Part shown: positions 1-64,000 of the stretch, in pieces | Position numbering within the stretch: position 1 is the stretch's first letter | How the letters are laid out: every line of letters starts with the position of its first letter | DNA from: Podarcis tiliguerta | Lineage: Eukaryota | Reading direction: 5' to 3' (one strand) | Assembly (NCBI GenBank): GCA_965153285.1 | Contig: OZ229111.1 | DNA: 64,000 bases | Notes under the pieces: generated by a model | Told to the model about the DNA's origin: nothing | Database searches by the model: none | The model's input: only the letters and a program-made list of their open reading frames with translations | Program-made: the position numbers and the translations under genes

Positions 1-2597
1 TAAGCAGCATCTATAGCATATCAAACATTTTTTATTTTTATTATCAATTTTTAAAATGAAAAGTTCATCATGATTTCAACAGAAAAGGGGAAGGGTGCCA
101 CAGAAAGCGGGGCGGGGTAGGAGAGGCATTTTATGATTTGAGTACGTACAGCCAATTTGTTATTTACAACAACAACAAAACACTGGCAACAAGTGTTCTT
201 GAGGAAAATCATATGCTCAAATAGGTTATTTGCTGGAAGAAGTAAGTAACCTTTATTATCATTTTTGTATTTTTCCTGTACTGTACCTATATATTTTTTA
301 AAAATAAATATTGGGTTGTATTTCATATAGTGCTAAGCAGACTGCTCTATTAGAGCAAGGATTTCTCTTTGTGCAATGGATTGATCTCCCCTTCTCCTCC
401 CACTGGGCGCCTCCTAAATCTGTTATGAAAGTTCCCCCAACTCTCCAGGAAAGATTTGGAGATGGTGCTGGGTTCATGCAGGAGCAGGAGAGGGAAGATA
501 AATCTCCTTGCACGTGCACTCACACAAAAATGAGGTTGAATACCACCCGTGATTTTTGAAACAGAAGTTCAACTAAACTTGATTCTTTGCACCCTTCAGT
601 TGTTTTTCTCCCTGCCTTTTTGCACAGCTCTTTTGAGCTCCTAGGCTCTCTCTGCTAGTCCCCAATACTGTATGTAAATTGGCTTGAGGAGGAAATCTGT
701 TGCAACAACATCCCCTAGTGGCATTTCAGAAGCACAGCAAATTATAGCCATGATCAGTCTGGTTGAAAAGTGGAATGGCAGAGCATAGCATTTTAAGCTT
801 AAAAGCATCATTTTCTATGAGCAGCATATGTACAGGGAAGATAATACGACAGAAATAAAGTCTAAAATATCGGTGGGGAACCTTTGGCCCTCCAGATGTT
901 GCTGAACTACAACTCCCATCATGCTGGAGAGCCAAAGGTTATGGTCTAAGAGATGCTTTCTGCTTCATCAGTACATATAAAGGGACATATAAGCAAGGTG
1001 ATTTTTTTTAGTTCAGAGATGAGGATGCTGTGGCACTCCAGTTTCAGCGCAAGCCAGCGTGGCCAATGGTCTGGGATGAGAAGAGTTGTAATCAAATAAA
1101 ATCTAGAAAAACACAGGTTCTCTGACCCTCGTTTAAATGTCTGTGAGGCATCACATGGTTTCCTCACCAAGAAACAGAGGAAGAAACATGCTTGACTGGA
1201 ACAGAAAAATGACAGCTGTTGTGACATTTCACAATGAAGACAGCTGTTGTCACATCTAAGACAAACCAGCCATAGTTTGTGCTCAGTAAAAAAGCTGCCC
1301 GGAATCCTGAAATATTGGCACACCACTTCCAGGCTCCCTGACTTATACTAATATGATCTTACCTCTGTTTTAGGGACTCAAGTACATATTCTGATATGGT
1401 ACTAAACTAACCCTGAACTTAAAAAGAAAAATGGGTGGATGGAAACAAGAGAATATTAGCCTGAAAGGGACAGACATTGGAGAAGCAAATCAGCTCAATA
1501 TATGCCCTCACCTAATAATAGTCCAAGCAATTCTGGCAGCCTTTACACAATGGTTTGTGAAAAAGCACAAAGCAGTAAGAGCTAGGCTAGCCAAGGCATT
1601 GAGGTGGTGCACTATGGTGGCTCCAGCTGAACCCCAATCTAGCTGAATTACTGGCCCAAGGAAAACCCACATTGGTTTGTTTATTAGACACTCAGATCCT
1701 GGTCCTCCTGGACTATTAGAAATTTGCCAAGGGCCAAATCTACACGATCCTTTCAAGGACAAACAGCAATGTTCAGCAGAAAACCAGGGGCAGGCTCTGA
1801 TGCAGAAGGATGTTCCAGATTGAGTCCCGTGGCTTTTTCCTCAAAGATAAAGGTAAACAGATAGAGCAAAGATAAATCAACACTTGTTTAAACACACAGC
1901 TAACATCACAGGTAGTTTGACCCTGAGTAATACCAGCTCCTACCACTCCATCCGCGACTCATTTCCCACTTCTGCACAACAGTAGCACAATCCACACTAG
2001 AAACCCTCTTCCATCTTTAACTTGCAATATTAGGTAGTATGCCCAAAGGGCAACTGTACTTTCTACCTACTTTCACAGACTGCAGGTGTTTGAAGCATCA
2101 TCAGATCCAAAACAATGGGATGAGCAATAACGGAACAGTATCAAAACCCCTCTTTACCATGGAGGCTGCTTCATGAACCAACTGACATGCTTTTGCAGGG
2201 AGAGTCACACTCCCAGGCAATATCACATGTTAAGAAGCAGCTTCCTCCTAATGTGTCTAACTCATTCCAGGTAGACAGTGAAGTAAGAACGCTGAAAACA
2301 TTTCAATGTGATCCATGCCAAGGGTCGCTTTCCTGTGTAATACCATTTGCCAAGGTAGTAAGATGCCAGTGAAAATGGGCGTGAAACAGCAACAGGGAAC
2401 ACAGCTTAGTTCTGGATTCTGCTGTGCTAAGGCACACCCAACAAAAAAGCAATATAGAAGGAAAAGCTGTGCTCTTCCATGAGTATTAATGCCGCCATGC
2501 TACAGAGGGAGTGAGATAGAAGATTTTCTGCTGAATGCAACAGCTGTGCAGTTTCAACATCAGGAAGCCCGTATCAAAAGCCCTGAATCAAATCCTT

Positions 2598-2603
2598 TTT
2601 ATT
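2598..2603 (-). terminator. EPHX3-like A candidate poly(A) signal
   Basis: AATAAA ~200 nt after the stop, conserved at the homologous position in copy B (15921-15926). Confidence 0.5.
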
Positions 2604-2804
2604 GTAGTCCAAAGAACACAGACTTGCAGCAAAACCAGTTAAAGGCTGCATGGAACTCATGTTCCAATATGGTGTAGAAACATTCCACAGGACACAGGGT
2701 AGGATCAGCTCTCCAGCGTCAGGTCAAATGCCTGCTGTTGTCAGTTCCTGGGTGGGAGGGATGCTTGTAGTGCAGAATGCAGTCACTCCATCTCTCTTTC
2801 CATC

Positions 2805-3024
2805 TCAGTCTCTCTTATGGAGGAAAGCCCACATCAGTTGATTGACTTTTTCAGGTTGCTCCTCACTAACCCAGTGGCTGGCTTCAGGGATGAGCTGCAC
2901 CTTGATGCTCTTCCGCACATTCTGCTCAATACGTGGGATAAGCCCTTGTTCCAGGAATCCATCCTTTCCTCCCCAGATCAGCAGGGTGGGCACCAGAATA
3001 TCCTTGCACTTTGCAGGAACCCAA
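2805..3024 (-). CDS. EPHX3: EPHX3-like A last coding exon (WGGKD...SHWV...HKRD*)
   Basis: 220 nt, TGA at 2807-2805. Confidence 0.9.
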
Positions 3025-6000
3025 CTGTAGGGATATAGATACACAGGCCAGATGGCACTTTGTTCAGCCTTCACAATGTTTACTTACCTGTTTATTTTTG
3101 TGTGTTTTGTGATCTTCCACATGACATGAAAGGTACTGCTGGACATCTAGTGCACTCTAGCAGAAGTTTAGAGCTCATTTCCATGTTAATGTTTTCCAAA
3201 AAAACCCAAAACCTGTTTGCAACCCCGTTAACTGAGAAAATCACTAGGAGTTTTGCATTGATAAGATTTGGGGTGCTATCCTGGCATACAGTTTCCCCCC
3301 ACCATTTAAAATGTAGCGTGACATGGTGCCATATCACTCAAAAAGCCACAGTTACATAATGCAACCGAGATACTGCAGTGTAAAAGGATCATTAGCAACT
3401 AGGAGAGAAGCACTAGCATTATAACCAACAAAACAAACACAATAAACCCCACATCTGAATGCAGCCACAGAGAAGACACCTGCAAATCTGCACTGGACAG
3501 CAGGCAACTCACCACTTTGGCCACTTACCCAAGTTGCGGCCAACCCTACCACTTTCCACACTAGCAGGCGTCATGCACAGCAGTGATGAGAAAAATCAAT
3601 AGAAATCCAGAAAGACAGCATGCCCACACTTCAGTTCCAATTCTAGAACCCAACCTTTCCCATTTCATCATAAATTACAATATCTCAGAATCCCCTTCAG
3701 AACAGTCACAGGATTTCCTCATCCCCCTTTCCCACCATTTAGACATATATTTTAGGGAGGAAGAGTGTTTTGTCCGCCTGCATCACATAATCCAGTGAAG
3801 AATGTTGTGACCTCTCCAAATATTATGACTAGAAAATTCCTGCTGCCAAACAAGTCCCACCCACCTCCGAGGGAAAAGCCTGAATGTACTGGTGCACCAC
3901 AACTGAGGAAAAGCATATGGTGCCAATACCACACGTGAGCAAATCTGGGGAGGAATGGGTTCTCACGTGGACAGGTTCCTGTAGTAATTCAGGACTGGTG
4001 TTAAACCTCCACACTTTGACAGGCTGTACAGGTAAGCCTCTAGCTCCTCATCTGTCAAACGGCGTGCTGGGTTCTGGGCTCCTGTCTTCTTGCCAGTCAT
4101 AATGAATTTTATTAGCTGTAGGGGAAAAAAGACACAGCACCATGTGGAAGCTGATTAAATGCAGACCCCATTTTCTGACCGAGAGGCAGCTCATGCCATT
4201 TTTATATATTTAGCCTCCCTTAGTCTTCCACAAAGTACCTTTGCGGGGGAAAGGAGGAAGCAGCATTGTCTCTTTCCCCCTATCCCTTTCAGCTGGCCCT
4301 GATCCTCAAAGAGGATTAGACATATGCATTGACATTGAGGGTACGGCTTTCGAATGGCTAGGAGCCAGTATGGCTATGCTCTGCCACCACAGATGGAGGA
4401 AGCATGCCTCTGGACGCCAGATGCTGGAAAGTGCAGGAGGGGAGAGTGCTATTGTGCTTAGGTTCTGCTTTGGGGCTTTGCATAGGCACATGGCTGGTCG
4501 CTATGAGAACAGGATGCAGGACTGTGTTTTGGACTACAGTTTAAGCCTTTCCCAGCACTCATCTCCACACTGACTAAAAAACTTTCGTATGATACATTTT
4601 TGTATGGCAAGCGGCAGGGAGGAGAATGGATGGGGAAGTGAAGAAATAAGCAAAGAAGGTCATAGTCCTCCCTCCCTCTGGCAGCACTAGAACATGTCAT
4701 AGCTTGCCATGGCCTCTTCATCCCAGATTCTAGGTAATAATCTCGCCACATCAATACCCAGTGCTTTTCTTCTGGGGGGACGCAAGGGTATGCATATCCT
4801 AAACATTTTGTGAATCTTTGTACTTTTGTCCATTTACTGTATTTATTTCTCCTAATTTGAACTATAAAATTGTGATTTTATTGAGTCAAAATGAGAGTAC
4901 CCCTAAACACCTTTTTAGGAAAAAAAGCATTGTCAATAGCTTAGAAGTAAACTTTAAAAGCCAGGCCATGTATACATAAAGCTAGGCAGGTGGGAGAAGA
5001 CACAGGATTATGCATTTTATGAACCAAGACAGAGAGCCCAGTGCATGACCTTGGATGAAGGGCAGTATAGAATTTTTAGAAATAATAGTAATAATAACCC
5101 TGCACCCAGAGCTGAAAGGAGACTGACAGAGAAATTTGGGATGAATACATAAAACACAGTTGAGAACTGTATTTTAGGATTGTGGAAGAGAACCATTAGT
5201 CCCCAGAGCAGAATAAAATGATTGGACCCTTTGGTTAATCTGCATGACAGAACATGAGCTTTTGAACCCACTCCCCAACCATTCCCTCAACTCACGTAAA
5301 AGTCATTTAAGGACCACAGGAACTCTGGTAGCTTTGGGAGCTGGAACAGAAACATGTGGTTGGATCGCAGCAGCTGGGTGGGATGTCGTGGAAAATATTC
5401 TGCAAGGTTGAAGGGAAAATAAGTTGTGTGTCAGGGCAGTGCCAATTTCTCCACACATGAAATGCCACCAGATACTGCGCAGTATTCAACTATGTTTCAG
5501 TTAGAGCAAACCCACTGAAATTAGTGAATGTGAATAAGTTACCGGTAGTTCCATTCATTTCAACAGGTGCACTCTATGTAAAACTTAGTTGAATGCCACT
5601 CTCAGAAACCAATCTTCAAAATAAAATGAAAGATGCCAACTGGAGTTGTTTCCTATTTTCCCCTAACATCTGCATCAACTTCCAGTCCAAGCAATGAGGG
5701 CAGGGAGGATCGTTTTGTGTTTTTTTTTAGAAACCCCTGCTGCCAGGCTCCCATTTATTCACAAGCAATGCTTGTGTCTTGGGATTGGGAACTTGAGCAA
5801 AGCAGACAACCTCCTTCCCACTTCCTCCCAAAAGATCTGTGGTGTGAAATGATGGCCCACCCTGACTCTGCATCCTAAGGGCAATGCAGTCATGGTGGCC
5901 TTTTACACTTCCGCTGGCTTCTCTCTTCCATCCGCAATCCTGTTTAGAGCTAGAAAATGCCAATAGCCATGGTGAGAACCAAAATCATGGGACTTACCTA

Positions 6001-8035
6001 ATAAAACATGTGGTTGAACAGCATCCATGACAATCAGCTTCTCCAGCATATTGGGGTAACTAGCAGCAAATGCAAAAGCTATGATTCCTCCCCAGTTATG
6101 CCCCACCAGGATGCACTTAGGAATCTCTATAAAGAACAAATAGAAAGCAATGAAACAGAGACAATGGGCTGTATTCAGTGCTTATCATACTCAAAATAGA
6201 CCAAGTGAAGTTCATGGGCATGAGTAACTTAGGTTCATAATTTCAGTGGGTCTACTTTGAGTTGGACACAACCTATCATGGACAAGTAAGTATCTGCCTA
6301 TGGGAAGCTACAAGCCTGCTAGATAATTTCCCAAACTCACATACCAGTTCATCCCCACAATGCTCCATTCAGCACCCATGCAACACTTCTGAAAGCTTAG
6401 CAAGACTGAGCAGAGGGCATTTTCCTCCCATTGCTAGAAGGCAAGCCACTGCAATGGCAACCCAGACCCTTCCTCCAAAACAACCATTTCCACTCTTACC
6501 ATTCTTCTTATTGGGGCTCAGAGCTTCAATGACATCATGTACATCTGCCAGCAGAGCATCCCTCTGATAGTGCTCACAACCAGCTGGTGCGTCGGAAAAG
6601 CCATAGCCCCGCAAATCGAGGGCCACCACCTTATAGGCCCACTTAAATTCCTGCAATTGATGGCGCCATGCAAACCTGTTGAAATACAGCCAAACCATAA
6701 AGGGATAAGTAGAGAGGAGGGCTTCCCTACCTGAAAATTGCAGGACATTGGTGCCTACTTTTGTTGTGTTGCTTTAGTCCTGCTCTGTAACTTCTACAGT
6801 TTTTGCTGCTCGGTTTGTTTATTATTTGTTACAAAGGTTGCTGGTTTGAACTATACTGTGTACAAATGATTTTATCAATGCTTATTGTACACTAACCTAG
6901 GATCTTTAGATGAAAGACAATTTAAAGGTATTTTTATTAAATATAACTATTCGCCTCCTTTCGTTTCCTCACCGTCTAAAAATCAAGAAACCCCCACCAA
7001 GCTTTTGCTTAATTTATCATGACCTCTTTTACATTTGTTAAAACTGTAAGTCTACTGTAAATCATGTTGCTTCTGATTCTATGCAGCATAAGGTCAACAC
7101 TAAAAAAAAGTTGTATTAATTACAATTTAATGATGAAGGCCTTATGGTCATTCACCATGAGAGGATAGCAGCAATCAAGTCCCTTCCTTTGGGAAGTTAA
7201 TATTTCTGTCTACGGCCTTTGCCCCAACTTTGCAGGAATTTGCTGGCCAGAAAGGTATTACATGACATGTTGGCTGACAGATCTGTGGCCTATCACTTCC
7301 TGCATGAACCACACCTGGAGTAAACTGATATCAGCTCCAGTCATTGCACTTCTTCCTACTGCCACACAGCACAGCGACACTTACCAGTTCTGGGGAAATC
7401 CATGCAAGAAAAGCATCAGCTGAGCTCCTTCCTTGCCAGCAGCAACATAATGGAGACGCAGCCCTGAGTTCTTGAGCCCCCAAAGGACAGAGAAATAGGA
7501 CAGTTACACACAGACAAGAGCTCAGTGATAGTGACAGGTTCACAATATGCGACATTTCCTGTTAAGAGACAGCTGAGGGGAAACACTCTTTGCCCCTAAG
7601 ACTTTGAAGAACAGCTGTTGGTCACCATTGAAAATATCAGGGTAGAGGGACAAATAGTTTGACCTGGCAATAAGCAGCTTCCTATGTTCCTCCCAAGCTG
7701 TAAAATACATGACCAGGGTCCTGCCTTCAGCAGCTGTCTGTGAGCACCTGGCTATGGCTGGAAGCCTCCCCCTTCCCCTCCACTGTACTCACTTTTAGTG
7801 TCACAAAGCCGTGCTCCCCATGCGAGGCATCAGTGAGGCATCTTGGTGGAGTCTCCCGTCTCTTCTTGCGCAGCACCTGGAAAGGACCCCTAGACACCAC
7901 TAGTGATAGGGCCCACCAACAGTAGAAGGCAGCAGAAAGGAAAGCGGCACTATACACAACCAGCCAGGACACGGCATTAGAGACCTTCAGCATCAGGCGT
8001 GTGGGGATCAGTAAGAGGCGATAGAGAGAGGCCAT
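2805..8035 (-). CDS. EPHX3: EPHX3-like epoxide hydrolase, tandem copy A (368 aa, non-canonical active site)
   Basis: Seven GT-AG exons with matching phases: 8035-7793, 7470-7385, 6675-6500, 6126-5998, 5399-5296, 4115-3967, 3024-2805 (1107 nt). N-terminal hydrophobic anchor; motifs [35 protein letters not shown]. Lies downstream of BRD4, as mammalian EPHX3 does. Confidence 0.92.
3967..4115 (-). CDS. EPHX3: EPHX3-like A coding exon 6 (LIKFIM...LNYYRNLS)
   Basis: 149 nt, acceptor cctacag, donor GTGAGA. Confidence 0.9.
4759..4932. mobile_element. hAT-type MITE in an EPHX3-A intron
   Basis: TIR CAGTGCTTTT / AAAAGCATTG, 8-bp TSD TCAATACC/TCAATAGC. Confidence 0.75.
5296..5399 (-). CDS. EPHX3: EPHX3-like A coding exon 5 ([11 protein letters not shown])
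   Basis: 104 nt, acceptor ttgcag, donor GTGAGT; not represented in this frame in the ORF track. Confidence 0.9.
5998..6126 (-). CDS. EPHX3: EPHX3-like A coding exon 4 (nucleophile elbow GHNWG)
   Basis: 129 nt, donor GTAAGT. Confidence 0.9.
6500..6675 (-). CDS. EPHX3: EPHX3-like A coding exon 3
   Basis: 176 nt, FAWRHQ...DLRGYGFSD...ALSPNKKN, donor GTAAGA. Confidence 0.88.
7385..7470 (-). CDS. EPHX3: EPHX3-like A coding exon 2 ([12 protein letters not shown]...HGFPQNW)
   Basis: 86 nt, HGFP oxyanion motif, donor GTAAGT. Confidence 0.9.
7793..8035 (-). CDS. EPHX3: EPHX3-like A coding exon 1 (MASLYR...VTLK)
   Basis: ATG at 8035, upstream acceptor ttgcag (exon starts 8054), donor GTGAGT; 243 nt coding. 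Confidence 0.88.
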
Positions 8036-9229
8036 CCCCTCCTGTTGTTTGGGGCTGCAAGAGAGAGGCTGCAGTTCAGAAGAAAGAGAACATGCTTTGC
8101 ATCCCAAATTCAATGTCTGGCATTTACAAGTAGAGCTGGGCAAGAACCCTCCCCAAGAGCTGCTTCTAATTAATGTAGACCAGGGGTGGGGAACCTCAGG
8201 TCCACTGGGCAAAAGCCCTGTGAGACTTTCCTGGGCCACTGCCACTTTTCTTGGTGTGTAGAATTGTCTGTAGAAACATCTCACTTTTGCATCGTTAGAA
8301 TGCAACCTTTTCCCTCTTCTGTATGCACCAGTGTTATGCAGCCTAAGAAAGGTTACTAGCTGCTGTAGTCAGTCCTGGGGCAGATAAACCAATGCTCTGA
8401 CTTGCTCTACGGCTGAGGATACACCAGAGTGTTAATGCATGCATGGAATGCACAGATCCTATCTTTTCCTCTGTGCACTTTTGTCCATACAAGAGCACTT
8501 TTAAGTGAACTCCATCTCAGCCTTTACCATCACCACTAGTGGGCAGTGCTTGATGGAATATATTTGCACTGTTTGTTGTCGTCCCCTGTCTTAATTAGTA
8601 CTTCCCTACCCTCCTTCCCTGAGTTGTGGAAACCTGAGGTCCATTGTGGGCATACATGAAAGTATTTGTTTATTTTTAGATACAAGCTTTTGGATATACC
8701 AGACTTGCACAAAACACTGTTGGAAAAATGTAAAAAGTGTGTTCCCAAACAGCCCCACCAGCAGCCCACCAAGAAGCACCTCTCACTAACTGAAGTAAAG
8801 GGAGGGCGCTATGACAGATGGCACCCAGCAAAAGTTACCACACCCCTTTTAAAAAATGCCCACACAATGTGCTTCAGTACACCTATGGCTGGGATCATAC
8901 AGGTCTATGTTGGATCACCACCCTTAGTGCATTATCCACAGAATAGACAAATCTTAACTAAAGGGGGGGGAGTGCAGGTTGCCACTTGGATGAGGACAAC
9001 ATTGTGCAAATGTGACAATTATGCACACGTGATACTGAACCCACTTTAAACTGCACTCCAAAACATTTGCCCACGTATGTGCACATAAAATAGAAGACCT
9101 AACTGAAAGGCAACACGTTGGGATCTGAACGCATTGTTACAACGCACCCTAATAATGATTCTTGTATATATTTTTTAGTTACTGTAAAATCTTAGAAGGG
9201 GCGTGGCTGTTATGAGGACCTTGCACTTC

Positions 9230-10000
9230 GGGATCTGCCACGACACTACCGGTTGCAAGTCCTTTCTCAGAAGACCAGAAACTCGGACTCAGCCGCGTTA
9301 CAAACGGGAGTCCTGCCACGGGAGGCACGACGCGTGTCCATAGGAACTCAACCGAGTTCCAACCGAGCAAACTCTCGGTATCCAGCAAACCCAAGCAGGA
9401 GTGCTCGCCTGCTGACACGGCTGGGTTCTTGGCTGCCTTTGGATAAAGCGGTGGGGCTCCCAAGCTGAGATAGTCAATGGCGCGGGCAACCGAAACTCTC
9501 TCTCTCGGTACCTCAAGGAGCGGGGAGCCACTCGACGCCGCCCGGGCGCGTTCAATCTCCCCCTGCTCCCGCGACCCACTCGCTCCGGCTTCCGTTTTAT
9601 AAAGGCAGCGCCGCCCCTCCAGCTCCTCCCCGCCCGCCAAGGGAAGACGCGGCGGCACGGCGAGGGAGCAGCAGCGCTTCCTACCCCGCCTCCCGGGGCC
9701 TCCTGCTCCTTCCGCGGCTGCTTCGGGCGCAGAGCTCCGCCCGTCGGAGCGACCAGGAAGGCGAATGGGTTTCGGCCGACCAGGCCTCTCTCCGGCGGAG
9801 GGACGACAAGCCCGCTCAGGGACGGGGGCGGCTCTCGTCCACAGCTGCTCCCCCCACCTGCCCGCCTGCTTGATCTCGAGGGCCCGCCGAGAGAGCGAGC
9901 GCCCAGGGAGCCAGGTCTGGAGGGTCCGGGCGCAGGGCCGGATCTCACCCAAAGGAGACCCCGCCTCCTACAAGTCAGGCACGGCGGCAAGAATCATAGA
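9230..10000 (-). promoter_or_regulatory. CpG-island promoter of EPHX3-like A with TATA box
   Basis: CpG-rich; TATAAAA at 9601-9595 (minus); GC boxes; possible non-coding exon 1 donor GAG|GTACCG at 9512/9511; homologous to 21680-22000. Confidence 0.7.
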
Positions 10001-10279
10001 GATGGAAGGGACCACGAGGGTCATCTAGTCCACACACACCCCGCCATGCAGGAATATTTTGCCCAATGTGGGGCTCGAACCCACAGTTTGGAGTTTTGGG
10101 CTTTTGGAAACCTCGGACGGTCAGAGGAAGGCGAGATGGCCCCTGCCCCTGACACATAAATGACCTCTTTTAACTCGGCTGCAAAGCTATGCTTACCACC
10201 CCACATATTCACGCACCGGATCATCAGAGTCTCTTTGAACTGTCCATGATCAGGGAAGGGAACAACCCGCTTTTCGGGT

Positions 10280-10442
10280 AGGTACCTTTGAAACACATTC
10301 TTTCCCTCCCACCTGAAAGAATTCTGGGCGCTGTAGTTTGTTAAGGGCTGCTGGGAATTGTAACTCTGGATTGAGTAAACTACAGTACCCAGAATGCTTT
10401 GAGGGAAAGGATGTGCTTTGAATGTGCTTTAAAGGTATAGTG
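10280..10442. repeat. Palindromic non-autonomous element
   Basis: TACCTTT..ACACATT / AATGTGCTTTAAAGGTA termini and inner CTGTAGTTT / AAACTACAG inverted pair. Confidence 0.5.
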
Positions 10443-11245
10443 GGCGATAGTTAGAGCCACTCACCTCTACAGCTGAAATGATACCGAAGTATTTTATTGG
10501 TAATATAATGTAAGGACACAAAACTACAACTTGACAATAAACAAAACATTTCTCTAACTAAACTGTATGCTAGCTGAGATTTCCTACAGGCAAGCTGCAA
10601 GACAACTGAGATTACTTTGGAAGCTGAGGCGCTTGGTGGGGATACAACGGGCTAGGTGGTCTGGTGGTGCACTTAAAAATGGTGATAAGTGAAGAGAAGA
10701 GGAGAGGAGCCTGTTGGCCTAAGTGGGCAAAGGATGGCAACCTAGGCTTTGGTTTAAGGTTGGTACTTGGGTGGGAGGAACAGGGTTTTGTTTTATTTCA
10801 GCAGGCAAAAACTCAGCAGTTAGTCTTTTTTGTGTGCAAATAACAATACTGCGAAAAGCTTCACCATGCCTTTGAGTTCCTTAGAGGAGAGAGGGAATAT
10901 AATGGTAATAAATAAATGATTCTCTCTCTAGCTTTGTGTTATGCCACGCCTCCATGGCACTCATTTTCTAACTGGTGCCCCACAGCACTCGCTCTCAAAA
11001 TTCAGAATGCGCCCATGGGCCAAAAGACGTTTGCGACCTTTGCTCTACTTACTGCGTCACACTTGCTCTCTCTTTTCAGTCATATTCCATCTGCTAAGGA
11101 AGCAACCTCTGTACAGAGGACTCCTCTAGTCTTTTTATTTCTGTTATCTTTTTGCTTCCTTCACCATCTCCTTTCTTCTTCTCTCTCTTCAATCACTTCT
11201 CCCTGTGGGACTTTCAATTATGTTATGCCAAGCAAATACCTAGAG

Positions 11246-11543
11246 CAGGGGTCGGCAAGGTTTACCTCACCTGGGCTGGTTCACTCCAGCGGAGATCCCT
11301 CTGTGGGCCGGATCGTGCACATGCCTGCGATTTCTGGCGTCTGCATCTGTGCAGACACGATTTTTGGCATCTGCGCACGCGTGGTTTCCAGCACAGCGGA
11401 AGCGAATCCTTGTGCTGCGCCAGTTTAGCGTAGCACATGGGGACTCACCAAGCGGGCGGCTCAGTTCGGGGGCGGCTCAGGGGCTAGTTAAACAACCCCC
11501 TTGGGCCCCTTGTGGCCCATGGGCCTCAGGTTGCCGACCCCTG
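11246..11543. mobile_element. hAT-type MITE
   Basis: TIR CAGGGGTCGGCAA, perfect 8-bp TSD ACCTAGAG. Confidence 0.88.
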
Positions 11544-12963
11544 ACCTAGAGGGTTAAGTTGGAAGGGGCATCAACTGACCTGCACTACTCTTGGGCACCT
11601 TTTGTGCTTTTCCCTGTCCCACTAGCACCACCACCCCTTTCTGAAGGCAAAATGACATGAGGCCCTGATCAGTCCCCTGTCCCTACCTAGGAAATTTAAT
11701 TTCCCCCACTCGCCTTAATGTCACTTTCAGAACTAAAGGAGTAGGTGTTGCACACAGAATCCACAAGGTGGCTCCCCCTGCAAACATTGAAGTACAGTAC
11801 TATACTGATTGTATTCTAGCTTCAGAGTGAAACCAAGCATGCACTGTATAATTTTGCCAGCAGATGCTGTCGTGAGCCTTAATGTATTTTGTTCATACAT
11901 ACTCTGATTGTAGCATTGGTGTGGTTATTGCTAGTTTCCCCAAGTGAGCTATGCTATTGTTGTTGTTTTTTTCAATTTCCCCCAAACTTAAGCTGGATAA
12001 TCAGGTGCATTGCAAGAAAGTCTGTGGCTCACAACAGTCTCCGCTAAAGATTCCAAAAGATATTGCTCTTTCCCCATTATGGGTTTTTCTGTAAATATAT
12101 GTGTAAGATACGGATCATGGGCAAGTGTGAACTGGTACACAAGGAGATCCAGTAACAAAGACAGGCAGCGTGATTTGAGTGTCATGGGAGGGGAAGCAAA
12201 TGTTTTGTTACTTTATTCTCATTGTATTTTTAATGCCAGAGAGGGGTAGAAGCATGGTGGGATTTCCTCTCCTCCTAATGCTACAATAACCTAACCAGCC
12301 TTGTGTCCTACCCGCCTTAACTGCCCCTTCCTCAATGCTGCCCTTACAGATTTCCATAAAGGAGATAGATTTTGGTGGTGGAGCTGCAAGACAGCAATAT
12401 TTTCATCAAGATTCCAAGGCCTGATATATATGGTTCTTGAATTGAATGCTCCCCCATTTAAAAAGTAATTACCTGGCATAGAAAATTAAAAAGCTTGTCT
12501 GGGAAAAAGGCTAATCAAGAACTCCTCTCCTTGACATTTAACTTTGCATGCTCCAGGTTTAGACACACACACATGTGCTCGCTTGAAGCAACCACTTGCC
12601 TCCTAGCTTCTCTGCAGATGATTCATTAGCACCTCTGATCACATGCCTGGCAGAAAATAGTGATTCTGGAACGGAAAATAGCATGAGTTTCATATTTGCT
12701 AATACATTATACGCTAAGCTGAAGCAAAAGATGCTCTGCTCTACATTTTAAAACGTGTGTTAACATTAGCGCCATTGTGCCCCATGTTTTGTTTATGTTA
12801 TTTAAATATTTATTTTCTTATATATCTAAGTTACACATTTATATTCCACCCTTTCTCCAAAGGAGCCCAGGGTAGCAGACCTGTCAATATAAGAACTATG
12901 CAGTTGTTTATTCAGTATACAGTGGGAGCTATACAATGATGATGCTAGACCATATTATCATTA

Positions 12964-14547
12964 CAGTGGTACCTCGGGTTAAGAACTTAATTCCTTCTTA
13001 GGACTTCCTGTTTCCAGCGGTGGAAAATGGCTGATCCCACACAATCGGACCTCAGCCGTTCCGATAATTCAGGGCTGATATGGGGGTAATTATCCCTGGC
13101 AGCCTCCCCAGGGCAGGGGAGGACTGTCTCAACGACCCGCGGTCTGCCCCAGATTGCCGATGTGGCAGATGGCAGGGGCACTGGGTCATGGAGCTAGGGA
13201 CGGCTGACACTCCTGTGACGCCGCCCCATAGCCGGACGCATCTGTTTGGGAAAATATAAAGATTTGGAAAACAAACAGACACGCTCTGAACTGAAGAAGC
13301 TGGAAAAAACCTGCAGTATCTACAGTCTCTGGTGCAAAAGATCGAACTTCAAAAAGATCCTCATCATGACGTTTGGAATGTGGAGGGGCTTGGTATGTAA
13401 AAAAACATTATTTTATCCTTAACATCAACAATCCGTAATGCATGCCAAGCCTCATTAAGAACTTAAATTGCTCTTCAAAAGTGAGTTCAGATGGACTTTC
13501 ATATATAATTGGGATCTACTCGCAGCCACTTCTTTTTTAAGACCGGAAATGTCTGTTAAAGACGAAAACAAAGGACAAAATGGCTTCTACCCACTACGTC
13601 GTTACTGAAGATCTGAAATACTTTCCCTGATTAAAAGAAACAGGAGCCAACGGATGGTTGGTTATAAAGACTGGAAACAATATTACATACACAACTGTTT
13701 GCAAAAAGATGCTTTTTTGATTACGAGCGAGTGAGAGGGCTAAATGGATGTCTGGCAGCCCCCCTCTAGGGCCCGGAGGGGGGACTGGGAGGATTCCAAA
13801 GGCCAATTGCTAACTGTCTGATATATTGCTACTCTGCAAACAATCTGTTTAAGATAAATCAACAAGGAGGTTACAGAAAGAAATTTCTCTCTGTTTCTTT
13901 GATAACACCTGGACGGGAAAGATTAACGATCTGGGAGCTGCCAAAATAACAACTCTCAAAGAGCTGACCAGAACTTTGAAATTGGATGCAATTAAATGAA
14001 GCGGCACGATGAAAAAACAGTCGAAGGAGTACTACATACGGACAAATCTGCACTCCATAGAAAAAAAAAGTATCTGCTTTCTGACATGAATAAGGATCGT
14101 AGAACCAGAGTCAAAATGTGGAAGGGAAAAATCGGACATGGAATTATGAATAACATTGAGGATGATGAGAGGCAGGACTATGATGTTGAATGCACTTCGA
14201 AATTCAGACCGTGGGAAGTCAAAACAAAATTATTACAATTTGGAAGACAATTGGACCTTTTTTAAATTTTTTTTTATTTTTTATTAGATTTGATTTGATA
14301 TGTTAATTGGATGTTTTCATTGGAAAATTAATAAACGCTTAAAAAAAAAAAGAACTTAATTCCTTCTGGAGGTCCATTCTTAACCTGAAACTGTTCTTAA
14401 CCTGAGGTACCACTTTAACTAATGGGGCCTCCCACTGCCGCCGCACGATTTCTGTTCTCATCCTGAAGCAAAGTTCTTAACCCGAGGTACTATTTCTGGG
14501 TTAGTGGAGTCTGTAACCTGAAGCGTCTGTAACCTGAGGTACCACTG
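12964..14547. mobile_element. Tc1/mariner-type MITE interrupted by a retroposon insertion
   Basis: TIR CAGTGGTACCTC, TA TSD. The halves 12964-12998 and 14350-14547 rejoin to match the other copies. Confidence 0.88.
12999..14349 (+). mobile_element. Non-autonomous L1-mobilised retroposon (1351 bp)
   Basis: Perfect 18-bp TSD AAGAACTTAATTCCTTCT (12981-12998 and 14350-14367); AATAAA plus poly(A) tail; target TT|AAGA fits the L1 endonuclease consensus; no RT ORF. Confidence 0.85.
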
Positions 14548-15920
14548 TATTTATTTGATAATATGCAGCATTAACCACAGCAATTGAATGCCAACATAAA
14601 CCCTAGTTTAAAAAAGCTGAAGGTAAAACAAGACAGCCTGTTAAGACTTCTTGAAGCTTGGTCTGCGGAAAACAGACAGGTGGAAAGGCAGAATCCTTTC
14701 CTCATCTGCTAGAACTTGCTGATTGTGCTTTGGCCATAGGTTGCCTTGAGCCTAGCCTGGCCCTCAGATCCTGGTACCTCTGAACTATCAGATGTCTGCC
14801 GAGGGTCAAAACTACATGCAACTTTCAAGGGCACAAAGCAGTTTGGCGGGAGTAATGTTCAGCAGAAAACCACTCCTGGTAACTCATCTGGATTGGAAGC
14901 ATATTACAGATTAGGGCCTTGTGGCTGCTTTTCCTCCAAAATAAAAATAAGCAAGTCAAGCACACTTGTTTAAACTCAAAACATCACAGGTAATTTGGCC
15001 CAGAGTAGTATTAGGAACTGCCACTCCATCCCTGACTCAATTCTTGCCTCTGCACAGCAGCAGCATAGCTGGCAGCACAATTCACACTAGAAGCTCTTGA
15101 ACCTTTAACTTGCAATTCTAGAGAATATGCCCAAAGGGCACATCTGCTTTGTGCCAACTTCAGACTGCCACCATTCGGAGCATCAGGTCCATAACACTTG
15201 TAGTATCAAAACTCCTCTTTATTATGGAGGCTGCTTCATGGGCAGACATTCTCTCCCAGAGCAATGACTAGCTTTAGTCCTGGCAGATGTGAAGCTTCCA
15301 CCCAGTTGTGTTCCTATAAGTCACCTATATATGTTCCTTTTGCACATATGTACACACCCACTGGGGGTCTTCTTGTCGTTTCTCCAGTCCACCACATGCA
15401 GGATGAGGCACACACTATGAGATCAATCACTGCACCCTCTCTTTGGCATGAGCCGTGGATTAATTCAAGCCTCTTCTTAAGACATCCAACTAATTGCCCC
15501 AAGCGTTACCAAGATGTTCTCAGGCACAGTCATGTTCCCAGGTAATATCACATGTTAAGAAGCAGCTTCCTCCTAATGTGTCATTAACTCATTCCAGGTA
15601 GACAGTGAAGTAAGAAGGCTGAAAACATTTATTTCAATGTGATCCATGCCAAGGGTCGCTTTCCTGTGTAGTTTGCCAGGGTAGTAAGATGCCATTGAAA
15701 ATGGGTGTGAAACAGCAACAGGGAACATAGCTTCGCTCCAGATTCTGCTGTGCTAAGGCACACCCAACAAAAAAACAATACAGAAGGAAAAGCTGTGCTC
15801 TTCTGTGAGTATTAATGCCTGTATACTACAGAGGGAGGGAGCTGGAAGACCTGTTGAATGCAACTGCTGTGCAGTTTCACCATCAGGAAGCCCATATCAG
15901 AAACCCTGAAGCAAATCCTT

Positions 15921-15926
15921 TTTATT
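15921..15926 (-). terminator. EPHX3-like B candidate poly(A) signal
   Basis: AATAAA ~200 nt after the stop, homologous to copy A. Confidence 0.5.
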
Positions 15927-16131
15927 GTAGTGCAACGGAACACAGACTTGCAGTAAAACCAGTTAAAAGTTGCATGTGACTCATGTTCCAATATAGGATA
16001 GAAACATTCCACTGGGCACAGAGAAGGACCAGATCTCCAGTGTCAGGTCAAATGGCTGTTCTTGTAATTTCCTGCATGCTGGGTGGCAGGAATGCTTGTA
16101 GTGCACAGAGCAGTCACTGCCTCTTTCCATC

Positions 16132-16351
16132 TCAGTCTCTCTGAAGGAGGAAAGCCCACATCAGTTGATTGACTTTTTCAGGTTGCTCCTCACTGACCCA
16201 GTGGCCGGCTTCAGGGATGAGCTGCACCTTGATGTTCTTGCACACCTTCTGCTCCATGGGTATGACAAGCCCTTTTTCCAAGAATACATCCTTTTCTCCC
16301 CAGATCAGCAGGGTGGGCACCACAATATCCTTGCACTTTGAACGAACCCAA
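16132..16351 (-). CDS. EPHX3: EPHX3-like B last coding exon
   Basis: 220 nt, WGEKD, GHWV, TGA. Confidence 0.9.
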
Positions 16352-19300
16352 CTGTAGAAGAAGATACACAGAAAAGAAATCTGCAAATTGGCATTGGACA
16401 TAAATCAGTTCACCATTTTGCGCCACTTATCAGAGTTGTGTCACTTTCCACCCTAGGGAGGCTCATGCACTGCAGCCATGACATAATCAGGAGGCAGCAC
16501 ACCCACACTTTAATTCCAATTCTATAAATGAACATTCTTTTAGAAATTAAAGTATCTCAGAATGGTCACAATATTTTCTCATCCCCTTTCCTGAAATTTA
16601 AATACAGATTGGTGGAGGAGGAAGAGTGTTTTGCCCCTCAGCACCACATGATCCGACAAAGAATTTGGTGCCGTCCAATTATTAGGAGCAGAAGGCTACT
16701 GCTGCCAAGCAGTTTCTTCCTCTGCGAAAAAATGCCAATCCCACCCATTATCAAAGCTGGGAATAAATGGTCTCTCACGTGGACATGTTCCTGTAGTAAT
16801 TCATGGGTGGTTCTAGACCCCTGTCCTTCGAAAGGCCATACAGGTAAGCCTCCAACTCCTCCTCTGTCAGATGATTCTGGTCTCCCGTCTTCTTGCTAGC
16901 CATAACAGACTTTATTAGCTGTAGAGAAAAAGACACAGCAGCATGTAGAGGCTAATTAAATGCACACCTCCTTGTCCTGTACAATACAGTCTCCTCAATA
17001 AGGCAGAGGCAGCTCATGCTACTAGAAAGCTTTGTAAAAAAATATTTCCTTAAACCACCTTGGGCAGGGCAAAGGAGTAAACAGTGTTGCTTCCTTTTAA
17101 AAACAAAAAACTGTCCCTGCCCATATGTCTTTACCTGATAGATCAGCTCAGTAATATTTAAAGCTTTTCCCAGCCTGCCTTCCTCCACTATCCACACAAA
17201 GGTAATCTACTGATCTTCACATGAGTGAAGACAAATGCACTAGCTCCATCCTATGGTCCACAAGCTGGAGGGTAACCATCTGCAGCAGGGAGACTTTTCT
17301 ACTTGACTCAGGTAGGCCTCCCATGCAATGTAGATTTTCCAGGGCTCTACATCACAAGAGGAGCCTACATAAAGAGCAGCCTCCCTGTCACAGATTGGCA
17401 CCCTCCAAATAATCCAGAGAGGGTATCAAAGCAAATGTACTTGTGCCTGCTCACATATCCCACTAGTTCATAGTATGCAATGTCTGAATAGGTTATGACT
17501 GCCCCTTGTTTAGCGTAAATACAGTTGTACCTTGGTTCTAGAATGTAATCCATTCCAGAAGTCCATTTGACTTCTGAATGTTCTAAAACCAAGGCACAGC
17601 TTCCGAATGGCTGCAGGAGCTTCCTGCACTCAATTGGAAGCTGCAGAAGCTGCGTTGGAAGTTCGGGTTCCAAATAATGTTTGAAAACTGGAACACTTCG
17701 GGGTTTTCTGTGTTTGGGAGCCAAAACGTACAAGTACCAAGGCGTTCGATAACCAAGGTACAACTGTACCACCACTCTTTCAAATTTCTTACAGGTGAGC
17801 TTTAAACACAAGGCACTCTCTATATGGAGTGAGGCTGGGGTGGAGGGGGCAGAAGAGACAGGGTTATGCTTCTTACAAACCAAAGCAGAGAGAATCACCC
17901 TTCATGCAGAGCTGAAAGCAGCCTGGCAGAAGGGTTTGGGATATGCCCATGAAACACATTTGAGATTTGTAGCTCAGCATTGAGCGAAGAGAATGAACAG
18001 TCACCAGCAGAGAATAAAGCGCTTTGGCTTCACAAAGTTACACAGACAGCTTGGAAAAGAGATTTGCTGTATTTATAATTCCTAATGCAAGAAGGCATGA
18101 ATGGTGAGGCAAACTCCCCACCCTGCACTCACATAGAAGTCATCTAAGGACCACAGGAGCTCTGGCAGCTTTGGCAGCTGGAACAGGAACATGTAGTTGG
18201 ATCGCAGCAGCTGGGTGGGATATCGTGAAAAATATTCTGCAAGGTGGAAGGGAAAATAAGTTGCCCTGCCACACATTAAGTATCACCAGAACTACTCATC
18301 AAGAGAACCAATATATGGCCCTTTGTTTTTTCTTTTTATTTGCTTTTGCATCTATTTTGTGCAAAACTGAAATAAAAATACTTTATAAAAAAAGAAACAA
18401 AATCACCACAACCAGAAAACTATCTTCAAAATAGAGGGCTCACCTGGGGTTGCTCTCATCTATTTCCCTTTAACATCTGGATCAACTTGCAGTCTAAGCA
18501 GTGGGGGGGGGGGGGAGCTGGGTGGCTGTGTTTTTTAATGTACTCCTAGTACAAGGCTTCCATCTAATCATAAGCCGTGGTGGTGTGTTGGTGTCAGGCA
18601 CTTGGATAGATCAGACAACCTCCCTTCTTCCTCCAAAAAGAGCTGTAGTGTAACAGTGATGGCTTATGCAGGCTCTGCATCCTAAGGGCAATGCAGTCAC
18701 AGTAACTATTTAACTGTGCAGCAGGGACTAGTCCCTGGCAGATCCAGGCTCCTCTCTCCCTTTTCCAATTCTGCTTAGAATTAATTAGTGAATGCCAAAA
18801 GCTGCACACAATCGTAGTGAGTACCAAATCCCGATAGCACAAGACTCACCTGCTAAGACATGTGGTTGAACTGCATTCATAATAATAAGCTTCTCTACCA
18901 AATTGGGGTAACAGGCAGCAAACTCAGAAGCTATGGATCCACCCCAGTCATGCCCCACCAGGATGCACTTAGAAATCTCTAAAAGACAAATAAAAGACAT
19001 CAGAACAGAGACAATGTGGACAGGTATCAGCCTACTTAACAATTCCCCAACCCAAACACCGATTCATTTCAAGGAAGCCCCATTAAGCATCAATGTAACA
19101 TTTGAAAGCTTAAGTATGTTGAATGCATGGCCCTCTCCTCCCATTGCCAGTAGCCAAGCCACTGCAGTGGCAAACCGGACCCTTCCTCCAAAACAACCAT
19201 TTTCACTCTCACCATTCTTCTCACTGGGGCTCAGAGCAACAATGACACCATGTACATCTGCCAGAAGAGCTTCCCTCTGATAGTGCTCAGAACCAGCTGG

Positions 19301-20740
19301 TGCGTCGGAAAAGCCATAGCCTCGCAAATCGAGGGCCACCACCTTAAATGCCCGCTTAAACTCCTGCAATTGATGGCGCCATGCAAACCTGTTGAAATAC
19401 AGCCAAATCACAATGGGATTAAGTAGAGAGGAGAGCTTCCCTGCTCTGCAGATTTTATAGTTTTTGCCTCTCCATTTGTTGTATATATATGTTTTGAATA
19501 ATGGCTCACCCCTTGTTGTTCATCTGTTCCATCAGGCTTTTGGGAATTGACTGCTTTTAATGAAAGGACTGGTGTTGTTTTTGTTGTACTTATTCATATG
19601 CTTTAAATAGATTTTATATCTGTATATAGTTTTAATTCTATTAAGATTTAATTGTTTTTAATGATAGTTTTTTTCTATGTTTTTAGCTATTCTTGTTTTT
19701 AATCGGAAAGCCACCTTTAGTCTTGTCAGGAAGAAAGGCATGGTAATAGCAATACTACTGGTGAACACCTGATGGTCATTCACTGTGCATCATAGAAACT
19801 TGATAGCATGTAGCTGAGTAACATCATCTCCTCTAGGTCATTTCCTTAGGGAAGTTAATCCTTCTGTTCAATACCTTCTCCTTAACTTTGCAGTAAACTC
19901 CCTTAACACATTGGCCAACAGATCTGTAGGCTGACTTCCTGCATGAGCCACACCTGCAGTAAATTGATATCAGCTCCAGACACTGCACTTCTTCTAACTA
20001 CCACACAGCACAGCGACACTTACCAGTTCTGGGGAAATCCATGCAAGAAAAGCATCAGCTGGGCTCCTTCCTCGCCAGCAGCAACATAATGGAGACGCAG
20101 CCCTGAGTTCTTGAGCCCCCAAAGGACAGAGAAATAGGACAGTTACACACAGACAAGAGCTCAGTGACAATAGCTCAAGAGTTTTGCATGCATAGAGTGA
20201 CAGGTTCACAATCTGTGACATCTCCTTTTAAGAGGCAGCTGATGAGAAACACTCTTTGCCCCTAAGACTTTGAAGAACAGCTGTTGGTCACCGTTGAAAA
20301 CATCAGGCTAGAGGGTCAAATAGTTTGACCTGGCAATAGGCTGTTTCCTATGTTACTCCCAGTCTCTCAAATACACCAGCAGCCCAGAATCCTGCCTTCA
20401 CATCCTGCTTCAGCTGCTGTCTGTGAGCACCTGACTGTGGCTAGGAGCACCTGACTATGGCCTCCCCCCCCCCCCACTTTCCTGTCACTGTACTCACTTT
20501 TAGCGTGACAAAGCCATGCTCCCCATACGAGGCATCAGTGAGGCATCTTGGTGGAGTCCCCCGCCTCTTCTTGCGGAGCACCTGGAAAGGGCCCGTAGAC
20601 ACCACCTGCCATAGGGCCCACCAACAGTAGAAGACAGCAGCAAGGCAACCGGCACTATACATAGACAGCCAGGACATAACATTAAAGACCTTCAGCATCA
20701 GGTATGTGGGGACCAGCAAGAAATGTGTGAGAGATGCCAT
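16132..20740 (-). CDS. EPHX3: EPHX3-like epoxide hydrolase, tandem copy B (365 aa, canonical active site)
   Basis: Exons 20740-20498, 20109-20024, 19388-19213, 18978-18850, 18236-18133, 16918-16779, 16351-16132 (1098 nt). GHDWG nucleophile, RSNY and NYYR tyrosines, WGEKD acid and GHWV His are all present. Confidence 0.93.
16779..16918 (-). CDS. EPHX3: EPHX3-like B coding exon 6
   Basis: 140 nt (9 nt shorter than copy A), MNYYRN. Confidence 0.9.
17522..17766. mobile_element. Tc1/mariner-type MITE, related family, in an EPHX3-B intron
   Basis: TIR CAGTTGTACCTTGGTT / AACCAAGGTACAACTG, TA TSD. Confidence 0.85.
18133..18236 (-). CDS. EPHX3: EPHX3-like B coding exon 5 ([11 protein letters not shown])
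   Basis: 104 nt. Confidence 0.9.
18850..18978 (-). CDS. EPHX3: EPHX3-like B coding exon 4 (GHDWG)
   Basis: 129 nt. Confidence 0.9.
19213..19388 (-). CDS. EPHX3: EPHX3-like B coding exon 3
   Basis: 176 nt, donor GTGAGA. Confidence 0.88.
20024..20109 (-). CDS. EPHX3: EPHX3-like B coding exon 2
   Basis: 86 nt, HGFPQNW. Confidence 0.9.
20498..20740 (-). CDS. EPHX3: EPHX3-like B coding exon 1
   Basis: 243 nt coding; acceptor puts the exon start at 20759; donor GTGAGT. Confidence 0.88.
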
Positions 20741-21299
20741 CCCCTCCTGTTGTCCGGCGCTGCAAGAGAGAGGCCACAGCTCAGGGGTAGATAACATGCT
20801 TTGTATGTCAATGATCTCAGGTTCAATGCCTGGCATCTCCAGTTGGGACAAGATGCCAATCAATGGCTTGATTTGGTATAAGGTAGTTTCTTATAGGAGG
20901 ATTCTTTTTTTAGATGCTATTGAGAATGTCTTTAGGCCACACACTCAAACACACGCATGACAGTTTAAGTAACTAACAAAACATTATTCAAGTTTCAAGG
21001 ATGGTACAGGGTGCCTAGGCAGACATTACTAGGTCGACGTCAGAAATCGAGTTCTTCCCTTTGAAGCAACAAGATGCAAAATCTCTCTCGGGATGCGACC
21101 TATAATGAGCAGGGCAGAATCTCGCACAAAAGCTACAGGTGGCATAGCAGGGAGGGCGGGGGGAATCCCCTGGCACAACAAACTAAGTGCACTAAGCCTG
21201 CAATCCTAACCCCATATACCTGGGGGCCAACCCAAGTGAAATCAACAGGACTTCCTTCTGAGTAGACATAGTTAACGACAGCGCCTCCTTCCAGCAAGG

Positions 21300-22180
21300 C
21301 TGGATAAGAGAGGTCGCTATCTTATCTTCCTGCCAGGCTTGTTACAAACGGAGTCCTGCCTTGGGGCCAAAGGCTAGGAGGCCGTTTCCACGGAAATTCC
21401 ACAGAAAGTCTCCCGTCGGCAATCCTCCCGAAACCCACATCGGATGATCGCCCCGCTGACTCAGGTGGCGGAGCCCATGCAATTCCTCCTACCAGTCAGA
21501 AGAGTGCTAATCCTAACCCGTCTTGCCACTTTTCCTACCTGCAAGAAGTGAGGAAAGCCACTCAAATTCTGGCGCCAAACAACCCTTTGGTAGACGGTGC
21601 CTCGAATTCAGCTCCCCGAAAAGGTGAGCCCCGTAAGTAGCTCTGCCTGCTCCCCCATCGATCTCCTACCTACACTCTCACCTTGCCGCTCCTGCCTCCG
21701 TTTAAAAAGCCGCAACTCCAGCTCCTCCCCCCTGCGAAGGCCGCTATCTCTGCGCTAGTGGGAAGAAGCTCTGCAGCTGCGGGCGGGGAAGGCAAAGGAG
21801 TTGGAGCGCCTCACGCCTCGGGGCCTCGCGCTCTCGTCAATGCAGCGTCGGGCGCAGAGCTCCGCCCCGTCAGAGCGACCAAGAGGGCAAAGCCCACTCG
21901 GGGGGTGAGAGGCGGTTGTTGTTGCTCCCGGCAGCTCCCCGCTCGCCTGGCGGAGCTCGGGGCGCCGCTTCGACTCCGCGCCCGCCGAGAGGGCCCTGAC
22001 CTCGCCCGAAGGAGACTCCGTTTCTAGCATGGCGGCTGGCAAGAGAGAGCCGGGTATTGGCCGAGTTCTTTTTCCTCAAGAAAACCCCCACCTGTTCAGG
22101 CCCGCTTAACTCCCAGGAACCTCGCAGGGATTCAAGGAGGGGAAGTGGAACCCCGCCCGACGCACAAACCGCCTTTTCTT
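21300..22180 (-). promoter_or_regulatory. CpG-island promoter of EPHX3-like B
   Basis: CpG-rich; shares TCGGGCGCAGAGCTCCGCCC and CTCCAGCTCCTCCCC blocks with the copy A promoter; the TATA position is degenerate (TTTTTAAA, 21701-21708). Confidence 0.65.
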
Positions 22181-22214
22181 TCATTTAGTTGAAGGGCCCC
22201 ACTCGGATTCAAAC

Positions 22215-22294
22215 CATGGGCGTAGCCAAGCCCCACATAATCCATACAGATCTGATGTTCTGCCCCCCTAACAAAAAACCTGGCTACGCCCATG
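22215..22294. mobile_element. Short non-autonomous element with TIRs
   Basis: CATGGGCGTAGCCA ... TGGCTACGCCCATG inverted termini. Confidence 0.6.
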
Positions 22295-22832
22295 GTTCCA
22301 CCTCAACGCCGACCCCATGGCCTTTCCTATAGAGCGGAGTAACCGACCCCGTTGTTAGACTCGAAGCAGATGCAAATTTAAGGCTTTTTTAGCTCTCCCG
22401 GGCAGACTGAACACGTTTGCTTTAGTTTTGTTTATATATCTAACAGATCTACCCCCAAACGGTTTGCCATAAATATTAAAATTACCAATAAAAACAAAGC
22501 AATTAAAACATTTAAACATAATTAAAATTAATGGTAAAGGAGATTAAAGCACGTCAGCATAGGTGCGTCCTGGCAGGTGTACTTTGGGATATAAACAGGA
22601 AAAGACAGGAATTCAACCTGGGCGAGTTAAAAGTAACCACCCACATACCACCACAGGTGGATTGGGGCCGAAGCGTATTATTAGTAACAGAACATAATAC
22701 AAGAATGTAGTTTGATATTAAACAAAACATTCATTCCCAACTAGCTGTATGTTTTACAATAGGTGTAAAATGCTTGGTCCTACTCATTTGGGGCTTTATA
22801 GCTTATGGGGAAAGCAGCTGGGGAGGGGGAAT

Positions 22833-23455
22833 ATAATAAAGTGTATAAAATTATGCATGGTGTAGAGAAAGGGACAATAGGGACGGTTTTTACTTCATAT
22901 AACGCTATAACCTGTTAAATGGTGGGAGACTCAAAAGTACTTAACACAATGCATAGTAAATGCGGAAGTTGCTACCACAAGAAATGGTGATAGCCACCAA
23001 TTTAGACAGCTTTAAAATGGGATTAAGGGACACAGGTGGCGCTGTGGGTTAAACCACAGAGCCTAGGGCTTGCCGATCAGAAGGTCAGTGGTTCGAATCC
23101 CCACGATGGGGTGAGCTCCTGTTGCTCGGTCCCTGCTCCTGCCAACCTAGCAGTTCGAAAGCACGTCAAAGTGCAAGTAAATAAGTAGGTACCGCTCCGG
23201 CGGGAAGGTAAACTATGTTTCTGTGCGCTTCTCTGGTTCACTTAGTCATGCTGGCCACATGACCCGGAAGCTGTACGCCGGCTCCCTCGGCCAATAAAGC
23301 AAGATGAGCACCGCAACCCCTAAGTCGGTCACGACTGGACCTAATGGTCAGGGGTCCCTTTACCTTTACCTTAAAATGGGATTAGATAATTCCTGGAGGG
23401 TAGGGTTATCAAGGTCATGGTAGCTACCTGCTACCTTCAGTCTACCTCTGAATAC
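22833..23455 (+). mobile_element. Degenerate CR1 LINE 3' fragment (host of the SINE)
   Basis: TATAAAATTATGCATGG...CTTTAAAATGGGATTAGATAA resembles a CR1 ORF2 end and 3'UTR; boundaries approximate. Confidence 0.55.
23026..23370 (+). mobile_element. Sauria-type (lacertid POM-like) tRNA-derived SINE
   Basis: Pol III A/B boxes (GGTGGCGCTGTGG, GGTTCGAATCC), (ACCTTT)n tail, 14-bp TSD TTAAAATGGGATTA. Confidence 0.9.
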
Positions 23456-25122
23456 TAGTTCCTTGGTAACAGCAGCAGAGTTCTGTCATGGTCATGCTGT
23501 GCTTGTGGGCTTTTCAAGAGTTAAGTTCAGCAATGATAGCTGGTGAAAATATCAGGATGCACATCCTCATTCTCAGGATGCATTAAGCGTCACATGCTAA
23601 AATGGGTGGAGGAAACGGAATCCTCTGCTTAGCTCATATAAATAGTATTGCTTGTTAGATAAGTTGATTTGGACATCACCAGCTCATGAAGGTTGTGAAA
23701 TTGCCCATGAACTGGAGTCCTGATGCATGTAATCCAAAAAACCCATTTTACTCGGTAGAAATCTGAAAATATATACAGTATAACAAATTATTGAATTAAA
23801 AACAGAAGCAAAAACGTCAAGAGCCAGCACTAACAATATATTAAAGAGAAAAAAGAATACAAAACTTAATGTTTAAAAAGGAATGTTTTCAAGCTACCCC
23901 CCCCCCAAACACACATTGCTTCCCCAGATTTCCTGTTGTAAAAAAAGAGCAAAGGACAAAGCTGAGTTATTGCTTCCCCTCCCGAAGGTGCTTTCAGCTA
24001 TACATCATTGGTGAACAGAAAGCTTTTATGGCAGAAACCAGTGTTTTACATCTGGCTCTGGCCTCAGTACCATCAGAAACCACAGGGCTTCACTCACTGC
24101 ACCTCCCTGGTATAAGAACTATTTGTTTCAATGATTGGTACCAACCACACCATAATTATCCAACTAAATGGGTGGCATTAAGTGAACCCTTACATTACTG
24201 AGCTATTCCCACGCAATCTTGGGGACTGAAATTCGTCAGAAAACGGGCACTCCCTCTTTCAGTGGCATGTTCCTGCAAAGGTGGGTGGGCAGCAAGGTAT
24301 ACTTGCCCTGGAACTCGGAGGACTAAGTTGGTGGGAGGGGGGCTGCCATGGATGGGCTGCTTTTATGTTTGAGTTTATAACTTTATTCTGACAAGACACT
24401 TCCCAGGCTTCAGACAAGCTCTGCATGGGCCTGCCACTGGGGTATCACAAAATACTTGCAACATGTTGTAGAAAGTAGACATTTGATAAAACATGGTTAA
24501 AATCCTGATTACTGAGACACCCATCTCCTCAGAAGTTAAGTTGCAGGCCTAGGCCATCCTGCTGCTTATATGCCTGACCTTACCTATTTGTTTCACCCTT
24601 CAGATGACAGCTTCAGATGTCAGTTTTCCCAGGAGAATACTCAGCTCCCAGTGCAAAACAGGTAAGAAACACAAGACTGCGCAGTTGTGTTAGGGATACT
24701 TGCAGCTCTAGGAATAGTCCTAGGTGTCACCATTAAAACCAGCTCTTCAGCACTTTGGACAATTCAATAATAAAACAAAGTTGCTTATTATATCTGCAAC
24801 AAACTGTTGCAGTATGGAGTGCTGTCTTCCAGGGTACGCTTATCCATCATCCCTCCATGTGTTCTTATTCCCAAACTTAAAACAGCATTCTGTGGCCACT
24901 GAGCGTGCTCAATCTCATTGAACTGTGTTTCCTCCCACATGTCTCTTGTACTTCTTCCATGCCAGCTGATACCTTCCTTGGTGTGCACGAATGAACACAA
25001 ATGTGCCATTTATAGGCTTAAGATGAATATTGCTGCTAGTGTGGCTAAGAACATGCCACTCGCGTTATTAGCAGCTATAATTAATGTATCCTCAATTAAG
25101 GATTACAGACTTATTGGCAATA

Positions 25123-25364
25123 CAGTGGTATCTCGGGTTAAGTACTTAATTTGTTCCGGAGGTCCGTTCTTAACCTGAAACTGTTCTTAACCTGAAGCAC
25201 CACTTTAGCTAATAGGGCCTCCTGCTGCCGCCGCGCCGCTGGAGCCCAGTTTCTGTTCTTATCCTGAAGCATAGTTCTTAACCTGAAGCACTATTTCTGG
25301 GTTAGCGGAGTGTGTAACCTGAAGCGTATGTAACCTGAAGTGTATGTAACCCAAGGTACTACTG
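25123..25364. mobile_element. Tc1/mariner-type MITE (same family)
   Basis: CAGTGGTA...TACTACTG TIRs, TA TSD, internal TAACCTGAA repeats. Confidence 0.88.
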
Positions 25365-27297
25365 TAATTACTTGTGGTACATGGGAACATTTCCAGCGCT
25401 TGCCATTACTAGGAACGGGTATATAATACCAGGGCTTTTTTTAAAGCTGGAAATCAGCAGAACCTTTTTGGTGCGTTCTGGCAGCCTTTCAGCTCAACAA
25501 ATTTGGGTGGATGCTCAGCAAGTTTCACCACCTCTTTCTAGAACCTCCCCCCCCCCCATACTACTATATGCAAACTGATACTGAGGTGCATCTGATATGA
25601 ATAATAATGTGCTTGTTTGTATACTGTTATAAATAACAAGCTATGGCCTCTTAAACTATGTGTGTGGAGTTATTGGTTTTGTTTGTTATTATGGTATGCA
25701 TTTCTGTGGTTTTATATTGTAAACTGCCCTGTGATTTTCAAATGGATGTTATAGAAATTTAACAATACGCTCTAGTAAGGGAGCCTGTCAATAACCCATT
25801 TGATTATATGAGGTATAATCATTCCACCACTGTGAAGAGAACTGTATCATTGTGTGTACCCTGTGGTAATAATAATGAAAATTGGTATTAATCGTGTGTG
25901 TGTGAAAATCAGCTCATGTGTTTGTTTCAGTGTCAGCTTTAATTTCCCACCCCTGTCAGAAGAGTTTTGAAGTATGTTCACCTTCCAGGATTGAGGAGAG
26001 GTACCCCATCTGCTGTCATACATAAACCCATAAAAAGCAAGCTCATTGGCATACTGGGACTTACTCTGCCTCACAGACAAGGTCTGGTGGAGTGGGGAAT
26101 CAGCAATTGCAGCAGAAGCTCACCTAGGGTAGGCAACCACATCCTCTCCCTTCTAGGGGGAAGGCAGGGTGGTGCCATGCTCTTCCCCCTCAGCAACGCC
26201 AACTGTCTCCACAAATCGTGGAGAAACTGGCAGTAGCGGGCAGCCATGGGAATAGCACTCCACTGCAGCTGCTGCCAGGATTGCCGGCTGCTGCCTGTAC
26301 TACATACAAAACTATTTGTAGTAAAAAGTATGACTTAATCCAGTAGTCTGTTGTAAAGTGGGACTAAGAACAGAGATTTTTTCCAATTTGTAACGCTTCG
26401 CCTGAAAGGGGGGTCATCTGATCAAAATGCCCTTTAAAGCTGCGAATTGGGGAGATCACACAGAACAGAGACTTGAATGTTTTATAGTTCTTCCTTCTAC
26501 TAGTGGTTTTGTAGGCACCTGCACACTGAGCAACACTGATTCCCCACTTTATATTCTGGCCATGCAACCCTATTACTATTGCTCTGATATTTGATGTAAT
26601 CAGTCACATAGCAGCTTCAAACGGTTGTCACATCACTACTGTTTTTATCATTCCTGTAGCAATGGTGTGCCCATCATGATAATTCATCTTTGCCAAAATA
26701 CCAGCTGTTCTAGGGTTTTAAACTTTGAGCAGAATGCAGGAGTGTATCTCCTGGCAGGGGCAGGTTGTAAGGAACATGTTACAGCCCTTTCGTGTATTTC
26801 CACTTGTTCCTCAGTGATTTCTGGATACAATTCAATTCAAGATGCTAGTTTGGGTTGCAAAGTCCTTTGATGGTGTACGCCTCTTAAAGATGCTGGTGGT
26901 CTTAACACTCAGCTGATACCAGCCCGCTTGAGATTACCATCTGTGTACACTCTCGATGGCAACTTCTGCAATTGCAGGACTTCCTTCCCCTGAAGACTCG
27001 GCAGCATCTGAGGATGTTTCAGGATTGTTGCAAACCTTTTTTATTTGGACTGGTTAGGGAGGTAGGATGATGGGTTATATAAAACAATAATAAAAAAAAC
27101 TTCCTAGTTGGTATTTTTTTACAAAAGTTCACTCAAAGTGAATTAACAACAGCAAATGAATGAATGAATAACATACATTAAAACTAGCATAAAATGAAAT
27201 AGAGAAAAAATCAAAATCATATTTAAAGGCAGGACTGACACAATACACTCAAGGAGGCAGATAGATTATGGGGGTTATGGCACACTGCTGACCTTAT

Positions 27298-28852
27298 AAC
27301 ATCCTCTGGACCCTTGCCCCTCTTGGCTGATAAAAGCTAGCAGGAAGGTGATTAATGCCTCCTTGTGAGAGGGGGTGGTCCCTGCCTGCTTGAAGTGGTA
27401 AAACCACTCCTCAATAAACCCTCCTTCAGTTCAGAAAACCTAACAACTACCAGCCAGTTGCTAACTTCCCTTTAATGAGCAAGGTTCTTGAGTGGGTGGT
27501 CGCGGATCATACTCAGGTGCTCTTGGTGGAAACTGATTTTCTAGATCCATTTCAAAGAGGGTTTAGGCCAAAGTTTGGCACATACACTGCTTTGGTTGCC
27601 CAGTTTGAGGATCTCTTGTCAGGAGATGGGAAATGTGTCCCTGTTAATTCTCTTCAGCTTCTCAGCAGCTTTCAGTACCATCAACCATGGTATCCTTCTG
27701 GAGAGGCTGTCCAAATTAAGGATGGGTAGCATTGTTTTGCAGTGGTTCCAGTCCTACTTGGATGGACATTTCCGGAGGATAATGCTTGAGTGTGGTTTTT
27801 TTGCACCATGGAGCCTTCAGTGTGGGGTTCGTCAGGATTTGCTTTTACCCCCTATGCTGCTTAACATTTACATGAAACTGCTGAGTGGGGTTATGCACAA
27901 GTTTGGAGTATGTCGTCAGCAATATGCTGATGACACTCAGCTCTACTTTTCCTTTACATCTACAGGTATGGCAGTGGATGTGCTGGAATGTTGTCTTGCC
28001 TTGGTAATTAACTGGATGAGAACTAACAAATTGCAGTTCAATCCAGGTAAGACTGAAGCGGTTCTTTAGACTGGGTGGATGGGAGGTTGTCTGCTGTTAA
28101 TGGGGTTACACTCCCTCTGAACGAGCAGGTATGTAGCTTGGGGGGTGGGTGCTTCTTGATCCTTTGCTGTCACTTGAGGCTGAAGTGGCCTCAGTGGCAT
28201 GGAGTGCTTTTCATCAGCTTCAGCTGGTGTCCCAGCTGTGCCCCTATCTGGGCAGGGATAGCCTAACTTCTGTGGTCTACTTCTAGGTTAGATTACTGAC
28301 ACGCGTTATAGGTAGGGCTGCCTCTGAAGTCAGTTTGGAAACTTCAATTGGTGCAGAATTCAGGTTGTTCATGGGGCCAAGCTGCCAATTAGCTTCCAGG
28401 CCCAATTCAAAGTGCTGGTTTTGATCTATAAAGCCTTTAATGGCTCAGGACTGCAATAGCTCAAGGATCAACTCTTGCCATATGCATTGACCTGGAAACT
28501 GCAGTCATCATATGAACCCTTCTTCATGCGCTTCCTCCATGAGAGGGTGGCAACAACAGAAGGAGCATGTTCTGCAGTGGATCTCCATTTGTGGTGTGCT
28601 CTCCCCAGGAAGGTCCAGCTAGCGCCTTCATTATCCACCTTTAGCTGCCTAGCGAATACGTTCCTCTTCAACCAGGCCTTGGGCTAATTAATAGACATCC
28701 TATACCCTTTAAAATGTGTTGGGCAGGAGGAACAGAGGTTACTGGTGTTTTGGTTTTGTGCTTATTTTTATTATATATTTTGTGCTTTAATCTTGTATTT
28801 TTATGCTGTGAACAGCCCTGAGATCTACACAAATTTAATATAAATAAATAAA
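27298..28852 (+). mobile_element. 5'-truncated, frameshifted L2-clade LINE (RT remnant)
   Basis: Motifs LDPFQ.GFRP, SAAF.TI.H.IL..RL, QYADDTQLY, WM..NKL..NP.KTE split across frames; (TAAA)n tail near 28840. Confidence 0.85.
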
Positions 28853-29343
28853 CAAAACATCCTGTTTCTAGTACTGTCTGGCAGCTTTGGATTTTGACTG
28901 TGGTCTCCTATTTTAACGGGTTGCAGTCCTGATATTTTAACATTTGGTATGGGGGAGACTTAATTTTTTAAATAAGCATTTATATACCATCAACTTATAA
29001 AAAACAGTAAAATAATTAAAACATCATGAAATTATAAAATTATTAAATACAGAACAAATTAGTTTATTCATCAGAGCAAATATAGGTTGCAGTGCTGATA
29101 TTTCATCATTTGGTATGGGGTAGATTTGAAATATTATTAGAAAACTAATTGCAGTGGCAATTCCTCTACTGGGGAGGGCTTTCAGAGAACTGAGCTTGTA
29201 CAACATGCAACTGAATTTTGAACTATGAGGGAAACCAGTTGATGAGCTGGGACCCAACATTCAGTGTAGCCTTTGCCAAGTCTTCCTGTACAAGAGCAAA
29301 AGATCAAAGAAAAAAAGTGTACTTCATATCTTCAGTACAAATG

Positions 29344-29349
29344 TTTATT
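29344..29349 (-). terminator. Distal BRD4 poly(A) signal AATAAA
   Basis: tttatt on the + strand, followed on the minus strand by a U-rich downstream tract. Confidence 0.6.
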
Positions 29350-30207
29350 TTTTGCAATGAGAACTGCACAAAAAACCTTTAGTATATAAGTGAAAATTCT
29401 ATGAATTCCCTTCTACAAATGTCTAAAGTGTTTAATACAAGTTTCAAATTCACTGACATAATTATTTGCCAAGCGTTCCGTGCATTAAGTACAGTGGGAT
29501 TGTACATTTCTCTTATTCATTTGTACAAGACTGAAGAAGGGGGAAAAATAAACAAGATTACATCATTTAGGCTAGACTCCTACATCTAATGTCTGTAATT
29601 GTTAAAATCATACATGGGGTTGGGGGAAGAAAGGGAAATTAAATATGTCTCAGTCTGAATGACAACCAAATTATAAACACAAACATTTTGTAAAAACAGA
29701 AAAATAAAACACAAGAATAGCAAAAAATACCTTTGGCAGAAAAAAAAGAATCATGTCCCAACTAACGATATCACCCTATGTTCATCATTCAGAAATGTGT
29801 AAAAATAAAATACCAAGTACAGCTTTTAAAAAATTAAAGTAGATAGGTGCAAGCCTGTAAACATTTCAAGAAGTTTGCAAAAGATAGAAAGGAGGGGAGG
29901 AGAGTGAGGAAGAAGAACGAGACAGCTGAGTAAGCCACCAATCTAAAAAACTCTATCACTACTTGGAACTCTCAACTACCGACAAGGTTTGGCAAATGTC
30001 AAATGCAAAAAGAGGGGTTAACATTAAAAAAGGACTAACCTCACTACTGACTAGATACAAGGGGTGTTGTTCTTTGCATACATATAAATTATATATTTTT
30101 AAAATTTTACAGCCGAGGGTGCTCTCTTGGTAGAAGTTCCAGCATCTCCATTTTGTTATGCCTTTATTTTTGTCAGTATGGTGCGGTTTTATTATGTACA
30201 ATTGTGA

Positions 30208-30275
30208 TGAGCTCATGTGTGACCAACTCTTACAGTGGATGTGAGCTCATCTGTGATCAACTCTTACAGCGGATG
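30208..30275. repeat. 34-bp tandem duplication in the BRD4 3'UTR
   Basis: TGAGCTCATGTGTGACCAACTCTTACAGTGGATG x2 with 3 mismatches. Confidence 0.8.
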
Positions 30276-32852
30276 TGCACTAAAAGTACCCCAAAAACCC
30301 TGAGCTTAAAATTAAAGGAGGGAGATGATCATCCAAAGTGCTTCGTAAAAAGGGCAAGTGGGGGTGGGGGAGACATGGGGGCAAGGAATACTGTGAGAAA
30401 GGACTGGCAATGGAAATGAAAAGATCAGAACAACGTTCAGAAGGGAAGCCAAAGTTCCTACTTCCCCATCAAAGATCTGCACAAAAAGAGCCAAGAAGAG
30501 AAGATTAAGGCCAGTTAATGAACTTGTGGTAAATAGGATGCGCCAGTGGCACAGGGAAGAGGAGGGGATGCAAGGGGCTCTTTCTACTTAATTCTGAGCC
30601 GTGGCCACAGTAATATGAGCCCCCTTTCCCTGACAATTTCTGGGATACAATTTAAAACCAAGGGCTAATCCATCAATTAAACCTTCACAAAGAATCTGCG
30701 TGAGTGAGAGATTCAACATCTCGTTCATTCTGAAGTAATAATGCTCACACGCCAGCAGTTAAAGGGTGGAAGCTAGTTTTGTGTACAATCCAGCGTACTG
30801 TGACTACCTTTATGCTGGTCCAAAAAATGAACAGCTACACGTTCCCAAGCATACAGTGACCCCCCCAGGCCAGTGCACAGTCCTCAGAAACCCAGCATCC
30901 TTTGGACTACACAGTTGCATTTTAAAGCTAAGGGCAATTATTGGCCAGAAATCTAGCCCACTCCTAATACAGATCTGCTGGGCTTGGAGATGGAAGTGCA
31001 AACACCCCCTTGGCCTTCTCAAGACTGGCAACTACCAGGAAGAAGGAGAACACAGACAACATTTTGCTTGCTTTAAGCAACTCATGGCGGCAGAAAGCTT
31101 GACCAACACCTACTTGCACATCCTTTCAGCAAGGTAATACTCAAACAGCCTTCACAGAGGCTATCTTGGGAGCATCTCTTCTTTAGACACCCCTTCACTC
31201 CCTCAAAGTACCCAACTGTCTGGTACTCTACACAGAAAAGCTTCGAGATCTTCTAATGATGTAGAGTTAAAAAGGCACCTTTAGGTAAAAATTCAGTGTG
31301 AAGACCAACAGCTCACAAGAATACCAAAGAATCACTGGCCCCTAAATTCAGTCTGTTCCCTTCAGTACATGGCTACTGCTCCATGCACCTCTGACAACTA
31401 AGGGCATAGAGATTTAATTGCTCATTGAAAGGCCAAGTCCAAAGTTAGGCTGGGAATGGGTGACACATGGTCTGCCATGCCATCTGACAGTGGCAGCCTA
31501 TAGCCTGGTATTGGAGCTGTGCAGCAGGCCACAATACACACCTGTTGCAAAAAGACCTGAGATTGATGCTGAAAAGGACCAAAAGATGCAAGGGCAATAC
31601 TAATCAGAGGCAGTTGAGAGCTACCTTAGGTATTGCCTTTCCCACTCCTCCCAATACACTATGGAAAATCACATGAGGAGTAAGGGTAGTACAGTCTTTT
31701 CCAGGTCTGGAGACATGAAGGTAGCCCAGCATAAATTGCTACCTATATTTATGTCATTTTGGACACCACCCTTTCTACAACATACATATTATATAATACA
31801 AGGCTGAGTTTATCTCCCATTTGGCCAGTTATAATCTAGTTGGGCAATGCATCTCATATGAGTGTAGAGATGATGGCAAATTATGCAAACTGTCTTTCAA
31901 AACTTCTGTCATATGGGAAAATAGGGATGTCTTTGGCTGAACGCGCAGAAGTGAGGTTGGTTTGAGGTGTTCACGCAAAGTGATAGCATCCTCTACAGCA
32001 GCTAGCCAGGGAGGGCCCGAGCTGCCAGGAATAAGTACACTGAATAACAGTGTTTGATAGCCCAACCCCACTGACCCAGACTCAGGACAGTTTCTGACAG
32101 AACAGTCACATTTTGTCAAGAGAGGTATCAACACAAGCTCTACACTGTCAAATTCTGGGGCCAGGAGGTCCTCCGAGAACACTTGTTTGGAGGAAGAGTA
32201 CAGAAAGGTGAACTATCTATTCCTTCCTCTCCTTTCACTGGATCCTCAAGGGGTCAGCTGCAGCCAGTCCAAATGCACCAAACCTAAGCACTTTTCAGGC
32301 AGCCAAATTTAAAAGAAAGTATTTCACTGACAACATGGGACTTGTCCAAGGCTTGGAGGACCATTGTCCATAAGCAGACAAACCTTGCCTCTTTCTCACT
32401 GCAACTGAAGTGGACCAATTTTCACTGCTGGAAGCTACATCATACATTTGCTAAGATTTGTCCACTGCAGGAAGAGGAAGTAACTGAGAGCTATCCCTGC
32501 ATGATCTTTTCCAACTTTTGGTTTAGTTCTATAGCATGAAACCAGCCATGGGGTAAGATGCCTTCTGGGAAAGTCTTTTCTGAGAAGGCACAAACTGCTT
32601 GATACTTTGTCTTCCTACAGTTTCTATGGAATTCTGTTGCTTTAGGATTGCTCCCAGGGAAAGCTTTTCCCAGGTTTGTGACAAGACAGAAACCCTGTTA
32701 ATTGTGGCCGGAGAATTCCCTTCTCTGCTGGAGCAAGACAGGTGAGGGGGCAAGCTGTCCTTTTGCAGCTTTACCCCCTTAAGTAATTTAATCACAAGCA
32801 GGATTTAAAAGAAATGTCAGTACGACACCAACTTTAAAAAAAAAGAGATGAG

Positions 32853-32858
32853 TTTATT
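32853..32858 (-). terminator. Proximal BRD4 poly(A) signal AATAAA
   Basis: tttatt on the + strand, followed on the minus strand by a U-run and GU-rich sequence. Confidence 0.6.
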
Positions 32859-34134
32859 CCATGATCAGTACAGACCAAATGCATATTCACCGTATTAAAG
32901 TAAAACCAATTAATTACTCCAGAGATTGGCCAATACTGACACACCAGTATTGTACTGTATAGTGGGTATTTATGGCACATAAACTTGGAACAATTCAAAG
33001 AGTAAAATGGAAAAAAAAACACACTAAAGGTGCTGGGAAAACGATCACTGCTAGTGTGTGAGAGAACTCAACTGAAGGCAAGAGGAGCAGGCCTTCCTGC
33101 TGATCCAAGTCCACTCCCACTCCCTCCTTGGAGCTGCTCCTTTGCTGTATAAAAACTAATTTAACAGACTCCATGACATTTAAAACCCAAAATGTATCTT
33201 TCTGGTATTACAGTTAAAAATATAGATGAAAAGTCTGGAACTGAGCAAAATATAAGCAGTGTCTTTACAGAGTTTGGTGGGCTCACCAATAAAACCCAAA
33301 CAAATATATGCCAACTATATTCACTATACAATACAGCCACAGTCAAACACTATTGACAGGGTGGGAGATACCCCTGGTGCTAATGTTTTCCCCACTCCAA
33401 TCCATAATGAAGAGACAAGAATACCCACTCAAGAGCTGAGCAGTGCCAATTTGTCTGGAGGAAAATAAACAGATTGAAAGAAACTGACTTTGGTTGGTAG
33501 TCTAGCTCAGATTCCTGGACCTCCACACAATGCTAAAAACAGAAACCTCACTCAAATTGCCAGGTACACTTGACACCTCCGCTAAATTATTCCCTTTTTC
33601 ACAAGCGAACACTTACAGAGAATGGCTCCCAGCTACAGGCTTGTGGGAAGTTTAGTTAAAGGCAAAGCCAGTGATGACAGGACTCAGAAACAGCTTGTAT
33701 GTCTTCTTGTACACAGCCTCTCAATGCAGAGTGTCTTGTGCTGCCAGCACACAGCATTGTAGAGTCAAAGACATTCTGTAACTCAGAACTCTTAAGAATA
33801 GAAAAGGGGTGAACAGCATTAAGTCCTGGATATACTGCAAGTAAGTTTGGCATAGAGAATATCAAGTGATCAGGGGCACCCTTCCCAGTAACTGCATGTC
33901 CACCGACTCAAACCTAGTACAGAGTTGGCTTGTCTTGGTCTTTCTTTCTTCAGTGAGGCGGGGTGGGGAAGAAAATCACATTGTAAGGCAGACTCTGCTG
34001 ATCCTTCTGAGGCCGCATCTGTCACACATGCAGAAAGGCTGCAGGAATGCTCTCCTCCCAGCCGCCAACAACACTATGGAGAGTCAAAGATTTGCCAGGA
34101 AATTAAGGAGTCAGGCAAAGAAAACCAGGCGCTA

Positions 34135-62700
<28,566 letters not shown>

Positions 62701-63577
62701 CTGCAAAAGCAAGCAGACACTCTATGTAGCCTTCTGTTACTTGTATTGGCTAGATAGGATCAAGTGAAATCCTCACAACTGAGTAAATACTCCGCATAAG
62801 AAGGGGAAAACACCATCACAAACACTTCCCACAAAAATGGCATTGGAAAAGGTTCACTTTTCCCCATAAGATTTTAATAAAGCTTTTTATGATACAATAA
62901 GATAAAAGCTAAAGAAAAACGAAGAGAAAAGAACATGCAGAGTCGTCTCTCAAAGGTAGCTCTTAACCCTTGCCTCACTTTTGATTTCTAGAAAATATGC
63001 TTAACTATAGTTAGGCCAAGTATATAATTCAACGTAAGTATCAAGTTTACGGGAAAAAGAGAAACAGTTAAAAATCACATAAAAATCTTAATATCCAGTG
63101 TAGTGAAATATGGGGACCAGCAGTGTAGCTGTGTGCCATGAAGCCCCTGGTTCAAATCTTCGTCTTAGCCATAAATTCACTAGGTGGCCTTAAGCTATTA
63201 CGTGAGGTGCGGGGAACGTAAGGCCCTCCTGGCCTCTCTATCTGGACTGTGGGACTTTCCCAGGCCACGCCTCCTCACTGGACTTACTCTGCACCCTTGT
63301 CAGCTTTTGTGTGGAATGTCCTTGGACTATGCTTGCCTGGAAGGACAACATGTGTGTGCGTGGAAGCTTTTGGCTGGAATGCAGCCCATTATACAGAGTT
63401 TAGAGTCATGTCTGTTGCTATGCCCACCTTTTCCTTGGCCCCATCTACCACCACCACCATATGGCCCCCAAAAGATTGCTCATGAGGAATGCAGCCCTTG
63501 GGCTGAACAAGATTCCCCACACTTGCACCGTAGTCTCTGCTTCTCATCTGTAATTAGGGGGTCATAATACCTTGTTC

Positions 63578-63939
63578 GGGACGCGGGTGGCGCTGTGGGT
63601 TAAAGCCTCAGTGCCTAGGGCTTGCCGATCGAAAGGTCGGCGGTTCGAATCCCCGCGGCGGGGTGCGCTCCCGCTGTTCGGTCCCAGCGCCTGCCAACCT
63701 AGCAGTTCGAAAGCACCCCTGGGTGCAAGTAGATAAATAGGGACCGCTTACTAGCGGGAAGGTAAACGGCGTTTCCATGTGCGGCTCTGGCTCGCCAGAG
63801 CAGCGATGTCACGCTGGCCACGTGACCTGGAAGTGTCTTCGGACAGCGCTGGCCCTTGGCCTCTTTGAGTGAGATGGGCGCACAACCCTAGAGTCTGTCA
63901 AGACTGGCCCGTATGGGCAGGGGTACCTTTACCTTTACC
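63578..63939 (+). mobile_element. Sauria-type SINE, CpG-rich (young) copy
   Basis: A/B boxes, (ACCTTT)n tail, 13-bp TSD TAATACCTTGTTC. Confidence 0.9.
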
Positions 63940-64000
63940 TAATACCTTGTTCAAACTTTTTAAACAGGGAGCCAGTTCACTGTCCCTCAGACACTGTTGG

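Follow-up and report, generated by a model that had tools for sequence, protein, structure and literature searches.

A transcribed EPHX3 paralog with asparagine in place of the nucleophilic aspartate in lacertid lizards: a candidate lipid-binding pseudo-epoxide hydrolase

RESULTS AND DISCUSSION

Two tandem copies of EPHX3 next to BRD4-type exons

The window analyzed here, a stretch of 64,000 nucleotides of the Podarcis tiliguerta genome (assembly GCA_965153285.1, contig OZ229111.1), carries a real, intact, transcribed, and correctly spliced tandem paralog of EPHX3, referred to as copy A, in which Asn takes the place of the nucleophilic Asp and His that of the first of the two lid Tyr that open the ring. 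The gene family is that of the skin-lipid enzyme EPHX3, and copy A may be a relative that binds lipids but is silent or, alternatively, an enzyme in need of prior self-activation.

The gene model was rebuilt from the window and has GT-AG at every intron and a coding sequence of 1107 nt (368 aa plus stop). The same seven blocks were recovered by tblastn of the copy A model, which shares 99.2% identity with P0272, the annotated protein of P. lilfordi. The features of copy A are as follows.

2805..8035, minus strand: copy A, EPHX3-like paralog, 7 coding exons, 368 aa, splice sites and frame rebuilt
8035-7793, 7470-7385, 6675-6500, 6126-5998, 5399-5296, 4115-3967, 3024-2805, minus strand: exons of copy A
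7393..7404, minus strand: HGFP oxyanion-hole motif, residues 104-107, kept in copy A
6095..6097, minus strand: Asn179 (AAC) in the nucleophile elbow GHNWG; Asp in almost all other EPHX3
6023..6025, minus strand: Asp203 (GAT), nucleophile position +24, immediately past strand beta6
5356..5358, minus strand: His226 (CAC), in place of the first ring-opening lid Tyr
3984..3986, minus strand: Tyr290, second ring-opening Tyr (NYYR), kept in copy A
2961..2963, minus strand: Asp317, canonical charge-relay acid after beta7, kept in copy A
2874..2876, minus strand: His346, catalytic base after beta8, kept in copy A
8036..10000, minus strand: GC-rich stretch, putative promoter / 5' UTR region of copy A

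The second gene, copy B, is the canonical sister.

16132..20740, minus strand: copy B, canonical tandem sister, 365 aa, with Asp179, Asn203, and Tyr226
20740-20498, 20109-20024, 19388-19213, 18978-18850, 18236-18133, 16918-16779, 16351-16132, minus strand: exons of copy B
18949-18947, minus strand: Asp179 (GAC) of copy B
18877-18875, minus strand: Asn203 (AAT) of copy B
18195-18193, minus strand: Tyr226 (TAC) of copy B

A preliminary description, made from the letters alone, had reported an open 368-aa frame with normal splice sites, three altered codons with their copy B counterparts, and the retention of HGFP, the Tyr of NYYR, Asp317, and His346; the rebuilt model bears out the frame and the splicing, every codon lies exactly where it was placed, and the retained residues are indeed there. 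The two proteins are 79% identical and their genes are adjacent, on the same strand, and built of seven exons, but copy B has lost three codons of the lid through a deletion and, like other lizard EPHX3, retains Asp, Asn, and Tyr at positions 179, 203, and 226, where the codons of the two copies are one base apart in each case. The GC content upstream of copy A is 0.53, versus ca. 0.44 in the neighboring windows, a pattern mirrored upstream of copy B (20001-22000), and an RNA contig runs 20 nt past the copy A ATG. BRD4-type exons (ET domain and bromodomain) follow at 35.6-63 kb, on the same strand as the EPHX3 copies. EPHX3 adjoins BRD4 in human and likewise in other mammals.

The combination Asn179, Asp203, and His226 was found together in all six lacertid copy A sequences, namely, that of the window and those of five independently assembled and annotated genomes (5/5: Podarcis raffonei, P. 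lilfordi, P. muralis, Lacerta agilis, and Zootoca vivipara), while the five annotated lacertid orthologs of copy B all have Asp, Asn, and Tyr. An independent sample yielded a DNA contig that spans 5049-6588 with 11 differences, of which the 9 listed are all intronic. At the transcript level, run X17, from a related species, has a spliced RNA contig in which 6500-6633 is joined to 5998-6126 without a single mismatch in exon 4, including the AAC (179) and GAT (203) codons. This exon distinguishes the copies, which differ in it at 21 of 129 nt, and the contig is identical to copy A. Transcript evidence thus covers two of the three codons, while His226, encoded in exon 5, is backed by the sequences of six species rather than by individual read tables. 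Canonical copy A splice joints (6126>6500 and 3024>3967) are present in runs X15 and X17; in X15 coverage is much greater for the B-like transcript contig than for its A-like counterpart, depth being only a rough guide. The three codons can be ascribed neither to an assembly error nor to a private allele, given the same residues in five independent lacertid genomes and in contigs of other runs, both DNA and, for AAC and GAT, RNA.

Fold, origin, and selective constraint of copy A

Structural comparisons used the annotated orthologs P0272 or P0152 as queries in place of the joined window model. In the AlphaFold model of P0272 (pLDDT 92.5), a helix at the N terminus (2-49) precedes a core of eight strands with a lid; strand 196-202 ends just before Asp203, His226 falls within lid helix 225-229, Asp317 follows strand 309-314, and His346 follows strand 336-341. 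A phmmer search of the PDB matched 5ng7 (E value of 1e-52), Foldseek gave a TM-score of 0.9 to the solved epoxide hydrolases 8agn and 5ng7, and P0152 carries precomputed Pfam assignments to PF00561 and PF12697. The fold, the membrane anchor, HGFP, Tyr290, Asp317, and His346 are all still in place. Copy A shares with the EPHX3/EPHX4 branch the alpha/beta core with helical lid, the HGXP motif, the His base and acid, descent within squamate EPHX3, and the conserved locus, and departs from it in the nucleophile (Asn179 for Asp) and in the pair of lid Tyr (His226 with Tyr290). As in pseudoenzymes, the essential nucleophile is absent from a protein that is expressed and under purifying selection.

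In the phylogenetic tree, copies A and B formed sister clades (support 100/99) with Rhineura outside (99/96). The duplication took place in the lacertid lineage; it postdates the separation from worm lizards (Rhineura) and predates the divergence of Podarcis, Lacerta, and Zootoca. Asp179Asn, Tyr226His, and Asn203Asp were fixed on the copy A stem. That lacertids do not vary at these three residues would be expected from shared descent alone, since the crown group is shallow. Copy A has been maintained: its protein evolves at about half the rate of copy B (within-clade tree length of 0.073 versus 0.133; 27 versus 43 variable sites among lacertids) and its exons are about four times less diverged than its introns (5/526 versus 67/1823 differences, p 0.0008). 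In neutral simulations with d = 0.11, which is half the dS between A and B, the frame was still open in only 0.9% of the runs. Tree length, variable sites, exon/intron contrast, and simulation together indicate that purifying selection on copy A is at least as strong as on copy B. That the gene is not decaying, as suggested in the preliminary description, is therefore supported, also by its integrity in six lacertids and by its spliced transcripts. The accompanying claim that the changes cluster at catalytic positions fared worse, as the concentration of A-specific changes at conserved sites was not significant (3/17 versus 0/19, Fisher p 0.095).

Catalytic positions across sauropsid EPHX3

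Most snakes, including pythons, vipers, elapids, and colubrines, also carry Asn at the EPHX3 nucleophile (GHNWG), with Asp in Thamnophis and Erythrolamprus. A shared origin of the Asn of snakes and that of lacertid copy A was rejected (AU test, p 0.003), the tree requires at least five state changes at this position, with Asp apparently reappearing within the snake clade, and the bird Rostratula has Asn apparently independently. The remaining catalytic set (His346, Asp317, HGFP, and Trp180) is kept in lacertid copy A and in at least 11 Asn-bearing snake species. Nucleophile replacement is thus a recurrent squamate theme and no peculiarity of copy A. Residues of the alkylation step have also been lost in other sauropsid EPHX3 genes with an open frame, with Gly at the nucleophile position in Pelusios, Tyr-to-Asn in Notechis, and Tyr-to-Phe in Alligator.

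The other two positions behave differently from each other. Asp is the usual residue at +24 in about 20 clusters of bird EPHX3 with Asp/Tyr/Tyr retained; mammals have Ser there, and some birds have Ala or Gly, so Asn203Asp is not tied to the loss of the nucleophile. Among ca. 90 EPHX3 clusters, only lacertid copy A was found to have His at 226. The coordinated rewiring toward a Cif-like or dehalogenase-like site seen in the preliminary description is accordingly weakened. New here are the independent Asn in most snake EPHX3 and the common Asp at +24 in bird EPHX3 with a normal nucleophile, so that the change at +24 is no special rewiring.

Possible functions of copy A

Asp179Asn and Tyr226His both affect the first, alkylation half-reaction, so that copy A as encoded would be unable to form the covalent alkyl-enzyme intermediate. 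Tentatively, and with slightly less than even confidence, we regard it as most likely a membrane-anchored pseudo-epoxide hydrolase, which would bind epoxy or hydroxy fatty-acyl lipids without hydrolysing them. By holding, shielding, or presenting the substrates of copy B, such a protein would adjust the flux through the oxylipin and ceramide pathway of the epidermis. In favor of a binder are the canonical copy B next door, the alkylation-step losses in Pelusios, Notechis, and Alligator, and the many structures of fluoroacetate dehalogenase Asp110Asn with bound substrate, whose PDB titles suggest that Asn in this fold can represent a stable, substrate-binding, non-turnover state. On the other side, the residues of the hydrolytic half-reaction that copy A and the Asn snakes keep would be superfluous for a pure binder, and the apparent Asn-to-Asp reversions in Thamnophis and Erythrolamprus fit near equivalence of the two residues.

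Both of these latter points also favor a close rival, possible although on balance doubtful, by which copy A would be a latent, self-activating hydrolase. Asn179 would be an encoded pro-nucleophile whose amide is hydrolysed to Asp after folding by His346, the acid, and water in the HGFP/Trp180 oxyanion hole, the chemistry being that of normal ester-intermediate cleavage, and ring opening by a Cif-like His226/Tyr290 pair might then follow. The same could perhaps apply to most snake EPHX3, in which the folded enzyme would likewise convert its own Asn. The independent origins of Asn in copy A, snakes, and apparently Rostratula fit this idea, and repeated state changes would be expected if the mature protein were almost the same with either codon. 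There may also be laboratory precedents: Pinot et al. in 1995 reportedly observed slow reactivation in Asp333Asn of mouse soluble epoxide hydrolase. A similar case is haloalkane dehalogenase Asp124Asn, which, to go by the title of Pries et al. 1995 (in the references of PMC3005927), activates itself by hydrolytic deamidation. In addition, a His/Tyr pair is competent in Cif (PMC8244358, PMC12918957), so that Tyr226His is not inactivating in itself, a point that also counts against the binder. However, self-activation is not general, as the titled fluoroacetate dehalogenase Asp-to-Asn proteins were stable enough to crystallize with substrate; the Gly of Pelusios is beyond rescue; and, Asn and Gly being the two transition-accessible replacements of GAC, the recurrence may reflect mutation bias at a site no longer needed. 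If true, a zymogen-like delay would be encoded by one codon, which would account for the toggling between AAC and GAC in squamates while the other catalytic residues stay fixed.

A different chemistry is improbable but has some points in its favor. Here a His346-Asp317/Asp203 dyad would act as general base on the bound lipid without a covalent intermediate (direct hydration, epoxyalcohol or hydroperoxide isomerisation, or ester hydrolysis, for example), with Asn179 and His226 as hydrogen-bond donors. Base, acids, pocket, and fold are all kept, His226 is unique and fixed, a second acid (Asp203) is putatively beside the base, and some other alpha/beta-fold enzymes operate without a covalent nucleophile; yet we know of no precedent in the epoxide-hydrolase subfamily, the Asp at +24 of birds with a normal nucleophile need not signal a new mechanism, and the sequence indicates no particular new substrate. 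Slow decay of a redundant duplicate, with frame and transcription as leftovers, would explain the missing nucleophile and a fairly high A-B dN/dS (0.48 overall and 1.35 in exon 7), but is very improbable given the open frame in six species, the slow protein rate, the conserved exons, and a neutral drift that would almost surely have closed the frame. Scarcely credible is a rescue by A-to-I editing at the first position of AAC, which would make the codon read as GAC, restore Asp in some transcripts, and yield an editing-switched enzyme. The change needed is a single A-to-G of the ADAR type, but the exon 4 RNA contig equals the genome (weak evidence, since contigs hide minor variants) and no inverted repeat pairing with the exon 4 region was found within 5400-6700. 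Of the preference for neofunctionalisation over decay in the preliminary description, with a pseudoenzyme, a regulator of copy B, or a different chemistry as outcomes, the maintenance of the gene stands and the coordinated rewiring loses weight.

Comparison with known systems

Mammalian EPHX3 (ABHD9, EH3) is the ortholog family of copy A, whose annotated relatives are named epoxide hydrolase 3, and shares with it the N-terminal membrane helix, HGFP, the second Tyr, Asp, His, and the position beside BRD4-type exons. In the mouse, its substrate is the epoxyalcohol that acylceramide carries in esterified form, and its hydrolytic activity supports the water barrier of the skin (PMC7948417). Mammalian EPHX3 departs from copy A in keeping Asp as nucleophile and Tyr at both ring-opening positions, as opossum and rodent sequences show, and in having Ser at +24; no duplication was found among the mammalian sequences examined. 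Snake EPHX3 resembles copy A in the Asn of GHNWG and the rest of the catalytic set, but has a separate origin, Tyr at 226, and Asn at +24. To our knowledge, it is apparently the sole copy in most snakes.

Cif of Pseudomonas aeruginosa (Asp129, Glu153, His177, and Tyr239; PMC8244358, PMC12918957) has the same alpha/beta epoxide-hydrolase fold, His and Tyr as the two residues that open the ring, and an acid at nucleophile +24. It differs in its working Asp nucleophile, in the lack of an acid after beta7, and in being a secreted bacterial protein; copy A has Asp203 at the Cif-type position, directly after beta6, but the canonical Asp317 too. The residue equivalence derives from spacing (+24, +47/48) and not from an alignment, so that His226 corresponds to Cif His177 by spacing only; in the EPHX3 alignment it occupies the Tyr column. 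Cif is only a distant PDB match to the copy A ortholog (E value of 2e-17) and, since copy A is nested within vertebrate EPHX3, the likeness is convergent. Closest in the substitution itself are haloalkane dehalogenase D124N and fluoroacetate dehalogenase D110N, with the same replacement at the same structural position of the same fold. These laboratory mutants had, according to titles, opposite outcomes, D124N activating itself by deamidation and D110N remaining stable and trapping substrate, whereas the Asn of copy A is natural and conserved.

Gene models and genomic neighborhood

Two EPHX3-like genes, both rebuilt from the raw sequence, lie in tandem on the minus strand of the window: copy A, the paralog with the altered active site, and copy B, its canonical sister. 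Their proteins are 79% identical, and a tblastn search of the window found no third EPHX3 copy. The main features are as follows.

8035 to 2805, minus strand: copy A, 7 exons, every intron GT-AG, 368 codons plus stop
20740 to 16132, minus strand: copy B, exon structure as in copy A, 365 codons
6097-6095, minus strand: Asn179 of copy A, AAC (GAC in copy B)
6025-6023, minus strand: Asp203 of copy A, GAT (AAT in copy B)
5358-5356, minus strand: His226 of copy A, CAC (TAC in copy B)
35665-41614, minus strand: BRD4-type Gln/Pro-rich C-terminal exons, open segments
54792-55220, minus strand: BRD4-type ET domain, open segment
62302-62721, minus strand: start of the BRD4-type second bromodomain, open segment

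The rebuilt models confirmed at these coordinates the three codons (AAC, GAT, and CAC) of the preliminary description, each separated from its copy B counterpart by one base, and both copies retain HGFP, Tyr290, Asp317, and His346. Copy B carries a three-codon lid deletion in exon 6 (16779-16918) compared with copy A and the worm lizard Rhineura. BRD4-type exons, including the ET domain and second bromodomain, extend over ca. 35.6 to 63 kb on the strand shared with the EPHX3 copies. At the human locus a BRD4-type gene sits beside EPHX3, which we take to be the mammalian EPHX3 neighborhood; the open segments at 35665-63000 thus indicate that the BRD4-EPHX3 neighborhood is retained here.

Several repeats were observed. 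An open segment resembling a LINE/CR1-type reverse-transcriptase fragment (27418-28066, plus strand) lies in the interval that separates copy B from the BRD4-type gene, and a very high-copy repeat at 4724-4907 attracted extremely deep contigs and numerous spurious joints in the DNA runs. A short interspersed repeat is present as inverted copies (5484-5594 and 6189-6262) in the introns on either side of exon 4, the core of the pair being 19 nt with 89% complementarity. Public records name the copy A orthologs just epoxide hydrolase 3-like, and the annotation of one includes a 377-amino-acid isoform with nine additional N-terminal residues, derived from an upstream exon spliced immediately before the ATG at 8035. 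The window stays in frame at 8036-8062 and upstream, through this additional stretch.

Orthologs and expression

Homology was searched exon by exon, with exon 7 compared to a representative library. The large protein collection was searched with an alignment of the exon references, from which exon 5 was left out and in which exon 6 was trimmed, together with one full-length match. The spliced window protein was used for translation, alignment, trees, and dN/dS. Annotated copy A orthologs were found in Podarcis raffonei, P. lilfordi, P. muralis, Lacerta agilis, and Zootoca vivipara, and the same five species have copy B orthologs. All copy A orthologs carry Asn/Asp/His at the three positions and all copy B orthologs Asp/Asn/Tyr.

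The runs in the read tables derive from related organisms. Positions 5049-6588 are covered, with 11 differences, by a DNA contig from a separate, independent sample of the organism that matched the window best; all nine of the listed differences fall in introns. The copy A joints 6126>6500 and 3024>3967, both ending in CT..AC, that is, GT..AG on the strand of copy A, were present in two runs presumed to be RNA. One contig of run X17 (record 9) joins exon 3 to exon 4 and has no mismatches to copy A in exon 4, where 21 of the 129 bases differ between the copies, so that it represents copy A, with AAC and GAT present in RNA. Run X15 contained a very deep contig ca. 10% different from copy A, evidently the copy B transcript, and a much shallower A-like contig, contig depth being a rough guide.

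Origin and divergence of the two copies

Maximum-likelihood analysis of 51 EPHX3 proteins recovered the six copy A and six copy B sequences as sister clades (100/99), with Rhineura immediately outside them (99/96). Snakes grouped apart, at the end of a long stem branch (100/100, length 0.43). This topology indicates that the duplication is lacertid specific and older than the Podarcis/Lacerta/Zootoca split. Divergence between the copies is uneven. The overall dS of 0.22 ranges from 0.05 in exon 2 to 0.62 in exon 6 (3967-4115 in A versus 16779-16918 in B), intron 1 is 91% and exon 2 98% identical (7385-7792 versus 20024-20497), and exon 7 has a dN/dS of 1.35. This mosaic suggests that gene conversion probably homogenized parts of the pair in the past.

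Selection on copy A

Constraint was judged indirectly, from the rates at which the proteins evolve, from the contrast between exons and introns in the read tables, and from a simulation of neutral substitution, and these lines of evidence agree. Among the same six species, copy A has 27 variable sites and copy B 43 (binomial P = 0.07), with 0.073 versus 0.133 crown substitutions per site and stem lengths of 0.097 and 0.121, respectively. Between run X17 and the window, copy A exons differ at 5 of 526 bases and introns at 67 of 1,823 (Fisher P = 0.0008). The pairwise dN/dS between the copies is 0.48, and under neutral substitution at d = 0.11 (half the A-B dS, indels ignored) the frame stayed open in 0.9% of runs. 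From the rates, the contrast, and the simulation we conclude that copy A is maintained at least as strongly as copy B; the earlier view that it is not decaying holds, and decay is a minor alternative. The canonical copy, with 19 derived fixed substitutions, is not the slower-evolving one. The copy A proteins are 95 to 99% identical, a shallow lacertid crown in which shared descent alone predicts the invariance of residues 179, 203, and 226, and this invariance is not by itself proof of selection there.

The three substitutions in context

Fixed differences between the copies were polarized with Rhineura and other lizards, giving 17 derived changes in copy A and 19 in copy B. Three in copy A (V196L, N203D, and Y226H) and none in copy B fall at sites ≥90% conserved outside lacertids. 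Since neither test of this enrichment reached significance (P = 0.095 by Fisher and 0.53 by Mann-Whitney), we claim no clustering. Among ca. 90 EPHX3 clusters, the residue 24 positions past the nucleophile (+24, residue 203) varies: ca. 20 bird clusters with an intact Asp/Tyr/Tyr set have Asp there, some other birds have Ala or Gly, and mammals have Ser, making N203D an ordinary variant of that position. The proposal of a rewiring toward the bacterial Cif hydrolases was therefore overstated, given the commonness of the +24 Asp in such birds and the lack of significant clustering. In the same set His226 is unique to lacertid copy A, other non-Tyr residues being Phe in Alligator (P0183) and one parrot and Asn in Notechis (P0310).

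Recurrent change of the nucleophile residue

The motif GHNWG was also found in EPHX3 of pythons, vipers, elapids, Pantherophis, Pituophis, and Ahaetulla, with the remaining catalytic set retained, and the Asn-bearing protein appears to be the only copy in most snakes. GHDWG is present in two species of Thamnophis and both Erythrolamprus copies. The protein entries concerned are the following.

Snake EPHX3 proteins: P0164, P0174, P0175, P0293, P0296, P0299-P0305, P0310, P0312
Further entries compared with them: P0173, P0308, P0176, P0311

Forcing lacertid copy A and snakes together was 36.8 log-likelihood units worse (AU P = 0.003), which indicates that Asp-to-Asn arose independently in the two, and the tree implies five or more changes of the nucleophile state. 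Cases known from one sequence each are the bird Rostratula benghalensis (P0221, partial), with GHNWG and Asp at +24, and the turtle Pelusios castaneus (P0170/P0313), with GHGWG and thus Gly at the nucleophile. In Pelusios, Rostratula, Notechis, and Alligator, all single-sequence cases, residues of the alkylation step are eroded within open EPHX3 frames. A putative nucleophile variant in P0179 was a false motif-scan match in the N-terminus, its true motif being GHDWG.

Possible functions of copy A

Epoxide hydrolases work in two steps: an Asp attacks the epoxide polarized by two lid residues, and the ester so formed is then hydrolyzed in the HGXP oxyanion hole by a water molecule that the His-acid pair activates (see also PMC8244358). 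In copy A the attacking carboxylate is missing and one polarizer is altered, both belonging to the first half-reaction, and all residues of the second are retained. Two explanations fit this pattern. Our tentative preference, at somewhat less than even odds, is that copy A would be a stable binder without hydrolysis. Precedent for such a state in this fold comes from fluoroacetate dehalogenase Asp110Asn, of which substrate-bound structures are reported. The canonical copy B next door would release copy A from the ancestral job, and a binding role would fit the other open sauropsid frames eroding the first half-reaction.

A somewhat less likely but close alternative is that copy A is a latent enzyme whose own base and water would hydrolyze the Asn side chain to Asp. 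The strict retention of its hydrolytic residues and the Asn/Asp toggling among snakes favor this possibility. Pries et al. (1995) are said to have observed such hydrolysis of Asn to Asp in a haloalkane dehalogenase Asp124Asn mutant, and the same self-hydrolysis was reportedly seen in mouse soluble epoxide hydrolase Asp333Asn; our literature search returned no paper on reactivation of the latter. A different general-base chemistry seems improbable. Editing of the AAC codon in RNA would be a minor explanation, against which no inverted repeat covering that codon was found within 5400-6700, and an artefact at the three codons, likewise minor, was rejected on the Asn/Asp/His of every copy A ortholog and the AAC and GAT of the X17 RNA contig.

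A whole lizard family retains an additional, constrained EPHX3 copy without the catalytic aspartate. In mammals, EPHX3 is the hydrolase acting on the epoxyalcohol ceramide from which the skin derives its water barrier (PMC7948417), and copy A bears on lipid-barrier construction in reptile epidermis. It can probe whether a vertebrate epoxide hydrolase has a noncatalytic role and, as a long-lived natural Asp-to-Asn variant, whether the self-deamidation of laboratory mutants occurs in nature. In the literature searched, no article mentions both EPHX3 and reptiles, and none describes a vertebrate epoxide hydrolase pseudoenzyme. The interest lies mainly in the recurrent Asp-to-Asn across lacertids and snakes and in the clean experiment on offer.

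Structure and comparison with known hydrolases

Structure prediction and the PDB search were run on P0272, the annotated P. lilfordi ortholog, which differs from the window copy A at three residues. The AlphaFold model (56-row alignment, pLDDT 92.5, pTM 0.91) starts at its N-terminus with a long helix (2-49), and its strands follow the usual order, with the following placements.

HGFP: after strand 99-103
Asn179: after strand 173-178
Asp203: after strand 196-202
His226 and Tyr290: in the helical lid, 207-297
Asp317: after strand 309-314
His346: after strand 336-341

The top Foldseek matches were the solved epoxide hydrolases 8agn and 5ng7 (TM about 0.9), followed by Bacillus megaterium epoxide hydrolase, fluoroacetate dehalogenase, Cif-like proteins, and soluble epoxide hydrolase; Cif itself ranks about fiftieth among the PDB matches of P0272. 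By tree, locus, fold, and motifs, copy A is an EPHX3 by descent, and it is devoid of two defining epoxide hydrolase features, the Asp nucleophile and the Tyr/Tyr pair. The catalytic residues of Cif are Asp129, Glu153, His177, and Tyr239 (PMC8244358, PMC12918957). Like Cif, copy A pairs His with Tyr and carries an acidic residue at +24, an equivalence by spacing only; unlike Cif, it has no Asp nucleophile, and it is not a Cif relative.
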